Part shown: one piece after another, positions 1 through 64,000 of the stretch | How the letters are laid out: every line of letters starts with the position of its first letter | Numbering within the stretch: position 1 is the stretch's first letter | Assembly: GCA_964563915.1 (NCBI GenBank) | Contig: CAZLYW010000001.1 | Location: 560-64,559 of the forward strand | From: an uncultured Candidatus Peribacteria bacterium | Lineage (GTDB): Bacteria; Patescibacteriota; Gracilibacteria; Peribacterales; Peribacteraceae | DNA length: 64,000 bases | Direction: 5' to 3' | Made by a program: the position numbers and the translations under genes | Notes under the pieces: generated by a model | The model's input: only the letters and a program-made list of their open reading frames with translations | The model's database searches: none | What the model was told of the DNA's origin: nothing

Positions 1-1428
1 AGCTTTCACGTGAACGAGTTCGCTGGTGCCACCTCGCGCAAGATCGGCAGGGGAGTGGACACGATCGAAGGCATCCTCGACCGGATCTGGATGAACTTCC
101 TTCCGGCGATCATCCTGATCATCGGACTCATGGCTGTGCTGTGGTTCTACGCACCGCTGATCGGACTGGCGATGCTCATCGGGATCATTCTCTTCACGAT
201 GCTCTCCGTCTCGCTGAACCTCTTCCTGGCGAAGTACTACACCTGGACGGACGAGCAGGATACACGGGTCTCGGCCAACATGGTCGACAGCATCGCGGCG
301 AACTCGCTCGTGAAGTCCTTCGCTGCCGAGGAGAAGGAAGACGCCCGGCACGATAGAGGCGTTGCCGAGTGGCAGAAGAGGCAGTGGACATCGTGGAACA
401 TCTCGACCTGGTTCCTGCTGATCCAATTCCTCTTCCTGCTGGGTCTTGAGCTCGTGGTGATCCTCCTCGCGGTGCACCTCTGGTCGACTGGTCGCTTTAC
501 CGTCGGAGGATTCATCATCGTTGTGTTCTACGTGATGCAACTCTGGAATCGGTTGCTCGATATCGGCCGCAACACGCGCGAATTCCTCAAGGCCTGCGCG
601 CACTGCGAAGAGATGATTCAGATCGCGGAGCGTCCGCAGCTCGTCCACGATGCGACGAATGCCAAGCTGCTGCTCGTGAAGAACGGAGAGGTGCGGTTCC
701 ACAGTGTTCGTTTCCAATATGAGCGCGCTCTGCAGCCGATCTTCAATGATCTGAGCGTGACCGTCCGGCCCAGCGAAACAGTTGCCCTCGTCGGCCACTC
801 CGGCGGCGGCAAGAGCACATTCGTGAAACTGTTGGTGCGCCTGTACGATGTCACCGGTGGCTGCATCACGATCGATGGCCAGGATATCCAAGACGTCACG
901 CAGGAGAGCCTGCGCAGCTCCATCGGTCTGGTGCCGCAGGACCCGATCCTCTTCCACCGCACCATCGCGGAGAACATCGCGTACGGGAAGCCCGATGCGA
1001 CCCTCGACGAGATCGAACGGGCGGCGAAGCTCGCGCATGCCTACGAATTCATCAACGTTCTTCCGCAGAAGTATGAGACTCTGGTCGGTGAGCGGGGCAT
1101 TAAGCTCTCCGGCGGTGAACGCCAGCGCGTTGCCATTGCACGAGCGATCCTCGCAGACAAGCCGATCCTCATCCTCGACGAAGCGACGAGCAGCCTGGAT
1201 TCTTTGAGCGAGCAGTACATTCAGGAAGCTCTCGGTACGCTCATGGAAGGCCGCACGAGCATCGTCATCGCGCACCGCCTCAGTACGATCAAGCAAGCCG
1301 ACCGCATCCTCGTCATCGAACATGGGCAGATCGCCGAACAGGGATCGCACGCCGAACTCCTCACGAAAGAGAACGGCATCTACCGGCAGCTCTACGAGTT
1401 GCAGGCGGGAGGGTTTATTGGGGAGTAG
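1..1428 (+). CDS. ABC exporter, fused permease/ATPase (MsbA/ABCB type), 5' end cut by window edge
   Basis: Frame is open from nt 1. N-terminal TM helices are followed by an NBD with Walker A GHSGGGKST, signature LSGGERQR, Walker B ILILDEATS and H-loop IAHRL. Confidence 0.9.
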   Translation, partial: SFHVNEFAGATSRKIGRGVDTIEGILDRIWMNFLPAIILIIGLMAVLWFYAPLIGLAMLIGIILFTMLSVSLNLFLAKYYTWTDEQDTRVSANMVDSIAANSLVKSFAAEEKEDARHDRGVAEWQKRQWTSWNISTWFLLIQFLFLLGLELVVILLAVHLWSTGRFTVGGFIIVVFYVMQLWNRLLDIGRNTREFLKACAHCEEMIQIAERPQLVHDATNAKLLLVKNGEVRFHSVRFQYERALQPIFNDLSVTVRPSETVALVGHSGGGKSTFVKLLVRLYDVTGGCITIDGQDIQDVTQESLRSSIGLVPQDPILFHRTIAENIAYGKPDATLDEIERAAKLAHAYEFINVLPQKYETLVGERGIKLSGGERQRVAIARAILADKPILILDEATSSLDSLSEQYIQEALGTLMEGRTSIVIAHRLSTIKQADRILVIEHGQIAEQGSHAELLTKENGIYRQLYELQAGGFIGE

Positions 1429-1455
1429 CGGGTTACACAACTCCATTTGCCGGTG

Positions 1456-1923
1456 TCATGCCCCCTTCTTCGCCTGCACCTCTTCCTTCGCGACGCTCAC
1501 CTGTAACGGATACGTCTGCTCTCCGATCTTCACCTGCACTGTGAAGTTTCCGATCGCCTTGATGGGATCGCCGATCTGGATGTTGTCGGCAGGAACCGTG
1601 ACGGAATGTTCTTCTGCAAGTGCGGTGCTGATCTGGTCCGCCGTGATCGCCGCGTAGAGCTTGTCGGTCTTCGTTCCCTTCCGCGTGAAGTGCACGATCT
1701 TGCCCGTGAGCATGCCGGCAGCCTCGAGGTGGAGTTTGCGCTCATGTTCTTTCTCTTCGGCGCGGCGCTTGATCTCTTCGGCGTAGCGCTTGCGGACAGT
1801 GGGGGTTGCGACGAGAGCCTTCCTCTCCGGGAGGAGGTGATTGAGCGCAAAGCCGTCCTTCACGACGATGATGTCGTTACGCTTGCCAATGCCGTTGATA
1901 TCTTCCAGGAGGAGGAGTTCCAT
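1456..1923 (-). CDS. rplI: 50S ribosomal protein L9
   Basis: Translation from the internal ATG gives MELLLLEDINGIGKRNDIIVVKDGFALNHL, the conserved L9 N-terminus. The 9 upstream codons of the tracked ORF are judged non-coding. Confidence 0.85.
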   Translation of the reverse strand: MELLLLEDINGIGKRNDIIVVKDGFALNHLLPERKALVATPTVRKRYAEEIKRRAEEKEHERKLHLEAAGMLTGKIVHFTRKGTKTDKLYAAITADQISTALAEEHSVTVPADNIQIGDPIKAIGNFTVQVKIGEQTYPLQVSVAKEEVQAKKGA

Positions 1924-2066
1924 TGGCGGGAGTGACGAATCGCTGTGCATAGGCTGCTCAAGAGAGCCGAAGCAGTCTACGCGTCTGCCATGGAGACGTC
2001 AATGCTTGAGGAGAGTGACGGGTTTGGGCTTGCGCGGATCTCCAATGAATAGTTTGGTATGGTTCA

Positions 2067-4274
2067 TCACAGCAATGACGGCAACCACCGGAAGAACGAG
2101 CTCCACCGGACTCCCGGCTTGAATTGCCGTTCCTGCTTCACGTACCACTTGTCGAGTGTGAGGAAGCGGTCGCTGTGGAGTGAGAGCGCGCCGAGTTCGA
2201 TGCCGAAGATGTCGCGATGGTGGGCGAAGACGTACTGCGGCGAGTAGAGGAAAATCGCGGGCGCGTCATTGCGCAGGATGTCGCGGAGTTCCTTGAGCGA
2301 TTCCTGTCGTTCCTTCTCGTTCGTCGTCCTGCGGATCGTCTCGAGTTCCGTATCGGCCTTGAAGGAGACGTACTGCGAGAGGTTGTAGGCGTCTTGTCGC
2401 AGATTGGTGTCCTGTCCCGTGAGCTTCTGGATAGCGCTGCTGTGCCAGTACGGGTAGCTGTCCAGGTTATCCAGGAGCGACTGCCCGAAGAGGAGGATAT
2501 CGTAGTCGCGGCGGAGCAGTCGGTCCTGGAATTCCTGCGGCGAGGCCGCGACTTCCACCTTCACACGCACGCCGAGTTGCAGCCACTGTCGCGATACTTC
2601 GTCGGCGACGGTGCGGTAGGGTCCAGGCGCATCGCTCGTGAGGAGCCGCAACTCCAGCGGCGCTCCTCTTTCGTTCACGCGGATGCTCACCGGATCGGAT
2701 TCTCTGCGGAAGCGAAGCATGGCCGCATCCAGGGCGAGATTGCCGATCGTGATCTTCTGGGGAATGTTCGGTGCACCATCTTTGGTCTCGCGGTAGAGGC
2801 GCGCGAGCCGGAGTTCTTCGGAAGCGCGGTCGAACTCCTCGCGATCACTCGCAGCGAACACGTAGAAGGAATCGAGAATGCGGTTCTTGCCATCGGTCAC
2901 CTTCACGAGGTTCTCGCCCTGGGCGAGCGCTCCCGTTCCGTGGAGGAATGGGATCTCCACGAGCCAGGAGCCCGAACCCGAGTGACCCGGCCGGAGCGCA
3001 ATGCCGTTGACCTTGGCGAGGCGCAGCGCCGGCACGTAGGCGCCGGTGAGCGTGAGCGCGCCACCCTCCCGCAGGAGGACAATCGGCGGAGGGTGGATCA
3101 GTCCGGCGGTATTCGCGTCCTCCTGCTCGAGCACGCGCTGTAGACGCAGGCGCTCGGGGAGATTCCAACGAGAGGCGAGGAGAGCGCCTTGTGCCGCATC
3201 GGGATCGAACTTGTAGTGCCAGTCGCTCGTATCGATCTCGAGGAGGGGGGTATCGACGATGACGGATTCGTGGACGACATCGGCGATCGCCTGCTTGTCG
3301 GTACCCTGCTGGAGGCCGACGCGGAGCTTGCCATCCTGGAGCGCCGGGCGATCGAGGTTGAAGAAGAGGGCGACGTACTGCGGCAGCGTATAGCGGAGCG
3401 TCGCAAAGCGCTTCGCGATGATCGGCTGGCCGTCGTCGTTTCGGGGAACCAGCCGGACCCCGTCGAGGTGACTCACGTCGAGAAGGAGCGACGAGTAGTC
3501 GGAGAAGATGCGGAAGACGATGCCGTCGAGCCGGTAGACCGGACTGAGCGTCCGCGGAAAGCGTTCGAGCGTCACTTCGGTGCTCACGTCGGTGCGGACG
3601 ACGGACTTGACACGGTAGGGTCCGGCGCCGACAGGAGAGAACCCGAAATCGACCGCTTGATCGAGCGCCCCGGCCGGGATCCCCTCGAATGATGCTTTCG
3701 GGAGCAGGCCGAGTGTCAGATTACTCGGGAAGAAGCTGTAGGGCTGCTCGAGGGTGAAGCGGACCGTGCGATCATCGACCTTGTCGACACGGATGCCGCG
3801 GAAGTTCTGGCGCAGCAATGCGTTCGGGAATTGCGGCTCCTGGATCGCCTTGAACGTGAAGAGGACATCGTCGGCGGTGACGGGGTGTGGATGCTCCTCC
3901 GAGGAGTCGTGCCAGGAGAGATCGTCCTTCAGGCGGACAGTGTAGACTTTCGCATCGCGCGAAACCTCCATCGTCGCGAGGTCGTCTTCGATCGCACGGG
4001 TGAGCGGGTTGTAGCGCTGCAGACCGGCGAAGACGAGGGAGACGATGTCACGGTTGACGTCGTTGCGGACGATGAACCAGGGATTGAGCGGCAGGAGGTC
4101 GCCGACGGTGCCTTCGATGTAGGTTCCGCCCTCAGCGGGAAGGAGGATGGAATGACGGAGGTAAAAGAGTCTCAGCAATCCTGCGCCGCTTGCGAGCAGT
4201 AGGAGAACGAGCAGCGAGAGGATCCACCTCTCCCAGCGCGTCATTGCGGAGAGGAGTTGCAGAATGCGCCGCAT
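2067..4274 (-). CDS. membrane-anchored solute-binding protein, family 5 (Opp/Dpp-like)
   Basis: 735 aa with a single N-terminal TM anchor. Size and motifs (NPW...DIVSLVFAGLQRYNP) are typical of OppA/DppA-type binding proteins. No partner permease genes are in the window. Confidence 0.65.
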   Translation of the reverse strand: MRRILQLLSAMTRWERWILSLLVLLLLASGAGLLRLFYLRHSILLPAEGGTYIEGTVGDLLPLNPWFIVRNDVNRDIVSLVFAGLQRYNPLTRAIEDDLATMEVSRDAKVYTVRLKDDLSWHDSSEEHPHPVTADDVLFTFKAIQEPQFPNALLRQNFRGIRVDKVDDRTVRFTLEQPYSFFPSNLTLGLLPKASFEGIPAGALDQAVDFGFSPVGAGPYRVKSVVRTDVSTEVTLERFPRTLSPVYRLDGIVFRIFSDYSSLLLDVSHLDGVRLVPRNDDGQPIIAKRFATLRYTLPQYVALFFNLDRPALQDGKLRVGLQQGTDKQAIADVVHESVIVDTPLLEIDTSDWHYKFDPDAAQGALLASRWNLPERLRLQRVLEQEDANTAGLIHPPPIVLLREGGALTLTGAYVPALRLAKVNGIALRPGHSGSGSWLVEIPFLHGTGALAQGENLVKVTDGKNRILDSFYVFAASDREEFDRASEELRLARLYRETKDGAPNIPQKITIGNLALDAAMLRFRRESDPVSIRVNERGAPLELRLLTSDAPGPYRTVADEVSRQWLQLGVRVKVEVAASPQEFQDRLLRRDYDILLFGQSLLDNLDSYPYWHSSAIQKLTGQDTNLRQDAYNLSQYVSFKADTELETIRRTTNEKERQESLKELRDILRNDAPAIFLYSPQYVFAHHRDIFGIELGALSLHSDRFLTLDKWYVKQERQFKPGVRWSSFFRWLPSLL

Positions 4275-4290
4275 GAGCGTCGTGGGTGGT

Positions 4291-4512
4291 TTAGGAAGGC
4301 AGGTACCACAGCAGGACCGCGATACCGAAGAAGGCGACAGAGAGGAGAATCGTCATTGTGTAGATGACCTGCTCCGCTCCCCGTCGCTGCACGTAGACGG
4401 CTCCGCTACCGCCGAATGTGGAGGTGAGCCCCGAGACCCGGTGCTGCACGAGGATGCAGAGGCACAGGAGGACCGCGATGATGGCTTCGATCCAGAGGAA
4501 GATGCTGGTCAT
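4291..4512 (-). CDS. secG: preprotein translocase subunit SecG
   Basis: 73 aa with two TM helices flanking a Gly-rich loop (STFGGSGAVY), the typical SecG layout. Confidence 0.75.
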   Translation of the reverse strand: MTSIFLWIEAIIAVLLCLCILVQHRVSGLTSTFGGSGAVYVQRRGAEQVIYTMTILLSVAFFGIAVLLWYLPS

Positions 4513-4572
4513 AGGACTGATGAAGGTTACGCGAACATTCCCACTCGGGCAACGTCTCTGGTAGTCTCAAAT

Positions 4573-4648
4573 GGGCGGTTAGCTCAGTGGTCAGAGCGGC
4601 CGGTTTACACCCGGTAGGTCACAGGTTCGACCCCTGTACCGCCCACCA
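4573..4648 (+). tRNA. tRNA-Val (anticodon TAC), CCA encoded
   Basis: Hand-folded cloverleaf: acceptor GGGCGGT/ACCGCCC, D arm GCTC-AGTGGTCA-GAGC, anticodon stem GCCGG/CCGGT with loop TTTACAC, T arm ACAGG-TTCGACC-CCTGT, discriminator A plus CCA. Confidence 0.9.
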
Positions 4649-4741
4649 TTCGACTCCGCTTCGCTTCGCTCAGCGTCGCTCATGGCAAGCCACCGGGCCT
4701 TCATCTTTTACATTCATCAAAAACCTTGGTACGTTCGCCGT

Positions 4742-5332
4742 ATGCGCACATCCCTCATCGCTCTCACCGCCGTCTCTCTTCTTTTCCCGTTCGCGGTCTT
4801 CGCCTACGGAAAGCGACCGATCGGCGCGACCCGGTCGATGTCCAGGAGATCGACGACCGGTGTGTTCATTGATCGCCAGGTGTGGCTGCCGGGAACATGG
4901 TCCGTGGAGACCGGGACCGGTTCGCTGACCTTTGGGAGAATGCACGCCGACAAGGTGCATCGCAGCGTCGTGCGCCTGACGCTCATGCCGCGCGACCAGT
5001 GCGGCTACGGCTTCGTCCGGATTCGCGCGCTCAAGGCCTGGGGCGGAAGATTTCTGGAGCAATCGCAGGGACGGATCGAGCCGATCAGCTTTGGGACGAG
5101 TAAGTACAAGGGCTACTCGTGGGTCGAACCCTCGACCTGGAGTGGAGATCGCCACTGGTGTGTTGCGCAGGACCTGAAGAACGCGATGGAACTGATCGCG
5201 CCACTCGGCGACGAGGAACTCATCACATTCATCCGCAACGACTTGCTGCTGCAGCTGGCAGTGCGCAGCGGCCGTTCGGTGCTCCCGTGGCCGGTGGCAT
5301 CGGAGCACCCGCCATCGTCTCCCGCACGGTGA
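4742..5332 (+). CDS. hypothetical secreted protein
   Basis: An internal ATG gives the signal-peptide-like MRTSLIALTAVSLLFPFAVFAYG. Composition is protein-like, whereas the overlapping minus-strand ORF is Arg-rich. Confidence 0.55.
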   Translation: MRTSLIALTAVSLLFPFAVFAYGKRPIGATRSMSRRSTTGVFIDRQVWLPGTWSVETGTGSLTFGRMHADKVHRSVVRLTLMPRDQCGYGFVRIRALKAWGGRFLEQSQGRIEPISFGTSKYKGYSWVEPSTWSGDRHWCVAQDLKNAMELIAPLGDEELITFIRNDLLLQLAVRSGRSVLPWPVASEHPPSSPAR

Positions 5333-5338
5333 GCGTCT

Positions 5339-5659
5339 TCAACTACTGATCGCGGAGAAGATCTCCTGCATCAGCGCCACGACTGTCGAGAAGTTCAGTT
5401 CAAAGGGAATATCGAGGAGTTTGCTGATCCACGACACAGCGAAGAACGCGATGAAAGTGATGAAGAGCCCGATGATGGAGAAGCGGATCGTGTGGACGGC
5501 CTTCTTGATTTTCTCCTCGTTGCCCGCGGAGAGGATGAAGGTGATGCCGCCGACGATGATAAAAATGAGAGATAGGATCGACGCGGCGATGAGAGCCAAC
5601 GCGATGAACGTCGCGACAATGTCGACGATGCTGCCGTTTTCCAGGAGATCGCGGATCAT
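5339..5659 (-). CDS. small two-TM membrane protein, TrbC/VirB2-like (T4SS-pilin-like family common in CPR)
   Basis: 106 aa. The motif GGITFILSAGNEEKIKKAVHTIRFSIIGLFITFIAFFAV resembles the GG..yi.SaGdpek..kAk..i..aiiGl signature of T4SS-pilin-like miniproteins. Its start overlaps the upstream gene's stop (ATGA). Confidence 0.5.
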   Translation of the reverse strand: MIRDLLENGSIVDIVATFIALALIAASILSLIFIIVGGITFILSAGNEEKIKKAVHTIRFSIIGLFITFIAFFAVSWISKLLDIPFELNFSTVVALMQEIFSAISS

Positions 5660-5943
5660 ACGGTGAGGGGGGAAGAAGAAGTCTCGGGTTCGAGAATCTT
5701 GATGTTGATACGCTGCGAGGAGTTGCCGCCGATGACGCGGATCAGGGTACGGAGCGCCTTGACCGTCTGACCGCCCTTGCCGATAAGCTTGCCCATGTCT
5801 CGCGCACTCACGCTCACTGTCAGGAGGACGCCAAGGTCATCGATTCGGCCTTCCACGTTCAATTCGTCTCGGTCCTCCACGAGCGACTCCAGGACGTACT
5901 GGAGGAAATCCAAGCCAGGTATTGTGCCGGTCGTCACCGTCAT
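5656..5943 (-). CDS. KH-domain RNA-binding protein (YlqC/UPF0109 family)
   Basis: Carries the GKLIGKGGQTVKALRTLI KH motif. It follows rpsP, as in many bacteria. Confidence 0.85.
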   Translation of the reverse strand: MTVTTGTIPGLDFLQYVLESLVEDRDELNVEGRIDDLGVLLTVSVSARDMGKLIGKGGQTVKALRTLIRVIGGNSSQRINIKILEPETSSSPLTV

Positions 5944-6005
5944 TGCACCGAAGCGTACCCTACAAAAAAGGCTTTGTGAAGGGCGAATTCAATCGATTCA
6001 GTCGA

Positions 6006-6464
6006 TTAAGCGGCTGTAGCATCTTCGGTGTTCGTTTCTCCTTTCTTCTCCGGTTCCATAGCTGCTGTAGCGTCAATGGGCTGCGGTTGAGTTTCCGCCT
6101 TCAACGTTCCAGCCGCAGTCTCCGTGGAAGCGGGTACGTTATTAGCCGCCGCTGCTGGAGCGGTGGCCCTAGCAGCCGCTTCCTTCGATTTTCGCTTCGC
6201 ATAGGGCTGGATGAATTTCTCCATGCCATCAAGACCGGCGCGCTTGAGGATCCGAGCAACCGTGTCGCTTGGAATCGCGCCCTGGGCGACCCAGTGCTTG
6301 ATGCGGTCGTCCTTCTTCTCGAGGACAGCGGGATCCCTGGCAGGGAGGTAGTGCCCGACGATTTCGAGGTACTTACCCTTCACGGGGCGCGCCTTCTCGG
6401 CTACGACGAGACGGTACGTGGGAAGATTCTCCCGGCCGGTTCTCTGCAAGCGGATGACGAGCAT
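6006..6464 (-). CDS. rpsP: 30S ribosomal protein S16 with Ala/Thr/Glu-rich C-terminal extension
   Basis: N-terminus MLVIRLQRTGRENLPTYRLVVAE matches the conserved S16 start. About 60 extra low-complexity residues lie at the C-terminus. Confidence 0.9.
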   Translation of the reverse strand: MLVIRLQRTGRENLPTYRLVVAEKARPVKGKYLEIVGHYLPARDPAVLEKKDDRIKHWVAQGAIPSDTVARILKRAGLDGMEKFIQPYAKRKSKEAAARATAPAAAANNVPASTETAAGTLKAETQPQPIDATAAMEPEKKGETNTEDATAA

Positions 6465-6487
6465 TGACACTGAAGTCTACGGAAGCT

Positions 6488-6808
6488 CTAGGGCTTCTGC
6501 AAGGGATCCTGCGCACGCTTTGTCCGAACGAGCCGCACGTCCCGGACGGAGGACCCCTTGCACTCTCTCCTCAGGAATTCCATCAGTGCAGGCAAGAGCG
6601 ACCGGCACTCCTGCGCAGCAATGGAATGTCCCGTTGCAATTGTCAGGACACCGTCGCGGAATTGTTCCACGTGGAACTGGTCCGCGAGGGAGGGAAGAGC
6701 CACTCGAAGCCACTCCGTCGTCTTCAACGTGACGAGTGCGGCGACCGCATGGCCGTGGAGGCCGCGCTTTCGAAGGACAGAGGGTAGGATTGAAGAGAGG
6801 GAATCCAT
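6488..6808 (-). CDS. DUF721 / DciA-like protein
   Basis: Size and the pattern LPSVLRKRGL...ALVTLKTTEWL...VEQFRDGVLTI resemble DUF721. The first 13 codons of the tracked ORF lie in an AT-rich repeat, so the MDSLSS start is preferred. Confidence 0.5.
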   Translation of the reverse strand: MDSLSSILPSVLRKRGLHGHAVAALVTLKTTEWLRVALPSLADQFHVEQFRDGVLTIATGHSIAAQECRSLLPALMEFLRRECKGSSVRDVRLVRTKRAQDPLQKP

Positions 6809-6870
6809 GGAACGAATGATAAATGATAAATCATGAATTGAATTCAATAATTTTCAAATTCTGTAATTTC

Positions 6871-7932
6871 TTAATGATTAGTCATTAGACATTTATGGAA
6901 AACAGCGAATGTCTCTTCCGCAACCTCCCCCCACGTCCTCATCTTCCCAGGATCGGAAGGTGACGGGGGTTCTCGCAACGCCTCTGCCACATCTTCCACC
7001 GTCGGTGTGATGATACGGGACCCCGGTGGAGCGATCTCGGGTAGGGAACCGCGATCCGTGACGATCACCGGACAGCCGGAGGCCGCCGCTTCCAGAACCG
7101 GCAGCCCGAAACCCTCGTAGAGCGACGCGGTGACGAACGCTGCGGCGAAGTAATACAAGCAGGAAAGATCGGATGCCGGAATATCTCGAAGCATCCGGAT
7201 CCCTTCATATAATCTCAGCGCTTCAGATTCTTTCCCTCCAGTCACCAGAACCAATTCCGTCTCCGTACTTTCGAGAGAGCGGTACGCATCGATGAGCATC
7301 TGCACGTTCTTGTGTTCCTTCGCATTGCCGACGTAGAGGAAGAACGGTTTTCGCAGATCGTAGTTCTTCAAGACGGGACCGCAGGCCGCAGCGGACTTGC
7401 GTGCGAATTCGCTCGAGGCGGCTTGGTGGATCACGGTCGTCTTCTTTTGGAGGTCCTTCCCGTACGTCTTCACGAGCTCATCGGCGGTGAACTTGCTGAC
7501 GGCAATGAGCGCCTTGGCTCTCTTCACGGTGTGCCTCATCAGCAATCGGTAAGCCGCGCGCCTGAGAAGGGACACCTGGTTCGGGTACCGGTGGAGAATC
7601 AGGTCGTGGATTGTCGCGACGAAAGGAACGGGGCAGATGAGGGGAATGTTGAAATGCGGACAGAAGAAGAGGTGTATTCCGGAACGCTTGATGATCCAGG
7701 GAAATTTCCATTGCTCCGAAAAGGAATAGTGACCGGCGTTATGAGTTATTAGTGTGTAGTGATTCGTTGCACTTTGAGGAAGCCATTGATGATCACCTGG
7801 GTGAACAAAAAGAACATACTGCACATCATCTTTCCTCAACAGAAGATGCGTCACCAGCTCGCGCGTGTAGCGGCCGAGGCCCGTATGCGTCGATGCAAAT
7901 CTGCAGTCGATCCCGATGACCATAGGGGGCAT
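6871..7932 (-). CDS. glycosyltransferase, GT4/GT1 family
   Basis: Starts MPPMVIGIDCRF like GT4 enzymes. The C-terminal half has the EGFGLPVLEA motif. The longer tracked ORF overlaps prmC and was trimmed. Confidence 0.85.
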   Translation of the reverse strand: MPPMVIGIDCRFASTHTGLGRYTRELVTHLLLRKDDVQYVLFVHPGDHQWLPQSATNHYTLITHNAGHYSFSEQWKFPWIIKRSGIHLFFCPHFNIPLICPVPFVATIHDLILHRYPNQVSLLRRAAYRLLMRHTVKRAKALIAVSKFTADELVKTYGKDLQKKTTVIHQAASSEFARKSAAACGPVLKNYDLRKPFFLYVGNAKEHKNVQMLIDAYRSLESTETELVLVTGGKESEALRLYEGIRMLRDIPASDLSCLYYFAAAFVTASLYEGFGLPVLEAAASGCPVIVTDRGSLPEIAPPGSRIITPTVEDVAEALREPPSPSDPGKMRTWGEVAEETFAVFHKCLMTNH

Positions 7933-7941
7933 GATAGCGTT

Positions 7942-8715
7942 ATGAATGTGAAAGACGCCTTGCGGGGTTCCGGTCTTGCATCTGCGGATGCAGAGGTCCT
8001 CTTGAGCCGGATTCTCGGGAGAGACCGAGCGTGGCTGCTCACGCACGACCATGATGCGCTGAAGCCGAAACACTGGTCCCAATTCATGCAGTGGATCGAG
8101 CGCAGACGGAAGCACGAGCCCGTCGCGTACATCATTGGGGAGCAGGAATTCTACGGCCGGCTGTTCACCGTGGACCGCCGCGTCTTGATCCCGAGACCGG
8201 CGACGGAGGGAGTCGTACGGAGGGCATTGCAGTTTCTGGAAGATGGGAAGGACGCAATAGATCAGGTTGATTCTGGAATTGTCGTAGTTGCGAAGGAATT
8301 AGGAATGAGGAATTATGAATTAAGAACAATTGTTGATGTTGGAACTGGGAGCGGATGCATTGCAATCACACTTGCGTTGGAGCGGCCGGATTTGAAAATC
8401 ATCGCGACGGATATTTCTGCCGATGCGCTCGACGTTGCGCGGATGAATGCGGAACGTCACGGCGTCGAGAAGAGGATCACCTTCAAAGAGGGAAGGGGAC
8501 TCGAGCCTGTCATGGATCTGGAGGAACCGTTCCTGCTCGTCAGTAATCCGCCGTATATCCCGTCCGGCAATGACATGATGAAAGACGTGCGCGATTTTGA
8601 ACCGCACGTGGCGCTCTTCGGTGGAGTGTGCGGCGATGAAGTACGGCATCAGCTCAAAAAAGAAGCGGATGCTCACCCCTCCTGCATCGGCTGGGTCATG
8701 GAAGGAAGAGCCTAA
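7942..8715 (+). CDS. prmC: release-factor glutamine N5-methyltransferase
   Basis: Has VDVGTGSGCIAI (SAM binding) and the VSNPPYIP catalytic motif. The start was chosen at MNVKDAL. Confidence 0.9.
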   Translation: MNVKDALRGSGLASADAEVLLSRILGRDRAWLLTHDHDALKPKHWSQFMQWIERRRKHEPVAYIIGEQEFYGRLFTVDRRVLIPRPATEGVVRRALQFLEDGKDAIDQVDSGIVVVAKELGMRNYELRTIVDVGTGSGCIAITLALERPDLKIIATDISADALDVARMNAERHGVEKRITFKEGRGLEPVMDLEEPFLLVSNPPYIPSGNDMMKDVRDFEPHVALFGGVCGDEVRHQLKKEADAHPSCIGWVMEGRA

Positions 8716-8760
8716 CCCCAGCCCTAGCCCCAGCCCCAGATCTCATGTTACCGTTTCCGC

Positions 8761-10005
8761 GTGCAGGAATTCCTCACGTCTCTTGGCTCCGTCTCCGCCG
8801 TCATCGGCGCGCAGTGGGGGGATGAGGGGAAAGGCAAGGCGATCGACATGCTCGCCGAGCATTTCGATGTGATTGCGAGAGCTTCCGGCGGAGCAAATGC
8901 CGGACACACGATCATCTACCAGGGCAAGAAACACGTTTTCCATCTGTTGCCTTCGGGGAGCTTTCACGCCGGCAAAAAAGTAATCCTCGGATCGGGAATG
9001 GTCATTCACCTCCCCACGCTCCTGCAGGAAATCACGGACATCCAAGCCGCGGGAGTCGACATCCTGCCGCGACTGGGAATTTCCCTTGCAGCGCACATCG
9101 TCCTCGATTGCTACAGAGACATCGACGCGGCTCTCGAAGACCGCCGTGCGGCGCAGGGAGGCAAAATCGGCACGACGAAGCGGGGAATCGGACCTGCGTA
9201 CATGTTCAAGACGATGCGATCCGGGCTGCGCATGGAATCACTGTTGGATCCCTCTGCCGATCTTCGGAAGAACATTGAGGCGATCGCCGACCTGGTGCAG
9301 TCGCATTTCGGGGTTGCGATGGATATCGAGAAGGAGTTCGATCAACTGCAGGCGGCCGCGAAGCAACTGAAGAGCACGCTGACGTCGATGGATGCTCTCC
9401 TCGAGTTGATGTACGTGAAAAGGCAGACCGTGCTCATCGAAGGCGCGCAAGCGACGCTACTCGACGTCGATCACGGAACATACCCGTACGTCACCAGCAG
9501 CGCGACGACCGCGGCCGGAGCCTTGCAAGGCCTTGGGTTGCCACCGAAGTGTTTGACCTCCTGCATCGGCGTCGCGAAGGCGTACTGCACGAGGGTCGGA
9601 GAAGGGGAGTTCAAAACCGAGGCAACAGGTGCCGTCGCCGAAAGGCTTCGCGAAAGGGGAGGGGAGTACGGAGCGACGACCGGGCGTCCGCGGCGCTGCG
9701 GCTGGCTGGATACGATTGATCTGAACCGCGCGGCACTCATCAACGGCTTCACGTGCTGGAACATCACGAAACTGGACGTTCTGGATGAAGAACAGGAAAT
9801 TCCGGTACGAACCTGGGATGCTACCAGGAAAGAAGCCGTCTTCGTGAAGCTTCCCGGATGGAAAACGTCGACGAAAGGCGTCACGTCCTGGGAAAGGCTC
9901 CCGGTGCTCGCGAAAGAGTACATTCAGTTCATCGAAAGGAAAACGCGTATCCCTGTTCGGCTGACTGGGACGGGACAAGGGATGGGGGAGATGATCATTC
10001 GGTAG
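8761..10005 (+). CDS. purA: adenylosuccinate synthetase
   Basis: Has the GAQWGDEGKGK P-loop and GTTKRGIGPAY. GTG start. Confidence 0.95.
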   Translation: MQEFLTSLGSVSAVIGAQWGDEGKGKAIDMLAEHFDVIARASGGANAGHTIIYQGKKHVFHLLPSGSFHAGKKVILGSGMVIHLPTLLQEITDIQAAGVDILPRLGISLAAHIVLDCYRDIDAALEDRRAAQGGKIGTTKRGIGPAYMFKTMRSGLRMESLLDPSADLRKNIEAIADLVQSHFGVAMDIEKEFDQLQAAAKQLKSTLTSMDALLELMYVKRQTVLIEGAQATLLDVDHGTYPYVTSSATTAAGALQGLGLPPKCLTSCIGVAKAYCTRVGEGEFKTEATGAVAERLRERGGEYGATTGRPRRCGWLDTIDLNRAALINGFTCWNITKLDVLDEEQEIPVRTWDATRKEAVFVKLPGWKTSTKGVTSWERLPVLAKEYIQFIERKTRIPVRLTGTGQGMGEMIIR

Positions 10006-10039
10006 CATCCGATTGACAGGTGATGATACTGTTTTTCCC

Positions 10040-10546
10040 ATGAGCAAAAATCATCTTGGAGTCGAGGCCGTTGACGCAATTTCGATCATTGCTCCGGATC
10101 CTGATCCCGAAAATACTCAGGCACTGCAACTGGTATCCGACGGATTCGGAATATTGCTGAAGAATGCTCTCTATGAGCGAGATATAGAATTGCGACAAAG
10201 AGATGTCTTGGTTCCCAAGTTTCAACCGCGCAAAGACCTTCCGACCGATGCCATTCTCCTATTTTCCGTCAGGCCCGACCAGCGACTGAAGGATACTCTT
10301 ATCTACTTGCTAAGTTCAAAACGTTTTCATCTTCTGCAAATGTTCGTAGCGGAGCGCCTTGATGCACATTGGCTGCATTCCGCGATTATCAAACCCCATT
10401 CAATTCTTCTCACCCAGCAGGATCTAGACGCCATTCAGCTCGCCAGTACGGAGCTATTTTTTTCAGAGGAAGACACGGAAAGAATGGCTGATGACCTCGC
10501 TCAGAAGCTCATGCTGAAAAAGGCGTACGACGACGACCCGGATTGA
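10040..10546 (+). CDS. hypothetical protein
   Basis: 168 aa from ATG (MSKNHLG). G+C looks visibly lower than in neighbouring genes. No motif recognised. Confidence 0.45.
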   Translation: MSKNHLGVEAVDAISIIAPDPDPENTQALQLVSDGFGILLKNALYERDIELRQRDVLVPKFQPRKDLPTDAILLFSVRPDQRLKDTLIYLLSSKRFHLLQMFVAERLDAHWLHSAIIKPHSILLTQQDLDAIQLASTELFFSEEDTERMADDLAQKLMLKKAYDDDPD

Positions 10547-11434
10547 TCACTCCTCCGGCCTCTCCCCCCACTTCAATTTCGATCGCAACGTCGCATAGTA
10601 CGTCTCCTTCTTCCGTCGCAGGAATTTGACCGTGTGCTTGTTCATCGTCGCGCGGATCCGGTCGTGGCGCTGGAGGGAAACATATGTTTGACCGTCGAGC
10701 GTCAGGCTCACGTCCATCCCTCCAAACTTATTCTCTTTCGTCAGGACTTCGACTTCCACCGCGTGGTCGTCTGGGAGCACAATCGGCTTCTGGGTGAAGC
10801 TGTGTGGATTGATGGGCGTGAGAATGATCGCTGAAAGGTGGGGTTCTACAATCGGCCCTCCGGCCGCGAGCGAATACGCTGTTGACCCCGTCGGCGTCGA
10901 AAGAATAAGACCATCACTGCGAAAAGTTGTCAGTGGTTCTCCATTCACGGTGGTTTTCAGATCGAACAAACGCGCAATGGAGCCTTGGGAAATGACTGCT
11001 TCATTCAACACATATCCGTCGTTCAGTACCTTCTTGCCCCGATGTGCGACAATGTGCAGAACTCTGCGCTCTTCGATGACCCCTCTTCCTTCAAGAAATG
11101 TGGGCAAGAGTCTTGGAACTTCATCAATGTTCATTTCTGCAAGGAAGCCGATGTTTCCACGATTAATGGAAAGGATCGGCACGGTGAAGTTCTGCAACTC
11201 TCGTACGGCACGAAAGATCGTTCCATCGCCTCCAAGCACAAGGAGAAGATCGATATCCTTTGTGGAGGAAAAAGCCGGAACACCCTTCGCGCAGGGCAGT
11301 CCTTTTGTCCTCTCGTCATCGATACTCGCTTGCGCTCCGCAAGCCTTCACAATAGCCAGTACGCTCTTGAGAATTTCATCTTTCTCACTGAGATCGGACT
11401 TCACGGTGATGCCGATGCGGTGGTATTTCAGCAT
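10547..11434 (-). CDS. nadK: NAD kinase
   Basis: Has the GGDGTIFRA motif and [15 protein letters not shown]. Confidence 0.9.
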
Positions 11435-12495
11435 GGGCTCGCCAGTGTACCAAGAAACAGATCAACCGTCCTCCTCCAGGAATAGACCGCTGACCGTTGG
11501 ATGGCCTTCTGAGAGAGATGTTTGCGCAGTCCGTCATCCGTCAGGAGCGTCTCGAGTCCCTGCACGATGGACGCAACATCCTCGGGGTCAACGATCAATG
11601 CCGCGCCCTCAGCGAGTTCCTTGAGACTTCCGCGATTGCTTGTGAGAACCGGTATCCCGCGCTGGAGCGCATCCAGAATCTGCATCCCGAATCCTTCGTA
11701 GAGCGACGGCAGCGCGAAGATGTGACAGGAGTTCAGCAACGACTCATACGCCGCGGCATCGATGTACCCGCGCCACTGTACTCCAGCCGTGTTCTTCGCC
11801 TTGCACACGATCTCGTCATCGTCCCACCCGCGTCCTCCCGCCAAAATCAATTGATGGGAATTGCGAAGATCTTCTGGGAGAGACGTGAACGCCTTGATCA
11901 ATCGCAGCTGGTTTTTCCGGGGGCAGAGTGTCGCGACGCAAAGGATGGTTTTGGCATCCGGATGAGGTTTTTCAGGATGCATGTGCATCGGTCCGGCGAA
12001 GACCGGCGTGACGCGCTCACGGGGCACACGCGGGTAGCGGCGAAGGAGATCGCGCTTCGTCGACTCGCTGATGGTGCACAGGTGATGTGCCCTCCTGACT
12101 GCCCGGGGCAGCGTCAGCCGCTCAATCAATTTTGCTTTGCGATCGTGCGGTTCGTCCATGAAGGCGATGAGATCATGAATCACGGGGATGCAGCGAACCG
12201 ATCGCGGAACGAATGCCGGGACGATGGTACTGACCGGACTGACGTATGTGACGCCCGAGTGATTCCGTAGCCACTGCAGAACGTTCCAGTGCCATCGCAG
12301 ACCCTTCCCCGGAATACGGATGACGCCGCACGCTGTCTTCAGCCACTCCGAGGGGATGTCGGCATCGGTGAAGAGCGTCACGGGGATCTTGCGTCGGAGG
12401 AGTTCGCTGACGAAGCCGTGTGTCCACTGCGCTTTCCCCGTTCGGTTCGGGCGGCATGCTTCACGCACGTCGATGACGAGAACTCCGTGATGCAT
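11428..12495 (-). CDS. glycosyltransferase, GT4 family
   Basis: C-terminal [11 protein letters not shown] motif and GT-B layout. Confidence 0.85.
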
Positions 12496-12548
12496 ACGGA
12501 CAGATTATCAGAGTCGAACCAACACTCTTGTGCTACTATGCAGCCTCC

Positions 12549-13130
12549 ATGCAATCGCGCATTCTCCGCAGTCTCCTCAGCCTTGAGCTTGAGGAACGCA
12601 TCCTGAACGCTGGGGCGGTGGTCGCCGCGGGCAGCGTCTTCCTCCCATGGTTCAGTGGAGAGTGGCTGGGAGGGGAGTACCGGTTGCATACGGGATTCGG
12701 CTTCTACACGTCGTTCCTCGGGCTCGCGGTCTTCCTGCTCAATGCACTGCTCACCGCCATGACGCTGGTGCCGCTCGTCGGCGGGCCGATGCTCGTGCGG
12801 AAGCGATACCGAGAGCTGCTCCGGCTGCTCCTCTCGACCGCGGCATCGCTCCTGATCCTTTCGGCCCTCTCGGTCCTCATGAAGGCGACGTTCGATTTCC
12901 CGCGCATGGAAGTCCGCTTCGGCGTCTACTTCTGCCTCATCGGCAACCTGGTAGCGCTCTTCGAGACCGTCCTGCGCTTCCTGGGGCAGCGGCGTTCTTC
13001 GGCCCAGGAATTGTTCCACCATCCCGAGGATGGTGCTCCCGTGGATCGAAAGGAAACGCTGGCGCCGCCCCCTCCGCCACCACCGCCACCGCCTGCACCG
13101 GCTCCTGAAGACCATCCTCTTTATCCGTAA
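12549..13130 (+). CDS. membrane protein with poly-proline C-terminus
   Basis: Four predicted TM helices and a C-terminal PPPPPPPPPPAPAP run. The ATG start is preferred over the tracked TTG. Confidence 0.5.
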   Translation: MQSRILRSLLSLELEERILNAGAVVAAGSVFLPWFSGEWLGGEYRLHTGFGFYTSFLGLAVFLLNALLTAMTLVPLVGGPMLVRKRYRELLRLLLSTAASLLILSALSVLMKATFDFPRMEVRFGVYFCLIGNLVALFETVLRFLGQRRSSAQELFHHPEDGAPVDRKETLAPPPPPPPPPPAPAPEDHPLYP

Positions 13131-13227
13131 AGTTTCAAGCCGCAAATGACAAACAAAATGTCAGATTTGGTTATGAATTTGTCGTGTGCGACTTGGATTT
13201 TCCAATCCCGAAGAGTAGTTCTATGGT

Positions 13228-13551
13228 ATGATTCCTTTGATGTCTGATCCTCAAACGACAACCCAATGGCTCCCCGACGACCTCGTCTACGTCGATCCCG
13301 ATGCGAATGCCGTCGTCGGGAAGGTCGAGTGGAACAAGAATGGGAACCCCAAGCCGTTTCCGTACGTCTCGAAAGAACCGACGGACCCGAAGGCCGAGCG
13401 ACGTCGCTCGTGGCGGAAGTTCTACCCATGGGGAACGTACCGGTCGATGAAGAACGCATTCAAGGTCGACGGGAAGCCGCGGAAGAAGGAGCCGACGAAG
13501 ACGCTCGGGGAGGTGATTGAGGTTGCGCTGAAGGAACCGTACTGGGATTAA
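13228..13551 (+). CDS. hypothetical small basic protein
   Basis: 107-aa ORF with protein-like composition and no recognised motif. Its stop overlaps the fbp stop region (convergent). Confidence 0.4.
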   Translation: MIPLMSDPQTTTQWLPDDLVYVDPDANAVVGKVEWNKNGNPKPFPYVSKEPTDPKAERRRSWRKFYPWGTYRSMKNAFKVDGKPRKKEPTKTLGEVIEVALKEPYWD

Positions 13552-14492
13552 CGAGCAAGCAGTGAACACACCCTCTCCACCTCCTTCTTCGACCCGATGA
13601 TGATCGGTGTCCGTTGATCGATGTCGGTGATCTTCTTCTTCAGAATATCGCTCCTTCCATCCGACGCAGCCCCTCCCGCCTGCGCCATCAGGTACGCGAA
13701 CGGGCCGCACTCGAAGACGAGACGGAGCTTCCCGTTCGGGTATGTAGACCCTGCGGGATACGTGAAGACGCCCTGGCCCTTACTCAAGATGTGATGCACA
13801 TCGGCGACCATGCAACCGGAGTAGCGAAGCGTCACGTTGTTCTTCACCCACGCATGCAGGACTTCGTGATACGGCTTGTCGTCGAGAATGGAACCGAGAT
13901 TGCCGGGGGCGAAGTTCTTCGCGGTATCGCCGACGCCGAGGAATTCCCGCAGGACGATGAACTCGCCGACTTCGTTCAAGATGAATTCGTGGACGCCGTT
14001 GCCGGTGGAGTAGACGAGGAGCGTCCGAGGACCGTAAATCGTGTAGAGAGCTGCGACCTGCTCCTTCGGCATTTTCCCGATCACGTCTTTCCCATTATAG
14101 ATGCCAAAGATGGAACCAATGGAGAAGTTGACGTCTACGAGGGATGAACCGTCGAGGGGATCGAAGACAACGCTGTACGGCCCATCGGAAGACAGTTCGA
14201 CAACTTCTTTCTGCTCTTCCGAAATGAAGGAATGCACAAGCCGGCTCTCACAGAGATGCTGCTGGATGATGTCATCACTGACGACGTCGAGCTTCAACTG
14301 GCTTTCACCGAATTGATTTTTCGTTCCCGTGAGCCCCATCTCGGTCGTCCGGATCGCGGAGTGGATGTATTTGGCCGCTTGAGCGATATGGAGGATCAGA
14401 TGCCGCAGATCGTCATTGATCCTCCCTTTGCTGAAGAGATGCTCGTTCAGTGAAGGGCGGCTGGGAATGTGGCAGCTGGGGGCGGTGTTCAT
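13548..14492 (-). CDS. fbp: fructose-1,6-bisphosphatase class I
   Basis: Has VFDPLDGSS and the GCMVADVHHIL motifs of class I FBPase. Confidence 0.9.
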   Translation of the reverse strand: MNTAPSCHIPSRPSLNEHLFSKGRINDDLRHLILHIAQAAKYIHSAIRTTEMGLTGTKNQFGESQLKLDVVSDDIIQQHLCESRLVHSFISEEQKEVVELSSDGPYSVVFDPLDGSSLVDVNFSIGSIFGIYNGKDVIGKMPKEQVAALYTIYGPRTLLVYSTGNGVHEFILNEVGEFIVLREFLGVGDTAKNFAPGNLGSILDDKPYHEVLHAWVKNNVTLRYSGCMVADVHHILSKGQGVFTYPAGSTYPNGKLRLVFECGPFAYLMAQAGGAASDGRSDILKKKITDIDQRTPIIIGSKKEVERVCSLLAR

Positions 14493-14547
14493 GATGCAAC
14501 AGTAGCATGAACGAAAACGCTCGTTAACGCATTTACATGAACAAACA

Positions 14548-15558
14548 TTAGATCAGCTGACCGAGCCTGAGCGTCAACTCCGTTACCCGCATCGCGTAGC
14601 CCCACTCGTTGTCGTACCAACTGAGGAGCTGTACCAGCGTGTCGTCAATGACCGCCGTGGAATCCATATCGATCGTGCTCGAATGGGCGTCGGTGAGATA
14701 GTCAGCAGAAACCAGCAGGTTTTTTTCGACGGCGAGAATTCCTTTGAGCGATCCTTGTGCAGCCTTGGCCAGCGCCGCATGCACCTGCTCGACTGTTGTC
14801 TTCTTCTTGACCTGCAGGGCCAGGTACGCGGCGGACACATCGGGAACCGGCACGCGCAACGCCATCCCATCAATCTTGCCCTTCAGATGCGGAAAAATCT
14901 TGGCGCAGGCCTTCACTGCGCCGGTCGTCGACGGGATGATGGAAAGCGCAGCCGCGCGCGCGATACGCAGCTTGGAACTGTCAGTGGAGTTATCGAGGAG
15001 ATTCTGCGACGTGGTGTAGGCGTGGGTGGTACACACGAGTCCCCGATCGATGCCGATGGCGTCATCCAGGACCTTCAGGATCGGAGCGATGCAGTTGGTG
15101 GTGCAGGAGGCGGCGCTGACGATGGGCATGGCCCCGGCGAGCGCATCATCGTTCACGCCGCACACGATCATCATCGTGTCATCTTTGGGCGGCGCGGTAA
15201 TGATCACGGCTTTCGCCCCCGCGGCGAGATGCGCCTTGCACTGATCCTTGCTGCGGAATTTTCCCGTCGCTTCGACGACGATATCGACCTTCAGGTCCTT
15301 CCACGGGCACTTGGCGGGATCCCGTTCCCGGACGACCCGAACTGGGGAGCCGTTCACCCGCAAATGCTCTCCATCCACGTCGACGGTTCCTCCAAATCGC
15401 CCATGCAGCGTATCGTACTTCAGCAGATACTGCCGCATGACGGCGTCACTGGAAGCGTTGATCGCGACTACCGAGGCCTCCTTGCCGAAGCGCTCGGCGA
15501 GCTGCCGGTGAACAATGCGGCCGATGCGGCCGTAGCCGTTTAGTGCGACCCTGAACAT
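14548..15558 (-). CDS. gap: glyceraldehyde-3-phosphate dehydrogenase
   Basis: Has NGYGRIGR and the active site SCTTNC. The start was set at MFRVALNG; the upstream 182 codons of the tracked ORF are antisense to mraY. Confidence 0.95.
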   Translation of the reverse strand: MFRVALNGYGRIGRIVHRQLAERFGKEASVVAINASSDAVMRQYLLKYDTLHGRFGGTVDVDGEHLRVNGSPVRVVRERDPAKCPWKDLKVDIVVEATGKFRSKDQCKAHLAAGAKAVIITAPPKDDTMMIVCGVNDDALAGAMPIVSAASCTTNCIAPILKVLDDAIGIDRGLVCTTHAYTTSQNLLDNSTDSSKLRIARAAALSIIPSTTGAVKACAKIFPHLKGKIDGMALRVPVPDVSAAYLALQVKKKTTVEQVHAALAKAAQGSLKGILAVEKNLLVSADYLTDAHSSTIDMDSTAVIDDTLVQLLSWYDNEWGYAMRVTELTLRLGQLI

Positions 15559-15581
15559 GACTGTATCATTGCAGAATTTCA

Positions 15582-16901
15582 CTATCCCGCATAGATTCCG
15601 ATGATGACTCCCAGAACGGCGCAGAACGCCCCGATAATCCAGAGTCTCATCGTCACCTTGCTCTCCCCCCACTCTAGCGCCTCGAAGTGATGATGGATGG
15701 GCGCGGCGCGGAAGATTTTCTTGCCGCCGCGGAGCTTCTTGCTCGTGAGCTGGAGAATCACCGAGAGCATCTCGATGACGAAAACGACGCCGATGAGTGG
15801 CAGGAGCAGCACCTGGTCGGTCATCAGCGCGATGACGGCGAGCACGCCGCCGAGCGAGAGGGATCCGGTATCCCCCATGAAGAAGAGCGCGGGAGGCACG
15901 TTGTGCCACAGGAAGGCCGCTACAGCAGCGACGGTGATGGCGCAGAACGCCGCGAGGACGGTGAGTCCCTGCAGGAACGCGAGCGCGCCGAAGGCGCCAA
16001 AGGCGATCACCAGTAGTCCGCCTGCGAGGCCGTCTAAGCCGTCCGTCACGTTCACCGCATTCGCGGTCCCGATGATGACGAACATCGCGAAGGGGATGTA
16101 CCACCATCCGAGTGTGATCTCGCCCCAGAAGGGAATGACGATACCGTCATATCCGTTCTTAAAGTAGAACCACCCGGCTGCGGTGAAACTCAGAAGCAAC
16201 AGTGTGGTGATTTTCGGCAGAACCCCCAGGCCGCGCTTCCTGCCTTCGCGCATGACGAACCGCCGCAGAACGTCATCCACGACAGCTCCACTGAAACCGA
16301 GGAATAACAACATCACGAACAGGAACAGCAGTAGCACCGCCAATCCGATGACTCCCACATCCGGCCTGCCGGCGAACGGAATGACGAGCAGAGATTCCAG
16401 CGATCCGAACCAGAACGCCGCAGCGAGTCCGACCGCGATCAGGCAAATCGCGCCGATGAACCAGAGGCGGATTTTGGGCAGCAGCCTGTTCCATTGCTCT
16501 TCGTTCGCGCCGACGATGTTCAGGTAATCGTCGATCGCGCCGAGGATGCCGAGCGAGACCAGCATGAAGAGAGGGATGTAGACCTGGCCACGCTGCAGCA
16601 GCGAGTTCTCTAGGACACCGACGTAGGAGAGGAACCGGGAGAACGCGATCGTGAGGACGATGGCTCCCCAGATGAGCACGCCGCCCATGGTGGGGGTTCC
16701 GAACTTCTTCTCGTGGTACTTGCGAAACACGGAGGCTTCCCGTCCATCGAGTGTCTCGACCCGCAGTTGCTTGCCGAGCTTATTCTTCCGCAGGAACGAC
16801 ACGAAGCCGGGCGTGAGGAGGAGGCCAAGGATGAACGCAAAAAACGCGTAGCCGAGGATCAGGAGGAGCGAGAGGTCGGGACGGGGAGGAAGTGGAGGCA
16901 T
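15582..16901 (-). CDS. mraY: phospho-N-acetylmuramoyl-pentapeptide transferase, about 80 aa longer than usual
   Basis: Has GTPTMGG, NAVNVTDGLDGLAGG, MGDTGSLSLGG and HHHFE. Confidence 0.95.
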   Translation of the reverse strand: MPPLPPRPDLSLLLILGYAFFAFILGLLLTPGFVSFLRKNKLGKQLRVETLDGREASVFRKYHEKKFGTPTMGGVLIWGAIVLTIAFSRFLSYVGVLENSLLQRGQVYIPLFMLVSLGILGAIDDYLNIVGANEEQWNRLLPKIRLWFIGAICLIAVGLAAAFWFGSLESLLVIPFAGRPDVGVIGLAVLLLFLFVMLLFLGFSGAVVDDVLRRFVMREGRKRGLGVLPKITTLLLLSFTAAGWFYFKNGYDGIVIPFWGEITLGWWYIPFAMFVIIGTANAVNVTDGLDGLAGGLLVIAFGAFGALAFLQGLTVLAAFCAITVAAVAAFLWHNVPPALFFMGDTGSLSLGGVLAVIALMTDQVLLLPLIGVVFVIEMLSVILQLTSKKLRGGKKIFRAAPIHHHFEALEWGESKVTMRLWIIGAFCAVLGVIIGIYAG

Positions 16902-16944
16902 GCGAACAGCCTAGCGTATCCGTCCGTTGCTCGAAAATCTTACG

Positions 16945-17022
16945 TGAAACCAAGGAAGACAACGAATCCGATGAAACCAGGGATCCTTGGTTTCCTTGGT
17001 TACTTCAGTTCCTTCGGTTTCC
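16945..17022. repeat. GAAACCAAGGA-unit repeat cluster between the mraY start and the dnaB stop
   Basis: gaaaccaaggaag...gaaaccagggatccttggtttccttggtt: direct and inverted copies of one 11-mer. Confidence 0.6.
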
Positions 17023-18419
17023 TATTCTCCCGCCCCTGGTTTCGAGTGTACCTTATCCACATCGTAGAACCGCATCTGCTCCTTCTTGAAGAGGAGTTCG
17101 ACCCTGCCGGTCGGCCCATTGCGGTGCTTGCGGATGTAGAGGTCCGTCATGCCGGGGCGGTCGCTGTCCTCCTCGTAGTAGTCCTCCCGGTACATCATGA
17201 GGACGACGTCGGCGTCTTGTTCGATGGAACCGGAATCGCGGAGGTCGGAAAGCTGTGGGATGTTGCCCGGACGGCTTTCGACCGCACGGGAGAGTTGAGA
17301 GAGAGCGAGAATCGGAATGTGGAGTTCGCGTCCGATGTGCTTGAGTAAACGGGAAATTTCGGATATTTCCTGGACGCGATTACCCGCGTAGTGCGCGTTG
17401 CCCGTGCTCATGAGCTGCAGGTAGTCGATGATGAGGAGATCAAGGCCGTGCTCCATCTGGAGGCGGCGCGCTTTGGCACGAAGTTCTGGCATGGAAGACG
17501 CGACGGAATCGTCGATGAAGATGTTGGCCTTGTTGAGCTCATCCATGATCGGCCCCATGTTCTGGAAGTCGCTATCGTCGAGCTTGCCACGCTGGAGCTT
17601 CCAGGAATCGACACCGAGCATGGAGGCGAACAGGCGGTCGACCAGCTGCTCCTTGCTCATTTCGAGGGAGAAGATGCCGACGGTCTTATTCGCGCGGATA
17701 GCCGCATTCTGCGCGATATTGAGGGCGAGTGCGGTCTTGCCCATGCTGGGGCGTCCGGCGATGACGATCAGGTCGCTCGGCTGCAGGCCCGAGAGCTTGA
17801 AATCGAGGGCGTGGAAACCGGTCGGAACGCCTTTGACGATGCTGTCATCTTTAGATTCGTGCATCTCGGAGAACTTCTCGTACCGCTCGTCGAGCACGTC
17901 GCGGATGTGAATGAACTTATCCCTGAGGAACGTGTTCGTAATGGAGAAGATCGTCTTCTCGACCTCGTCGAGAAGCTCGGCGATCGGCTTGCCCTCCTCA
18001 TACCCGAGTCCGGTAATGCGCTGGCCAGCCTCGATCACGCGCCGGTGGACGGCCTTGGTTTTGACGATTTGCCCGTACTGGTAGACGTGCGATGAGGTGG
18101 GAACAGAGGACGCGAGCTGCGCCAAGAACGCACTGCCGCCAATGTTCTGCACGTTCTTGCTGTCGCTGAGCTTCGCACTCACGGTGACGAAGTCGATCGG
18201 CTCGTGCTGCTGGTAGAGTTCGTAGACGGCCTGGTACACCAGACGGTGCGTGGGATCGTAGAAATCCTCGGGCTTGAGGAGATCGCTGACGGTAATGATC
18301 GCTTCGGGATCGAGGAGCAATGCACCGAGTACGGTGCGCTCGGCCTCGACCGAATGGGGCTGGCCTTCGAGCAAGCGAGCCGAAGAAAGAACCGATGGTG
18401 CCACGCGCACTGTCGCCAC
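17022..18419 (-). CDS. dnaB: replicative DNA helicase
   Basis: Has Walker A GRPSMGKTA and the DnaB N-terminal domain motif ERTVLGALLLDPE. Confidence 0.95.
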   Translation of the reverse strand: MATVRVAPSVLSSARLLEGQPHSVEAERTVLGALLLDPEAIITVSDLLKPEDFYDPTHRLVYQAVYELYQQHEPIDFVTVSAKLSDSKNVQNIGGSAFLAQLASSVPTSSHVYQYGQIVKTKAVHRRVIEAGQRITGLGYEEGKPIAELLDEVEKTIFSITNTFLRDKFIHIRDVLDERYEKFSEMHESKDDSIVKGVPTGFHALDFKLSGLQPSDLIVIAGRPSMGKTALALNIAQNAAIRANKTVGIFSLEMSKEQLVDRLFASMLGVDSWKLQRGKLDDSDFQNMGPIMDELNKANIFIDDSVASSMPELRAKARRLQMEHGLDLLIIDYLQLMSTGNAHYAGNRVQEISEISRLLKHIGRELHIPILALSQLSRAVESRPGNIPQLSDLRDSGSIEQDADVVLMMYREDYYEEDSDRPGMTDLYIRKHRNGPTGRVELLFKKEQMRFYDVDKVHSKPGAGE

Positions 18420-18558
18420 AAAAGAGGGGGAAGGAAATCATTCTAGATCCATCATGCACCTCGCACCAAGAAAACGCCTGGGAAAAGAGCACGACCATGC
18501 CCTCATGTGAGTGGAATCTGTGGAAATGATGTGGATGTGTGAATGGCTGACAATCCCT

Positions 18559-18606
18559 GTCATCCCGAGTGTTCGCGGCGAAGCCGCGAATGTATCGAGG
18601 AGTGAC
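18559..18606. repeat. hairpin repeat with family-A-like arms (GTCATCCCGAG...TTCGCGGCGAAGCCGCGAA...CGAGGAGTGAC)
   Basis: Perfect 8-bp inner stem TTCGCGGC/GCCGCGAA. It abuts the recA stop codon. Confidence 0.7.
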
Positions 18607-19767
18607 TCATACCCCCGCCGCCGTCCGGATCGCCTTCTCGATCTTCTCGGCGATCTTCGGATTCTGGAGGAGGAAGATCCGTGCCTGTTCGCGGCCCTGG
18701 CCGATGGTTTCGTCGCCGAAGCGGAAGAAGTTGCCGGATTTTTCGAGAACGGAGTACTTCACGCCCAGATCGATCATCTCGCCTTCCTTGCTGATGCCGG
18801 TAGCGTAGATGACGTCGAATTCGGCCTGCCGGAAGGGAGGAGCAACCTTATTCTTCACCACTTTCACACGCGTCCGGCTGCCGATGACTTCATCCGTTGC
18901 GGCTGCGACACTTCCGTCATCTTTACCGCCTGTGGTGAGAGTAGTCGAACCAGTCTTCTGCACGATCTTGTCAATCCGTCGGACGTCAAGACGGAGGGAA
19001 CAGTAGAACTTGAGGGCATTGCCGCCCGCGGTCGTTTCGGGATTGCCGAACATCACACCGATCTTCATCCGAAGCTGGTTGATGAAGATGACAGTGCAAT
19101 TGGACTTCCCGACGATGGAGGTGAGTTTCCGCAGCGCCTGGCTCATCAGGCGAGCCTGCAGACCCATGTGTGCGTCGCCCATCGCGCCGTCGATTTCCGC
19201 TTGGGGGGTGAGAGCTGCCACGGAATCGATGACGATGATGTCTACTGCGCCCGATCGGACGAGCGTTTCGACGATCTCCAGTGCCTGCTCGCCGCTATCG
19301 GGCTGCGACACGAGGAGGGCGTCGATATCCACGCCGATTTTCTTCGCGTAGTGGGGATCGAGCGCGTGCTCGGCATCGATGAACGCAGCGCGTCCGCCGT
19401 TCTTCTGCACCTGCGCGACACTGTGGAGCGCGAGCGTGGTCTTGCCCGATGATTCTGGACCGTAGATCTCAACTATACGACTCTTGGGCATACCGCCGCC
19501 GAGTGCGATATCGAGCCCGATCGATCCGCACGAGAAACGCTCGATATTCATGCTGGAGGTGTCGCCCATTTGGAGAATGGCACCGTCACCGTACTTCTTT
19601 TTGATCTCGGCAAGCGCGTCTTTGATAGGATCGTGCTTGGGTGCCGGCGCCTTCACAGCGTGGGCGGAAGATTTTGACGGAAGTGCTTTCGCGGCGATCG
19701 TCTTGGCAGTGGGAGCTTGTGCTGAGCTGTCGCGAAGCATAATGGAGGAGGAAGGAGACTTCGGCAT
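18607..19767 (-). CDS. recA: recombinase A
   Basis: Has [18 protein letters not shown] and [13 protein letters not shown]. There is an N-terminal extension of about 38 aa and an internal insertion. Confidence 0.95.
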
Positions 19768-19849
19768 ACTAGGAGGGGGAAATGGGATGGGAAAGGAAGC
19801 CTCGAAGAGATTGTGGAATCTGATGAGGTGTACAAAGGGACACAGAAAT

Positions 19850-19877
19850 CATACTCACACGATAAACACGGTCAAAA
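19850..19877 (-). promoter_or_regulatory. recA promoter candidate TTGACC-16-TATGAT (minus strand)
   Basis: The reverse complement of 19872-19877 is TTGACC and that of 19850-19855 is TATGAT. It lies about 80 nt upstream of the recA ATG. Confidence 0.45.
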
Positions 19878-19908
19878 CTTTGATCTTGCCCATGATAAAA
19901 ATTTGGTA

Positions 19909-19954
19909 TGGTGTACATTCATACACCATTGGACGTTCCACGACCCCGTGGAAC
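19909..19954 (-). terminator. two tandem hairpins after the lipoprotein gene, the second followed by a U-rich tract
   Basis: The 20-nt palindrome GTTCCACGACCCCGTGGAAC lies at 19935-19954 and TGGTGTA-CATTCA-TACACCA at 19909-19928. On the minus strand these are followed by TACCAAATTTTTATC. Confidence 0.4.
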
Positions 19955-19958
19955 ACCG

Positions 19959-20873
19959 TCACTGTCCTCTGCGTGCGCACACCCCCGACTCGCTCACCGG
20001 ATCAGTTATTGTACAGAGAAGGCCTTTTGGGCAGAGAATTCCTGCCACCCCCCCACAGGCTGCGCCTTCGCCGCTTGCGCGCGAGGTTGATCCGGCGGAA
20101 GCAGGTGGCAGAGCGGAGAATGAAGCCTCCGTTCGGACAGAAGACGCGGTCGTACCCACGCTGAACTGCACCGTCTTCAGAATGGTGCGGTACGGCATCA
20201 GGTGCAATTCCACCGGCAACGGCGGAAACGTGAACACCGTCTCCGATCCCCCCGATGCGGAAGGGGCGATCCGCACGATCCAGAATCCCTCCGCATTGAT
20301 GTGCGCTTGAGCCTTCCGAAGCCCGACGACCAGGAGTTCTCCGTCCGCTGCGTCGGAACTCACCGGAAGCGGTCCATAGAGCGGTTGATCAGATCCGGGC
20401 GATGAAGCCGCGACGTTGCGCGTCGTGATGGTCAGGCTGGGGATGGAAGGCTTCGCCGCGGTGAACGTCGCAGACCCGCCCTTGATCGTGCCTTTCCAGC
20501 TTTTCGGGAGATTGACCGAAAGACCGAGCGCGGGAATCGCCCACGGACGCATCTGCTCGTCGCTGCCTTGGAGCACTTTCTGCACGACGAAGACCGGGGA
20601 ATCTTTGGGGCTGAGGTTCTTTTCGAGCACGCCTTCGAGCTGTACGTCTTGCCCCTCCAGTAAGCGTAAGTTCACCGCCGAACTCTCCGCGTACGCGATC
20701 AGCGTGCTGCCGGAGGCCGTCAAAAGCGCGTGCGTGCCGCGGCGTTGCAGGGAGAAGGGAACGGAGGTGAGGTACCCACTGACGGTCTGTATGCCCTCGG
20801 GGAGGGGGATTTCCTTCTCCGTACACCCCACGACGAGCATGACCAAGAACAGACAGATCGTGAGGCGTTTCAT
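19959..20873 (-). CDS. lipoprotein, function unknown
   Basis: Signal peptide with lipobox MKRLTICLFLVMLVVGC. Confidence 0.7.
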   Translation of the reverse strand: MKRLTICLFLVMLVVGCTEKEIPLPEGIQTVSGYLTSVPFSLQRRGTHALLTASGSTLIAYAESSAVNLRLLEGQDVQLEGVLEKNLSPKDSPVFVVQKVLQGSDEQMRPWAIPALGLSVNLPKSWKGTIKGGSATFTAAKPSIPSLTITTRNVAASSPGSDQPLYGPLPVSSDAADGELLVVGLRKAQAHINAEGFWIVRIAPSASGGSETVFTFPPLPVELHLMPYRTILKTVQFSVGTTASSVRTEASFSALPPASAGSTSRASGEGAACGGVAGILCPKGLLCTITDPVSESGVCARRGQ

Positions 20874-20922
20874 AGGCCAAGGGTAGCAGAGTTCCAGAGC
20901 CTTTTGCGGATTTCACCGTGAT

Positions 20923-20942
20923 GTTTCACGGGGTCGTGGAAC
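20923..20942. repeat. second copy of the 20-nt palindrome (GTTTCACGGGGTCGTGGAAC)
   Basis: 19/20 identical to 19935-19954. The two copies bracket the lipoprotein gene. Confidence 0.7.
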
Positions 20943-20979
20943 TGATTTCATCTCATCCTGAAGCCAAAAAAGACAAGGT

Positions 20980-21351
20980 ATGAAAAGAATCTTCTTGGCG
21001 AGGGATTTTCAGGAAAAACCGGACGGGCAGAGTACGATCATCTTCTCCAACTTCAGTATGACTCGCGAAGACCGCCGAAAAAGTGCACCGGACCTCACGA
21101 AGAAGCAGCTCGTGAAGATTCTGCGGAGTGAAATGGCCCTCCTCCGAGTGGACTTCAAAAGCACGTTCACGAATCTTTCCGATAGAGCGGATGAAACGGA
21201 TAGGCAGCTGAAGCAGATCAGGGGAGAATTGCACATTCTACAATCAGACGTTTCAGGACTCCGTCTACAATTGCACCAGAATCACACGTCGTTCATCACA
21301 GATCAGCAAGATCACGAACGGAGAATCAGTGTTCTGGAAACACATCTATGA
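20980..21351 (+). CDS. hypothetical coiled-coil protein
   Basis: 123-aa ORF in a visibly G+C-poor patch, with heptad-like Q/L/R-rich sequence. The real start may be the internal MTRED. Confidence 0.35.
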   Translation: MKRIFLARDFQEKPDGQSTIIFSNFSMTREDRRKSAPDLTKKQLVKILRSEMALLRVDFKSTFTNLSDRADETDRQLKQIRGELHILQSDVSGLRLQLHQNHTSFITDQQDHERRISVLETHL

Positions 21352-21556
21352 CGCGAGATGCTTTCAAGAATATTTCTGAGAAGACACTTATTTACATTCT
21401 TGAAATATCGCCGCTCTTCGCCGAGGCGCCAGAAAGTAATCAAGACGGAAGCAGAGGCATTACAGCAGAAGCTAATGCGACATGAACCACTACTCACACG
21501 TCTTGGAGTTCAGGCAATGTACACTGAACCTGTGCACCAACGAATATAGTGGACAT

Positions 21557-21834
21557 TCACTTGCCCAATATTTCTCGCATTTTCAGAAGCAAAACTTTCT
21601 TGCACTCTGTCGTGGAATTGTAGTCGAGCGAATGAGCTGGAGCCTTGTACGTATACATCTTATCAAATGCATCGAGAACTCGATTTCTATCTTCCTCAGA
21701 AAGTTCAGCCAGCTCTTCCTTCAAAAGCACATCTGCACTGTAACCCCCCTGGCAAAGTCTTCTGGGGATTTGCGAACGTACGTTACTACCTGATTGCCAA
21801 TTTCATCTGCACGAGGCTTTCGGGCAAGTGTCAT
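21557..21834 (-). pseudogene. small ORF interrupted by a frameshift at a C6/G6 homopolymer
   Basis: ATG at 21834 reads MTLARKPRADEIGNQVVTYVRKSPEDFARG and stops at 21721-21723. Shifting one base at the homopolymer 21744-21749 continues ...YSADVLLKEELAELSEEDRNRVLDAFDKMYTY...REILGK to a stop at 21557. The total length of 278 nt is not a multiple of 3. Confidence 0.3.
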
Positions 21835-21950
21835 TGCTTTCTTTTGAATCGTTACGCCATTCTGTCGTAGAAGTTCCTGAAGTCGTGAATTTTTTTGACA
21901 TCAACCAATGGATAGGATCGCGAAGTTTCCATTAAATAATGTCAATTCCC

Positions 21951-23060
21951 TCATGCCTTCTTCGCCCCATCGAACGCATAGACCGCGCGCCCCACGCGGA
22001 CGAAGTAGGGCATTTTCTGGAGGTTCAGGCTGATGGTGCCGACTTTGACGGTGCGCTGCTTGGCGACCTCGGCGATGATCTCCTTTTTACTGAGGGGACC
22101 CTTGTCCATGAGGATCCTCTCGATGACGTCGGCGACAGTGCCCGGCTCGTAGCCCCACTCCCTGAGGGCGTACAGGCCGCGGCCGACGAGGACGAACTGC
22201 GGGTAGCGGATGAGCTCGTTGTGGACGGCCTGGACAGTGACGTTCTTGTGATCGAAGCGCGCCTCACGGATGCGGTTGGCGATCTCCATGAAGTGCAGCG
22301 GCTCGCCCGATTTCTTGAGGACGATCTCGACTTTGTCGCGGATGGAACGGGGGCGGACGAAGCGCCACTCGGCAAGACCCCAGCCCTCGTCGATCTCCTT
22401 GAGCCGTTCGTCGATGCGCAAGCAGCTGCCGATGAGCTCTGCCGAGGGAACGCGGTCCTTGAAGAGGTTCAGCGCCTGGATCGCCGACACGATCTCCTCC
22501 TGCTTCATGCACGTCTTCCGCTTCTTGAGGATCTTGGCCATGCTCTCGACGAGCAGCGACACATCGTCGCCGGAAAGGGAGCTCAGGCGCCAGAGCGGCA
22601 CGAACGTCGGTGTGCGGGACTCGTTGCTCATGTCGGCATCGATAGAGAAGGAGAGACGGAGCACCGAACCGTCGACGGCCGTCGCTCCCTGGATGCGCTT
22701 CAGCACCTGCGACACGAGTTCATCCTCGCGCATCAGACCGCCGTGGAGGCGGAGGATGCCTTTTGACATCTCGTTGACTTCGTCGAGGCGCGTCGTGCGG
22801 ACTGTACGCTTGAGCTTGCTCAGCGCGATGCTCTCGATCTGGCGAATGCGTTCGCGCGTCACCTTGAACTGTTTACCGATCTTCTCCAGCGTCTGCTTGC
22901 CCTGCCCGAAGAGTGCGAAGCGCTTCTTGACGACCGTCACCTCTTTATCTGTGAGGACCATGAAGAGGTTCCCCAGCACGTCCTGAAGGTTCAGGCTGAG
23001 TGCCGGTCCGGAGAGCTGCATGGAGGAGGAAGAGGGAAGCGTGGCGGTCGGCATGGGCAA
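21951..23060 (-). CDS. sigma-70 region-4 HTH fused to two HARE-HTH-like winged-helix domains
   Basis: TLEKIGKQFKVTRERIRQIESIALSKLK is sigma region 4.2. The later segments LHFMEIANRI...VHNELIRYPQFVLVGRGLYALREW resemble the HARE-HTH of the RNAP delta subunit. Confidence 0.65.
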   Translation of the reverse strand: MPMPTATLPSSSSMQLSGPALSLNLQDVLGNLFMVLTDKEVTVVKKRFALFGQGKQTLEKIGKQFKVTRERIRQIESIALSKLKRTVRTTRLDEVNEMSKGILRLHGGLMREDELVSQVLKRIQGATAVDGSVLRLSFSIDADMSNESRTPTFVPLWRLSSLSGDDVSLLVESMAKILKKRKTCMKQEEIVSAIQALNLFKDRVPSAELIGSCLRIDERLKEIDEGWGLAEWRFVRPRSIRDKVEIVLKKSGEPLHFMEIANRIREARFDHKNVTVQAVHNELIRYPQFVLVGRGLYALREWGYEPGTVADVIERILMDKGPLSKKEIIAEVAKQRTVKVGTISLNLQKMPYFVRVGRAVYAFDGAKKA

Positions 23061-23323
23061 TCGGGGGAAATCAACCTTCGTTGTACCAGAACATTGACAG
23101 AAGCAAAAGTTCCGCGAGCGGTTTCGGTGGACAATTCACAACAGATATTCTGGGGCAGGAATGTGAAGGAACACTGACACGTTTCACCGATCCCTTGCCC
23201 GTGAGGACAGTCCTCCGACGGGTGTGAGACACATCCCTGTGACGGAAGCTGTGTCTCGGAGCGAATAACGAAGGAGATTTCAAGGAACCTGATAAGTTAA
23301 ATTAGATCTTTTAATCAAGTATG

Positions 23324-23713
23324 TCAATGGTCGAGTTTTAGGCTTAATAAAGCGCAGGCTGCAGTGGCGTCGCCATCGATTTTCCGCGTCGGAATGGCAT
23401 GTTTGTGTTGAGATGAGCGCGGGGAGGTGTGACGCTCGTCTCTGTACTCCACAGCAGCACCCGCTGAGGCGAGGAGCGTTCCCACCTTCCTGCTCTCCCG
23501 CGCCTGTTCTCCTTCCTCTCCCGATGGGAGGCGGGGGAGTCCGACGATCACCGTCTCGACCTTGCGGTGACGGATGATCTCCATGACCGCACTGACGAGT
23601 TCCTCCTCCGACATGTGGTGCACGGTATCCAAAGGAAGAGGAATGCCGATCGTGGTATCGAGGAAGGCTATGCCAGTGCGGCGAGTGCCGATGTCGAGGG
23701 CGAGGGTGCGCAT
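23324..23713 (-). CDS. ruvX: Holliday junction resolvase-like RuvX/YqgF
   Basis: MRTLALDIGTRRTGIAFLD N-terminus; about 130 aa. Confidence 0.85.
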   Translation of the reverse strand: MRTLALDIGTRRTGIAFLDTTIGIPLPLDTVHHMSEEELVSAVMEIIRHRKVETVIVGLPRLPSGEEGEQARESRKVGTLLASAGAAVEYRDERHTSPRSSQHKHAIPTRKIDGDATAACALLSLKLDH

Positions 23714-23722
23714 TGGGAACTA

Positions 23723-23983
23723 TCACTTCGATGCCACCATCTTCGCCAGGAGGGACTTCTTCCGGTCGGCATTATTCCGATGAATAATGTTCTTCTTCGC
23801 CGCAGTATCGATCGCCTTGTAGGCAGTCGGGAGCATCTTCCGCGCTTCGTCGATCTTCTTCTCCTTCACGAGATCGCCGAACGACCGCATCGCCGTCTTC
23901 ATCCGTGTGTTGAACGGCTGGCGGCGCGATCGTCGCTTGAGATTCTGGCGGGCGGCCTTTATCGCTGATGAAGTGATTGGCAT
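23723..23983 (-). CDS. rpsT: 30S ribosomal protein S20
   Basis: 86 aa from MPITSSAIKAARQNLKRR; basic and helical. The tracked 199-aa ORF was trimmed to this start. Confidence 0.9.
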   Translation of the reverse strand: MPITSSAIKAARQNLKRRSRRQPFNTRMKTAMRSFGDLVKEKKIDEARKMLPTAYKAIDTAAKKNIIHRNNADRKKSLLAKMVASK

Positions 23984-24027
23984 AGGGCCGGGGAAGACTA
24001 AGGGGGACAGTGGACGCTGTAAAGACC

Positions 24028-24156
24028 CAGTTGCGGGTTTCGGGCACGTAAAGCCGTGTGGAACGTAGAAGCGCAAACGCTGTACGTTCCGTGGCGGCAC
24101 GTGCCACTTTACGCGGTTACGGGTTTCGAGTACCCACAACTCGAAACTCGCAACTG
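24028..24156. repeat. 129-bp MITE-like imperfect palindrome with terminal inverted repeats CAGTTGCG(G/A)GTTTCG(G/A)G
   Basis: Left end is CAGTTGCGGGTTTCGGG and right end is CTCGAAACTCGCAACTG. Internal arms GGAACGTA...TACGTTCC and CGTAAAG...CTTTACG also pair. Confidence 0.75.
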
Positions 24157-24208
24157 CTGCGTTTTCGTAGAACTGGCACCAGACTCGTGAAGACGATACA
24201 CTTCCCCC

Positions 24209-26014
24209 ATGTGCGGAATATTCGGCTACGTCGGTGGAAGAACCGACGCGGGAGTGATTGCTATCGAGGGCCTCAAGAATCTCGAGTACCGCGGTTACGA
24301 CTCCTGGGGCATCGCATCCCAATGCAACGGCAAGCTCCTGGTCAAAAAGGACATCGGCCCGATCGGGGACATCAAGAGCGAGGATTTTTCTGGCACCTGC
24401 TCACTCTCGATCGCTCACACGCGCTGGGCGACGCATGGAGGAGTCACTCAACGTAACGCCCATCCGCACCTGAGCGAGGACGGCACGATTGCCGTCGTCC
24501 ATAACGGTATCGTCGAGAACTATCTTGAGTTGCGGAAGGACCTCAAAGCGAAGGGGCATACCTTCCAGTCCGAGACCGACACCGAAGTGATTCCCCACCT
24601 GATCGAAGAGGAACTGACGAAGACGGGAGACTTCACCGAAGCTGTTCGTTCGGCGTGCCTGCACTTCGACGGGCGGTACGCGATCCTGGCGCTGCACACG
24701 TGTTCGAATATGTTGGTTGCGGCAAGAACGGGATCACCGCTGATTATTGGCGTCGACCGTAGGGGTGGTTCGCGAACCACCCCTACGCCGGTCGACGGAT
24801 ATTTCATTGCATCCGACATCCCCGCCTTCATGAAGCACACGCGCATCGTCCAGTACCTCGATGACGGCGAAATGGTTGCGACGGACGGGAAGACGATCGT
24901 CTTCAGCGACATCAAGACGGGGGAGAGGCGACCCAAGCGCGAGATCGCGATCACCTATCACATCGAGCAGGCGCAGAAAGGGGATTACGAGCACTTCATG
25001 CTGAAGGAGATCATGGACCAGAAGGAGAGCGTGGCGCGGGCAGTCAATCAGGACGAGGGCGAAATCCGGACGATCGCCGAAGCGATCCGCCGCGCGAAGG
25101 GCACCTTCCTCGTCGGCTGCGGCACCGCGGCGAAGGCCTGCATGGCGGCGGAGTACTTCTTCTCTGTCATCGCGGAGCACCACGTGAACTTCGCGCCGGC
25201 GAGCGAGTTCAAACTGTTCCATCACTTCCTGAAGCCCGAAAGCCTCCTGATCGTCGTAAGCCAGAGCGGTGAGACGGCCGACGTGCTCGAGGCGATGCGC
25301 GTCGCGCGCGACAAGGGCGCGAAGGTGCTCGCGATCGTGAATGTGGAGGGTTCCACCATTGATCGCGAGGCGGATTACACGCTCCTCATCAACGCAGGAC
25401 CTGAACGGGCAGTCGCCTCCACCAAAGCGCTCACCGGACAGCTCGCCGTGCTCCTGCTGATCGCCTACGCGCTCACGGAGCGGTTGAAGGAAGGCAAGAC
25501 GCTGCTCCTCGAGAGCGCCTCCGCCATCAACGACATGCTCAACCCGCGGTTCGTGGAACGCCTCGAGACGCTCGCGGAGAAGATCCACGGCAACGACGAT
25601 CTCTACATCATCGGCAAGAGCTGGAACTACCCGATGGCCCTCGAGAGCGCAATCAAGATCCAGGAAGTGAGCTACGTCCACGCGGAGGGCTTCGCCGGAG
25701 GCGAGCTGAAACATGGGCCCATCGCGTTAATAGAGGAGGGGAGTCCCTGCATCGTCCTCACCGGCAACGATGAAGCGTTGCAGGATATCCTCAGTAACGC
25801 CCAGGAACTGAGAGCCCGTGGCGCGATGATCGTCGGCGTCGGTCCGAAGAAGTTTGAGGTCTTCGACGAGTGGATCAAAGTGCCGGAGGCGGGGACTGCG
25901 CAGGCTCTCCTCAACATCATCCCGATTCAGGTGCTGGCGTACTTTTTGGCGGTGAAGAGAGGGAAGAACCCTGATATGCCCCGGAACTTGGCGAAAAGTG
26001 TAACAGTGAAGTGA
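24209..26014 (+). CDS. glmS: glutamine-fructose-6-phosphate aminotransferase
   Basis: MCGIFGYVG N-terminal nucleophile, two SIS domains and C-terminal NLAKSVTVK. Contains an in-frame palindromic insert. Confidence 0.95.
   Translation: MCGIFGYVGGRTDAGVIAIEGLKNLEYRGYDSWGIASQCNGKLLVKKDIGPIGDIKSEDFSGTCSLSIAHTRWATHGGVTQRNAHPHLSEDGTIAVVHNGIVENYLELRKDLKAKGHTFQSETDTEVIPHLIEEELTKTGDFTEAVRSACLHFDGRYAILALHTCSNMLVAARTGSPLIIGVDRRGGSRTTPTPVDGYFIASDIPAFMKHTRIVQYLDDGEMVATDGKTIVFSDIKTGERRPKREIAITYHIEQAQKGDYEHFMLKEIMDQKESVARAVNQDEGEIRTIAEAIRRAKGTFLVGCGTAAKACMAAEYFFSVIAEHHVNFAPASEFKLFHHFLKPESLLIVVSQSGETADVLEAMRVARDKGAKVLAIVNVEGSTIDREADYTLLINAGPERAVASTKALTGQLAVLLLIAYALTERLKEGKTLLLESASAINDMLNPRFVERLETLAEKIHGNDDLYIIGKSWNYPMALESAIKIQEVSYVHAEGFAGGELKHGPIALIEEGSPCIVLTGNDEALQDILSNAQELRARGAMIVGVGPKKFEVFDEWIKVPEAGTAQALLNIIPIQVLAYFLAVKRGKNPDMPRNLAKSVTVK
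24752..24796. repeat. in-frame palindromic insert in glmS: GTCGAC + perfect 30-bp palindrome + CCG + GTCGAC
   Basis: cgtaggggtggttcgcgaaccacccctacg (24758-24787) equals its own reverse complement and is flanked by two GTCGAC copies. It encodes RRGGSRTTPTPVD. Confidence 0.9.
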
Positions 26015-26052
26015 TCTTGAATTTGTGCAATTTGTGCAATCTGCGATCCGGG

Positions 26053-26107
26053 GCATCCCGAGTAGCTCGTCCTGAGCCTGTCGAAGGGCGAGCGTATCGA
26101 GGGATGC
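26053..26107. repeat. family-A hairpin repeat (GCATCCCGAGTAGCTC...CCTGAGCCTGTCGAAGGG...GAGCGTATCGAGGGATGC)
   Basis: Outer arms GCATCCC/GGGATGC and inner arms GCTCG/CGAGC pair. It lies 39 nt after the glmS stop. Confidence 0.8.
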
Positions 26108-26397
26108 TGAGGAATCTTGCGAAATCTGTCACCGTGAAATAGATTTGGATTATGCAGATTGCTTTACTTGCGACGACAGGAGAGTACAATCCTCTCGTCA
26201 TTCCAGGATGAAGACTATGAGCAATGAGTTATTGAGTCGGTGGGAACCCGATCCCTTTCGGAAACGATCGATCATCGCAGACAATGTCGACCTACAACAA
26301 CTCATTCAGCACGACATGCGTGACATACAGTGGATGATTTTGGATAAGGTGAATCCTCCAGAGCGGAACGATGAATCTCTTAAAGCAGACGAACCCG

Positions 26398-28932
26398 TTA
26401 TTGTTCATCGGGGGGAATCCCGTAGTACTTGAACAAGAACGCCGCAATGTCTTTGAAGACCGGCGCCGCGGCTGTCGCGCCGTGGATGACGCTCTTCGGA
26501 CGGTCGATTTTGACGAGGACGACGAATTTCGGATGATCAATGGGCGCGTAGCCGGCGAAGGTCGCGATGGTGCTGCCGGTCCCGCTCTCGTACTTGCCGC
26601 CTGGGCCGGCGATCTGGCTGGTTCCGGTCTTGGCGGCGATGCGATGCCCGGGGACTTTTCCCGCCCGAGCGAAGCCGCGCGCGGCCGCACTTGTCAGCAT
26701 CGCGGTAATCGTCTCTGACGTCTGCCGCGTGATGACCTGATCCTGCACACGTGGCTGGAAGCTCTCGGCCGTCCGGTCGGGATGGACGATCGAATCGATG
26801 ATGATTGGTCGCAGGAGTTTGCCGCCATTCGCGAGTGCGGACCACGCGGTGACGACTTGCAGGGGCGTCGCCGAGAGCCCCTGCCCGAATGCGGTCGTTG
26901 CCAGGAGGGTCCGGGACCATTCCCTCCACGGGCGGATTTCGCCGGGGAGTTCGTCTTCCAGTTCAATGCTCGTAATCTTGCCGAAGCCGAAGCGGTCGAG
27001 CGCGCCGTGGAAGAGCTTGGCTCCGAGCTTGAACGAGACACTCGTCATGCAGGTGTTGATGGAGAACTCGAGGCAATTGGTCATCGTCACCTTCCCGTAG
27101 TGATGGAAGTTGTTGTTGTTGATCTTGTACTCATCGACTTCGACCGGCCCCGTGTCGTCGTAGGTATCGGACGGCGTCACTTCGCCCTGATCGAGAGCGA
27201 TCGCCATGGTCACGGGCTTGAGGACCGAGCCCGGCTCGTAGATCTCCTGTACCGTGCGGTTGAGGTATGCCCCAAGACCGATATTGTTGCGGAACTTCAT
27301 CCACACGCTCGGATCAGACGTCGGGAACACTTCGCGCTTCACGTTCTCACCGATGTAGAGGAAGAAGCGTGTGAAGTCGCGGAGATCGTAATTCTTCTCC
27401 ATGTCCTCGAGCGCCTTGCGGGTCTTCTCGGTCAGGAGCGTTCGTCCGGACGCCGTGAACACGTCGTCGATGTACGCCTTCACCACTCGCAAATTTGCTT
27501 CGGGATGGAAAACCTCGACAACGATGCTCTTGCGTTCCTGGGGAGAGAGCGTCACTGGCTCCTTCGCCGAGACATCAGCGTAGTTGTTGCCGTCGAAGAG
27601 GGGAGCGTTGACCATGGCGAGGATCCGTCCGGTGAAGGGGTCCATGACGATCGCTTGGCCGCTGTCGGCCTGGTACTTCTCGATCGCGGCCTGCAGGGTG
27701 ATCTCGAGGTGCTTCTGGATCGTCCGGTCGATCGTCAGGACGACGGTATCGCCGTCCAAGGGGTCTTCGATGGCCTGCTCGGGACGGAGGATTTGGCCCC
27801 CCTGGGGATCGCTGATCGTCTTGATAGTGCCTTCTCGACCTCGCAGCTGTGGATCATAGGTGCGTTCGACGCCGTACTGCGGCTCCTGCCGAGTGTTCAG
27901 GAAACCGACAACGTGCGACGCGATTGTCGTATCGGGGTAGAACCGCCAGTGCTCTGCGAGCATGGCGATGCTGCGGAGGGGGTACTTGAACTCGGCTCCC
28001 GTGTCGCGCTTGCCCTTCTGCGCCTTCACCCGCTCGAGCGTTTCGCGCGCCGAGGCAGCCTTGGCCTGGAGGATCTGGAGGCTGACGGATCGCGGGACGC
28101 GGCGGAGGATCGACACGTACCGCAAGTGCCGGGAGCGCAGCGAGGCCTGGAGCGCGTCGGCATCGGTCCCGAGCGCCTGCGCGAGTGACCGCGCGAGGGA
28201 ATCGACGATCGCTTGATTGATCTCCTCTGGATTGGCGTACGCGAGATTCTGTTCTTCGACGACGCGCACCCCCGGGATATCGAGCGCGCGCACAGCGGAC
28301 ATCTCGGATTTCGTCAGGCCGTACTTGAGCGGCACGAACGTGACGTTCTTCTCAGAGATCCGCCTCTCGATGTCGGCGGAGAGCGCATCGCGTGCCTGGG
28401 TGAAAGTCGGGAGTGTGAGGAGTGCCGGCGGGAGTGGGGCGCCGGGGGCGAGCGGCTCCGGCAGCGCGCCTGACAGGAGAATCTTCTGTCGAACAAGGGG
28501 GTCGAATGCCGCAGCATAGAATGGGATGAACTCCCGCGGACAGGTGTCGCGACCATGGGAGCATTGGTCGTGCAGCTGCTCGGTGAGGAGGAGCGTCGAG
28601 AGGGTGCGCGCGACGATGGTCGGATCGTCGGTGATCAGCGGGTCGACGTACACGAGGTCGAGCGTGATGTTGGTCGCGAGGATGGTGGTCTCGCCCGTGC
28701 GGCTGTCGCGCGCGAGAATTTCGCCACGCTTGGCGGGGAGCTTGACGCCGCCGAAGTGCTGGCGCTGCGCTTCGGAATGGAACGCGCTCCCGCGGACGAT
28801 CTGCAGTTCGATGAGCCGCGCGATGATGAGCAACCCGGCGACCAGAAACACTCCGGCGACAATCGCCATCCGACGTCTCAGCGAGCGGCGCTTGTGCGTT
28901 TCAGACTGAGTGCGGTGGGGGTTGAAGGCCAT
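26398..28932 (-). CDS. penicillin-binding protein 2 / FtsI-type transpeptidase
   Basis: N-terminal TM anchor, SxxK (GSVLKP) and KTGTS motifs. Start set at MAFNPH. Confidence 0.9.
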   Translation of the reverse strand: MAFNPHRTQSETHKRRSLRRRMAIVAGVFLVAGLLIIARLIELQIVRGSAFHSEAQRQHFGGVKLPAKRGEILARDSRTGETTILATNITLDLVYVDPLITDDPTIVARTLSTLLLTEQLHDQCSHGRDTCPREFIPFYAAAFDPLVRQKILLSGALPEPLAPGAPLPPALLTLPTFTQARDALSADIERRISEKNVTFVPLKYGLTKSEMSAVRALDIPGVRVVEEQNLAYANPEEINQAIVDSLARSLAQALGTDADALQASLRSRHLRYVSILRRVPRSVSLQILQAKAASARETLERVKAQKGKRDTGAEFKYPLRSIAMLAEHWRFYPDTTIASHVVGFLNTRQEPQYGVERTYDPQLRGREGTIKTISDPQGGQILRPEQAIEDPLDGDTVVLTIDRTIQKHLEITLQAAIEKYQADSGQAIVMDPFTGRILAMVNAPLFDGNNYADVSAKEPVTLSPQERKSIVVEVFHPEANLRVVKAYIDDVFTASGRTLLTEKTRKALEDMEKNYDLRDFTRFFLYIGENVKREVFPTSDPSVWMKFRNNIGLGAYLNRTVQEIYEPGSVLKPVTMAIALDQGEVTPSDTYDDTGPVEVDEYKINNNNFHHYGKVTMTNCLEFSINTCMTSVSFKLGAKLFHGALDRFGFGKITSIELEDELPGEIRPWREWSRTLLATTAFGQGLSATPLQVVTAWSALANGGKLLRPIIIDSIVHPDRTAESFQPRVQDQVITRQTSETITAMLTSAAARGFARAGKVPGHRIAAKTGTSQIAGPGGKYESGTGSTIATFAGYAPIDHPKFVVLVKIDRPKSVIHGATAAAPVFKDIAAFLFKYYGIPPDEQ

Positions 28933-28976
28933 GCAGCGAGAATGATCAATGACCAATGACCAATCATCAAGGAAGA

Positions 28977-29006
28977 TTGGAACGAGGACACAAGTTGTGG
29001 TAGAAT
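28977..29006 (+). promoter_or_regulatory. extended -10 promoter TTGGAA-18-(TGG)TAGAAT ending 6 nt before the ATPase ATG (leaderless candidate)
   Basis: -35 at 28977-28982, TG at 28998-28999, -10 at 29001-29006, ATG at 29013. Confidence 0.4.
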
Positions 29007-29012
29007 ACACAG

Positions 29013-30191
29013 ATGGCACACATCGATTTTTCCACACTGGATGGCGAGCATCTCCTGACGACCATGCAGCAGGAAGCGGCCGCGCATGGCGTATCCGATC
29101 TCCATTTGTCTCCGCAGAAGAGCGATGTTCGCCTCGAGTGGCGCCTGCACGGTATTCTCCTCACACTCGCGAGTATCTCGCACCCGGCCTACGTGGATTT
29201 GCTCCGCCGTGTGAAGTTCCTCGCGAAATTGAAGCTGAACATCACGAACATTCCGCAGGACGGGCAATATGTTTTTGCAGTTTCGAGTTCCGGGTTACCT
29301 GCCCTGAGCAACGTCGAAGGGCGGGTTGCAGGCGACGAAACTCGAAACTCGCAACCCGCAACAAATCGTACAGTGAACGTCCGCGTGGCGACATTGCCGT
29401 CTCGTTTTGGAGAGGCTCTCACGCTCCGGCTCCTGGATCCCGACCGAGGAATCCTCCCACTCGTCAAGCTGGGATTCCCTGCAGAGATGGAGAAATCACT
29501 CAAAGAACTCGTGGAGATCCCGAACGGCTTGATCCTCGTCACAGGCCCGACGGGATCGGGGAAGACGACCACCCTCTACGCACTACTCTCGACCATCATC
29601 GGCAAGGAGCGCAATATCATCACTCTGGAGGATCCGGTCGAGTACGAGCTGCCTGGCATCATCCAGAGCGAAATCGACCCCGACCACGACTTCTCGTTCG
29701 CGACGGGTCTGAGGAGCATCCTGCGTCACGACCCGGACGTGATCCTCGTCGGCGAGATCCGCGATCTGGAGACTGCGCAGACGGCCGTGAATGCGGCACT
29801 GACCGGACACCTGGTGCTCTCGACACTCCACACGAATTCCGCCGTAGAGGCGATTCCGCGCTTCCTCTCGATGGGCGTGAGCCCCTACACTCTCGCTCCG
29901 GCTTTCCGCGCAGTACTTGCGCAGCGGCTGGTGCGAACCGTAACCGACGAGTGCAAAACCTCCGGCACCTGCGATCCCGGTGCGCACGCGACGTACGGCG
30001 GCCAGATGGTGCTGCCTGAATTGCTCGTGATCTCCCCGGCGATCCAGCAGCTGATCCTGAACTTGAGCGATGCCTCCGCGATCGAAACGCAGGCGAAGAA
30101 AGAAGGGTTCAGGACGATGAAGCAGTGGGGAGAGGTTGTCGTTTCCGAAAAACGCACGACGAAAGAGGAAGTGGCGCGAGTGACGGGATGA
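29013..30191 (+). CDS. GspE/PilB-family secretion ATPase (short form)
   Basis: Has Walker A GPTGSGKTTT, LRHDPDVILVGEIRD and TGHLVLSTLHTN. No pilC/pilM-type partners are in the window. Confidence 0.9.
   Translation: MAHIDFSTLDGEHLLTTMQQEAAAHGVSDLHLSPQKSDVRLEWRLHGILLTLASISHPAYVDLLRRVKFLAKLKLNITNIPQDGQYVFAVSSSGLPALSNVEGRVAGDETRNSQPATNRTVNVRVATLPSRFGEALTLRLLDPDRGILPLVKLGFPAEMEKSLKELVEIPNGLILVTGPTGSGKTTTLYALLSTIIGKERNIITLEDPVEYELPGIIQSEIDPDHDFSFATGLRSILRHDPDVILVGEIRDLETAQTAVNAALTGHLVLSTLHTNSAVEAIPRFLSMGVSPYTLAPAFRAVLAQRLVRTVTDECKTSGTCDPGAHATYGGQMVLPELLVISPAIQQLILNLSDASAIETQAKKEGFRTMKQWGEVVVSEKRTTKEEVARVTG
29283..29372. repeat. composite repeat (family A core plus family B arms) inserted in frame in the PilB/GspE-like ATPase
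   Basis: Contains CCTGCCCTGAGCAACGTCGAAGGGCG and CGAAACTCGAAACTCGCAACCCGCAAC. It encodes SSSGLPALSNVEGRVAGDETRNSQPATNRT between QDGQYVFAV and VNVRVATLPS. Confidence 0.7.
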
Positions 30192-30193
30192 TC

Positions 30194-30277
30194 TCGGGAT
30201 CGGGATCGGGATCGTGGACGGGACTGATAAAGAAGCGGTCATTTTTTTGTCCGAGCCCGAGCCCGTCCCCGAGCCCG
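30194..30277. repeat. hexamer-repeat inverted pair (CGGGAT)n ... (GAGCCC)n
   Basis: tcgggatcgggatcgggatcgtggacgggac and gtccgagcccgagcccgtccccgagcccg face each other across a 24-nt A/T-rich loop. Related CTAGCCCCAGCCCC motifs occur at 8714-8738 and about 41650-41666, each just after a stop codon. Confidence 0.65.
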
Positions 30278-30328
30278 TTTCATGATCTTGCCTTTGCTCC
30301 CAGCCGCGCCATAGTATGCTGTACTCCC

Positions 30329-32092
30329 ATGTACTTCCGCCCCCGCCACCGACGCGGAGTGTATCCGCTCGCGCAGGAACACACGCTCCCACGAGGCGTG
30401 CGGATGTTGCTCACCGCCGGCGCGGCTCTGTTCGCCGCGTACTTGCTCTGGACACTACTCCTGCGGCTCTTCGGGATCGCGGGCGGAGCGGAGCGCGCGG
30501 GCGCCATGCTCGCGGTGGAAGATCGCGGCACGGTCTCGGTGACGATCGACGGCACGCAGCAGCGGGCGGAGAACGGCATGATGCTCTTCCCCGGTGAACA
30601 TCTGACGACCGGCCCCGGCGCCCACGCGTCGCTCCAGTTCTTCGACGGGTCACGCGTGCGACTGAATGAGAGTACGGAAATTTCTGTATCAGAGAGTGCG
30701 CGCGGCGAGAGCGATTCACGCGTGAGCGTGGACCTGCGGCAGGGAACGCTCTGGCTCATGACTGCTGGCCGCAGGAGCTTCACCGGTAGCATCGTCTGGG
30801 CCGTCACGTCGCCGACGCTCTCCTTCACACTCTCCCCTGGTGCAGAAGCGATGCTCTCGCCAACGTCGCTGGCCGTCTTCTCGGACGAAGGGGAGGGGAT
30901 TGAGGTATCGCTGGCAGGGCAGGACTCGATCATGATCAGCGAGGGCCAGCAGTGGGCGCTTCCCACTGGAGGGACCGCCGTCAGCTCTGACCTCTACGCC
31001 TACCGCGCGCCGCTCGATGCGGTCTCGGCGCGCTCACCGTTCGTCCTCGAAAGCAGACAGAAGCTCCTGCCGCGCGCCGCGGGAACGGCGTCGCCTGGGC
31101 GGTCCGCCGATGCGGAAGTGCTGACGCTCGCGCTTCCCGTGAACGGTGCTGTCCTGACGGAATCGACCGTGCATGTCAAAGGCACGGTCGGCGCGGGCGT
31201 TTTGTCCGTGCTCGTCAATGGGTACCCGGCCCTCCTCGATACCGCGAAGGGCACCTTCACCCAGCAACTCTCACCTCCCGACCCTTCGGCAGGCTCAGGG
31301 CAGGGCGAATTCGAGGTCCGCGTCCAGGCGCTGGATGCATCGCGCACCGTGCTCGCCGACGTGCGCCGCATGGTGAAGCGTGCGCCTCCTGCTCCACTCG
31401 CCGCCCCGACCGTCACCGTCCCCGCCAAGACGGGCCAGACGTACCGCACGTCCGCGGAAGAGCTGATCCTCCGCGGAGGAGCGCCTTCGGGCGCACGCGG
31501 CATTATGGTGAACGACTACACGCTCCAGCTCTTCGATCCCGCGAAGGAGGAGTGGAGCTACGTGGCGAGTCTGAGACTCCGCAACATGCTCCCGGGCGCC
31601 AACGTTTACGACGTCTTCGCGCTCGATGCCGCCGGCAGGAAGAGTCCCGCCGCGCGCATCACGATCATCCAAGGCGAAGGTCCGGAGGGCGTGGTGCAAC
31701 CGAGTTCCGCCGCTCCTGCCCTTACGGCCGGTCCGCTCCTCAGCAACGCGCCGCTGCTCCCTGGATCGCTGACGGTGACGCTGCCGACACCGGGAACGAG
31801 CCACAGCGAAACCGGGACGGGATTCCTCGTCGAAGGAACAACGTCGGCGAAGACCGCATCGATCTGGGTGAACGACTACAAGCTGCAACTCTACAGAGCG
31901 GGAAAAACGACGTGGAACTACATCGCGGACGTCGGGCTGAATAATCTGAAGAAGGGGAAGAACGAGTACGTGATCGTGGCGAGGAATGATAAGGGCGAGA
32001 TTTTGGACACGATGACGTACGCGGTGGAGTACCAGCCATCCCTCGGTACGCTCAACGCTCCCTTCGACTCCGCTCAGGGCAGGCCGCGTTGA
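30329..32092 (+). CDS. membrane-anchored FecR-domain protein with repeated Ig-like C-terminal modules
   Basis: TM helix, then a FecR-like segment (LFPGEHLTTGPGAHASLQFFDGSRVRLNESTEI). Two similar modules follow: VNDYTLQLFDPAKEEWSY and VNDYKLQLYRAGKTTWNY. The start is uncertain (30329 or a downstream ATG). Confidence 0.6.
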   Translation: MYFRPRHRRGVYPLAQEHTLPRGVRMLLTAGAALFAAYLLWTLLLRLFGIAGGAERAGAMLAVEDRGTVSVTIDGTQQRAENGMMLFPGEHLTTGPGAHASLQFFDGSRVRLNESTEISVSESARGESDSRVSVDLRQGTLWLMTAGRRSFTGSIVWAVTSPTLSFTLSPGAEAMLSPTSLAVFSDEGEGIEVSLAGQDSIMISEGQQWALPTGGTAVSSDLYAYRAPLDAVSARSPFVLESRQKLLPRAAGTASPGRSADAEVLTLALPVNGAVLTESTVHVKGTVGAGVLSVLVNGYPALLDTAKGTFTQQLSPPDPSAGSGQGEFEVRVQALDASRTVLADVRRMVKRAPPAPLAAPTVTVPAKTGQTYRTSAEELILRGGAPSGARGIMVNDYTLQLFDPAKEEWSYVASLRLRNMLPGANVYDVFALDAAGRKSPAARITIIQGEGPEGVVQPSSAAPALTAGPLLSNAPLLPGSLTVTLPTPGTSHSETGTGFLVEGTTSAKTASIWVNDYKLQLYRAGKTTWNYIADVGLNNLKKGKNEYVIVARNDKGEILDTMTYAVEYQPSLGTLNAPFDSAQGRPR

Positions 32093-32108
32093 GCTACTCG
32101 GGATGACA
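32037..32108. repeat. family-A hairpin repeat, opposite orientation, spanning both convergent stop codons
   Basis: The reverse complement reads GTCATCCCGAGTAGCTCAACGCGGCCTGCCCTGAGCGGAGTCGAAGGGAGCGTTGAGCGTACCGAGGGATG, the same architecture as 26053-26107. Confidence 0.8.
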
Positions 32109-33059
32109 GAGCGAGAACGCAATCCTCGCCCCCTCTATCGCTCTCTGAAAAGCAGTCGGCACTACCGCTCCGACGTCATGCGCTTTTTGATCGGCAGGTG
32201 ACGTGAAGCTTAACTTCCAGGCATGCAAGCAGATACTCCGAATATCATATTCCTGCGTCAGCCGCTCGCTGAGCAGATTCGTGTACGTCCCGTCGCCGAG
32301 GACCGGGTGGCCGATGCTGCTCAGATGGACACGGACTTGGTGGGTGCGCCCCGTATGCAGATCGCACTCGAGCAGCGCGCACTGCTTTCCCTCGGCAAGC
32401 ATCCGGTACGTGGTCTGCGCCTCGCGCGTCTTCGCGGTGTGGAACACCGTCATCTGCGTCCGGTCCGAGACGCTGCGTCCAATGGGGGAGTCGATCGTCG
32501 CCTCGGAAACTTTGGGAATCCCCGCGACGAGGGCAAGATACGTCTTCTTCACCGTCGCCCCGAGCCGCGCCGAAGGGTCAAATTGTTTTTGAAGAAAGAG
32601 ATGCGCGGCTGCGGTCTTCGCGATGAGGACGCATCCCGTCGTGTCTTTATCCAGCCGGTGGACGAGAACGGAATCGGGCGTGAAGGGAATTTTCTTTTTT
32701 TTGAAGAGGAACGCGATCCCGTGGAGCAGCGTGACTTCACCGGGCGCCATTCCGGCTCCCGAATGGACGGCGATGCCGGCGGGCTTATCGATCACCAAGC
32801 AAGTATCGTCTTCATAGAGAATGGGAAGCTGCAGATCAACGGGCTCTACGCTCTCAGAGTTGCGGGTTTCGGGTTGCGTGAGGAGTGACACTTTGTCGCC
32901 CTCCTGAAGGCGATGAGACGGCTTCTTTACGACATCATCATTCACGCTGACCTTCCCGTCCTCAATCGCCTTCTGCGCTTTGGCGCGGCTGAGCATCCGC
33001 CCGTCGGCGGCGAGGAAGGAATCGAGACGGTCGGGGAGGGAAACGAGCCAGGTGTTCAC
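32094..33059 (-). CDS. rluD: RluA-family 23S rRNA pseudouridine synthase
   Basis: N-terminal S4 domain and catalytic HRLDKDTTG. Confidence 0.9.
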   Translation of the reverse strand: MNTWLVSLPDRLDSFLAADGRMLSRAKAQKAIEDGKVSVNDDVVKKPSHRLQEGDKVSLLTQPETRNSESVEPVDLQLPILYEDDTCLVIDKPAGIAVHSGAGMAPGEVTLLHGIAFLFKKKKIPFTPDSVLVHRLDKDTTGCVLIAKTAAAHLFLQKQFDPSARLGATVKKTYLALVAGIPKVSEATIDSPIGRSVSDRTQMTVFHTAKTREAQTTYRMLAEGKQCALLECDLHTGRTHQVRVHLSSIGHPVLGDGTYTNLLSERLTQEYDIRSICLHAWKLSFTSPADQKAHDVGAVVPTAFQRAIEGARIAFSLCHPE

Positions 33060-33270
33060 TGAGGCATTCTACGCTACACATCGAAAAGCGCCCCCCACCC
33101 CCGCATACATACACGGGAAGGGGCTGATGTACACGACTCTTGTCTCTGATCCCACACGTTCCTAGACTCCTCATCCGCCAGGGATTCATTTTTTCTATTG
33201 TCCCTGTCGGGCACCCCAGGGTCGCAAGGCTCTGGGGTTGTATTCGGAAGTTGTTGTACACTCAGGCACG

Positions 33271-34434
33271 ATGCATTCCCCCGACCTCCTCACCCGCAGC
33301 GTCGCGAAATTGATTCCTCAGAAATTGGCGGAAGAGAAAATTGCGTCCGGAAAAAAACTTCGCGTCTACTGGGGCATTGATCCAACAGGCACCAGAATGC
33401 ACCTCGGGCACACGATCCCGATGCGCAAGCTGATGCAATTTGCGGATGCGGGCCATCACACGATTCTCGTGATCGGTAGCTTCACCGCGATGCTTGGCGA
33501 TCCGTCCGATAAAAATGCAATGCGTAAGCCTCTCACGCGCGAACAGGTGCAGAAGAATTTCGAGTCGTACAAGGAGCAGGCGGCGAACATCCTCGACTTT
33601 TCCAAGATCGAAGTCCGCTATAATCACGAATGGCTGGGCAAGCTCACGTACGACGAGATCATGAAGCATGCGAGCCTCTTCACTGTGCAGCAGATGGAAC
33701 AACGCGAGGTTTTCGAGCGCCGGATGAAAGCCGAGAGTCCGCTCGGCGTGCATGAATTCCTGTATCCGCTGATGGTCGGGTACGATTCGGTCGTCCTGGA
33801 TGTGGATTGTGAAATCGGTGGGACGGACCAGGAATTCAACATGCTCGCCGGCAGGACGATGCAGAAGGCCTTCGGCAAGCGCGACAAGTTCGTCCTCACC
33901 ACACGGCTCATCGAGGGAACCGACGGGCGTCTGATGAGCAAGACGTACGATAACTGCATCTGGCTCGAAGATTCGGCCAAGGAGATGTTCGGCAAGCTCA
34001 TGAGCGTGAAGGACGAGCTCATCGTCCCGTACCTGGAATGCGTCACCGAGATGCCGATGGCCGAAATCAAAGAGATCGAGAAGAGACTCAAGGGAACAAT
34101 GAATCCCAAGGACGCCAAAATGCGCCTCGCACGGGAGGTCGTCGCACTGTATCACGGCGTCGACGCCGCGAAGCACGCGGAGGCGGAGTTCACGCACGTG
34201 TTCACCGAGCACAAGATTCCCGAAGATATCAGGGAAGTGAGAGCGGGGAAGGGAACTCTGGTGATTGACCTCATCGTGAAAGAAAAACTCGCGCCCTCCA
34301 AATCCGAAGCGCGGAGGCTCATCGAGCAAGGCGGAGTGCATCTGAATGACAAGACAGTCACATCGATGGACGCGAAGGTGCACCAGGGAATTCTGAAAGT
34401 AGGGAAGAGGAAGTTCGTCAAGATTGTCGTATGA
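33271..34434 (+). CDS. tyrS: tyrosyl-tRNA synthetase
   Basis: Has the HLGH (HIGH) motif, a KMSKS-like LMSKT and a C-terminal S4-like domain. Confidence 0.9.
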   Translation: MHSPDLLTRSVAKLIPQKLAEEKIASGKKLRVYWGIDPTGTRMHLGHTIPMRKLMQFADAGHHTILVIGSFTAMLGDPSDKNAMRKPLTREQVQKNFESYKEQAANILDFSKIEVRYNHEWLGKLTYDEIMKHASLFTVQQMEQREVFERRMKAESPLGVHEFLYPLMVGYDSVVLDVDCEIGGTDQEFNMLAGRTMQKAFGKRDKFVLTTRLIEGTDGRLMSKTYDNCIWLEDSAKEMFGKLMSVKDELIVPYLECVTEMPMAEIKEIEKRLKGTMNPKDAKMRLAREVVALYHGVDAAKHAEAEFTHVFTEHKIPEDIREVRAGKGTLVIDLIVKEKLAPSKSEARRLIEQGGVHLNDKTVTSMDAKVHQGILKVGKRKFVKIVV

Positions 34435-34470
34435 ATACGTTCACCCAAAAACACTGCGTCCCGTGCGAGA

Positions 34471-35451
34471 TCACAAATCCAACACCGTGTGCGCGGCGCC
34501 GCTACGCAGTGGAGCGGCGATCGCCGATAGTCGTGCGATCGCCGGATCGAGCGCTGCACGGGGATCCTCGCCCGCAGTGTACGCTTCGATCACGACAGTC
34601 AGGAGCTGTCGTTCCCACTGCGGCCAGTAGTGGAAGGTACGGTAGGGTGCCAGTCTCCCTTCCCCCTGGAGGACCGTTCTCCCCACAGCATCGAGGAGTG
34701 CGCGACGGCGATCATCGGGCAATGTCAACGCATCACAGAACATCTGCAGTACCACCCACGGCACGACGGTGCCCTGACGTAACGCCGACATCAGTGCCGC
34801 GAGTTGCCGGCGGTTCATCTTCGCGAACGCCGCAGGACGCTGCTGGTAGTTCCACTTGATCCAGTCATTGCTGGAGATCGCGTATTCCGCACAGAGCGTG
34901 CGCACCTCCGCTGACAGGGGATTTTCCTTGTGCTGCTCGATCCAAAATCGGTGCATGCCGGTCCGCCACAGATCGCGGGCCGCATTCTCTTCCAGACCAA
35001 GGGCCTGGGCGATCTTCCTCCAGACCGTCCAGGACGGCATCTGTGGTGGCGTATGCTTGATTCCTCTGGGACGCCGCTTCCCGCGGAGGATTTGCTGCAA
35101 TGCCCCGGTGCTAGATCCGCTGCAGGCGGCGACATCGTCGTACCCGTAGCGCCGGAGGTGTGCCTGGAGCAATTCGCGCATGCCCTCGGGATCTTTCCCA
35201 ATGTACGCGCGCCACACCTCCTCCCCCTCTTCAGTGGGAATCCTCAATGCAGCGATGATGCGACGCACAGAATCTCGGGTGAAATCTTGCTTCGCCTTGA
35301 TCGAATCCCTAACCACAATGCCATAGACCTTTTCCAGCGTGTAGATGCTACACTGGTACTTCAACAGCAGCTCGCTCATGACGGACGCGAAGCGTCCCCG
35401 GAACCGCTCCGTCGTCATCCCGTCGCAGAGGAGTGGGGGAACAGTGCGCAT
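34471..35451 (-). CDS. hypothetical Trp/Arg-rich protein, possibly multi-HTH
   Basis: 326-aa ORF with protein-like composition. An alternative start lies at 35418. No family recognised. Confidence 0.45.
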   Translation of the reverse strand: MRTVPPLLCDGMTTERFRGRFASVMSELLLKYQCSIYTLEKVYGIVVRDSIKAKQDFTRDSVRRIIAALRIPTEEGEEVWRAYIGKDPEGMRELLQAHLRRYGYDDVAACSGSSTGALQQILRGKRRPRGIKHTPPQMPSWTVWRKIAQALGLEENAARDLWRTGMHRFWIEQHKENPLSAEVRTLCAEYAISSNDWIKWNYQQRPAAFAKMNRRQLAALMSALRQGTVVPWVVLQMFCDALTLPDDRRRALLDAVGRTVLQGEGRLAPYRTFHYWPQWERQLLTVVIEAYTAGEDPRAALDPAIARLSAIAAPLRSGAAHTVLDL

Positions 35452-35588
35452 TGCGTAGCCAAAGTGAAGTCTATCCTAGAACCGGCAAAACGCGAGTACA
35501 TCACGCCTGAACCACGCGGTTTCCGCTGCGGTGCCAACAGAACTTGTATTTTTCAATACATCTTGTACTCTCCCGAAGCCTCGTGTGT

Positions 35589-35951
35589 ATGACTCGCGCC
35601 AAAAAATCGCCGCCCACCACCCTCGTCACCTACCTCTGCACCCGCTGCACCTGGGACTTCTCGCGGACGGAACTCGACAAGCCCACGTGTACCATCTGCG
35701 AGAAGAACGATAAGCTGCAGGAGATCAAACGCGAGCCGATCACGCCGCAGGCGATCGAGGCCGGCATGATGCGGTCGATGGAACGGATGATGGTGAATTT
35801 GGAGAAGGCCTACAGCGCGGGAAAGGAGGAGGGGATCGGCGACCAGGAGGAGATCATGCTCCTGGAAGCGATGGTGAAGGCGAAGAATTTGCAGAAGCAC
35901 GTGGAGAAGGCGTTTGGGAAGGGCAAGACGAAGACGAGATCGAAGGTGTAA
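35589..35951 (+). CDS. hypothetical zinc-ribbon protein
   Basis: CTRC...CTIC pair near the N-terminus, followed by a helical Lys/Glu-rich tail. Confidence 0.45.
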   Translation: MTRAKKSPPTTLVTYLCTRCTWDFSRTELDKPTCTICEKNDKLQEIKREPITPQAIEAGMMRSMERMMVNLEKAYSAGKEEGIGDQEEIMLLEAMVKAKNLQKHVEKAFGKGKTKTRSKV

Positions 35952-36039
35952 ATTTCGCCGGATAATTTTTTGTGAGTGCCGCGAACTGAATCGCTGGTTG
36001 TCAGCGGAGATTTCGAAATCTCCGCTGAAAAACGGCCAT

Positions 36040-36999
36040 TTACCCCGCCTTCCCATGAAACTTCTTATGCACTTCTTTTAAGCGGGGATTCGTGACGTGC
36101 GTATAGATCTGAGTCGTCGAGAGATCCTTATGTCCTAGCATTTCCTGGACTGACCTCAGGTCGGCGCCATTCCTGAGAAGGTCGGTCGCGAAGGAGTGTC
36201 GAAGAGTGTGCGGTGACGGATCGCTGACAATGCCTGCTTGGCGCGCGTACTTTTTAACGGTGCCGTAGATCGAGATCCGCGAGAGACGGAATTCCTCGCC
36301 CGGCGGCATCGCGTTTGACGCTTTGCCGTGATTGCGGATGAACAGGGGATTGAGGTGATCCAAACGGCAGTCGAGATACTCTTTGAGGGCATCGACGGCC
36401 CGATCACTGATGAAGACCACCCGGATCTTGCCACGCTTGCCGCGGACGGAGATCTCACGCGTCGTGAAATTCACATCCTTGCGGTTGAGCCCCCGCAGTT
36501 CGGCAAGGCGCAGCCCGGTCGAGAAGAACAGATGCAGCATCGCCGCGTCGCGCTTCCCCTCCTTTGTGGACGTATTCGGAGCCGTCAGGAGGCGCTCGAG
36601 CTCCTCATGGAAGAGCACTTTGATTTTCCGCTGCTCCTCTTTGAAGCGCGTCACTCTATCCGATGAATAGACATCTATTTCTTCTTCGCGGGTCAAATAG
36701 CGCAGAAATGCGCGGAGAATGGTCAGATGGTGGTTTTTGGTCCGTATCGTGAGCTCTTTACCGCTCCTAGCTCGATATGAATGCAACGCCGACTTGTAGA
36801 TTCGAATGGAACTTTTATTGAAGAGTCGGGGATCGATGACGTCACTCAGCCGAAGGAGAAGATGAAGCGACTCGCGATAGGCACTGATCGTCAGTGGAGA
36901 TTTATTTTCTTCCGCTTTCAGGAAGGTTAGGTACCGGTCGATGGCCTTCGACAAAGCATTGGGTGTACGAGCCAGCGGGCGAGGGGAGGAGTTATCCAC
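36040..36999 (-). CDS. tyrosine site-specific recombinase, XerC/XerD family
   Basis: Has HTLRHSFATDLL and LGHKDLSTTQIYTHV (catalytic Tyr). GTG start. Confidence 0.85.
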   Translation of the reverse strand: MDNSSPRPLARTPNALSKAIDRYLTFLKAEENKSPLTISAYRESLHLLLRLSDVIDPRLFNKSSIRIYKSALHSYRARSGKELTIRTKNHHLTILRAFLRYLTREEEIDVYSSDRVTRFKEEQRKIKVLFHEELERLLTAPNTSTKEGKRDAAMLHLFFSTGLRLAELRGLNRKDVNFTTREISVRGKRGKIRVVFISDRAVDALKEYLDCRLDHLNPLFIRNHGKASNAMPPGEEFRLSRISIYGTVKKYARQAGIVSDPSPHTLRHSFATDLLRNGADLRSVQEMLGHKDLSTTQIYTHVTNPRLKEVHKKFHGKAG

Positions 37000-37026
37000 A
37001 GGACTTACTACTTATCATAATGCATT

Positions 37027-37650
37027 TTATGTTAATAATTGCATCAACACAAGCAAGTCCACACCAATGGCTTCCCGTAGCAGATTTCTCGCAGTAAACA
37101 GGAGTGTCGGCGGATGATCTACCGGGTACGTCGGGAGATCCCATCTCTGGATGTGCGCTATCATCCGAATGCGAGCGAGGTGATAGCCGTCACTGATGGC
37201 GAGCACGCTGCGGCAGTCTTCTGTCAAGGCTCGGGTGTACAGGAGGTTCTCCCAGGTGCTGTTCGAACGCTCTTCGAGCGTGATGCGCTGCGGTGGAATG
37301 CCAATCGACACCGCGTACTCCCTCATTGCCTGTGCTTCGCTCTTCGTATTGCCGACTCCCCTCCCCCCGGAGAAGAAGAGTCGGTGGAGTCTCCCCGCGT
37401 TCAACAGCTCTGCAGCAGTCGAGACTCTTCGCGCGATCCCCGGCCCCGCAGTGAGGTCGATGACGTCTCCCGCACTGTTCCAGATCGGCCGGACCGCGGC
37501 GCCGAAGACGATGGCGCAGTCCGCAGTTTCTACGCCGGTCCCGCCCATTCGCTGCACGACGTAGAGGACCGTGGTGAAGTAGAACATGGCGAGGGGAAGA
37601 GCAAAAAAAATCAGAAGGCGCCGGAGAGTATGGAGGATCGTGTGAGTCAC
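37027..37650 (-). CDS. DUF218 (YdcF/SanA/ElyC-like) protein
   Basis: N-terminal TM, then IVFGAAV...FFSGGRG...EAQAMREY...ITLEERSNSTWEN, typical of DUF218. Confidence 0.75.
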   Translation of the reverse strand: MTHTILHTLRRLLIFFALPLAMFYFTTVLYVVQRMGGTGVETADCAIVFGAAVRPIWNSAGDVIDLTAGPGIARRVSTAAELLNAGRLHRLFFSGGRGVGNTKSEAQAMREYAVSIGIPPQRITLEERSNSTWENLLYTRALTEDCRSVLAISDGYHLARIRMIAHIQRWDLPTYPVDHPPTLLFTARNLLREAIGVDLLVLMQLLT

Positions 37651-37701
37651 TGTTCCAGTATAGGTGAGAAAAAAATACCAAGCATGAGTAGTGTGAATGT
37701 T

Positions 37702-39312
37702 TCACTGCGGCAGTATCAGGATATTGGACGGAATCGAGGGCAGCACTCTTCCCCACGGTGGCCACAGACGGATCTCGACGCGATCGACCTCGGGGAAGTT
37801 GCGGAGGATCCGCTGGGCATCGTGGACGGAGAGACCAGCGATCGCACCGCGCACCTTCTTGCCGAATGTGGCGCCGAGCGGGGAGAGGGGGTCCAGAACG
37901 AATTGCTCCGTCCCGGTGATATCAGCAGTGACCTTGATCCACGCACCTGTATAGCGGTTGCGCGGTGAACCGTCGTCTGCGTACTCGATGACGATGACCT
38001 TCTCGGGATCGATGTGGACGGAACCGGGCAGGAGGCGCTTGCCCTCCCCCGCGTGCGCCTGGAGCTCCTTGCTGTACGACGCTATGAGCAGCTGCAGATC
38101 GTAGGCGGGAACGCTGTAGAGTAGTTCGCCTGCAATCGGCACCGACTTCACCGGCTGGCCGAGGAACGCGGTCGGGAGAACGAAGCCGCTGGTGGTCGCA
38201 AGAATGAGGTCGTCTTTGGCGAGGAGTTCGATGCGGGCAGAGGGGTCACGGGCGCTCTGCAGCTGACGCTCCTCCTCGACCAGCTGCTTGGCGGCCAGCA
38301 GGAGCTCCTGCTCTAGACGTGTACGACCCGCTTCGAGGTCTTTCTGCTGCAGGACGGTGCGCTCGGCCGTCGTGCCACCCTTGGCTGCATCCGGATTCTT
38401 CGCGTACACGATTTTGCGGTCTGCGACGGGAAGTCCGATGAACTCCCACTGGAGGCCGGCCGGAACGTTGCCCCGGGCACCGATGATCTTGTTGTAGAGG
38501 TCCAGGTGATCGGCTTTCGCGGGAATCGTCCGCTGCTCGCGCGCCGGCACCGTCACCGGCGCCTGGATCCGGAAGATCATCCCCGCCTGATTCAGGAGCC
38601 GCGTTCCCGCGCGGAATGAGTACGCTTCCTTCGACTCATTGATGATCGTCATGTCCGTGCGCGCATCGGTGCCTGTGAACTCCGGACTGATGTCGTCGAA
38701 CGTAAGGGACTTTTCCACGCGTACCGCGATCGTCTGGAGCGGCTGGACGCGGACGCGGCCAGAGACGGGAATGCGGGAGCCCGACGCAACCAGCGTGACG
38801 TTCATCGTGAGCGTGACAATGTCCGACCGGGGCCACACCCGCACGTCAGCTGAAGGGAGCAGCCGGAAGAAGACGAACAGGAACAGTCCGAGACTGAGGA
38901 ACACGAGTGTGAGGATGCGGGCCTTCGGCACCGAGAGGAGACCGACGGTCTGGAGTTTCGACCGCCACTGCTGCCGCCAGAGACTGGGAGAAAAGTAACG
39001 GAGTGCTTCAGCGCTCCGGGGATTGTCCGAGAGGAGGGCACGGAGCTTCCGAGTCTTGCCGAGCACCCGGATCCCCCGCCCCCGCGCGTCGCGTATCACC
39101 GCCGGCTCCTTGGTTGCGAGCGTCGTTCGGTAGCGCAACTTCGCCAGTTCTTCTAAAAAATGCGCCCGATCCTCCTGCTGGAGCAGGAACGTGTTGTCCG
39201 CGCTCGAGAGCACGACGACCAGATCGCCCCCAGCCTCGCGAATGCGGCGCGCGAAGGCGTTCCAGGATTCCTCCTCAGCACGCCAAAGCACGGTGATTTT
39301 CGAATCCGGCAT
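37702..39312 (-). CDS. hypothetical membrane-anchored protein
   Basis: 536 aa: a cytoplasmic N-domain of about 130 aa, one TM (ILTLVFLSLGLFLFVFF) and a large beta-rich exodomain. No family recognised. Confidence 0.55.
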   Translation of the reverse strand: MPDSKITVLWRAEEESWNAFARRIREAGGDLVVVLSSADNTFLLQQEDRAHFLEELAKLRYRTTLATKEPAVIRDARGRGIRVLGKTRKLRALLSDNPRSAEALRYFSPSLWRQQWRSKLQTVGLLSVPKARILTLVFLSLGLFLFVFFRLLPSADVRVWPRSDIVTLTMNVTLVASGSRIPVSGRVRVQPLQTIAVRVEKSLTFDDISPEFTGTDARTDMTIINESKEAYSFRAGTRLLNQAGMIFRIQAPVTVPAREQRTIPAKADHLDLYNKIIGARGNVPAGLQWEFIGLPVADRKIVYAKNPDAAKGGTTAERTVLQQKDLEAGRTRLEQELLLAAKQLVEEERQLQSARDPSARIELLAKDDLILATTSGFVLPTAFLGQPVKSVPIAGELLYSVPAYDLQLLIASYSKELQAHAGEGKRLLPGSVHIDPEKVIVIEYADDGSPRNRYTGAWIKVTADITGTEQFVLDPLSPLGATFGKKVRGAIAGLSVHDAQRILRNFPEVDRVEIRLWPPWGRVLPSIPSNILILPQ

Positions 39313-39330
39313 GTAGCAAAAAGAATAGCA

Positions 39331-40557
39331 CTACTGTTCCTTCCGCAGAGCCTCGATTGCGGGGAACGGCCTCCCGCCGATGAACTCGAGCATCGCTCCT
39401 CCTCCCGTACTCACGAACGAGTACGCGTCGAGTGGGTACTTGTACCGGACGTGAAAATCGATCGTGTCTCCGCCGCCGATCACCGAACATGCTCCTGTGG
39501 CAGTGGCGCTCGCCACGGCCTCGGCGATGCGCTTGCTGGCGTGCGAGAAGCGATTGATCTCGTAGAGGCCCAGCGGACCGTTCCAGATGATCGTCTTCGC
39601 TTTCGCGATGACTTGCTTGTAGCGCTCCACAGTCACTTTGCCGACGTCGAAGATGCTCATGTCGCCTTCGATATCTTCAACAGGGAGGCAAATCTTTTCT
39701 GCGCCGTCCACGGCATCGCTTGCGACAATCGCGTCCCGCGGCACGTGGATCGCCGCGCGGCCCTTCTTCTCCGATTCCAGCATAATCTCCTGTGCTTTCT
39801 CGATGGCGTCCTCTTCGTACTTCGACGCACCGACGTCGAAACCGCGCGCGGCGATGAACGTGTTGGCGATGCAGCCACCGAGGAGAATGTCATCCCCTTT
39901 CGTGAGGAAACGTTCGATGACCGGAATTTTCGTCTCCATCTTGGCGCCGCTGATGATCAGCACGAGTGGGCGCGCGGGATGTTGGAGGACGTTCCCGAGC
40001 ATGGTCACTTCCTTTTCCAAGTGTATCCCCGCGTACGCTGGCAGGAGTTGTGCAACGGCGCAGGTGCTCGCTTCTTCGTACTCGTGGCAGGAGGCGAACG
40101 CCTCGTTGACGTAGAGATCGGCGAGCGCGGCGAGTTGCTTGCCCATCTTCTTCTGCTGCTCGGGAGTCCCTTCTTCCCCCGAAAGGAATCGGACGTTCTC
40201 CAGGTACAGAATTTCTCCGTTCTTGAGTCCCCGAGCCGCATTCTCCACCTCTGGCCCGACGGTCTTCGGCGTGTGCATGACCGAAACGCCCGTGAGGAGA
40301 GTTCCCAAGTGCTCCGCGACGGTGATGGTCGAGAGCTGGGGATCGACCTTCCCTTTGGGTCGACCGACGTGCGTCATGAGGATCAGCCGAGCTCCTTGCT
40401 TCAGAAGATGCTCAATCGTGGGAAGCGTTGCCCGAATCTTCTCGTCATTCTTCAATGAGCCATCCTCCTTGGTGGTCACATTGTGGTCGACGCGGACGAG
40501 GACGCGTTTGCCCTCGACCTTCGCGCCCGTGAGGCGGCGGATGGCGGTTTTCGGCAT
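39331..40557 (-). CDS. pgk: phosphoglycerate kinase
   Basis: Has RVDHNV, the GRPKG motif and VIGGGDT. Confidence 0.95.
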   Translation of the reverse strand: MPKTAIRRLTGAKVEGKRVLVRVDHNVTTKEDGSLKNDEKIRATLPTIEHLLKQGARLILMTHVGRPKGKVDPQLSTITVAEHLGTLLTGVSVMHTPKTVGPEVENAARGLKNGEILYLENVRFLSGEEGTPEQQKKMGKQLAALADLYVNEAFASCHEYEEASTCAVAQLLPAYAGIHLEKEVTMLGNVLQHPARPLVLIISGAKMETKIPVIERFLTKGDDILLGGCIANTFIAARGFDVGASKYEEDAIEKAQEIMLESEKKGRAAIHVPRDAIVASDAVDGAEKICLPVEDIEGDMSIFDVGKVTVERYKQVIAKAKTIIWNGPLGLYEINRFSHASKRIAEAVASATATGACSVIGGGDTIDFHVRYKYPLDAYSFVSTGGGAMLEFIGGRPFPAIEALRKEQ

Positions 40558-40625
40558 GACGCTAGTGTAATGGTCGTTCGGGAAGTTTCAATGCACCGCG
40601 CAGACGATCGACGTATCATGGGCAC

Positions 40626-41648
40626 GTGATTCTCCTCCTGGTCATTCCCCTGTCGGTCTTTGCAGTAACGCTCGTTCTCCACGCAGCGTCGCTGGTCATG
40701 TTCCCCCGACTCGGCCTCCTGGATTTCCCCAAGCGGTACGGACTCTCCCGCCACCCAATCCCCTATCCCACGGGAATACTTGCGGTGATCATCTTCACGA
40801 TCTTCTTCGCCGTTCTGGAACCGCTCACGACGGAACATACTGCGCTGCTCTTGGGAATCATCCTCTTGGCCGCCGTTTGCTTTGTGGACGATCGCACTCC
40901 TCTCTCGCCCGCGCTCCGCATCTCCGTGCAAGCACTCACCGCGCTCGTACTCGTTCTGGGAGGGATCCGCATCGATGCGGTCACCAATCCCCTCCCCGGC
41001 CTCTGGAGCGATGCCGGCAGCCTGACGCTCGATGCAGGCTGGGCGTTCGGTTTCAGCATCGCCTTCACAATCCTGTGGCTCCTCTTCACGATCAACGCGC
41101 TCAACTGGTTCGACGGCATCCCGGGTCAAGTGAGCACACTCTCGACGATCGCCTTCTTGACGATCGGCTTCCTCTCGCTGAGTGAGCGGGTGAACCAGCC
41201 GTCGCTCGCGCTGCTCGCCTTCATCCTCGCGGGCATCAGCCTGGCAGCGTTCCTCTTCGACGTTCCGCCACCGAAGGTGTTGATGGGCGATACGGGCGCG
41301 ATGTTCTTCGGGCTGATGATCGGTGTGCTGACGATGTATTCCGGCGGCAAAGTCGCGACGGCATTCCTCGTCCTGGGAGTGCCGCTGATCGATCTGCTGT
41401 TCGTCGTGATCAGAAGGCTGCGTCGAGGCCAGGCTCCCTGGAAGGGCGACGCATCGGACCAGCACCTTCATCATCGGCTGCTGAAGAAGGGGTGGTCCCC
41501 GCGAAAGATCATTCTCCTGACGGCGTCGATAGGGGCGCTGTTTGGAATCACCGCGCTCTTCCTCGATACATGGGAAAAGGTTGCTGCCGGTATTGTGCTC
41601 CTCATCGTGATGACAGCACTTTCTCTCTATTCCAAGCCCCAACTCTAA
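40626..41648 (+). CDS. polyprenyl-phosphate N-acetylhexosamine-1-phosphate transferase (WecA/TagO, GT4 MraY-like family)
   Basis: Polytopic, with NALNWFDGIPG and MGDTGAMFFG motifs. GTG start. Confidence 0.85.
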   Translation: MILLLVIPLSVFAVTLVLHAASLVMFPRLGLLDFPKRYGLSRHPIPYPTGILAVIIFTIFFAVLEPLTTEHTALLLGIILLAAVCFVDDRTPLSPALRISVQALTALVLVLGGIRIDAVTNPLPGLWSDAGSLTLDAGWAFGFSIAFTILWLLFTINALNWFDGIPGQVSTLSTIAFLTIGFLSLSERVNQPSLALLAFILAGISLAAFLFDVPPPKVLMGDTGAMFFGLMIGVLTMYSGGKVATAFLVLGVPLIDLLFVVIRRLRRGQAPWKGDASDQHLHHRLLKKGWSPRKIILLTASIGALFGITALFLDTWEKVAAGIVLLIVMTALSLYSKPQL

Positions 41649-41670
41649 CCATAGCTCTAGCCCCAGTCTT

Positions 41671-42000
41671 GTGAAGTACCACCTGATCGTCTACGTCCCC
41701 GTCCAGAATGCCGACGCTATCCGCGCCGTCCTCGCGGCTTGCGGCGCCGGGCGCATCGGCAACTACGATGCGTGTTCGTTCTCCGCCCGCGGCACCGGAC
41801 GGTTCCGACCGTTGAAGGGAGCCGATCCGCATATCGGGAATGTGGGATCAGTCGAAGAGGTCGAGGAGGAAAGAATTGAAGTCGTTGTTTCAGATGATAC
41901 GGATATGAAGGAGCTCCTGCAGGAAATCAGGAAGGCTCACCCGTACGAAGAACCTGCCATTCATATCCTGCCCATGGCCGACGAGCATCAATTCTCCTGA
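41671..42000 (+). CDS. small alpha/beta protein resembling the NIF3-cap / COG3323 PII-like family
   Basis: 109 aa. The pattern YVPVQNADAIRAVL...GNYDACSF...GRFRPLKGADPHIGNVG...VEEERIEVVV...HPYEEPA is as in that family. Assignment is from memory only. Confidence 0.45.
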   Translation: MKYHLIVYVPVQNADAIRAVLAACGAGRIGNYDACSFSARGTGRFRPLKGADPHIGNVGSVEEVEEERIEVVVSDDTDMKELLQEIRKAHPYEEPAIHILPMADEHQFS

Positions 42001-42050
42001 ACACAAAACATCAAACAAAACAGAGGGGCGCGAACAAAGAACATGGCGGC

Positions 42051-43490
42051 TCATCGCACGTATTTCATCGGCTCACTGATATCTTTCGTCGGCTGCACTT
42101 GCACCACGACGGTCTGCTCGCCGAGCGGCAGCATCTCGACGGAGAAGACTCCATTGCGGAAGTCGGAGAGCGAAACGTCGGACGGTTTGAATTCCGCGCG
42201 TCCGTAGGCGGTCTGCAGATGCAGTGTGTGCTTCGATGACGGTTTCACCACGAGACGCCCGCCCCCGTCGAGGAGCATCAACGTGAGTCTCTCCCACCCA
42301 CGCGCTTTGCCGTAGGTGCCGTCGTGACTGATGCGGACGCTCTTGACCGTACCAACCCCCCCCGCCGGGGCAGCTGGTGACGATGAGACGGGAGATGAGG
42401 GAACCGGAATGGGGATCGGCGGAGTGGTATCCGTGAAGGCCACCAAGGTTGTCATGACACTGCTGCTGGTGATGAGCCCTGTCGAACCAGATGTACCGAT
42501 CTTCGCCAGACGTGCGGTCCGGCGATCGGCAACCGTCAGCCGTCGCAGTGAAGAGGAGGATGAGGAGCGACGCACCAACACAGGCGGGACGTACCCTGCG
42601 TACGATTGCACGATGAGCATGGGATCGAACGTGTACTGCTCCACGTTGGCGCGGCCCAGTCCTGCATCGACCGCCTGCGCAAACGTCATCCTCGCCTGCC
42701 GCTGCTCGGCCCCCGTGAACGGCCAGTAAGGATGGAAGGGCGCCTCTGCGCGGTCCATCTGGAAGTGCAGGTGCGGCGCGGAGGCGTTCCCCGTTCTTCC
42801 ACTCAGCCCAATCTGCTCGCCCTTGAGCACGGTGATCCCCTCCTGCACGTGCACGTCGCTGAGGTGCGCGTACACGGAGAAGACGGCAGTCATCTCGCCC
42901 CTCTTCTCCGCATCGGGAATGTTCGGGTGCTTCACGACGATGTACTTCCCAAAGCCGCCCGAGTCATTGCCGACCCGGTAGACGATGCCATTCCCGACCG
43001 AGACCACCGGCGTCCCCTCGGGCACGGCAATATCGAGGCCGGGATGGCTCCCTCTCCCGCGGCCCGTCGTGTATGTCCCGAGGTGCTCGGTGAAGTACAC
43101 CGTGCGGTGTCGCGGATCGGCGGTCGTATCGTCTCCGTGGCGTACGTAGCGGGGAAGAGGCACGAGCAGGTCGTTGGGCACCTGGCGGAACGTGTGCGTT
43201 GAGACAGAACCCCCCAGCGTTGCCCAGCGTTCAACGTCCGGGACGTTCTCCACCGGCGGCACCATCCCCGTGAAGACGATCATCGACTCGCTCCCCTCAC
43301 CCATCACCGACTTCCAGAACACCGCCCAGCCGTGCTGGCCGATCATGTTGCCCGTGACGAAGGCGAAGACCGAGAGCACCGCGATCCAAAAGGTCGCTCG
43401 CTCCGACAGGTACGTGAAGGCATGGGGTTCCCGGTGACGGTAGACGGCACTCAAGGTGAAGCCGACGGTCCGCTTCGATACACTCGTCAT
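42051..43490 (-). CDS. M23-family (LytM) peptidase
   Basis: Has HPGLDIAVPEGTPV and the HLHFQM metal-binding motifs, plus an N-terminal TM. Confidence 0.85.
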   Translation of the reverse strand: MTSVSKRTVGFTLSAVYRHREPHAFTYLSERATFWIAVLSVFAFVTGNMIGQHGWAVFWKSVMGEGSESMIVFTGMVPPVENVPDVERWATLGGSVSTHTFRQVPNDLLVPLPRYVRHGDDTTADPRHRTVYFTEHLGTYTTGRGRGSHPGLDIAVPEGTPVVSVGNGIVYRVGNDSGGFGKYIVVKHPNIPDAEKRGEMTAVFSVYAHLSDVHVQEGITVLKGEQIGLSGRTGNASAPHLHFQMDRAEAPFHPYWPFTGAEQRQARMTFAQAVDAGLGRANVEQYTFDPMLIVQSYAGYVPPVLVRRSSSSSSLRRLTVADRRTARLAKIGTSGSTGLITSSSVMTTLVAFTDTTPPIPIPVPSSPVSSSPAAPAGGVGTVKSVRISHDGTYGKARGWERLTLMLLDGGGRLVVKPSSKHTLHLQTAYGRAEFKPSDVSLSDFRNGVFSVEMLPLGEQTVVVQVQPTKDISEPMKYVR

Positions 43491-43542
43491 GGTGGTATGA
43501 GTTCTCGTATAGTTATTATACTATGTTTTGACATTTTTATCA

Positions 43543-44583
43543 ATGAGTGGTTCAACAAGCTCACCACCGGCTGACACATGCTTCGTTGTGACAAAAAGCG
43601 CTCTGGAGACGCAAAAAACAGGAGCGTCTCTGGCGGCGTCGCTCTACAGGAGTCCGCTGACGATTGCACTCACGGGAGAACTGGGAAGCGGGAAAACCAC
43701 GTTCCTCCAGGGGTTCGCTCGAGCCCTCGGGATCCGTGAACCGCTGACCAGTCCGACGTACGCACTGGAGCAGCGGTACGAGACCCCACGGGGTCCCCTG
43801 GTGCACCTCGATCTCTATCGGCTGACGCAGCCGCAGGCCAACGGTCTGCTCCTGCATACGGCAGACTATTCCGGCATCCGCTGCATCGAATGGTTCGACA
43901 AGCTCAGAGACTGGTCCGAACGCAAACACGTTCCGCTGATTCACATCGCGATGCACGAGACATCCGCGTCAGAGCGTTCTCTCCAGTGCCGCTTCCATGA
44001 TGCGGTGCTCCCCTCCGATCGAGAGATCGCGCAGTGGCGGCGGGACGTACAGCTCCCTGCGCACATCTGCGCCCACTGCGACGTCGTTGCGCATGTCTGT
44101 GACGGGTTCGCTCACGCACTCCTCGAACGCGGACAGATCGTCCGAACGGGAGCGCTCCACCGTGCCGCGCAGGTCCACGATCTCTTCCGGTTCCTCGACT
44201 TCCGACCGGGCGGGCATCCGGACACCACGCATTCCCCCGGAACAATTGCGCACTGGACATCCATCCGTTCTCGGTACCCCGGCCTGCACCACGAGGTGGC
44301 ATGTGCAGAGTACCTGCGCGAACGCGGCTTCACGGTGCTCGCCGATATCGTCGCCGTCCACGGTCTCGCCCATCCTCCAGCGGCAGATGCGGCAGTGGAG
44401 CAGAAACTGCTCTTCTACGCGGACAAGCGCGTGCTGCTCGACCGCGTCGTGACGCTGGATGAACGCTTCGCAGATTTTGCCAAGAGGTATGGGAAGGGGT
44501 CCGTCAGCGACGAAGCGAAGCGGTGGTACGAGATGACCAAGCGGGTAGAAGAAGAACTTTTTCCCGGGGGACCTCCAGTGTGA
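43543..44583 (+). CDS. tsaE: tRNA t6A protein TsaE fused to an HD-domain (YqeK-like) C-terminal half
   Basis: N-terminal half has GELGSGKTTFLQGFARALG and DLYRL. The C-terminal half has His/Asp motifs (AHVC..., QVHDLFRFLD, VHGLAH) typical of HD phosphohydrolases. Confidence 0.7.
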   Translation: MSGSTSSPPADTCFVVTKSALETQKTGASLAASLYRSPLTIALTGELGSGKTTFLQGFARALGIREPLTSPTYALEQRYETPRGPLVHLDLYRLTQPQANGLLLHTADYSGIRCIEWFDKLRDWSERKHVPLIHIAMHETSASERSLQCRFHDAVLPSDREIAQWRRDVQLPAHICAHCDVVAHVCDGFAHALLERGQIVRTGALHRAAQVHDLFRFLDFRPGGHPDTTHSPGTIAHWTSIRSRYPGLHHEVACAEYLRERGFTVLADIVAVHGLAHPPAADAAVEQKLLFYADKRVLLDRVVTLDERFADFAKRYGKGSVSDEAKRWYEMTKRVEEELFPGGPPV

Positions 44584-44594
44584 CGTTGATCATC

Positions 44595-44642
44595 GGTTAC
44601 GAGTTACGGGTTTTGCATTGCGAGTGCCCGAAACCCGCAACC
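44595..44642. repeat. family-B hairpin between convergent genes
   Basis: GTTACGGGTTT...AAACCCGCAAC stem. The 18-mer gtgcccgaaacccgcaac is the exact reverse complement of 24031-24048. Confidence 0.8.
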
Positions 44643-45220
44643 TAGATTCTCCACGGCACCAACTGCTCATACAACACTGTGGAGAGGGCGCCTGATTCCA
44701 GCACGAGCGGCGACGCGACGATGAAGAGCAGCGTGCTTATGAAGCCACAGAGCCACAGCAATTCCGACGACCTCCATGGCCCCGTCGCGTCGCGGACGTC
44801 CGTGAGGTGCTGGCGGATATTCGAGAACACCCAGAGTCCGTGCAAGAGTACTTCGAGCCGCGCCAATCCGATGCCGAGGATCCGGATGAGGATTCTCTCC
44901 AGCCGCACCATGCCGCTCAGGACGAATATGCTCTGCCCATGGTGGAGGTAGAGCGCGAAGCAGAGTGCCAGGGAGAGGAAGAGGAGATCCAGGAGACTCT
45001 CTCGTATGGTCGCGACGATCGTCGTGCCCCAGCGCATCCCATGCACTTCGCGGTACTTCACGATATCGAGCGAGGCGTGGGCGGCGATGAGCAGTGCGAA
45101 TGCGCCGGTGTTCAGCAGGGCGGCAGCGATCACCGTCAGGAGGATCGCCGCCGCGTGGAAGGCGGGGATGCCATCGTGGGCAATCGCGAATGCCCGGACG
45201 TGGTGCGTGCATCTGCGCAT
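44642..45220 (-). CDS. hypothetical polytopic membrane protein
   Basis: Five hydrophobic helices. The start was trimmed to MRRCTHH so it does not overlap the upstream gene. Confidence 0.45.
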   Translation of the reverse strand: MRRCTHHVRAFAIAHDGIPAFHAAAILLTVIAAALLNTGAFALLIAAHASLDIVKYREVHGMRWGTTIVATIRESLLDLLFLSLALCFALYLHHGQSIFVLSGMVRLERILIRILGIGLARLEVLLHGLWVFSNIRQHLTDVRDATGPWRSSELLWLCGFISTLLFIVASPLVLESGALSTVLYEQLVPWRI

Positions 45221-45236
45221 GGAATGGGTATTCACT

Positions 45237-46202
45237 CTATTGTAACACACCGAGGAATTTTCGCAATTCCTCCTCCCCCGTCCGTACACGCTCGCGCATC
45301 GCTGCGAGCATGGCAGGATTCCCCTGCAGGACGCGCAGCCCCGCAAGCTTGTCTCCCTCGGCCTGCGGAATGATCTCGACGGAGAGCCCCAGTGCGATCG
45401 CCGCGAGCGCCCCGTGGTAGCGCTCGGTGATGATGTTCCCGCATCCCCCGAGCAGTTCGGTGAGTCTTGAGAGAGTCCGCACGTGATGGAGGGACGCGGA
45501 AGGACCGATCATTCTGCACAGTTCATCGCAGATCCGTTGTTCTTCCACGGAATCCGGCTGCATCGAGAGAATGAGAACAGTCTCTGGTGTATCGCGCGCG
45601 ACAGTAGCAACGACCGCACTCCGGAAGGCTGACCCGGAATTCATGCGCGGGATCACGGCAAGGATGCTCTCTCTAGGAATGTTCCCGGACGGGCTGATCA
45701 TTCCCAGGATCGGATCGAACGAGAGAACAGCATGTGCATTCCAACCGTTCACCCTCCGTTCGCTCTCGTCGTCGCGCACCGACACAAACGCCGCATGTGC
45801 GACCGTGCTGTGCGCACACCGACGGCTGAAGCCGCCGGCTACCGTATTGTCAAACGGCCCGACCCCCTGAAATGCCAGAATCAGCGGCCTGCGGAACAAT
45901 CGCACGACACACCCGTGCCACCACCAGAGGAGACACGCCGCCGCGGATTCGCTGTCCGTGAAGAGTGACCCGCCGCCGAAGACGACGGCATCGGCGCGGC
46001 GCAGCGCGCGGATGGTCCTCCACCAGGGCATTAGGAGCATCGACCGCAGGCCGAAGGGAAGTCGGGGAACTTCCTGGGGACCCGAGGGAGCCGCGGAGAG
46101 GACGGTCCAGCGGATCTCGGGAAACCGCGTCAGAAAGTATTCCTTCAAGGCTTCATCTCCCAGATTACCGGCACCGTAGTTCCCGATGAGGACACAGTTC
46201 AT
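45237..46202 (-). CDS. polysaccharide pyruvyl transferase (CsaB-like)
   Basis: The N-terminus MNCVLIGNYGAGNLGDEALKEYFL is the hallmark of this family. Confidence 0.7.
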   Translation of the reverse strand: MNCVLIGNYGAGNLGDEALKEYFLTRFPEIRWTVLSAAPSGPQEVPRLPFGLRSMLLMPWWRTIRALRRADAVVFGGGSLFTDSESAAACLLWWWHGCVVRLFRRPLILAFQGVGPFDNTVAGGFSRRCAHSTVAHAAFVSVRDDESERRVNGWNAHAVLSFDPILGMISPSGNIPRESILAVIPRMNSGSAFRSAVVATVARDTPETVLILSMQPDSVEEQRICDELCRMIGPSASLHHVRTLSRLTELLGGCGNIITERYHGALAAIALGLSVEIIPQAEGDKLAGLRVLQGNPAMLAAMRERVRTGEEELRKFLGVLQ

Positions 46203-46220
46203 GGGGAAAGTATACGCGAC

Positions 46221-46652
46221 TCATTCGGATTCCGCGGCATCCGATCCCGTTGTTAATTCTTGTACCGGCACCGCCACCGCCTGCGCGAAATCCTCGTTCT
46301 TCGTAAATCGCTCGGTCAGGTTCGCCGACCGGCCGCTGCGGCCGCGCAGGAAGTTCAGCTTCGCGCGACGGACGTTCGCTTCCTTGGTCACCTGCACGTT
46401 CTGCAGCATCGGTGAGTGGAGGGGGAAGACTTTCTCGACGCCAACGCCGGAGACCACCTTGCGAACAGTGAACGATCGATCCGTCGGTACATGCCCCTTG
46501 TGCATGCCGATGATGAGCCCCTCGAAGATCTGCGTCCGCTCCTTGTCGCCTTCCTGCACCCGCTCATGCACGCGGACGGTGTTCCCCGGCGACAGGTCCG
46601 GACGCTTGCGCGCGTACTTCCCAACGTGCTGGCGGATGATGTGGGAGGTCAT
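46221..46652 (-). CDS. rplS: 50S ribosomal protein L19
   Basis: PDLSPGNTVRVHERVQEGDKERTQIFEGLIIGMHKG matches the L19 core. Confidence 0.9.
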   Translation of the reverse strand: MTSHIIRQHVGKYARKRPDLSPGNTVRVHERVQEGDKERTQIFEGLIIGMHKGHVPTDRSFTVRKVVSGVGVEKVFPLHSPMLQNVQVTKEANVRRAKLNFLRGRSGRSANLTERFTKNEDFAQAVAVPVQELTTGSDAAESE

Positions 46653-46695
46653 AGCCCGGTTATGGTAGAGGAGTTTATCCTAGCCGCAAGGGAGA

Positions 46696-46745
46696 GTTAC
46701 GGGTTTCGAGTTGCGAGTTACGAGATTCTCGAAACCCGAAATTAC
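46696..46745. repeat. family-B hairpin (GTTACGGGTTTCGAG...CTCGAAACCCG)
   Basis: Lies between the rplS start region and the stop of the wHTH regulator gene, and overlaps that stop codon. Confidence 0.75.
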
Positions 46746-47338
46746 TTTCCCTGGGCTTCCGCCACTTTTTCCGCAATCGCATTGAGAACAGTGATGTGCC
46801 GTGGATCGTTCAGAATCTCCCGGATGAAGCGATCCTTGAGACTGAGCCGGTAGAGGAAATCTGCCTCGGAGAAGATCGAGTACTTCACGTGCTTGAGCTC
46901 CGGATCCTGGAGGAGGAGCGCTTCGATGAGTTCCTTCTTCACGGTCCCGACGATGAGCAAATCCACTTTGCTCTCGGTCCCCGCGAACGACCCCGCGAGG
47001 ACAATGAGCTGGATGTTCGGCAGGTTCTTGAGGCTCGCGACGATGGGGCTCTCGGCCTGCACTTCCTTGCTGAAGAGACTGCGCAAATCCGCGTAGAGCG
47101 GAAATTCGCTATCGACACGGTAGTACTTCTTGCGATTGCGGTGCCGTGCGCGGACGAGCCCGATGCGCCGGAGGTTTTCGAGTTCACGGCGGATGCTGTT
47201 GATCTGTTCGCCGAGCAACCGCGTGAGTTCTCGGATGAAGTACTCACTCTCGGGATGGAGCAGGAACGTCGAGAGCAGCTTCACTCTCGTCTGCGACGAG
47301 AACAGTGCTTTGAGCGTGACGGATGACATGCTGATCAC
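46742..47338 (-). CDS. winged-helix (ArsR/MarR-like) transcriptional regulator with C-terminal domain
   Basis: N-terminal RVKLLSTFLLHPESEYFIRELTRLLGEQINSIRRELENL wHTH. Confidence 0.6.
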   Translation of the reverse strand: MISMSSVTLKALFSSQTRVKLLSTFLLHPESEYFIRELTRLLGEQINSIRRELENLRRIGLVRARHRNRKKYYRVDSEFPLYADLRSLFSKEVQAESPIVASLKNLPNIQLIVLAGSFAGTESKVDLLIVGTVKKELIEALLLQDPELKHVKYSIFSEADFLYRLSLKDRFIREILNDPRHITVLNAIAEKVAEAQGK

Positions 47339-47560
47339 AAACAGTACTCAGGAGTACAGAGGTAGCGCAAGAAAAGTGATCAAGTTTGTGAACAATATAA
47401 ATATTCATATATTTAGTTTAATTAAAGCCAATTATTTAGTATTTTACTTGTTTAATTAATCTTTGTTGAATACAATTTATACTCGCATTTTCACTCAAAT
47501 TATGTCGTGGTAGGACTCCATTGTCTTCAGCAATGCGTAGCAGTCAACATGGAGTGATTA
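47339..47560. promoter_or_regulatory. very AT-rich spacer upstream of the membrane-protein operon; candidate promoter TTGTTT-17-TACAAT at 47448-47476 (+)
   Basis: By hand count, about 20 of 110 bases are G/C in 47391-47500. This contrasts sharply with the surrounding G+C-rich DNA. Confidence 0.4.
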
Positions 47561-47599
47561 TTGAAGAGAAAGCCAAAATACTGTATAATTATCGGATTT

Positions 47600-49408
47600 A
47601 TGCACAGACACACACTCCAGAGAAGCGTGCTGTTCCTCTGCATCGCCACGGTTCTTCTCCTGGTTCCGCAGGTGACCTCTGCGCAATTACTGCAGCCAAG
47701 TCAGCAGCTCGTTTCGGGCGCGACGAGTCTCGTGTCACTCCTCATCAGCATCTTCAATTTCCTCACGTGGTTCTTTTTGATGATTCTGGATTTCATCATG
47801 GACCCGCAGTTCATTTTCGGAACCGATCCCAACGGGGGCGACGGGCCGCTCCTCCTGATGCTGCGGGAAATCTGGCAATTCTCGCGCGATCTCGTCAACC
47901 TCGGCTTCGCTCTCGGGCTCATCATCGGCGCCGTGCTGATGATCGTCACAGCAGACGGTACGAAGATCAAAGAACATCTGCCGAAATTCGTGCTCGCAGT
48001 GGTCCTCGTGAACTTCTCCTGGTTCATTCCCCGCGTGATCTTCGATGTCTCCCAAGTCCTCACGTATACGGTCTACCAGCTCCCCTCTCTCCTCGGCGAC
48101 AATCAATGCACTCTCCCGCCGACGGATACGCTTCCACGACGTCCCTGCGAAGTGATTCTGCAGTTCAAGTTCTTCAATCAGGCCAACGGAATCATCAACG
48201 GTGTCGAAGGTTGGCGGTGCCCTCTTCCCTCGATCGTCTGCTACCAGAGCGTTCCGATCAACGACGCGCGCGCAGAGAACCTCCGGACATCAACCAAGGT
48301 GCTCGATGGCCTGATCGTGAACCACGCGAAGCTCCAGTGGCTCGTGCAGATCCGCCCGACCGAGGCGGAAGTCCGCCTGCCGAACGGCATCAACAACGCA
48401 CAGGCCTTCATTCGATTCGCCAGCATCATCATCAAGCTCATCGTCGTTCTGCTCATCCACGTCGCCCTCCTCTTCCCGATCATCGCGATGACGGCAGCGT
48501 TCTTCATCCGGATCCCCATTCTGTGGGTCTCGATGGCGTTCATGCCGCTGATCGCTCTGGGTTTCGCGTTCCCCAAACTCCGTGAAGGCGAATACGCCGA
48601 CCTCTTCTGGAAATGGCAGGAACACTTCCTCCAGGCGGTGTTCCTCCCCGTCCGCGTCGCCATTCCCTTCGTCATCGGCTTCATCATGCTCAACGCGGGT
48701 TCGGGAATCGACATGCCCATGAACTTCGACGGCCTCAACGTCAACATCGTCCCCATCATCGTCGGCGTGAATAACCTGTGGCAGATCCTCTGGATGGGCG
48801 TCGCCATCACGATCATCTGGAAGTACAGCTTCGACGCGCTCAAAGGCGACAAGGCCGGCTTCATGGGCATGTTCACCGAGAGGATCCAATCGATCGGTTC
48901 CAGCCTCGGCTCCGTCGCCATGCAAATCCCGACGAGCATCCCGTTCATCCCGATGCCGGGCAGGATGGTGCCAGACGGGAGGGGAGGGCAAGTCCAGGAA
49001 CGCGCGTCGATCGGGCAACTGCTCCGCGGAGCCGACCCGCGTCGCTGGCGCGACGAGCTTCGCCTGGGCCGGTTCGACGCAGGCTCCGCTGGCAGAGTCC
49101 TGGGCTTGCAAGGTTCGCAGGTCGCCAATCCGCAGGCTGTGAATCGCATCCGGGCAAACATGAACGTCGCCACGAACATCAATACTGTACACTTTGAAAA
49201 TGCACTGCGGACTCCGAATAATCCCGCTGCACTCCAACAGCTCACTGCAGGATTTGAAGAATTACGAACGCACTACAGTCTCGGCCCGCTTTCCAATGAA
49301 CAAGTGCTGATCAATCTCCAACAGGCAGGAGCAATCGATGCTGCCCGGCACAAACAACTCGAAGATCTCCTTCGAGATATACGCAGCAGGCCGCCGGCCC
49401 CTCCGTGA
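47600..49408 (+). CDS. large polytopic membrane protein (signal peptide plus about 9 TM helices plus Arg/Gly-rich C-terminal domain), family unknown
   Basis: Starts MHRHTLQRSVLFLCIATVLLLVPQVTSAQ, followed by many hydrophobic helices. The tracked TTG start at 47561 is less likely. Confidence 0.6.
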   Translation: MHRHTLQRSVLFLCIATVLLLVPQVTSAQLLQPSQQLVSGATSLVSLLISIFNFLTWFFLMILDFIMDPQFIFGTDPNGGDGPLLLMLREIWQFSRDLVNLGFALGLIIGAVLMIVTADGTKIKEHLPKFVLAVVLVNFSWFIPRVIFDVSQVLTYTVYQLPSLLGDNQCTLPPTDTLPRRPCEVILQFKFFNQANGIINGVEGWRCPLPSIVCYQSVPINDARAENLRTSTKVLDGLIVNHAKLQWLVQIRPTEAEVRLPNGINNAQAFIRFASIIIKLIVVLLIHVALLFPIIAMTAAFFIRIPILWVSMAFMPLIALGFAFPKLREGEYADLFWKWQEHFLQAVFLPVRVAIPFVIGFIMLNAGSGIDMPMNFDGLNVNIVPIIVGVNNLWQILWMGVAITIIWKYSFDALKGDKAGFMGMFTERIQSIGSSLGSVAMQIPTSIPFIPMPGRMVPDGRGGQVQERASIGQLLRGADPRRWRDELRLGRFDAGSAGRVLGLQGSQVANPQAVNRIRANMNVATNINTVHFENALRTPNNPAALQQLTAGFEELRTHYSLGPLSNEQVLINLQQAGAIDAARHKQLEDLLRDIRSRPPAPP

Positions 49409-49427
49409 TCGGTGAACACCCACATCC

Positions 49428-50561
49428 ATGCCCACATTCGAATCAGGAGTACCGGCTCGCCCCTCTCGAGAATCCATTCGACGCGACTTTCTGGAGAAGG
49501 AACGTGCACAACTGGAGGGACTCAAGATACAAACCGAAAGAACCCGCACCCAGCAGGAATCCCGCGAGAACGCACACAAAGCGTTCCTGGACTCCATCTC
49601 TGCCGCGCGCAAGCGCATCGTCGACCGCGGGTGCCTGGAGCAGCTGCAGAAGACGCGCGACGGGCTTCCCGACCCGTGGAAGAGATGGCTCACTCGCCTG
49701 GAGTCGCTTGCGACACCATCGGGCGATTCCACCACTCCCGAGCGTCTGCCCACGCGTCCGAGTCCCATCGCCATTCTCCGCTACATCTACGATGCGCAGC
49801 CGCAGGTCGAGCGCGAAGCCGCAAACATCGGATTGCCTCCTGCGCTGGAAGCCGCGCAGAAGATCAAGGACGTGTTCACTGCATTCCAGAACGCGATCGG
49901 CACGCTGCCGTCAGAAGCGATCGTCAGCGATCCGTTCGCATGGGCGCACAATCCCGACATCGCGGAGCGCAGCGGACATCTGGTACGAGTAGGTGTCTTC
50001 GTCCTCGCCGCAGCGAGTTTTGTTGCGACGAGCATCATCGCACTTCTCACCAAGGAGAATCCCAATTGGAAGCTCCCGGCCATCTGGCTCCTCTTCGCCG
50101 GACTTGCAGCCGGCTGGGGCGATATCACCGGCAGCCGCAATGATCGGCTGGGGCGACAAGTGGGATTTTTGACCAGTCCGAACGGCAGCTGGGAGAATCT
50201 CCAGAGCACCTACGGACTCCGCGGACCGGCGTGGGCGCAGTTCGCCCGGACTCTCATGCAGGACGAGCGCGGCAATGCGGCGATCGCGCGCGTCCGCCGG
50301 TCCCGCACGACGCTCACGGAGGAGGAACAGAACACCATCGTCGCACTGGCTCCGACCGAGATTCACAAACAGGTGCGGGCGATGCTCGCAAGCGGCACCG
50401 GGCAGGGCGCTCACCGCGACTTCCGCGGGTTCTTGGGACTCCTCGGCCGCGCACGCACGGAAGAAGCGCAGAACCTCGTGACCGTGTTCATGCAGGAAGG
50501 AGCGACGGTGCAGAGCGTGGACGCGCTCTTCAACAGTACAGCACCGGCCAGAACCGCATAA
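49428..50561 (+). CDS. hypothetical protein: coiled-coil N-domain, two TM helices, C-terminal domain
   Basis: 377-aa ORF starting 20 nt after the upstream gene, with TM segments VGVFVLAAASFVATSIIALL and LPAIWLLFAGLAAGW. Confidence 0.5.
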   Translation: MPTFESGVPARPSRESIRRDFLEKERAQLEGLKIQTERTRTQQESRENAHKAFLDSISAARKRIVDRGCLEQLQKTRDGLPDPWKRWLTRLESLATPSGDSTTPERLPTRPSPIAILRYIYDAQPQVEREAANIGLPPALEAAQKIKDVFTAFQNAIGTLPSEAIVSDPFAWAHNPDIAERSGHLVRVGVFVLAAASFVATSIIALLTKENPNWKLPAIWLLFAGLAAGWGDITGSRNDRLGRQVGFLTSPNGSWENLQSTYGLRGPAWAQFARTLMQDERGNAAIARVRRSRTTLTEEEQNTIVALAPTEIHKQVRAMLASGTGQGAHRDFRGFLGLLGRARTEEAQNLVTVFMQEGATVQSVDALFNSTAPARTA

Positions 50562-50583
50562 GATGGGCAACGAGCAAAGCGGA

Positions 50584-52878
50584 TCATTCCTCCTTCCTCC
50601 GCAGCTCCCGCACAAACGCCTCCAGCCGGTCACCTTCTTGCACGGGCACGGTGCTCTCGACGCGCATCCCGCACTCCTGCCCTTCCTTCGCTTCTCTGAT
50701 GTCTTTCTCCACGTGCTTGAGCGAGGTAATGCGGCCGGTGCCGATGATGTTTTCTCCTGAGCCCGAAGGACGCATGAGACGGAACTGCACGCGCTTGAGG
50801 ATGCCGTCGGTCACCTTGCCGCCGATGATCTGCTCGCTCTTCTTGTTGAGGAAGATGCCACGCACTTCGAGATGGCCCAGGATCTTCTCCTCCTCGATCG
50901 GCTCGATGAGTCCCTGGAGAAGCTTTTCGACTTCGTCGAGGAGCTCGTACAGGATCTCGTACTGACGCACCTGGATCCCCTCGCGCTCGGCGGTGCGCTG
51001 GACGTCCACCGGCACGGGCGTATGGAACGAGAGGACGATGCCTTCACTCGCCGAGGCCATCATCACGTCGCTCTCCGTGACCGATCCGATGGCGCCGTGG
51101 ATGATGTTGACGCTTACCCCGAGCGGAGTCGAGGGGCTGACGGGAGAGAGCTTCTCCAGCGCGCCGGAAATCGCCTCGAGAGACCCCTGTGTATCGACTT
51201 TCAGCACCACGTTGAGCTGCTTGAGTTTCCCTTGCGTGAGCCGCAGGACGAGATCCGCGAACGATCGCTTCTGGGTGCGTCCGGCATGCTCCGCAAAGGC
51301 TTCCTGCAGCGTGCGCGCTTCCCTATCGGACGCAACGACCTGGAGAATGTCTCCGACGGTGGGCAGCTTTTCCAATCCGGCCATACGCGCAGCCGCGGAG
51401 GGCTGCGCTTCATGCAGACGCTTCCCGTGGGCATCGATGAGCGCTTTCACGCGACCGCCCGTGCTGCCGCAGACGCAGACGTCGCCCACCCGGAGCGTGC
51501 CCGTGTTCACGATGACGGTCGCCAGCGGGCCCATGGACGTATCCAGATGGCTTTCGATGACGGTGGCGATCGCCGAGCGGTTGGGGTTCGCCGAACATTT
51601 CCTCTCGTCCGCGAGGAGCAGCAGGTGATCGAGCAAATCGGGAATCCCCTGCTTGGTGACGGCGGAGCACGGCACCACCGGCGTTCTGCCGCCCCACTCC
51701 TCCGGCTGCAGGCCGTGGCTCGCGACATCGCCCTTGACGCGGTCGATGTCGGCGCGCTCTTTGTCGATCTTCGTGATCGCGACGATGATCGGCACGTCGG
51801 CATCCTTCGCGTGGTCAATGGCTTCGACGGTCGTCGGCTTCACCCCTTCCTCTCCCGACACGACGAGGATGACGATGTCGGTGACCTGCGCACCGCGCGC
51901 GCGCATCGCCGTGAACGCTTCGTGGCCGGGCGTATCGAGGAAGGTGATCTTCCGCCGTCCGAGGAGCGATGATTCATGTTCCACCTGGTACGCACCGATG
52001 TGCTGGGTGATGCCGCCGGCTTCCTGGGAGACGACGTCCGTCGAACGGATGGCGTCGAGCAGCGCCGTTTTCCCGTGATCGACGTGTCCCATCACGACGA
52101 CGATCGGCGGGCGGGGAAGAAGATTCTCCGGCTCGTCCTGAATCAGTTCCTTCAGGTTGCGGCTGATCAGCTGCTCCGCCGTCGCGCTGCGCTCCTCGCG
52201 CTCGACGGTGACGCCGAGCTCTGCCAGGACGATCGATGCCGTATCGAAGTCGAGCGACTGCGTGATCGTCGCCATCACGCCGTTCTTCATGAGTGCCGCG
52301 ATGAGCTTGGGGACCTGAATGCCCGTCTTCTCGGCGAGTTCCTTGACGGTGATCATGTCCGGGAGCGCGACGGGGCCTTCCTTCTTCTTGATCTGCTCCT
52401 GGTCGCGTCCGGTGGCGGACGTCTTCTGACGCAGGGCTTCGGCCGCTTTCCGGTGTTCGCGCGCCTGCTCCTCGCGCTCTTCCTTCGTGAGTTTCTTCAG
52501 CGCCTGCTCCTCGCGTGCGATCGCGGACGGGGACACGCCTTCGAGCGTGAGTTTCCGCAGGACCGTCATCCGTTCACCCGTGCGGGGGGCAGGTGGGACC
52601 GCGGGGGGTGCGGTTACTGGAGCTGCGGATGTTTGTTGAGCGGGAGTGGCCCTTGCATCTTCATTCGTCGCTTCCTCTCCTTCGTCGTCGCCCAACCCGA
52701 TCGCGCCCAGGTCAATCGTCAGTCCCTTCTTCTGCGCGACGAAGCGGATGATCCCCTTCGCGAGCGCATCCGGCACTTCGCGGTCCGTCGGCTTGATGCC
52801 GACGTTGACCTGCGTGAGCTCGTGGCGGAGCTCTTGTCCCGTCATGCCTAAGATTTTGGCGACCTGCACGAGGCGCAT
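50584..52878 (-). CDS. infB: translation initiation factor IF-2
   Basis: G-domain [12 protein letters not shown] and DTPGHEAF. Start set at [11 protein letters not shown]. Confidence 0.95.
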
Positions 52879-53000
52879 TGGGTACGGGTGGAAGATAATG
52901 ACCGCTCCCAGTATAGCGATTTTGCGCTTCCGCGCAATTACCAATCACCAAGCATCAATGATCAAATAATGCTCAATTTTCAAATGATCTCCTTCTACAG

Positions 53001-54416
53001 TCATTCTTCGCTGATGTTTTTCACAACGTCCGTCCCACTATCCCCCGCTCCCCCGTTCGTGATTCCCTGCACGACGTCCTGCGATTTCTGTTTCGGTTTA
53101 GATTGTTCTGGCATTTGGTCTTTTGGTTCTTCTTTGGTACTTGGAATTTGGTTCTTGGTAATTTTCTGCGACACGACCGGTGCCGGGGTAGTCGGCTGCT
53201 CACTCTCTCGCCTCTGCCTCTCCATTCCCTCCCTCAACTTCTTGACGCACTCGAGCACCTGCAATTGGAAGTTCCCGTAACTCTTCACGCGGAATCCGGA
53301 CGCGCGCGCGTGTCCTCCACCGCCGTAGGTTTCGCCTGCGAGGCGGGAGCAGTCGATGGATGCCGAAGAGCGCATACTCGCCTTGAGTCCCCCTGCCCCC
53401 CCTGAGCCTGCCTGCGGTGAGCCTGACGAATCCGCCGAAGGGTCTTCCACTTCCGTGAAGAGCACATGGACGTCGGCATTCGGGATCGTTGAAATCAATT
53501 CATCGAGGATACCATGGGTTTCCTTCGATGACGCTTCCATCTCCTGCAGGTCCTCGCGACTGATCGATGACCACACGATCCCCGTTGTCGCGTCCATCTG
53601 GATCCGATTGAGCGCGCGGCCCCAGATCTTGAGCGTGCTGAGCGGCTTCGTCTTGTAGATGTGCTGAATGATCTCCTGCTGCCGCGCCCCCCTCTCCAGC
53701 AATTCCGCCGCGACTTCCAGCGATCGCGGCGTCGTATTCGGGTTCTGGAAGCTGCGCGTATCGGTGATGAGACCTGTCAGGAGCAGCGTTGCGATATCCG
53801 GCGTGATCTTGCTCTGCCAACCCGGCACCTGCACGAACCAGCCGTAGAGGACCTCCGTCGCCGAGGCGGCCGTCGGATCGATTAAGTGCGTCTGCCCGTA
53901 GCGCGTGTTGCTGATGTGGTGATCGACGTTCAGAACGGGAATCTGCGAGAAGAGATCGATATGGTCGGTGTAGAGCGTGCTGAGGAGCGCAAGGTCGGCG
54001 GTATCGACCATGACGATGAGGTCGTACTGCCGTTCGCCTTCGGCGAACGTGATGTGACGGGTACCGATCTTCCCCTTCTTCGGCACGACGATGATATTCA
54101 CCTTCCGGTCCTCGACAGTGTAGCGGAGCTTGTCGACTTCGACACCGCCATCGAGATTGATGGTGACGACGAAATTCTGGTCCTCGGCGATCTCGCCTTC
54201 CAGTTTTTCGAAACCGGGAAGGAACCGCAGCGACTCCGGCGGTGTATCGGGGCAAATGACCGTCACGTCCTTCCCGATGCTCTTGAACATCTGGTAGCAC
54301 GCGAGCGCTGAACTCAGCCCATCGGGATCCACGTTCGCATGCGGAATCACCAGCAAGCGTTGATGCCTGTTGATGACATCCGTTGCGGCCGAGAGATCTT
54401 TGGGGCTGAGGGCCAT
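53001..54416 (-). CDS. DHH/DHHA1 phosphoesterase (NrnA-like) with repeat-derived insert and C-terminal tail
   Basis: Has HANVDPDGLSS, NVDHHISN and GGGGHARASG. Confidence 0.85.
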   Translation of the reverse strand: MALSPKDLSAATDVINRHQRLLVIPHANVDPDGLSSALACYQMFKSIGKDVTVICPDTPPESLRFLPGFEKLEGEIAEDQNFVVTINLDGGVEVDKLRYTVEDRKVNIIVVPKKGKIGTRHITFAEGERQYDLIVMVDTADLALLSTLYTDHIDLFSQIPVLNVDHHISNTRYGQTHLIDPTAASATEVLYGWFVQVPGWQSKITPDIATLLLTGLITDTRSFQNPNTTPRSLEVAAELLERGARQQEIIQHIYKTKPLSTLKIWGRALNRIQMDATTGIVWSSISREDLQEMEASSKETHGILDELISTIPNADVHVLFTEVEDPSADSSGSPQAGSGGAGGLKASMRSSASIDCSRLAGETYGGGGHARASGFRVKSYGNFQLQVLECVKKLREGMERQRRESEQPTTPAPVVSQKITKNQIPSTKEEPKDQMPEQSKPKQKSQDVVQGITNGGAGDSGTDVVKNISEE

Positions 54417-54555
54417 GATTGGGGGATAGCTGTGAGCGAAGCGAACTCACTACTATAACATAATTTTATAGTTTATGCAAGTACTCTGGAAATTAGAGGA
54501 CAGGGAAGCACAAAGGCTTGTCGGGAGAAAGGACTATTTTCCATTCCGTGTCTCC

Positions 54556-54604
54556 TTGCCGCCTTGCGGACGATGGAGTAGAATAAGTACGTATTTACGT
54601 ACTT
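54556..54604 (+). promoter_or_regulatory. yefM-yoeB promoter (TTGCCG-17-TAGAAT) with overlapping 20-bp palindromic operator AAGTACGTATTTACGTACTT
   Basis: -35 at 54556-54561, -10 at 54579-54584, palindrome at 54585-54604, ending 4 nt before the yefM ATG. It has GTAC cores, as in known yefM-yoeB operators. Confidence 0.5.
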
Positions 54605-54608
54605 TTGC

Positions 54609-54854
54609 ATGACGACGACCACCTACACCGAACTCCGAGCCAACCTTGCGCGTTTCCTCAACCGGGCGGAAGAGAATTGCGAGGAAATCGTCGTCAGCCG
54701 TGGGAAACAGAGAAACGTCATTATCCTGTCCCTCGATGATTATCTGTCGCTCCAGGAAACTGCCTACCTGCTGTCGTCGAAAAAGAACCGGCAGCATCTG
54801 GAAAAATCCCTGGCGGAAGAGCGAAAAGGAAAGACCATCCGCATGAACTTCTGA
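54609..54854 (+). CDS. yefM: antitoxin, Phd/YefM family
   Basis: 81 aa. The N-terminus TYTELRANLARFLNRAEENCEEIVVSR is typical of YefM. Confidence 0.9.
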   Translation: MTTTTYTELRANLARFLNRAEENCEEIVVSRGKQRNVIILSLDDYLSLQETAYLLSSKKNRQHLEKSLAEERKGKTIRMNF

Positions 54855-54861
54855 AGACGAC

Positions 54862-55116
54862 GTGGAGATCCGTTTCACCGAATCGGCGCACAAGGACTAT
54901 CAGTATTGGAAGCGAACGGATCCTAAAAAAACAGAGCGCATCGAGAAGATATGCAAAGATGCTCTCCTTCACCCGTTCGAGGGAATGGGGAAACCGGAGC
55001 CTCTGAAGTTCGATCTACAGGGATGCTGGTCCAGGAGAATCGACCGCACGCATCGCCTTGTGTACCGTGTCACGGAAAAAGCGATTGTCGTACTTTCGTG
55101 CAGATACCACTACTAA
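54862..55116 (+). CDS. yoeB: toxin, YoeB/Txe family (RelE fold mRNA interferase)
   Basis: 84 aa with KDYQYWKRTDPK...GCWSRRIDRTHRLVYRV...SCRYHY. GTG start 7 nt after the yefM stop. Confidence 0.9.
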   Translation: MEIRFTESAHKDYQYWKRTDPKKTERIEKICKDALLHPFEGMGKPEPLKFDLQGCWSRRIDRTHRLVYRVTEKAIVVLSCRYHY

Positions 55117-55159
55117 CTCCGAATCTCTATTGCTCGTCATGCATCTTTTGCTTCTGCTA

Positions 55160-55187
55160 TTGACAATAGTATCAAAAAATGTAAATT
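55160..55187 (+). promoter_or_regulatory. promoter TTGACA-16-TAAATT ending 7 nt before ATG 55195 (leaderless mRNA candidate)
   Basis: -35 at 55160-55165 and -10 at 55182-55187. There is no room for a Shine-Dalgarno sequence. Confidence 0.4.
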
Positions 55188-55194
55188 ATGCATC

Positions 55195-56082
55195 ATGTCT
55201 TCCAAGCCGCGAATCTCCGATATCGTCGAAGCGTCGAAAGGCACCCTTCGGGTGCAGCACTCCATGGGCTCTGGCGATCCGTACATTTCGCAAGCACGAC
55301 TCATGCTCGCCGTTCTGCACGACGGCACGGAGGATCGCCTGCTCGGTGATGTCCAAGAAATCTTTGCGTCGTATCGAGAACATCTTCGTGAATACATTCA
55401 TATCGAGCGCGACATCGGAACGACGGAACTCGCCGACGACGTGCGAGAGGACATCAAGGGCACGCTCGCGCTTCACGTTCTCCCTCCTCGCGGCATCGTC
55501 GATGTCAATCGCCTGCGGGAGTGCGCGCTCCCGATGGAATTTCCGCCTAATTGCACTGACCGGATCACGGAGCAGCTGCTTCAACTGCACTCGAGTACGG
55601 TCACCGCGATGCAACTGGCGCTCGATGAAACCAAGGATGGACGAGGCGCTCGAACCGTTCTGGATCTCCACAGTATGTCCCCGTGGAGTCCGGCCGGCAT
55701 GGCGCCGAAGACGCAATGGAATTGGCTCGAGAAGCATGTTGCCTATTGGGCGAACGCGGTCGGCGGCGAACCTCGCCCGATCGATCTGATCGATGCGACC
55801 GAAGACGGTGAGATGATCGGCGATCGGAAATTGTCGGAGCAATTGAAGTCAGCATTTGAGCAGAGCGGTTATCCCGTTGCATTCAATAAGCCTTATGCGA
55901 AATCCCGCAAGCGCCACCCCATGTTCACTGAGAAGAGAGGAGTCTCTGTGGATTTCCGAAAGGATGATCTTGCCGATAGTCCCGGGGAAAGATTCAATCT
56001 TGTCGATTGTCTTCCCTCCAAGGGGAAAATAGCGAGAGTTGCTGGAATTCTCGGAGAAGTACTGAAGAAGTACCTACGCTGA
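55195..56082 (+). CDS. N-formylglutamate amidohydrolase (FGase)-fold zinc amidohydrolase
   Basis: Ordered motifs LHDGT, ERDIGTTELA, RGIVDVNR, LDLHSM and FNKPYA mirror the FGase family signature (His/Asp metal ligands, DxNR, HS, NxPY). Confidence 0.6.
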   Translation: MSSKPRISDIVEASKGTLRVQHSMGSGDPYISQARLMLAVLHDGTEDRLLGDVQEIFASYREHLREYIHIERDIGTTELADDVREDIKGTLALHVLPPRGIVDVNRLRECALPMEFPPNCTDRITEQLLQLHSSTVTAMQLALDETKDGRGARTVLDLHSMSPWSPAGMAPKTQWNWLEKHVAYWANAVGGEPRPIDLIDATEDGEMIGDRKLSEQLKSAFEQSGYPVAFNKPYAKSRKRHPMFTEKRGVSVDFRKDDLADSPGERFNLVDCLPSKGKIARVAGILGEVLKKYLR

Positions 56083-57474
56083 ATCGCCTACTGACCCAGT
56101 AAACGCCCCTTGTGTGCCGGGGAAATCGGGGTAGTGCGAACGGCCGTTCTTCCGGAGTTTCTCGAGTGCCTTCGATGCGAAGCCCATCTGCAGCAGGTGT
56201 GCGGCGGATGGAGCCACATCGGCATCGTCATCGAAGAGCATCGATCCGTTCATCCGGTAGGTGTCGCCGTGGTGTGTCAGGGCGATGAGATGTAGCAGTT
56301 GATCCGGATGCCCCTCGACAGCCAGAGGAACGATCGCGCGCCTGAAGGATTCCGAATCGCCGTGGAACGTGCCAGTGAAGCTGACCATGCGCTTGCGGAT
56401 ACGCTCGTTGCGTGCCTCACACAGGTACGGCGTCATGCCCGTCATCCGAAAGTTAGGATCGGTGATGAAGAAACGGCCGTGGTGGTCCACGAGGACATCG
56501 AAGCCTCCCACCCCGTACCAACCGCGCTCGCGGACGGCGGGGAGGATGACGCGGAGGAGAAGATCGTTGACGCCGTCAATCGTCGGCATCAGATGATCGG
56601 GGTCAACGATGCCGCCGATGAATTCCCCCTCGGGCGTCGTCAACTGCTCGCTGACGCCGATGATTTCCACGGGAAAGCGGCGGTCGTGGGGAATCCCGAA
56701 CTGAATGCCGAAATTCCGTGCGACGTCGATGTACTCCTGCACGAGAATCGACGACCGAATCTCCGCGTACTCGCCTTGGGCATCCAGCAATTGGCGGCGG
56801 GTCCGGCAGATGCGGACGCCGTCGCCGGAACTGGAGGACGATACTTTCACCACACACGGCAGGGGGAACTTCCCCGTGTACTGTGCGAATGCCGCCCCGC
56901 TGGGAAACACAGCGTAGCGATCGGGCAGGTACGCCGCGGGAACGATGGACTGCAAATGCACTTTATCGTTCAGCCAAATCGTCCAATCCGTGGGAAATTG
57001 AAAACGATCTTTCAGCATCGCATCGTCGTACGGCTGCGCCATGATGAATCCGCCTTCATCGGCGAGATTCCGCAGCGCTTCTTTGACGAGCACATTCCGG
57101 TGCTCACCCACAATCTCGGGGCCGATCGTTTCGGGCAACCGGAAAATGCAGTCATCCCGGACGAGGGAGACACCGAGGTCATCGCGGAGAATCGAGAGAA
57201 CGTGGGGCTCGATGGCGGCAGGAAAGACGATGGGGCGAACAGATGCTCCAGCGCAGACGAGCGAGCGGGCTGCGACGAGTTCCTCACTCACCGGCGGGAC
57301 GCGGTTGAAGAACTGCGAATCCTGCCCTGCAGGATACCCGTAGAAGTACTGGGTACCGGCGGGGAAATACCGCGAGAGACTCACGGTATCCCTTCCCGTG
57401 GTGACCGGGAACCATGAGGAGCATACGGACGTGCGCGGGCGCTCAGCGAGCGCGGAGACATCCGGAGGGGGCAT
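56074..57474 (-). CDS. ATP-grasp domain protein (amidoligase-like)
   Basis: Has PLPCVVKVSSSSSGDGVRIC, ILVQEYI and FITDPNFRMTG (E/DxNxR Mg site). About 190 N-terminal residues are unassigned. Confidence 0.7.
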   Translation of the reverse strand: MPPPDVSALAERPRTSVCSSWFPVTTGRDTVSLSRYFPAGTQYFYGYPAGQDSQFFNRVPPVSEELVAARSLVCAGASVRPIVFPAAIEPHVLSILRDDLGVSLVRDDCIFRLPETIGPEIVGEHRNVLVKEALRNLADEGGFIMAQPYDDAMLKDRFQFPTDWTIWLNDKVHLQSIVPAAYLPDRYAVFPSGAAFAQYTGKFPLPCVVKVSSSSSGDGVRICRTRRQLLDAQGEYAEIRSSILVQEYIDVARNFGIQFGIPHDRRFPVEIIGVSEQLTTPEGEFIGGIVDPDHLMPTIDGVNDLLLRVILPAVRERGWYGVGGFDVLVDHHGRFFITDPNFRMTGMTPYLCEARNERIRKRMVSFTGTFHGDSESFRRAIVPLAVEGHPDQLLHLIALTHHGDTYRMNGSMLFDDDADVAPSAAHLLQMGFASKALEKLRKNGRSHYPDFPGTQGAFTGSVGDSA

Positions 57475-57496
57475 AGGAGAGAGGGAGAGAACACGC

Positions 57497-57526
57497 TTGA
57501 CCTCTCACAAATAGCTAAAATACAAT
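57497..57526 (+). promoter_or_regulatory. orphan promoter-like TTGACC-18-TACAAT pointing into a non-coding stretch
   Basis: -35 at 57497-57502 and -10 at 57521-57526. No credible ORF follows before the repeat at 57819. Confidence 0.3.
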
Positions 57527-57818
57527 AAAAAAGCTATTTTGTATATATTACGCATCTTCTCCGGAAATGCAAGGGTCTAGACAGCGACATTTTGACAAAC
57601 CACGCTGATTTTTTGAGCAGCGCTTGCCGATAGGAAAAGACAGGCATTCTCTCGCACATGTGCCTTTGGAGAGGCCCACTGAAGCTCTGAACGATGCGCC
57701 GCCTTCGGCGGCATCTCCGTGTTCTGGCCCCGCACAACTCGCTGCGCTCGTATGCGGGGCCAAGGATCTTCGGCCTCATGCTTCACCTTTCAGGCTCGCG
57801 TTCAGCTCGAATTCACCT

Positions 57819-57951
57819 TGGTCGGGACGACCCCTCTTCGCGCCTTCCCACTGCGTTCTGCGAACTTCGCGGGACAAGTCGGCGCTTCGCCGGGGTCGTT
57901 CGCAGATGATGCTTCTTCCAAATGTTTTTGGAAGTAATTTCTCTGGTCGGG
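57819..57951. repeat. left 133-bp direct repeat (att-like)
   Basis: Identical base for base to 62308-62440. Begins with tggtcgggacgac (13-nt tRNA-Pro 3' end, reverse strand) and ends with tggtcggg. Confidence 0.9.
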
Positions 57952-58160
57952 CACTGGCAGCACAACTCGAACGCCTACGATTGTATCAGTTGCAGAAGGG
58001 AAATCTCGGAAAACGGTACGTCGAAGTGATCCGAGAGTTCATCCCGCAGTATCGGCCACGAAATGAGAATGAGCTGGCTGTATTGAGCCGAAATCTTCCT
58101 GTTTCCTCTATAACCTGACCCGTTCTCGAACGAAGAGCGAATATACCATGTTTATTCATA

Positions 58161-58189
58161 TTGACAATGTGCAATCTGCATGCAATAAT
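58161..58189 (+). promoter_or_regulatory. promoter-like TTGACA-17-AATAAT inside the element
   Basis: -35 at 58161-58166 and -10 at 58184-58189, about 30 nt upstream of ATG 58220. Confidence 0.35.
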
Positions 58190-58219
58190 TCCAGAGCTAC
58201 TTCTTTCTATCACTTTTAT

Positions 58220-58456
58220 ATGGGTATTATGCAAAGAGAGGCTTTGGACAGTTATTCTGAAAGGCTGGCAGCAGCTGGAGTTCCCACAGAGGATGCACGA
58301 AGGATTGCGTATACGCGCTTTGTTGAAGCTGATAGTAAAATTGATCGTAAAGAAATGGATACAGCGCTGCGAACAGAATTAGCAGCTCTTCGAGGCCGAT
58401 ATCAGGATATCATTGATCGTGTCCCTATGGGCTTTGTGAATCGAGATGCTCTGTGA
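58220..58456 (+). CDS. hypothetical small protein (element cargo)
   Basis: 78 aa from the internal ATG (MGIMQREALDSYSERLAAAG...); helical; lies in G+C-poor DNA. Confidence 0.35.
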   Translation: MGIMQREALDSYSERLAAAGVPTEDARRIAYTRFVEADSKIDRKEMDTALRTELAALRGRYQDIIDRVPMGFVNRDAL

Positions 58457-58559
58457 GAGAGGCAATAATAGCAAGAATGAACATCTCACATGACACAGAC
58501 GAGATACCCTCAACGGTGGGGGTATTTCAGGCATGAGATTTCCATGAGAGAATACTGCT

Positions 58560-59111
58560 ATGCCGCCTGCCGTTTCCGAGAAACGAACAACTGCAAACCG
58601 CAACAATAGCACCCTCGGCGGTGTGAAATCCGCACACGGAAAATCCGTCGTGCGTCACAATGCTCGCACGCACGGCATCCTCGCCGAACTACGAACGAAG
58701 TACGAAGGCAATGCCTACGATGGCTACCTACGTCGCCTGCATTGTGAATATGACCCACAAGGCTTCATGGAGGGGCTTCTCGTCGAGCGCATCGCCATCT
58801 GTTGTCTAATGCTGTACCGCGCCGCGAAAGCCGAGCGGGAATTCATGCTGATGCGCCTGAAGCCGCCTATCAGTGACCGCCTGTGCTTCATCGACTTCGA
58901 CGACGAGAGCTACAAGCCCGTCATTCAGCACGCGGACATCGAACGGTTGTCGTCGGTGTACCTGCGCTACCAGACGACCATCGAGAACCGTCTCTACAAG
59001 GCGATGCACGAACTGGAGCGGTTACAGCGCATGAGGAAAGGCGAAGCTGTCGCAAGCCCCGTCATGGTCGATGTGTCGAACGACGACGGTGGGTTTGTTT
59101 CGCAGAAATGA
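58560..59111 (+). CDS. hypothetical protein (element cargo)
   Basis: 183 aa. The N-terminal basic segment with the NARTHGILA motif recurs, in my recollection, in uncharacterised proteins of mobile elements. Its stop overlaps the next start (ATGA). Confidence 0.5.
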   Translation: MPPAVSEKRTTANRNNSTLGGVKSAHGKSVVRHNARTHGILAELRTKYEGNAYDGYLRRLHCEYDPQGFMEGLLVERIAICCLMLYRAAKAEREFMLMRLKPPISDRLCFIDFDDESYKPVIQHADIERLSSVYLRYQTTIENRLYKAMHELERLQRMRKGEAVASPVMVDVSNDDGGFVSQK

Positions 59112-59413
59112 TCATGGACAGAAAAACCATCAGGAAATTGCAACTGGCGTACTGGAACGGCTACGACATCGATGCGGCCTGCCTCTACGCGGGGGTCGCA
59201 GAGGAGGACTACGAGAAAGCCATCGAAGCCGACGCAGAGTTCGCACGTCGCATGGCACTGGCGCAGCTCTATCCGAAAGTGAAGGCGCAGATGGAGATGG
59301 CACACAGCATTGCGAAGGGCGACGGGCAGCTGGCGATGCAATTCCTCGAACGGCGCGACCCTGCACGCTATGACCCGCAGTACATCAGGAAGTTCGGGCA
59401 GGCTCCCGATTGA
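59108..59413 (+). CDS. HTH protein resembling phage small terminase / transposase-HTH proteins
   Basis: 101 aa. GYDIDAACLYAGVAEEDYEKAIEADAEFARRMALAQ...AMQFLERRDPARYDP resembles the HTH plus WLLERR-type tail of small terminase-like proteins. Confidence 0.45.
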   Translation: MIMDRKTIRKLQLAYWNGYDIDAACLYAGVAEEDYEKAIEADAEFARRMALAQLYPKVKAQMEMAHSIAKGDGQLAMQFLERRDPARYDPQYIRKFGQAPD

Positions 59414-59427
59414 GGTACAGTGGGACA

Positions 59428-60270
59428 ATGCGCCTGATCTCGTTCCTCTCGGCATGTCGGGAGTGCCACTTCGCTGTCGACGAGGCGCTGTTCCGCACAC
59501 CCGAAGCACGGCGATATTTCACTTCTCTCCCGAAGAAACTCTCGACTTTTCGAGAGTACGACGGCTTCCATCGCTTTGATCTTTTCTTCGTCGATTGCCT
59601 CCTTCATCGCGAAGTCGGCAAGGAGGACTTCTACGTTCGCATGATCAGGCTCGTGAAGGACATCGAGGCCGCCTACAACGACGCACACCGTTCCATCAGC
59701 ATGGACGTTGACCGAGAGAACGCTCGCCGTCGAAATCTTACAAAAGCGCAGCACATATTGCGTGCGGAGCTACATCCTCTGACACTCCCTGAAGAACAGG
59801 AACTCTTCGACATGAAGAGCGAGAAGGCATTGAAGTTTATTCTGTCCCGCCTGAATGTACCCGTCGCCGACGCCGCCGAGATGCGGCTCGAACTCTACGG
59901 GCGGATTCTGCGCACCGACAACTACGTCAAAGTCCGCCGTATCCTCTCGAAGCTCTCGGTGGAGGATCGCCTCGCACTGGATGCGAACTCCATCGGGGAA
60001 ACCCGCTACGCGCACGTCCTCTACGCCATCGACGCCTGCCTCGCACGCTACATGAGCTTCGTACTCGGGAAACCCGTCAGTGCCATCCTCTCGGGCGACG
60101 ACCTCACGAAACCCTCTGCGTACAGTCTGTGCCCGTACTGCGGGGATCGGATCGTCGATGTCGGCAGGCAGCGGCGCAAGTGCTGCACGAAAGGCGCGTG
60201 CCGTCGCGAGTACGAGCGGGTACGCAAGCGAGAGCGACGGGAGCGGGAGCGTGCGGACAGGAAGCACTGA
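59428..60270 (+). CDS. hypothetical protein with C-terminal zinc ribbon and basic tail
   Basis: 280 aa ending CPYCGDRIV...RRKCCTKGACRREYERVRKRERRERER. Confidence 0.45.
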   Translation: MRLISFLSACRECHFAVDEALFRTPEARRYFTSLPKKLSTFREYDGFHRFDLFFVDCLLHREVGKEDFYVRMIRLVKDIEAAYNDAHRSISMDVDRENARRRNLTKAQHILRAELHPLTLPEEQELFDMKSEKALKFILSRLNVPVADAAEMRLELYGRILRTDNYVKVRRILSKLSVEDRLALDANSIGETRYAHVLYAIDACLARYMSFVLGKPVSAILSGDDLTKPSAYSLCPYCGDRIVDVGRQRRKCCTKGACRREYERVRKRERRERERADRKH

Positions 60271-60340
60271 TGTGTCCCACCGACGTTCTGATTCTGTCCC
60301 ACCCATCTGAAAGCGCTCTCGACGGGCGCACCATCGCTCG

Positions 60341-60604
60341 GTGAACGCTCGCACGAAGCACGCAGAGGCCACCGAGACTGTTGATCTCGCCGAAGAGGCG
60401 ATGGAAGTCTTCGCGTCGCAGATCGCCCCGCTCACGGCGTACTTCAAGCGGCACACCTCCTGCCCTATCCCCTACGAGATCAAGGGCAATCGCATCTACG
60501 TGCGTGGCGAGGACTGGGGCAACGCAGAGACGTTCTTCGCAGAGGGATCACGGCTCGTCGAACTCGTTTCGCACTGTCATGGTATCCGCACGGCCTGCGC
60601 CTGA
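60341..60604 (+). CDS. hypothetical small protein
   Basis: 87-aa ORF with a GTG start and no motif. Weak call. Confidence 0.25.
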   Translation: MNARTKHAEATETVDLAEEAMEVFASQIAPLTAYFKRHTSCPIPYEIKGNRIYVRGEDWGNAETFFAEGSRLVELVSHCHGIRTACA

Positions 60605-60629
60605 AGCGAAAAACAGATACAATGCACGT

Positions 60630-62398
60630 ATGTTCCTCGATGAACTCCCCGACATTCGCGACGTGCAGTTTTCCTTTGGGCGCAAAGCACGTGATCAGAA
60701 GGCGAAGAACTACGTCATCTACTGCCGCAAGTCCGACGAGCGCGATGATCGCACCAGCATCCCCGCGCAGCTGCGCCAGTGTCAGGAACTCGCGCGCAAG
60801 GAGGGTCTGCACGTCATCGGCATCATCCGCGAGCAGATGAGCGCACGGAGCCGCGGGCATCTGAAGTTCACAAACCTCATCCGCGCCATCAAGGGCGAGG
60901 AGGAACTCGATTGCCTCGACGACGCATGAAGCGCAGCAAGGAACGCCCTGACGGCATCATTGCGTGGCACCCTGACAGGTTGGCGCGCAACATGCCCGAC
61001 GCCGCCGAGATCATCGACCTCCTCGACGAGGGGCCGCTCGCCGACATGCAGTTCGCCATGTATTCCTTCCACAATGATTCGTCGGGGAAGGAGCACCTCG
61101 CCATGGAGTTCGCCCGCGCGAAGGCGTACTCGGATCACCTGCAAGACAACGTGCTACGGGGGCTCATCCAACAGGAACTCCATGGACGCGGTACGCGCCC
61201 GCTCCCCCCTGCCTTCGCAGTCGTCGATGACGAGGATGACCCCGACTACCTCAAGATCATCCCCTCGCCACTCCATGAACACTGGCGCAGAGCCTTTGAG
61301 TGGAAGCGCAGCGGTATGGCGAACGAGGAGATCGCACGGAAACTCGTGGAGGAAAAAAAATACGTCCACCGCAACTGGTACAAAAAGCAGTGGAAGACGG
61401 TGAACGTCGACAAAGACTACATCGGGAAGCACCTGAAAAATCCTCTGCACTGCGGGTGGCTTGTGACGGGCGAGAACAGCAAGGAACCCCGCCGCGTCGA
61501 TCTGAACGCGATCTACCCCGAGCAGTTTCATCATCCCTTCCCCGTCGTTCTTACCCTCGAAGAGTTCAAACAGATCAATCCCGATCTCTTCAGCGACACT
61601 GCCCGCAATGCTCTGCGCCCGCGCAGGCGCAGCGAGTATCCGCTCTCGGGCAAGGTGTTCTGCAAGGAGCTGCACGCACGCGGGGAGCTTGCGACCATGA
61701 CGGGCAGCACGAACACGGGCGGGTCAGGGAAACCCTCGCCGCGCTTCGCCTGCCAGCGCTGCCGCCCGACGCACAGCATCAACATGGACAAGCTCTACAA
61801 GGCCGTCGAGGTCAAGCTGCGGTGCGTGAAGCTCACCGAGCGCGAGCACACGAAGTTCGTCATCACCGCATGGCACAAGTACGAGGGCGAGCGGGAGGCC
61901 GAGGACGCCGAGCGTCGGCAGCTCAATGCCCTCGAAGGGCAAAACACCCTCGACATCACCGAAGCGCGCGAGGTGCTCAACACCATGCGGTACGGGAAGC
62001 CGAAGGCGGCAGACACGGACATTGCCGTGCAGGTCATACGTCTTGAACGGCTCGAAACAGAGCAGCAATCCATCGGGAAGCGGAAGGAGAAGCTGAACGA
62101 AGACAGCACCCAGCGGTACTGGGAGCTCGACGCCTTCCTCGAACTCGCGAAAAACGCCTCTGTGTGGTGGAAAAAGGCGAGTCCCGAAAAAAAGCGCAAA
62201 CTCGCCGATCTCATCGTCTCGAACGTGGTTGTGGATGCCGACGGAACGGCTACGGTGAGCCTCACTCCCGACTTCGAGGAATGGTCAAAACGGGGAAAAA
62301 CAGACGATGGTCGGGACGACCCCTCTTCGCGCCTTCCCACTGCGTTCTGCGAACTTCGCGGGACAAGTCGGCGCTTCGCCGGGGTCGTTCGCAGATGA
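60630..62398 (+). pseudogene. large serine recombinase, reading frame broken at 60926-60929
   Basis: Frame A (60630-60929) has NYVIYCRKSDERDD, the catalytic Ser region. Frame B, from ATG 60926, has PDGIIAWHPDRLARN, a recombinase domain, the Cys cluster CKELH...CQRCRP and a coiled coil. The ATGA overlap splits the catalytic domain. Confidence 0.75.
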
Positions 62399-62440
62399 TG
62401 CTTCTTCCAAATGTTTTTGGAAGTAATTTCTCTGGTCGGG
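62308..62440. repeat. right 133-bp direct repeat (att-like), overlapping the last 8 nt of tRNA-Pro
   Basis: Identical to 57819-57951. Contains the last 30 codons and the stop of the recombinase ORF. Confidence 0.9.
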
Positions 62441-62509
62441 ACGACTGGACTTGAACCAGCGACCTCTTGCACCCCATGCAAGCGCTCTAGCCAACTGAGC
62501 TACGTCCCG
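62433..62509 (-). tRNA. tRNA-Pro (anticodon GGG), CCA encoded
   Basis: The reverse complement folds as acceptor CGGGACG/CGTCCCG, D arm GCTC-AGTTGGCTA-GAGC, anticodon stem CTTGC/GCAAG with loop ATGGGGT, T arm GCTGG-TTCAAGT-CCAGT, then ACCA. Confidence 0.9.
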
Positions 62510-62673
62510 GTGTACTGAAGGTAGTTCAAAGAGCACATTCGTGCCAACTGCTTGCCCACCGACCTGTCCCTCGAAGCCCGAGAGGCGAAGGGGGAAGCTC
62601 CGCAGAGCGAAGGTGGGAGCGGAGCCTGCCCTGAGCGAAGCCGAAGGGTCCCGGCAACGTGAGTATACTGTGC

Positions 62674-62934
62674 ATGATGCTGAACATGGAAGAAACCCTT
62701 CAGGCGATCGTCGACCGCAACAAGCGCGTCGAAGCGGAGAAGGCATGGGAAGTGAGTTTCACCAGACGCGCCTTCCTCGCAGTTCTCACCTATGTGACAG
62801 CGGCTCTTCTTCTCTCGCTGCTCGGCCAAGAACGCGTTCTCTTGCTGTCATTCATTCCAGCGATCTCGTACGTGTTCTCCACACTGACGCTTCCGTGGAT
62901 GAAGCGATTCTGGATGCGATCTCAGCGGAAGTGA
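62674..62934 (+). CDS. small two-TM membrane protein
   Basis: MMLNMEETLQAIVDRNKRVEAEKAWE, then two hydrophobic helices. The start is ambiguous (62659 GTG, or 62674/62677/62686 ATG). Confidence 0.45.
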   Translation: MMLNMEETLQAIVDRNKRVEAEKAWEVSFTRRAFLAVLTYVTAALLLSLLGQERVLLLSFIPAISYVFSTLTLPWMKRFWMRSQRK

Positions 62935-64000
62935 TCATGAATGGAACGGCGACCGGTAAACTGCACTCTTCCCCAACTCCTCTTCGATCCTGAGGAGTTC
63001 GTTGTATTTGCAAATCCTATCCGTCCGGCTGAGCGACCCCGTCTTGATCTGCCCCGTCTGGAGGCCGACCGCGAGATGGGCGATGAAGGTATCTTCGGTT
63101 TCGCCGCTGCGATGGCTGACGACCGCATTCCATCCATGCTCCTGCGTCATCCGGATCGCGTCGACGGTTTCGCTGACGGTGCCGATCTGGTTGAGCTTGA
63201 TGAGGACGGCGTTCGCGGCGTTCTTCGTGATGCCCTCCCCGATGCGCTGGGTATTCGTCACGAAGAGATCGTCACCCACCAGCTGGAGCTTCTTGCCCAG
63301 TTTCTTCTCCATGAGGATGAAACCGTCCCAATCGTCCTCCGCGTGACTGTCTTCGATGCTGACAATGGAATAGTTTTCCGCCAAGTGCGCGTAGTAGTCG
63401 GCAAGTTGGGAGGACGTGAACGTCTTGCGGTCCGCCACGTACGTGCCGTTCGTGCGGAACTCGGATGCCGCGGCATCGATCGCCAACTTCACGCGTCCCC
63501 CGTAGCCGGCTTCCTCAATGGCATGCGTGAGGATCGAGAACGCGTGGTCAGCGTCGGCGACGTGCGGCGCGAATCCCCCCTCGTCCCCCACCGCGATCAC
63601 GTACTGGAATTTCTTCAGCATGTCCTTGAGCGCGTAGAAGACTTCGGCGCCCGCGCGGAGCGCCTCGGAGAAGGAGGAACACCCCGAGGGCACGATCATG
63701 AATTCCTGGAAGCTGAGACCGGAATCGGCATGCACGCCGCCGTTGAGGACGTTCATGAGCGGCACGGGGAGTGTGACGTCTTTGCCCATCTTCACCTCGA
63801 ACTGCTCGGCGAGCGACTTCCAAAGCGACTGCTTCTCGGAGGCTGCTCGTGCCCGGCAGACCGCCATCGAGACGGCGAGGATCGCATTCGCTCCGAGGGT
63901 GGACTTGTTCTCCGTCCCGTCCGCGTCGATGAGCGCCTGGTCGAGTGTCCGCTGATCGCTGACGGACATGCCTTTCACTTTCTGGAAAAGCGGCCCGTTG
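62935..64000 (-). CDS. eno: enolase, N-terminal part beyond window edge
   Basis: Has SHRSGETEDTFIAHLAVG, LGANAILAVSMA and IGDDLFVTN-like motifs. The frame stays open upstream of the tracked GTG to nt 64000. Confidence 0.95.
   Translation of the reverse strand, partial: NGPLFQKVKGMSVSDQRTLDQALIDADGTENKSTLGANAILAVSMAVCRARAASEKQSLWKSLAEQFEVKMGKDVTLPVPLMNVLNGGVHADSGLSFQEFMIVPSGCSSFSEALRAGAEVFYALKDMLKKFQYVIAVGDEGGFAPHVADADHAFSILTHAIEEAGYGGRVKLAIDAAASEFRTNGTYVADRKTFTSSQLADYYAHLAENYSIVSIEDSHAEDDWDGFILMEKKLGKKLQLVGDDLFVTNTQRIGEGITKNAANAVLIKLNQIGTVSETVDAIRMTQEHGWNAVVSHRSGETEDTFIAHLAVGLQTGQIKTGSLSRTDRICKYNELLRIEEELGKSAVYRSPFHS

Follow-up and report, generated by a model that had tools for sequence, protein, structure and literature searches.

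Classical REPINs and BIMEs, with REPtrons of the flanking-REP type as known for TnpA_REP of E. coli and RAYT groups 2 and 3 of Pseudomonas, are extragenic, imperfect and single-footed, and act as inverted doublets. Double-foot elements are the subject of Quentin et al. (2018; 10.1101/279083 / PMC6006769). In the parts of that work consulted here, such REPs carry 5′ GT[AG]G, a stem whose lowest three pairs are all G-C and 3′ C[TC]AC, they are tied to the HUH tyrosine transposases of TnpA_Y1 subclass 2.4 (= RAYT group 4), and in-frame REP insertion in genes is described. Intragenic, in-frame REPs tagged with GTAG or CGTC were also described as short stem-loops by Di Nocera, De Gregorio and Rocco (2013; BMC Genomics 14:522, PMC3733652), who argued that intragenic copies are tolerable in flexible loops, proposed RAYT as the mobilising enzyme and found some REPs within small pre-existing palindromes. 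The RPEs of Rickettsia (Ogata et al., 2000, 2002, as cited in PMC3733652) are, to the extent that they are summarized in that source, in-frame palindromic repeats in essential genes that add surface segments while function is kept. RPE-1-type elements, with a length of about 100-150 bp, form sequence families of their own (Ogata, as cited in PMC3733652), and RPE-4 and RPE-6 have been assigned to the CGTC-tagged superfamily, not to the GTAG-tagged one (Di Nocera et al., 2013, PMC3733652).

Here we analyze a palindrome located in the glmS gene of a Peribacteria bacterium (CPR) with a genome of 1.2 Mb, the assembly of which is 91.5% complete. All positions refer to the whole stretch of DNA that was analyzed, a window of 64,000 nt. 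We propose that the palindrome is very probably a miniature double-foot GTAG REP, present in frame in a surface loop and tolerated as selfish or neutral DNA.

Results

A perfect palindrome in an intact glmS gene

The segment of interest reads GTCGAC-CGTAGGGGTGGTTCGCGAACCACCCCTACG-CCG-GTCGAC (Table 1). As stated in the original prediction, its central 30 bp equal their own reverse complement and the surrounding reading frame remains intact; chance accounts for no such 30-mer (0 of 100 shuffles, with 3 mismatches allowed). The core is laid out as a GTAG foot, GGG, 14 self-complementary nucleotides, CCC and a CTAC foot. In the glmS frame (CGT AGG GGT GGT TCG CGA ACC ACC CCT ACG) the palindrome encodes RRGGSRTTPT. 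A TAG stop is present in one of its three frames and is avoided by the frame in use. The predicted mRNA stem with a 3-nt bulge was recovered by RNA folding of the region, which gave 12 bp, the bulge, 8 bp and a 4-nt loop (-37.2 kcal/mol, z = -6.0 compared to shuffles), while the DNA fold reached -23.3 kcal/mol (z = -7.2). An assembly artefact is ruled out by the independent ENA assembly ERZ27245685, in which palindrome and flanks are unchanged on contig k141_160009 (locus L213), from a near-identical strain whose glmS differs at 2 of 1806 bases. The Rfam search, covering a 3-kb region, returned no match at the palindrome and 2 sub-threshold chance matches elsewhere. The assembly of the source genome yielded a single full-length match to glmS.

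Table 1. Features of the glmS locus (positions in the window) and other genes of the source genome that host related palindromes.
Feature	Position or host	Strand	Remark
glmS, glutamine--fructose-6-phosphate aminotransferase, 601 aa, intact	24209..26014	+	End-to-end alignment with E. coli GlmS 4amv, E 5e-110
Palindrome with both hexamers	24752-24796		
Left GTCGAC, Val-Asp codons of the conserved GV(D/E) closing β-strand 179-184	24752..24757	+	Host sequence, pre-existing
Perfect 30-bp palindrome	24758..24787	.	Equals its own reverse complement
28-bp core GTAGGGG-N14-CCCCTAC	24759-24786		Double-foot GTAG REP architecture
GTAG foot	24759-24762		
CTAC foot	24783-24786		
CCG GTC GAC, Pro-Val-Asp codons; GTCGAC = (I/V)-D of ancestral …G-I-D-G-Y-F	24788..24796	+	Not a target-site duplication
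Other hosts of GTAGGGG-N14-CCCCTAC	O-antigen-ligase-like gene; transketolase; TPR membrane protein		Frame open
Hosts of near-copies	murB, purH, recO, rsmI		Frame open
Hosts of related palindromes	murA, korA, glycosyltransferase, FmdB-like gene		Frame open

When aligned with GlmS of E. coli, the sole gap in the neighbourhood of the insert comprises 11 residues, at GSPLVIGLGM/GENFIAS. AlphaFold2 gave a model with a mean pLDDT of 82.5 and a value of about 69 for residues 181-190. In this model the REP-encoded residues 185-194 have no secondary structure and connect strand 179-184 to strand 195-201 in the N-terminal glutaminase domain; the insert is thus modelled as the unstructured turn of a β-hairpin.

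Related palindromes in the source genome and beyond

A search for the exact 30-mer, allowing up to 3 mismatches, found a single copy in the source genome, the one in glmS. The uniqueness suggested by that search was overturned by searching for the ends and the architecture instead. The pattern GTAGGGG-N14-CCCCTAC occurs five times in this genome, with four of the copies inside genes, and about 15 further relatives with a GTAGGGG hairpin were found. Perfect palindromes of at least 20 bp number 27, compared to about one per shuffled genome, and the 4-mer found most often immediately 5′ of hairpins is GTAG (110 cases versus at most 73 for unrelated 4-mers). At least 12 palindromes are in frame in housekeeping genes, including murA, murB, purH, tkt, recO, rsmI and korA. 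The absence of intragenic copies in the TAG frame (0 cases) is a circular observation, since ORF-based gene calls would split such genes. The coding fraction amounts to approximately 85% according to crude gene calls of the same ORF-based kind.

For each of nine genes compared across nine genomes of the same genus, palindrome-free orthologues exist. The same codon position can be occupied by different palindromes in different species, as in korA, where a GTCAGCGGAGA… family is present in the source genome and in two relatives (G002 and G005), versus TGTAGGGGCGATTCGCGAATCGCCCCTACG in a third (G001). In murA, a compensated pair separates the source genome from G002, and the palindrome stays perfect in both.

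The source genome also contains about 60 intergenic REPs of classical appearance (A-GTAG-stem8-GGA-stem8-C(G)TAC), often in alternating clusters.

Across the class, GTAGGGG-N14-CCCCTAC is present in 42 of 301 genomes (33 of 188 genera), whereas the reversed control pattern was found in one genome; among the class sites listed, 59 of 77 are perfect palindromes. The exact 28-mer was recovered from 16 genome contigs (Chloroflexota, Cyanobacteria, Proteobacteria, Actinobacteria and others) and 10 metagenome contigs, spanning at least eight phyla and surrounded by unrelated flanks in every contig. Twelve of these genomes were scanned and hold 5-40 family copies each. The element occupies unrelated genes as well as the intergenic DNA of many phyla. 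The search for further copies that had been proposed along with the original prediction thus reveals a family in the source genome, across the class and across phyla.

The glmS loop and its flanks in relatives

The loop at the insert site ranges from 5 to 41 residues in related GlmS proteins. In two members of the genus (G007 and G006) it is reduced to VEKG(S/A)G, and another relative (G012) carries two hairpins of a different family. The palindrome itself is absent from all nine same-genus orthologues and from the approximately 118 other homologues examined. The relatives do not share a homologous palindrome-free loop of one and the same length, nor is the palindrome without related copies, the two outcomes that had been named as counting against the original prediction. 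At the same site G008 has GTCGACAGGGGGGATGG, with a faint resemblance to the left arm of the palindrome, for which a local ancestry is possible. The loop with the palindrome exceeds the closest loop type (VDRxxxGIDG) by 18 nt, and not by 28 or 30 nt. The event was not a clean insertion: either about 12 nt were lost or overwritten along with it, or the history is more complex.

The two GTCGAC hexamers had been taken for a target-site duplication or a microhomology junction, with one of them counted into an insertion unit of 39 nt or 13 codons. Neither part of this proposal holds, as both hexamers correspond to codons that precede the palindrome. Palindrome-free relatives already have the arrangement V-D-R…(I/V)-D-G, e.g., GTGGACCGT…ATCGACGG. 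Their left position reads GTGGAC (G002), GTTGAT (L116), GTGGAT (L117) or GTCGAC (G008, L118), and the right one ATCGACGG (G002, L116), ATTGACGG (L117) or GTCGACGGCTAC (G014). The V-D and I-D codons enclose a 10-residue loop in G002 (GTGGACCGTCAGCAAAACGGCATCGACGGC), L116 (GTTGATCGTCAGGAAAATGGGATCGACGGG) and L117 (GTGGATCGC…ATTGACGGC), all of them lacking the palindrome. Among 49 distinct family copies, a flanking repeat of 6 nt is found in glmS only, and none of the other 48 has a repeat of at least 6 nt. Because GTCGAC is itself palindromic, the two hexamers form a direct and an inverted repeat at once, and the left and right copies together result in a longer hairpin. HUH/Y1 transposition, the mechanism proposed for REPs, yields no target duplication. 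Judged from these alignments, the GTCGAC repeat is older host sequence and not an insertion scar.

Link to RAYT and Y1 transposases

RAYT-like genes with an in-frame palindrome just past the HUH motif occur in five genomes of the same class (G019, G097, G198, G213, G275), and also in Anaerolineaceae and Ca. Electronema. In-frame REPs of the kind described by Quentin et al. (2018) were in this way seen again in CPR, Chloroflexota and Desulfobulbaceae genomes. In four of these related genomes (G019, G097, G198, G213) the cognate RAYT contains the same REP. One RAYT-encoded example, CRGGSRTAPT, is close to the RRGGSRTTPT of GlmS. The motifs RG.{5}PT or VG.{5}PL are found at the RAYT loop in 87 of 119 top homologues, a count that overstates the frequency of the exact peptide, since the query itself carried CRGGSRTAPT and matches to it are seeded by shared 5-residue words. 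Half-site tandem expansions were observed inside RAYT genes as well.

In the source genome, a RAYT gene (C43; NF047646, 91 bits versus a cut-off of 80) has the HUH motif and YIHQNP, and a second Y1 gene (C38) scores weaker with 71.5 bits. The flanks of C43, C38 and the RAYTs of the same genus hold no GTAGGGG palindrome, but instead GTAG-GCGAACCTTCAGG…, TAG-CCGCGGCC… and GTAG-CACGGGT…. A REPtron of the GTAGGGG palindromes was consequently not found in this genus, the hairpins that flank C43 and C38 being of other GTAG types. A tblastn search of the source assembly with three palindrome-bearing RAYTs did not find a subclass-2.4-like transposase with an internal palindrome, only distant matches to the two other Y1 genes. 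As this genome has no detected cognate transposase, mobilisation within it is putative; the glmS copy may be a relic, or the transposase gene may be located in the missing ~8% of the assembly.

Discussion

By its sequence architecture, the glmS palindrome belongs to the double-foot GTAG REPs. Both feet, the three G-C pairs at the stem base and a foldable GC-rich sequence within the 20-40 bp range are present. The element is part of a dispersed, multi-copy family (5 exact-pattern sites and 110 GTAG-headed hairpins in the source genome), although its exact core is single-copy there and recurs in 16 other genome contigs. There is no target-site duplication, and a cognate tnpA_REP was not detected in the same genome. 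The original prediction of a palindromic repeat comparable to the Rickettsia RPEs, in frame in a permissive glmS loop, is supported in this respect by the varying loop lengths in relatives and by the copies elsewhere.

The following course of events is proposed. A REP, presumably mobilised as single-stranded DNA by a RAYT-type enzyme, would have inserted into a GlmS surface loop that was already extended and rapidly evolving, or would have taken the place of some of it, at the β-hairpin turn of the glutaminase domain. Its persistence would depend on a length that keeps the frame, on one of the two frames free of TAG and on a Gly/Ser/Thr/Pro-rich peptide that suits a loop. GlmS would then be made with a longer loop, the ribosome presumably unwinding the hairpin of about -37 kcal/mol. 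The REP would serve no function in glmS and would be neutral for GlmS. Such elements would survive only where selection permits, which in a genome that is ~85% coding would include protein loops.

A first alternative is a local origin without any mobile element, in which a template switch (snap-back or quasi-palindrome 'perfecting') copied the G-rich loop …GAC CGT AGG GGT GG… into its reverse complement. This would be in line with a palindrome that is perfect through its centre, beyond what a hairpin can select, with the single copy of the exact sequence in the source genome, with the hypervariability of the loop within the genus, with AGGGGGGATGG at the homologous site of G008 and with a net length change that differs from 28-30 nt. 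Yet, the 7-nt ends GTAGGGG and CCCCTAC, the 28-nt length and the positions of the feet exactly match a family that numbers five copies in the source genome and hundreds across the class, and whose identical 28-mer is shared by at least eight phyla. By chance the 7-mer would match at this offset with a probability of about 6e-5, and the same ends would have to arise in a dozen genes. We therefore regard a local origin as improbable. Template switching may nevertheless keep family members perfect, and the two readings thus compete on the origin only.

Even less probable is a selected cis-acting element of glmS, i.e., an RNA or DNA signal (pause or attenuation site, RNase barrier, protein-binding site) that tunes GlmS output. 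In other lineages glmS is regulated by RNA, either by the glmS ribozyme or by GlmY/GlmZ, which offers a precedent; the structure is very stable, and the murA palindromes are kept in three species with a compensated change. A selected signal is difficult to reconcile with the absence of the palindrome from all same-genus glmS orthologues and the other homologues examined, with the same element in unrelated genes and intergenic DNA of many phyla and with the lack of an Rfam match at the site. Least credible of all is a MITE-like DDE-type element, reduced to two 15-bp terminal inverted repeats, with the 6-bp GTCGAC duplication of the original prediction, for although GTCGAC occurs on both sides and the arms resemble abutted inverted repeats, both hexamers are codons in palindrome-free relatives, the right one is offset by CCG, no other family copy has such a repeat and the self-complementary GTCGAC is equally an extension of the stem.

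Beyond the double-foot REP interpretation of the glmS copy, the loops of essential genes (glmS, murA, korA, rsmI, purH, tkt) might act as reusable docking sites, at which one REP repeatedly replaces another while RAYT or template switching keeps the symmetry, giving a steady, enzyme-driven variation of loop length and sequence in core proteins. This would fit the different families that share one codon in different species, the murA palindromes that remain perfect through a compensated double change and the half-site tandem expansions in RAYT genes. We consider it rather unlikely; the pattern would look no different under plain selection for a few permissive sites. A testable mechanism is called for, both for the recurrent use of the same loops and for a symmetry that holds strictly across the centre of the palindrome.

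These findings indicate that even a gene-dense CPR genome of this size hosts a miniature REP population. With little intergenic room, REPs lodge in frame in the loops of essential enzymes, three of which catalyse steps in the synthesis of cell-wall precursors. Odd Gly/Pro/Thr/Arg-rich inserts of 8-12 residues in CPR proteins (RG…PT, VG…PL) become explicable as REP-encoded, and REP-type inserts and hypervariable alignment loops should not be taken for functional motifs or assembly errors.

Compared with known systems, the element resembles the REPINs and BIMEs in its GTAG foot and GC-rich hairpin, and in being dispersed, non-autonomous and tied to single-copy Y1 HUH enzymes, but it is single, perfect, double-footed and intragenic. 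It behaves like an RPE as far as these are portrayed in PMC3733652, yet differs by its 30 bp, its GTAG…CTAC feet and its host clade. Identity with the RPEs is rejected, given 30 bp and a GTAG tag versus about 100-150 bp or a CGTC tag. The closest match is provided by the double-foot GTAG REPs, with which it shares both feet, the three G-C pairs, a length of about 28 bp and an occurrence in many phyla. In contrast to these REPs as treated in the consulted parts of Quentin et al. (2018, PMC6006769), the host belongs to the CPR/Patescibacteria, outside the groups covered there, four of the five exact-pattern copies in its genome are intragenic and no subclass-2.4 gene was detected in it. Whereas the survey of Di Nocera et al. 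(2013, PMC3733652) emphasised genes for DNA replication and repair in Opitutus, Thauera and Rickettsia, the hosts here are the cell-wall precursor genes glmS, murA and murB as well as purH, tkt, recO and rsmI, and the copies, being perfectly palindromic, lack a formal loop. A literature search with the palindrome sequence strings and for CPR-specific descriptions returned none. Both the phenomenon and the element type were already known (Di Nocera et al., 2013, PMC3733652; Quentin et al., 2018, PMC6006769, in the parts consulted); new are the host clade, the host gene, a well-documented set of sites with and without the element and the dismissal of a target-site duplication.

The palindrome in glmS

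We propose that the glmS palindrome is very probably a 'double foot' GTAG REP, i.e., a miniature mobile hairpin element, inserted in frame into a permissive and already variable loop of GlmS. The segment reads GTCGAC CGTAGGGGTGGTTCGCGAACCACCCCTACG CCG GTCGAC, and its 30-mer is identical to its own reverse complement, as the original prediction stated; shuffling the window 100 times with its dinucleotides preserved produced no such 30-bp palindrome, even when up to three mismatches were allowed. The RNA fold described earlier was reproduced as well (4-nt loop, -37.2 kcal/mol, z -6.0), and folding of the region as DNA gives -23.3 kcal/mol (z -7.2). Because an independent assembly (ENA ERZ27245685, k141_160009) has the same palindrome and flanks, with glmS differing at 2 of 1806 bases, the palindrome is real DNA and not the chimera of one assembly.

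The 601-residue product matches E. coli GlmS over its full length (PDB 4amv, E 5e-110), the sole gap near the palindrome being one of 11 residues (GSPLVIGLGM to GENFIAS). Most GlmS proteins, including that of E. coli, indeed have the short loop claimed for them, with 5-6 residues between …SPLI(I/V)G and YFIASD, while within the clade of the window this loop ranges from 5 to 41 residues and reads VEKG(S/A)G in two genomes of the same genus (G007 and G006). The shorter, palindrome-less loops of orthologues and this clade-wide length variation uphold an in-frame insertion. At the very same spot, the glmS of genome G012 carries two hairpins of a CCCCTCC…GGAGGGG family, and that of locus L118 a REP with a …CTGAGCTCGTCGAAGG… loop. 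In an AlphaFold2 model (50-sequence alignment, mean pLDDT 82.5, pTM 0.59), RRGGSRTTPT (residues 185-194) is a coil that joins strand 179-184 to strand 195-201, with a pLDDT of ~69 over residues 181-190; the palindrome-encoded residues are thus modeled as a β-hairpin turn in the glutaminase domain.

Coordinates of the elements and genes discussed
Feature	Location	Strand	Remark
glmS ORF	window 24209..26014	+	palindrome inside
GTCGAC-flanked segment	window 24752-24796
glmS palindrome	window 24758-24787		perfect, 30 bp
REP of classical look	window 32051-32097 (C1:32610-32656)
REPs of classical look	C30:12461-12647
Second-family palindrome	window 36001-36028 (C1:36560-36587)		intergenic, perfect, 28 bp, TCAGCGGAGATTTCGAAATCTCCGCTGA
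RAYT gene	C43:1065-1553		45 nt upstream of rsmI
rsmI	C43:1599-2294
rsmI palindrome	C43:1748-1771		in frame, decayed, GTAGGGG-type
Palindrome around exact 28-mer	L198 (Chloroflexia MAG contig start), 1-100		perfect, 100 bp

Origin of the GTCGAC flanks

Relatives without the palindrome already have V-D-R-x-x-x-G-I-D-G at the glmS loop, encoded by GTGGAC CGT CAGCAAAACGGC ATCGAC GGC in G002, GTTGAT CGT CAGGAAAATGGG ATCGAC GGG at locus L116 and GTGGAT CGC … ATTGAC GGC at locus L117, and the loops of L118 and G008 start with GTCGAC. Both hexamers, together with the CGT that forms the first three bases of the element, therefore predate it. Compared to this loop type, the window's glmS has an excess of 18 nt, not 28-39 nt; the element either overwrote about 12 nt or has a history of more steps. 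Since GTCGAC is self-complementary, the pair mainly extends the stem. Some REPs are located within small pre-existing palindromes (Di Nocera et al., 2013; PMC3733652), and such a placement may fit the glmS copy too.

The proposal that GTCGAC is a target-site duplication is rejected, given the older codons and the lack of any recurrent flanking repeat across 49 distinct copies of the GTAGGGG-N14-CCCCTAC family from many genomes, where a 6-nt repeat flanks the glmS copy and none of the 48 others. Next to these 49 copies, T is favoured as the 5' neighbour, and A or G as the 3' neighbour.

Related elements and their host genes

The window corresponds to C1:560-64559 of genome G000, and the names attached to the nearest GlmS homologues assign it to Candidatus Peribacteria / Peregrinibacteria, a lineage of the CPR. 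This genome (1.16 Mb, 94 contigs, 57.5% GC, 91.5% complete) holds 27 perfect palindromes of at least 20 bp versus 1 per shuffled genome, and 232 hairpins (stem ≥10, at most one mismatch) versus 69. As for other copies, the exact glmS 30-mer occurs once, but many palindromes have a length of exactly 30 or 32 bp and ends in common (TGTAGGGGCGCAACATGTTGCGCCCCTACA, TGTAGGGGCGCAGCATGCTGCGCCCCTACA, TGTAGGGGCATTGCATGCAATGCCCCTACA, CGTAGGGGTCATTCGCGAACGACCCCTA). GTAG is the most frequent tetranucleotide immediately 5' of the hairpin stems (110 cases). About 60 of these cases are REPs of classical look (A-GTAG-stem8-GGA-stem8-C(G)TAC), most of them intergenic, with the form A-GTAG-[CTCG/AAAA/TTCG]NNNC-GGA-GNNN[CGAG/TTTT/CGAA]-C(G)TAC. 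Such REPs frequently form groups on alternating strands (BIME-like), their stems diverge highly among copies with complementarity retained, and in a few the loop is exchanged for …CCTGAGCGGAGTCGAAGG…. A second family, GTCAGCGGAGAWTCCGGAWTCTCCGCTGAC, is also found in frame in korA, a glycosyltransferase gene and an FmdB-like gene, with VSGDSGISAD as the encoded peptide.

At least 12 palindromes of G000 lie inside real genes and keep the frame open. The hosts (putative names, read from the translations) are GlmS, MurB, MurA, transketolase, PurH, the KorA-like 2-oxoacid:ferredoxin oxidoreductase α subunit, RecO, RsmI, an O-antigen-ligase-like protein, a TPR membrane protein, a glycosyltransferase and an FmdB-like zinc-ribbon protein. 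Of the element's three frames, one is interrupted by TAG; gene-borne copies are read in the remaining two, giving x-R-G-x5-P-T (as in GlmS) or V-G-x5-P-L.

Using a fused query, orthologues of ten host genes were found in nine same-genus genomes; DNA was compared for nine genes, all of which have palindrome-less orthologues. The cleanest filled/empty case is rsmI, with …GAAAAGAAGGAA|CTGATCAGC… in eight species and …AATGTAAGGGCGTTGCATGCAACGCCCGTTTTGATCAGT… in G000; in G001 a longer-looped relative occupies this site. Different elements can occupy one orthologous position: in korA, GTCAGCGGAGA…TCTCCGCTGAC variants are present in G000, G002 and G005, TGTAGGGGCGATTCGCGAATCGCCCCTACG in G001, a decayed third type in G009 and no element in four species. 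In murA, GGTAGCGGCGATTCGCGAATCGCCGCTACC of G000 versus GGTAGGGGCGATTCGCGAATCGCCCCTACC of G002 is a compensated pair that leaves the palindrome perfect. Another kind of coding palindrome is seen in three O-antigen-ligase-like genes (L079, L097, L099; genomes G008, G003, G006), where long in-frame inverted repeats stand in place of the 30-bp REP of G000; they span about 60 nt and consist of GGAAAAT/ATTTTCC-type units in tandem.

Distribution of the family

GTAGGGG-N14-CCCCTAC is present in 42 of 301 sampled genomes of the class, which represent 33 of 188 genera; the reversed pattern, used as a control, is present in one genome. Among the 77 class sites listed, 59 are perfect palindromes, and 68 have a self-complementary tetranucleotide at the centre (about 6% expected if free); they comprise 54 distinct sequences, and a given genome is typically dominated by one or two of them. 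Copies in other class genomes are mainly intergenic, with a minority in frame, e.g., in glycosyltransferases. The exact glmS 28-mer is found in 16 species-representative genome contigs and 10 metagenome contigs, from hosts including Anaerolineae, Chloroflexia, Xenococcaceae, Ca. Electronema, Zoogloeaceae, Competibacteraceae, Rubrobacter and Ca. Ozemobacteraceae, with unrelated flanks in every contig. Twelve of the genomes bearing it were scanned and have 5-40 family copies apiece, mostly GTAGGGGCGGTTCGCGAACCGCCCCTAC and GTAGGGGCGATTCGCGAATCGCCCCTAC, the latter identical to the sequence in G001 korA and G002 murA. In the Chloroflexia contig L198 the 28-mer centres a larger palindrome, which could reflect either the nesting of a REP within a bigger hairpin or an assembly artefact of the fold-back kind.

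Proposed link to Y1 HUH transposases

Y1 HUH (PF01797) genes occur in 19 of 26 relatives. In G000, the C43 gene exceeds the cut-off of the NCBIfam RAYT model NF047646 (91 versus 80 bits; motifs NHVH and YIHQNP), while a second gene on C38 stays below it (71.5 bits). Both genes, like the other RAYTs in the genus, have flanking hairpins of other GTAG or TAG types; the spacer between the C43 RAYT and rsmI has two GTAG-hairpins unlike the rsmI palindrome. By tblastn, no palindrome-bearing RAYT gene was found in the G000 assembly.

In other class genomes, RAYT matches are broken at model position ~67-70 by an in-frame GTAG…CTAC palindrome directly after MP(N/D)HxHG (G019, G097, G198, G213 (twice), G020, G093 and G147). 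RAYT-like genes of Anaerolineaceae (…MPNHLHGVIIIMDDAG-CRGGSRTAPT-QGPE…) and Ca. Electronema (…-VGAKNFSPL-…) have the family peptides, and another Electronema RAYT has the exact 28-mer 4 nt upstream of its open frame. When the Anaerolineaceae protein is compared with its 119 top homologues, 87 of them have RG.{5}PT or VG.{5}PL in this loop, some with half-site tandem expansions; the fraction is inflated by word seeding. In the RAYT-like gene of G275, the left half-site is repeated four times in tandem ahead of one right arm ((GTAGGGGACGCACAT)x4, then a single GTGCGTCCCCTAC; locus L176 on C4), and the proteins P0154, P0194, P0205 and P0207 show the expansion as …SRTAPTNQSRTAPTIDSRTAPT…. Such expansion of one half hints at nicking or slippage in the middle of the palindrome. 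From the architecture of the glmS element and the co-occurrence in other genomes, we infer that a subclass-2.4 RAYT would mobilise it.

A Y1 HUH-like domain also lies in frame in leucyl-tRNA synthetases of three related Peribacteraceae genera (L033, G013:C22; L034/L115, G009:C26; L035, G012:C37; PF01797 63-71 bits; open frames of 767-1059 aa), with the motifs …AAMPDH[IVL]HLLVSF…YI[QR]NNP…, just ahead of the CP1 editing domain (…VFTTRPDT.FG…VLAPEHP).

Comparison with known REPs

We found no literature on these elements in CPR genomes or with these sequences. According to Quentin et al. (2018; PMC6006769), TnpA_Y1 subclass 2.4 (RAYT group 4 of Bertels et al.) is associated with 'double foot' REPs with GT[AG]G at the 5' and C[TC]AC at the 3' foot; in the canonical long REPs of this subclass the stem starts from three G-C pairs at its bottom, an inverted REP dimer with a central deletion is a possible double-foot origin, and REPs inserted in unrelated genes are reported. 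[quoted passage not shown] Both the element type and intragenic REPs are thus already published, and the glmS copy adds one more member.

Follow-up and report, generated by a model that had tools for sequence, protein, structure and literature searches.

A small integrative element with a two-ORF serine recombinase at a tRNA-Pro gene of Candidatus Peribacteria, and the probable host origin of its 133-bp repeats

In the 64,000-nucleotide stretch of a Candidatus Peribacteria contig analyzed here (the window), a mobile element lies between two copies of a 133-bp sequence beside a tRNA-Pro(GGG) gene. The original prediction saw a conflict in this arrangement, a serine recombinase being combined with a very long identity, and the question raised by the locus is whether the 133 bp are the attachment site of the element or have another origin. 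Here we examine the anatomy of the locus, the junctions of related elements, the state of the site in related genomes and the recombinase itself.

Anatomy of the locus

Base comparison and direct reading of the two repeat copies confirmed that they are identical over all 133 bp (100% identity; Table 1), and the neighboring tRNA-Pro gene is complete (ARAGORN; Rfam RF00005, 64.1 bits). The additional copies of the tRNA 3' end that had been described are also real: the 13-mer TGGTCGGGACGAC has three exact copies, starting at 57819, 62308 and 62433, with none expected (100 shuffles), and the 8-mer TGGTCGGG is found at 57944 as well. Each repeat copy consists of a 125-bp unit (the 13-mer and a 112-nt spacer, hereafter U) followed by the 8-bp core, and the predicted fold of the left copy contains two hairpins (z = -3.8 on the tRNA strand). 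The 13-mer farthest from the tRNA (c1 in Table 1) may be read as the displaced original 3' end of the tRNA.

Because the junctions of this family share only 6-10 bp and the motif ACTYGAAC is shifted by 5 bp (see below), the element proper, E, is on sequence evidence bounded by the two cores at 57944-62315 (4356 bp plus the 8-bp core) and is a small integrative element of Candidatus Peribacteria/Peregrinibacteria (CPR). Its left junction has the form of a canonical attL made at the core next to the tRNA. At the right junction the end of the recombinase gene meets the core of the distal 13-mer, which continues into ACGAC and U and not into the tRNA body. An attB that is intact and unoccupied is left at the tRNA, with the same layout as in relatives free of E.

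Table 1. Positions of the features of the element and its surroundings (window coordinates)
Feature	Position	Strand	Remarks
Older insertion block	54450..57818		YefM/YoeB pair, FGase-like gene, ATP-grasp gene, flank F; same tRNA side
Distal 13-mer (c1)	57819..57831		Copy of the last 13 nt of tRNA-Pro
Left 133-bp repeat copy	57819..57951		Unit U (13-mer + 112-nt spacer) + 8-bp core
attL core TGGTCGGG	57944..57951	+	Host arm (end of U) meets element P' arm
P' half-site	57952..57972	+	Motif ACTCGAAC at 57965-57972, starting 21 nt after T of TGG
C-terminal extension CDS	57952..58118	+	~55 aa, conserved; in frame with 60926-62315 only once attP re-forms
Cargo ORFs	58148..60270	+	ORF calls: 58148-58456, 58560-59111, 59114-59413, 59410-60270
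87-aa ORF	60341..60604	+	Just upstream of recombinase; tblastn matches in L001, L003, L010, L011, L012
LSR-N	60630..60929	+	99 aa, resolvase domain strand 1 to helix B; catalytic Ser (YCRKS)
LSR-C, integrated state	60926..62398	+	490 aa: rest of catalytic domain, recombinase domain, zinc ribbon, coiled coil
Right 133-bp repeat copy	62308..62440		U + core; L007 spans E to tRNA contiguously
Right junction core	62308..62315	+	P arm (recombinase 3' end) joins core, then ACGAC + U start
Intact, unoccupied attB	62421..62456		U end + core + tRNA acceptor/T-arm, ACTTGAAC at 62449-62456
tRNA-Pro(GGG)	62433-62509	minus	Complete

As had been proposed, the large serine recombinase is the only recombinase of the element: no tyrosine recombinase was found in 57.8-62.4 kb, there being no Phage_integrase match among the ORFs of 57819-62440. 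Profile searches of the ORFs likewise found no recognizable replication gene in E. The four cargo ORFs gave no match in a Pfam search, and their only PHROG match is that of 59114-59413 to phrog_4102, terminase small subunit (E 6.4e-07); three of them are common only to one relative, L003 (55-69% amino-acid identity). The 87-aa ORF precedes the recombinase in all five relatives compared and had no match in family searches. Serine integrases need no cofactor for attP x attB integration but a directionality factor for excision, and the product of this ORF is a candidate for such a factor or for a regulator.

Core, half-sites and tRNA targets of the family

The identity between attL and attR is 8 bp in the window element and 6, 7, 10 and 6 bp in L001, L003, L010 and L012, whose attL layout recurs at 57944-57951. 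The sequence common to both junctions in the relatives of the recombinase is TGGTCG or TGGTGG and belongs to the CCA/acceptor end; so short a core is expected of a large serine recombinase. The distance from the T of TGG to the start of ACTYGAAC is 21 nt in each of the five P' arms and 16 nt in the tRNAs; this 5-bp shift is visible on the P'/B' side only, and the P and B arms have no obvious symmetry. The motif of the zinc-ribbon domain of serine integrases is shifted by 5 bp between attP and attB (PMC3783163), and the offset of ACTYGAAC matches this published shift. We propose that the recombinase would exchange strands within TGGTCG(GG) at the 3' end of tRNA-Pro, which comprises the CCA, the discriminator and the first acceptor bases. 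The acceptor/T-arm of the tRNA would provide one attB half-site, mimicked by the P' arm of the element with a T-loop-like motif 5 bp further out, and the tRNA would stay intact because the element brings identical terminal bases.

The genes of all relatives of the recombinase run antisense directly into a tRNA gene, and about 28 close homologues end in an antisense-tRNA peptide; in L001, L003-5, L010 and L011 the gene end directly adjoins tRNA-Pro(TGG), tRNA-Pro(GGG) or tRNA-Ile. In L011, the closest relative, the same P arm is fused straight to the tRNA, U being absent from its right junction. Every relative with both flanks recovered (L001, L003, L010, L012) is chromosomal and integrated at a tRNA, and at other tRNA sites (L003, L010) the family is present as tandem copies and relics, which shows that tRNA target sites gather and rearrange insertions.

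Origin and duplication of the repeat unit

Judging from related genomes, U is host DNA and not the attachment site of the element. The search for the repeat in such genomes, as had been suggested, revealed one U-homologous copy adjoining tRNA-Pro in two Peribacteria genomes free of E (L018, L021), and in both of them the homologous 13-mer borders on an ancestral 3'-flank motif that is found right beside the tRNA or attL in L013 and L003. Of nine genomes whose tRNA 3' half is identical, seven have no U copy (the L014 locus contains no flank). Given the 6-10 bp shared by the junctions of the relatives and the single-copy U of the E-free genomes, the reading of the 133 bp as an identity block between attP and attB has to be abandoned, and therefore the conflict between serine recombinase and long identity vanishes: the long repeat is best seen as a secondary duplication of host DNA around an ordinary short-core insertion. 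The idea that a core-plus-spacer unit was left behind by an earlier insertion agrees with the origin of this repeat, as U would consist of the displaced old tRNA 3' end and a 112-nt hairpin-rich relic of that insertion. An older insertion block lies on the same side of the tRNA (Table 1; FGase-like and ATP-grasp genes assigned by Pfam, YefM/YoeB from precomputed Pfam on the identical contig L006). In L013, L016 and L019 the order is DHH, tRNA-Pro, orf91 and enolase with none of the older-block genes, and in L013 and L016 the distance from DHH to the tRNA is 0.25-1.7 kb.

Both novel junctions recur at 99.9-100% identity in contigs of other assemblies. The U/E junction is present in L009 (identical to L026), L027, L028, L029 and L022, the E/U junction in L022, and E, U and the tRNA are joined in L007, so that U/E and E/U(/tRNA) junctions come from at least six samples, while no contig carrying parts of E has an F/E or E/tRNA junction. 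Contig ends fall inside or at the end of U, fitting likely k-mer sizes, as expected of a true repeat; L006 ends exactly at the end of U, and the contigs carrying F (L006, L008) continue into U without branching at the distal core. With k below 133, the assembly graph of F-U-E-U-tRNA is the same as that of F-U-tRNA plus a free circle of E and U, and hence integration is not shown independently by the window contig. No empty site F-U-tRNA was recovered from the same species, and we infer this empty state from the right-hand copy and from other species.

We consider it probable that E was inserted at tRNA-Pro by a short-core serine integrase and that the 133-bp repeat is a pre-existing host unit duplicated by later recombination. 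Because E has U on either side and an intact attB is left, one serine-recombinase event is insufficient and a second recombination is needed. A canonical insertion of E at the tRNA would have been followed by a recombination involving the repeated 13-bp cores, in which the 13-mer of attR may have been exchanged with the distal 13-mer or the distal 13-mer may have served as a pseudo-attB; both junction types would afterwards have come together on one molecule by homologous recombination through E or U. This order and mechanism of the duplication are what we infer. The distal core would be a poor target for a serine recombinase because it has no T-arm motif. Exchange on a microhomology of 13 bp is rare, and this counts against our explanation.

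The same contigs could be explained if the chromosome were empty (F-U-tRNA) and E with U formed a separate 4489-bp circle sharing U. Such a circle would stem from aberrant excision or from homologous recombination between copies of U, and the assembler would have passed through the loop once. The graph identity for k below 133, the stop of L006 at the end of U and a circular-looking 4537-bp contig (L022, window 57853-62389, with a 48-bp terminal overlap inside U) speak for such a circle. We nevertheless regard it as unlikely, given that all relatives with both flanks are integrated in the chromosome at a tRNA, that E has no recognizable replication gene, that the circle would bear attL- and attR-like sites instead of attP and would not restore the full-length recombinase, and that a single contig (L007) links the end of E, U and the tRNA. 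A circle of E that had captured U by imprecise excision might also have re-entered F-U-tRNA by RecA-dependent homologous recombination across U. In this form the Campbell-type insertion of the original prediction survives as a possible route to the duplication, although not as a 133-bp attP/attB identity, and the 133-bp identity would then be the cause of this particular insertion. It gives exactly F-U-E-U-tRNA with two perfect U copies, a circular-looking contig of E and U exists and U, being host DNA, must have been captured; but three events are needed, in which E is inserted, is excised aberrantly at 13-bp cores and enters a naive chromosome again, and we hold this course to be rather improbable. 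It still needs the same E/U junction and is a sub-route of our preferred explanation that leaves the anatomy unchanged.

Short repeats about 100 bp apart often undergo slippage, and two steps would suffice if the 13-bp repeats, which are 125 bp apart, had given rise by replication slippage to a tandem U-U before E entered the middle core, where the B arm (the end of U) is the same as that of the true attB. That middle core has no tRNA T-arm motif while the adjacent perfect attB went unused, and none of nine related genomes has a U-U allele, which makes such a history very improbable. Tyrosine integrases typically have long identities at tRNA 3' ends (PMC10484663), and the 133 bp might be the true att of such a system or of another long-core system, or the contig might be an assembly chimera of two alleles with E in the tRNA core and in the distal core. 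We give hardly any credence to either, and both are largely refuted: the 57.8-62.4 kb interval has no tyrosine recombinase, U is host DNA in genomes free of E, F/E and E/tRNA junctions are lacking in the E-bearing contigs, and L006 and L008 enter U without branching.

A two-ORF recombinase with attP in its reading frame

The recombinase is encoded not by one ORF but by two, 60630-60929 and 60926-62398, which overlap as ATGA. LSR-N, identical in four other assemblies, covers positions 2-62 of the Pfam Resolvase profile and LSR-C positions 62-140 together with Pfam Recombinase, the break falling in the loop between helix B and strand 3. The enzyme is split in the window element, L010, L011 and L012, the latter three having a homologue of LSR-N as a separate ORF, and is fused in the remaining family members, showing that, at the level of the predicted ORFs, the split is conserved within one clade. 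The family alignment shows no variation at Y31, R33, S35, D116, R117 and R120, so that both the Ser nucleophile and DRLxR are present; C345, C375 and C378 of the zinc ribbon are likewise invariant, and H382 is nearly so. The AF2 model of P0003, a fused relative 59% identical to and distinct from the window protein, has helices at 407-458 and 465-519, and in Foldseek its top matches were the SPbeta, phiC31 and Bxb1 integrases and 4kis. A phmmer search of the PDB gave no match for the recombinase, whose sequence is remote from those of solved large serine recombinases (LSRs). By domain content, short core and half-site shift the protein is an LSR, and a putatively active one.

The second ORF enters the right repeat copy by 91 nt, and U encodes its last 26 aa. 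When P, core and P' are joined, the reconstructed ORFs are in frame, conserved and have the same stop position in the window element, L001, L010 and L012, and the resulting C-terminal extension of about 55 aa is lacking in 28 of 28 database homologues, which are integrated copies. These reconstructions show that the predicted frame of the LSR spans attP, and integration would take away a conserved C-terminus of about 55 aa.

With known LSRs (phiC31, Bxb1, Listeria A118/LI, SPbeta SprA, TP901-1) the system shares a Ser resolvase-type catalytic domain, the recombinase domain, the zinc ribbon and a long coiled coil, as well as the short shared core, an attP motif 5 bp further out than in attB and a recombinase gene at one end of the element. 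It differs from them in its target, the extreme 3' end of a tRNA (usually the territory of tyrosine integrases), with the gene running antisense into the tRNA; in the position of attP within the recombinase frame; and in its hosts, those identified here being CPR bacteria (Peribacteria/Peregrinibacteria). Whereas LSRs are single polypeptides, the catalytic domain in the window element, L010, L011 and L012 is carried by two overlapping ORFs. P4-like and Islander-type tRNA islands and prophages of tyrosine integrases also insert at tRNA 3' ends and restore the tRNA, and they too have displaced tRNA-end fragments, tandem accretion and decayed relics, which the distal 13-mer with its spacer resembles; here, however, the enzyme is a serine recombinase and its own identity amounts to 6-10 bp instead of tens of bp.

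Mycobacteriophages with integration-dependent immunity have attP within the repressor gene, and their recombinases are of the tyrosine type. In the archaeal 'suicidal' integrases of SSV type the att site lies inside the integrase gene, an arrangement that has been called exclusive to archaea (PMC8371274). Both kinds resemble our case in having att within a coding sequence of the element, the product differing between the free and the integrated state, but they use tyrosine recombinases, and in SSV-type elements the gene is cut into two large parts, whereas the bacterial (CPR) serine recombinase would drop only a conserved tail of about 55 aa and gain a few tRNA-encoded residues. The attP-spanning frame and the conserved two-ORF split are two points that are new here.

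Tentatively, these features may mean that the state of integration sets the directionality of a serine integrase and that one clade has a natural two-chain recombinase, a possibility that we consider open to considerable doubt. If so, the free circle would encode the full-length enzyme with its tail, while integration would replace the tail by the few residues from the tRNA; the tailed form could favor integration and the tail-less form excision, so that a separate directionality factor would hardly be needed, if at all, and the active site of the split enzyme would be built from a 99-aa subunit bringing the Ser and a subunit of about 470-520 aa bringing DRLxR.

Anatomy and origin of the 133-bp repeat

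The original prediction of an integrative element carrying a serine integrase at tRNA-Pro described the locus accurately: base-by-base comparison and reading of the sequence confirmed 133 bp of identity between 57819-57951 and 62308-62440, ARAGORN and Rfam recovered a complete tRNA-Pro(GGG) (the sole match in the Rfam search), and the nested copies of the tRNA end are present as claimed. The 13-mer TGGTCGGGACGAC, which is the reverse complement of the final 13 nt of tRNA-Pro, occurs three times (57819, 62308 and 62433) against an expectation of zero, and the 8-mer TGGTCGGG has one further occurrence, at 57944. Along the plus strand come the left flank (F), a 125-bp unit (U; the 13-mer and a 112-nt spacer), the 8-mer, the 4356-bp interior of the element (E), the 13-mer, the spacer, the 13-mer again and the tRNA body (see Table). 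Read on the tRNA strand, U forms a short and a long hairpin (z = -3.8), the 3' arm of the long one overlapping the 13-mer and the hairpin itself showing partly compensatory changes in the related locus L021; on the plus strand a spacer hairpin at 62404-62423, just past the recombinase stop codon, is terminator-like.

Searching one genome per species for the exact 3' half of tRNA-Pro returned nine Candidatus Peribacteria/Peregrinibacteria genomes, which places the host in this lineage; two of them (loci L018 and L021) are without the genes of E and have one U-orthologous unit immediately 3' of tRNA-Pro. This unit consists of TGGTCGGGACGAC (TGGTCGGGGCGAC in L021) and a spacer of 76-78 nt that can be aligned to that of the window, followed by the tRNA; relative to both, the window spacer has an internal insertion of 34 nt. 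The distal 13-mer in these two genomes adjoins the flank motif GTGGCTTGCCATGAGG-hairpin-GAA, and because the same motif adjoins the tRNA itself in locus L013 and attL in locus L003, the distal 13-mer is read as the displaced original end of the tRNA and the spacer a relic of an older insertion. These alignments indicate that U is host DNA older than E, and that the 133-bp repeat is a duplication of this host relic, not an attachment site. The alternative that U is element DNA, left when one copy was deleted from a tandem E-E array, is ruled out by the single-copy U of the two E-free genomes. The same observation removes the paradox, raised in the original prediction, of long att identity in an element with a serine recombinase: the repeat is real, but it is not an att identity. 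Software that calls element boundaries from the longest direct repeat would be misled by this host duplication and put the ends of E in the wrong place.

Three syntenic loci (L013, L016 and L019) keep the order DHH gene, tRNA-Pro, orf91 and enolase gene, and by this order the window from about 54.45 kb to the tRNA is accreted DNA; the three loci lack the toxin-antitoxin pair, the FGase-like gene and the ATP-grasp gene that the window has there. The stretch 54450-57818 forms an older accreted block with a left edge lower in G+C. The enolase gene only seems truncated where the window ends; it is intact in contig L007.

Positions in the window of the element, its attachment sites and neighbouring features
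Feature	Position	Description
YefM/YoeB toxin-antitoxin pair	54609-55116	between DHH gene and tRNA-Pro
FGase-like gene	55195-56082	between DHH gene and tRNA-Pro
ATP-grasp gene	56074-57474	between DHH gene and tRNA-Pro
112-nt spacer copies	57832-57943 and 62321-62432	two hairpins each
Left core (attL)	57944-57951	boundary of element proper; from aligned left ends and junction comparison
Extension coding sequence	57952-58118	in frame with 60926-62315 when joined
87-aa ORF	60341-60604	
ORF 1 of recombinase	60630-60929	99 aa; Pfam Resolvase positions 2-62, YCRKS serine
ORF 2 of recombinase	60926-62398	490 aa; Pfam Resolvase positions 62-140 and Recombinase
Other core	62308-62315	right boundary of element proper; from junction comparison
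Intact attB, unoccupied	62421-62456	U end, core, tRNA
tRNA-Pro(GGG)	62433-62509	minus strand, complete

Attachment sites and the recombinase family

Alignment of the left ends in the window and in four relatives (L001, L003, L010 and L012) gave a common order of host flank, TGGTCG or TGGTGG, and the conserved arm GGGCAGCACAACTCGAAC, and the left and right junctions of these elements are identical over 8, 6, 7, 10 and 6 bp, respectively. A shared stretch of 6-10 bp is the footprint of a serine recombinase exchanging strands at a central dinucleotide. In all element arms compared, the motif ACT(C/T)GAAC starts 21 nt past the T of TGG, and in all tRNAs, where it is the T-loop, 16 nt past it; by the rule for serine integrases the zinc-ribbon-domain motif lies 5 bp further out in attP than in attB (PMC3783163). 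By these offsets the crossover would fall near positions 5-7 of TGGTCGG, within the final acceptor base pairs; together with the short shared cores, the offsets set the limits of the element proper at its two cores. The canonical attP junction, as expected if re-formed, reads ...ACAGACGATGGTCGGGCACTGGCAGC... A possible symmetric B arm (the host arm of attB) in F (GTTCAGCT) was not reproduced in the relatives and was taken as chance. The left junction of E is a canonical attL, composed of the end of U, the core and the element arm P', and the right junction reads P, core, ACGAC and then the start of U, its arm being that of the distal 13-mer and not that of the tRNA. In the closest relative (L011) a nearly identical P arm is fused straight to the tRNA.

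A search of 5.8 billion proteins found that the close homologues of the recombinase form a tight group of about 28 (49-65% identity), beyond which a large gap separates them from ordinary serine integrases at less than 30% identity. The C-termini of the homologues are translated antisense tRNA (for example, ...DGRDGGTRTHGLLVPNQAL and ...ALYQLSYAP), and in the fetched loci the recombinase gene runs directly into an opposite-strand tRNA gene, this being tRNA-Pro(TGG) in L001, tRNA-Pro(GGG) in L003, L004, L005 and L011, tRNA-Ile(TAT) in L010, and another tRNA in L012; the spacer or a long repeat is absent from all of these loci. An AlphaFold model (pLDDT 79.5) of P0003, a fused homologue 59% identical to the window enzyme, has the full architecture of a large serine recombinase (LSR) with a coiled coil of about 110 residues, and among structures it most resembles the SPbeta, phiC31 and Bxb1 integrases. 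Scanning viral_contigs with the recombinase alignment yielded no relative, phmmer with the reconstructed protein had no match in the PDB, the profile search gave marginal matches only (TnpX and TP901-1), and exact-protein look-ups of P0001, a 286-aa ORF and a 91-aa ORF found none of them on record. Directly upstream of the recombinase, the 87-aa ORF, which matches no family, is the only other gene shared by all five of the relatives compared; it may encode a directionality factor or a regulator. To judge from these sequences, the family comprises LSRs that target tRNA 3' ends, carry attP inside their own reading frame and are split in one clade.

Further traces of insertion were seen at related sites. 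At the tRNA-Ile site of L010, a remnant 3' end of a same-family recombinase (4154-4576) lies ahead of the left junction, core-fused to the current P' arm, and this remnant in an attP-like joint points to tandem accretion and decay. Inside the element of L003, a second left-end remnant (5028-5202) with a TGGTGG core, the motif ATTCGAAC and extension-like coding sequence belongs to a relative targeting a different tRNA; in the same locus 21 nt from the 5' part of tRNA-Pro recur without mismatch 85 bp beyond the tRNA (11762-11782 and 11847-11867), which suggests that a separate insertion once took place on the 5' side. Locus L020 (JACPMB010000038.1, 1836-3127) carries another, frameshifted LSR whose antisense reading frame enters an identical tRNA-Pro(GGG) at its 3' end (...NLSNGRDDWT*) and which has no detectable similarity to the window enzyme; the antisense-into-tRNA geometry therefore recurs in a second Peregrinibacteria element lineage.

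A reading frame that crosses attP and is split in two

The recombinase frame stays open across the re-formed attP, where the join of P, core and P' adds, in frame, a conserved tail of about 55 aa (the extension), which reads ...DGR-ALAAQLERLRLYQLQKGNLGKRYVEVIREFIPQYRPRNENELAVLSRNLPVSSIT* in the window. Its counterparts in L001, L010 and L012 show 54-61% identity and have their stop codon at the same position. Database copies of the recombinase are all integrated and all without the extension; because this is in frame only across attP, integration swaps a tail of about 55 aa for a few tRNA-encoded residues, the replacement in the window being 26 residues encoded by U. The P' DNA motif is kept in L003 though its first ~17 codons are in a different frame, which suggests that the motif is also conserved as a putative protein-binding site. 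An att site within the integrase gene is known from the archaeal 'suicidal' integrases, and the arrangement has been called exclusive to archaea (PMC8371274); those enzymes, however, are tyrosine integrases, whereas the family of E is one of serine integrases, for which the literature searched held no such example.

The two ORFs overlap by ATGA in the window (60926-60929), L010 (10001-10004), L011 (1237-1240) and L012 (4265-4268), that is, the split is kept at the same loop in four elements about 60% identical, the remaining family members being fused. With this overlap recurring in three relatives and the recombinase sequence of the window unchanged in four other assemblies, sequencing error and recent pseudogene formation are both ruled out, and the two ORFs are no product of damage. 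Between the window and these three relatives ORF 1 is the more conserved part (66-76% amino acid identity against 59-65% for ORF 2), and the homologues P0012, P0019 and P0027 begin at the split point. When ORF 1 was searched against 1.84 billion proteins, three close clusters only were found, together with many distant matches of ~100 aa that are not readable as splits. On the model of P0003 the split maps to the loop between helix B and strand 3, in which case the catalytic serine and the DRLxR motif would sit on separate chains. Programmed -1 frameshifting is disfavored since no slippery heptamer is conserved ahead of the junction, ATGA alone being conserved, and coupled translation by termination and reinitiation, giving two chains, appears likelier.

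State of the element and the two copies of U

At least six other samples yielded contigs that are 99.9-100% identical to the window. Samples with this population are JGI 3300022563, 3300009691, 3300009444, 3300017437 and 3300025157, ENA ERZ27245644/685 and SRR5747841/861. One (L006) runs from F through U and ends exactly at 57951, another (L008) ends inside U, and others run left out of E into the end of U, stopping at 57834 (L009/L026), 57833 (L027), 57853 (L028) and 57922 (L029); L007 links E to the tRNA and the enolase gene across the whole of U. No matching contig has an F/E or an E/tRNA junction, and a chimera or mixture of two simple insertion alleles is therefore unlikely. Contig L022 (JGI 3300022563, Ga0212128_10017920; 4537 bp) reads U-E-U over 57853-62389, and its terminal overlap of 48 bp in the middle of U, a length matching no usual k-mer size, makes it look like a circular unit of 4489 bp. 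At any k below 133, F-U-E-U-tRNA and F-U-tRNA with a free E+U circle collapse to one and the same de Bruijn loop, and an assembler passing through it once would give the window arrangement from either. The population may even contain an empty chromosome and a circle sharing U with it. However, all relatives recovered with both flanks are integrated and E is without a recognisable replication function, and for these reasons integration of E is favored.

A single serine-recombinase event cannot have put U on both sides, because both host arms come from one site; with U on both sides of E and an intact attB left over, a second recombination engaging the repeated 13-bp cores is needed. This might have been an exchange between the 13-mer of attR and the distal 13-mer, either unequal with one copy excised or by templated switching, or else the formation of an E+U circle that re-entered through U in a Campbell-type manner, both of which demand a rare 13-bp event. 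It is also possible that E inserted on another chromosome, with the distal 13-mer as a pseudo-attB, and that homologous recombination within E came next, or that an earlier U-U slippage had duplicated the unit and E entered the middle core; both would use a target site without the T-arm motif. These four routes cannot be ranked firmly.

The analysis exposes a small serine integrase family in bacteria of the candidate phyla radiation, directed at the CCA/acceptor end of tRNA genes, whose attP and attB half-sites can be precisely inferred, an aid to mining integrases in a group for which hardly any genetic tools exist. Both the location of attP within the reading frame and the catalytic split bear on the control of directionality in serine integrases and on the need for a covalently continuous fold, and an attP so placed might let the C-terminus of the enzyme switch with the state of the element.
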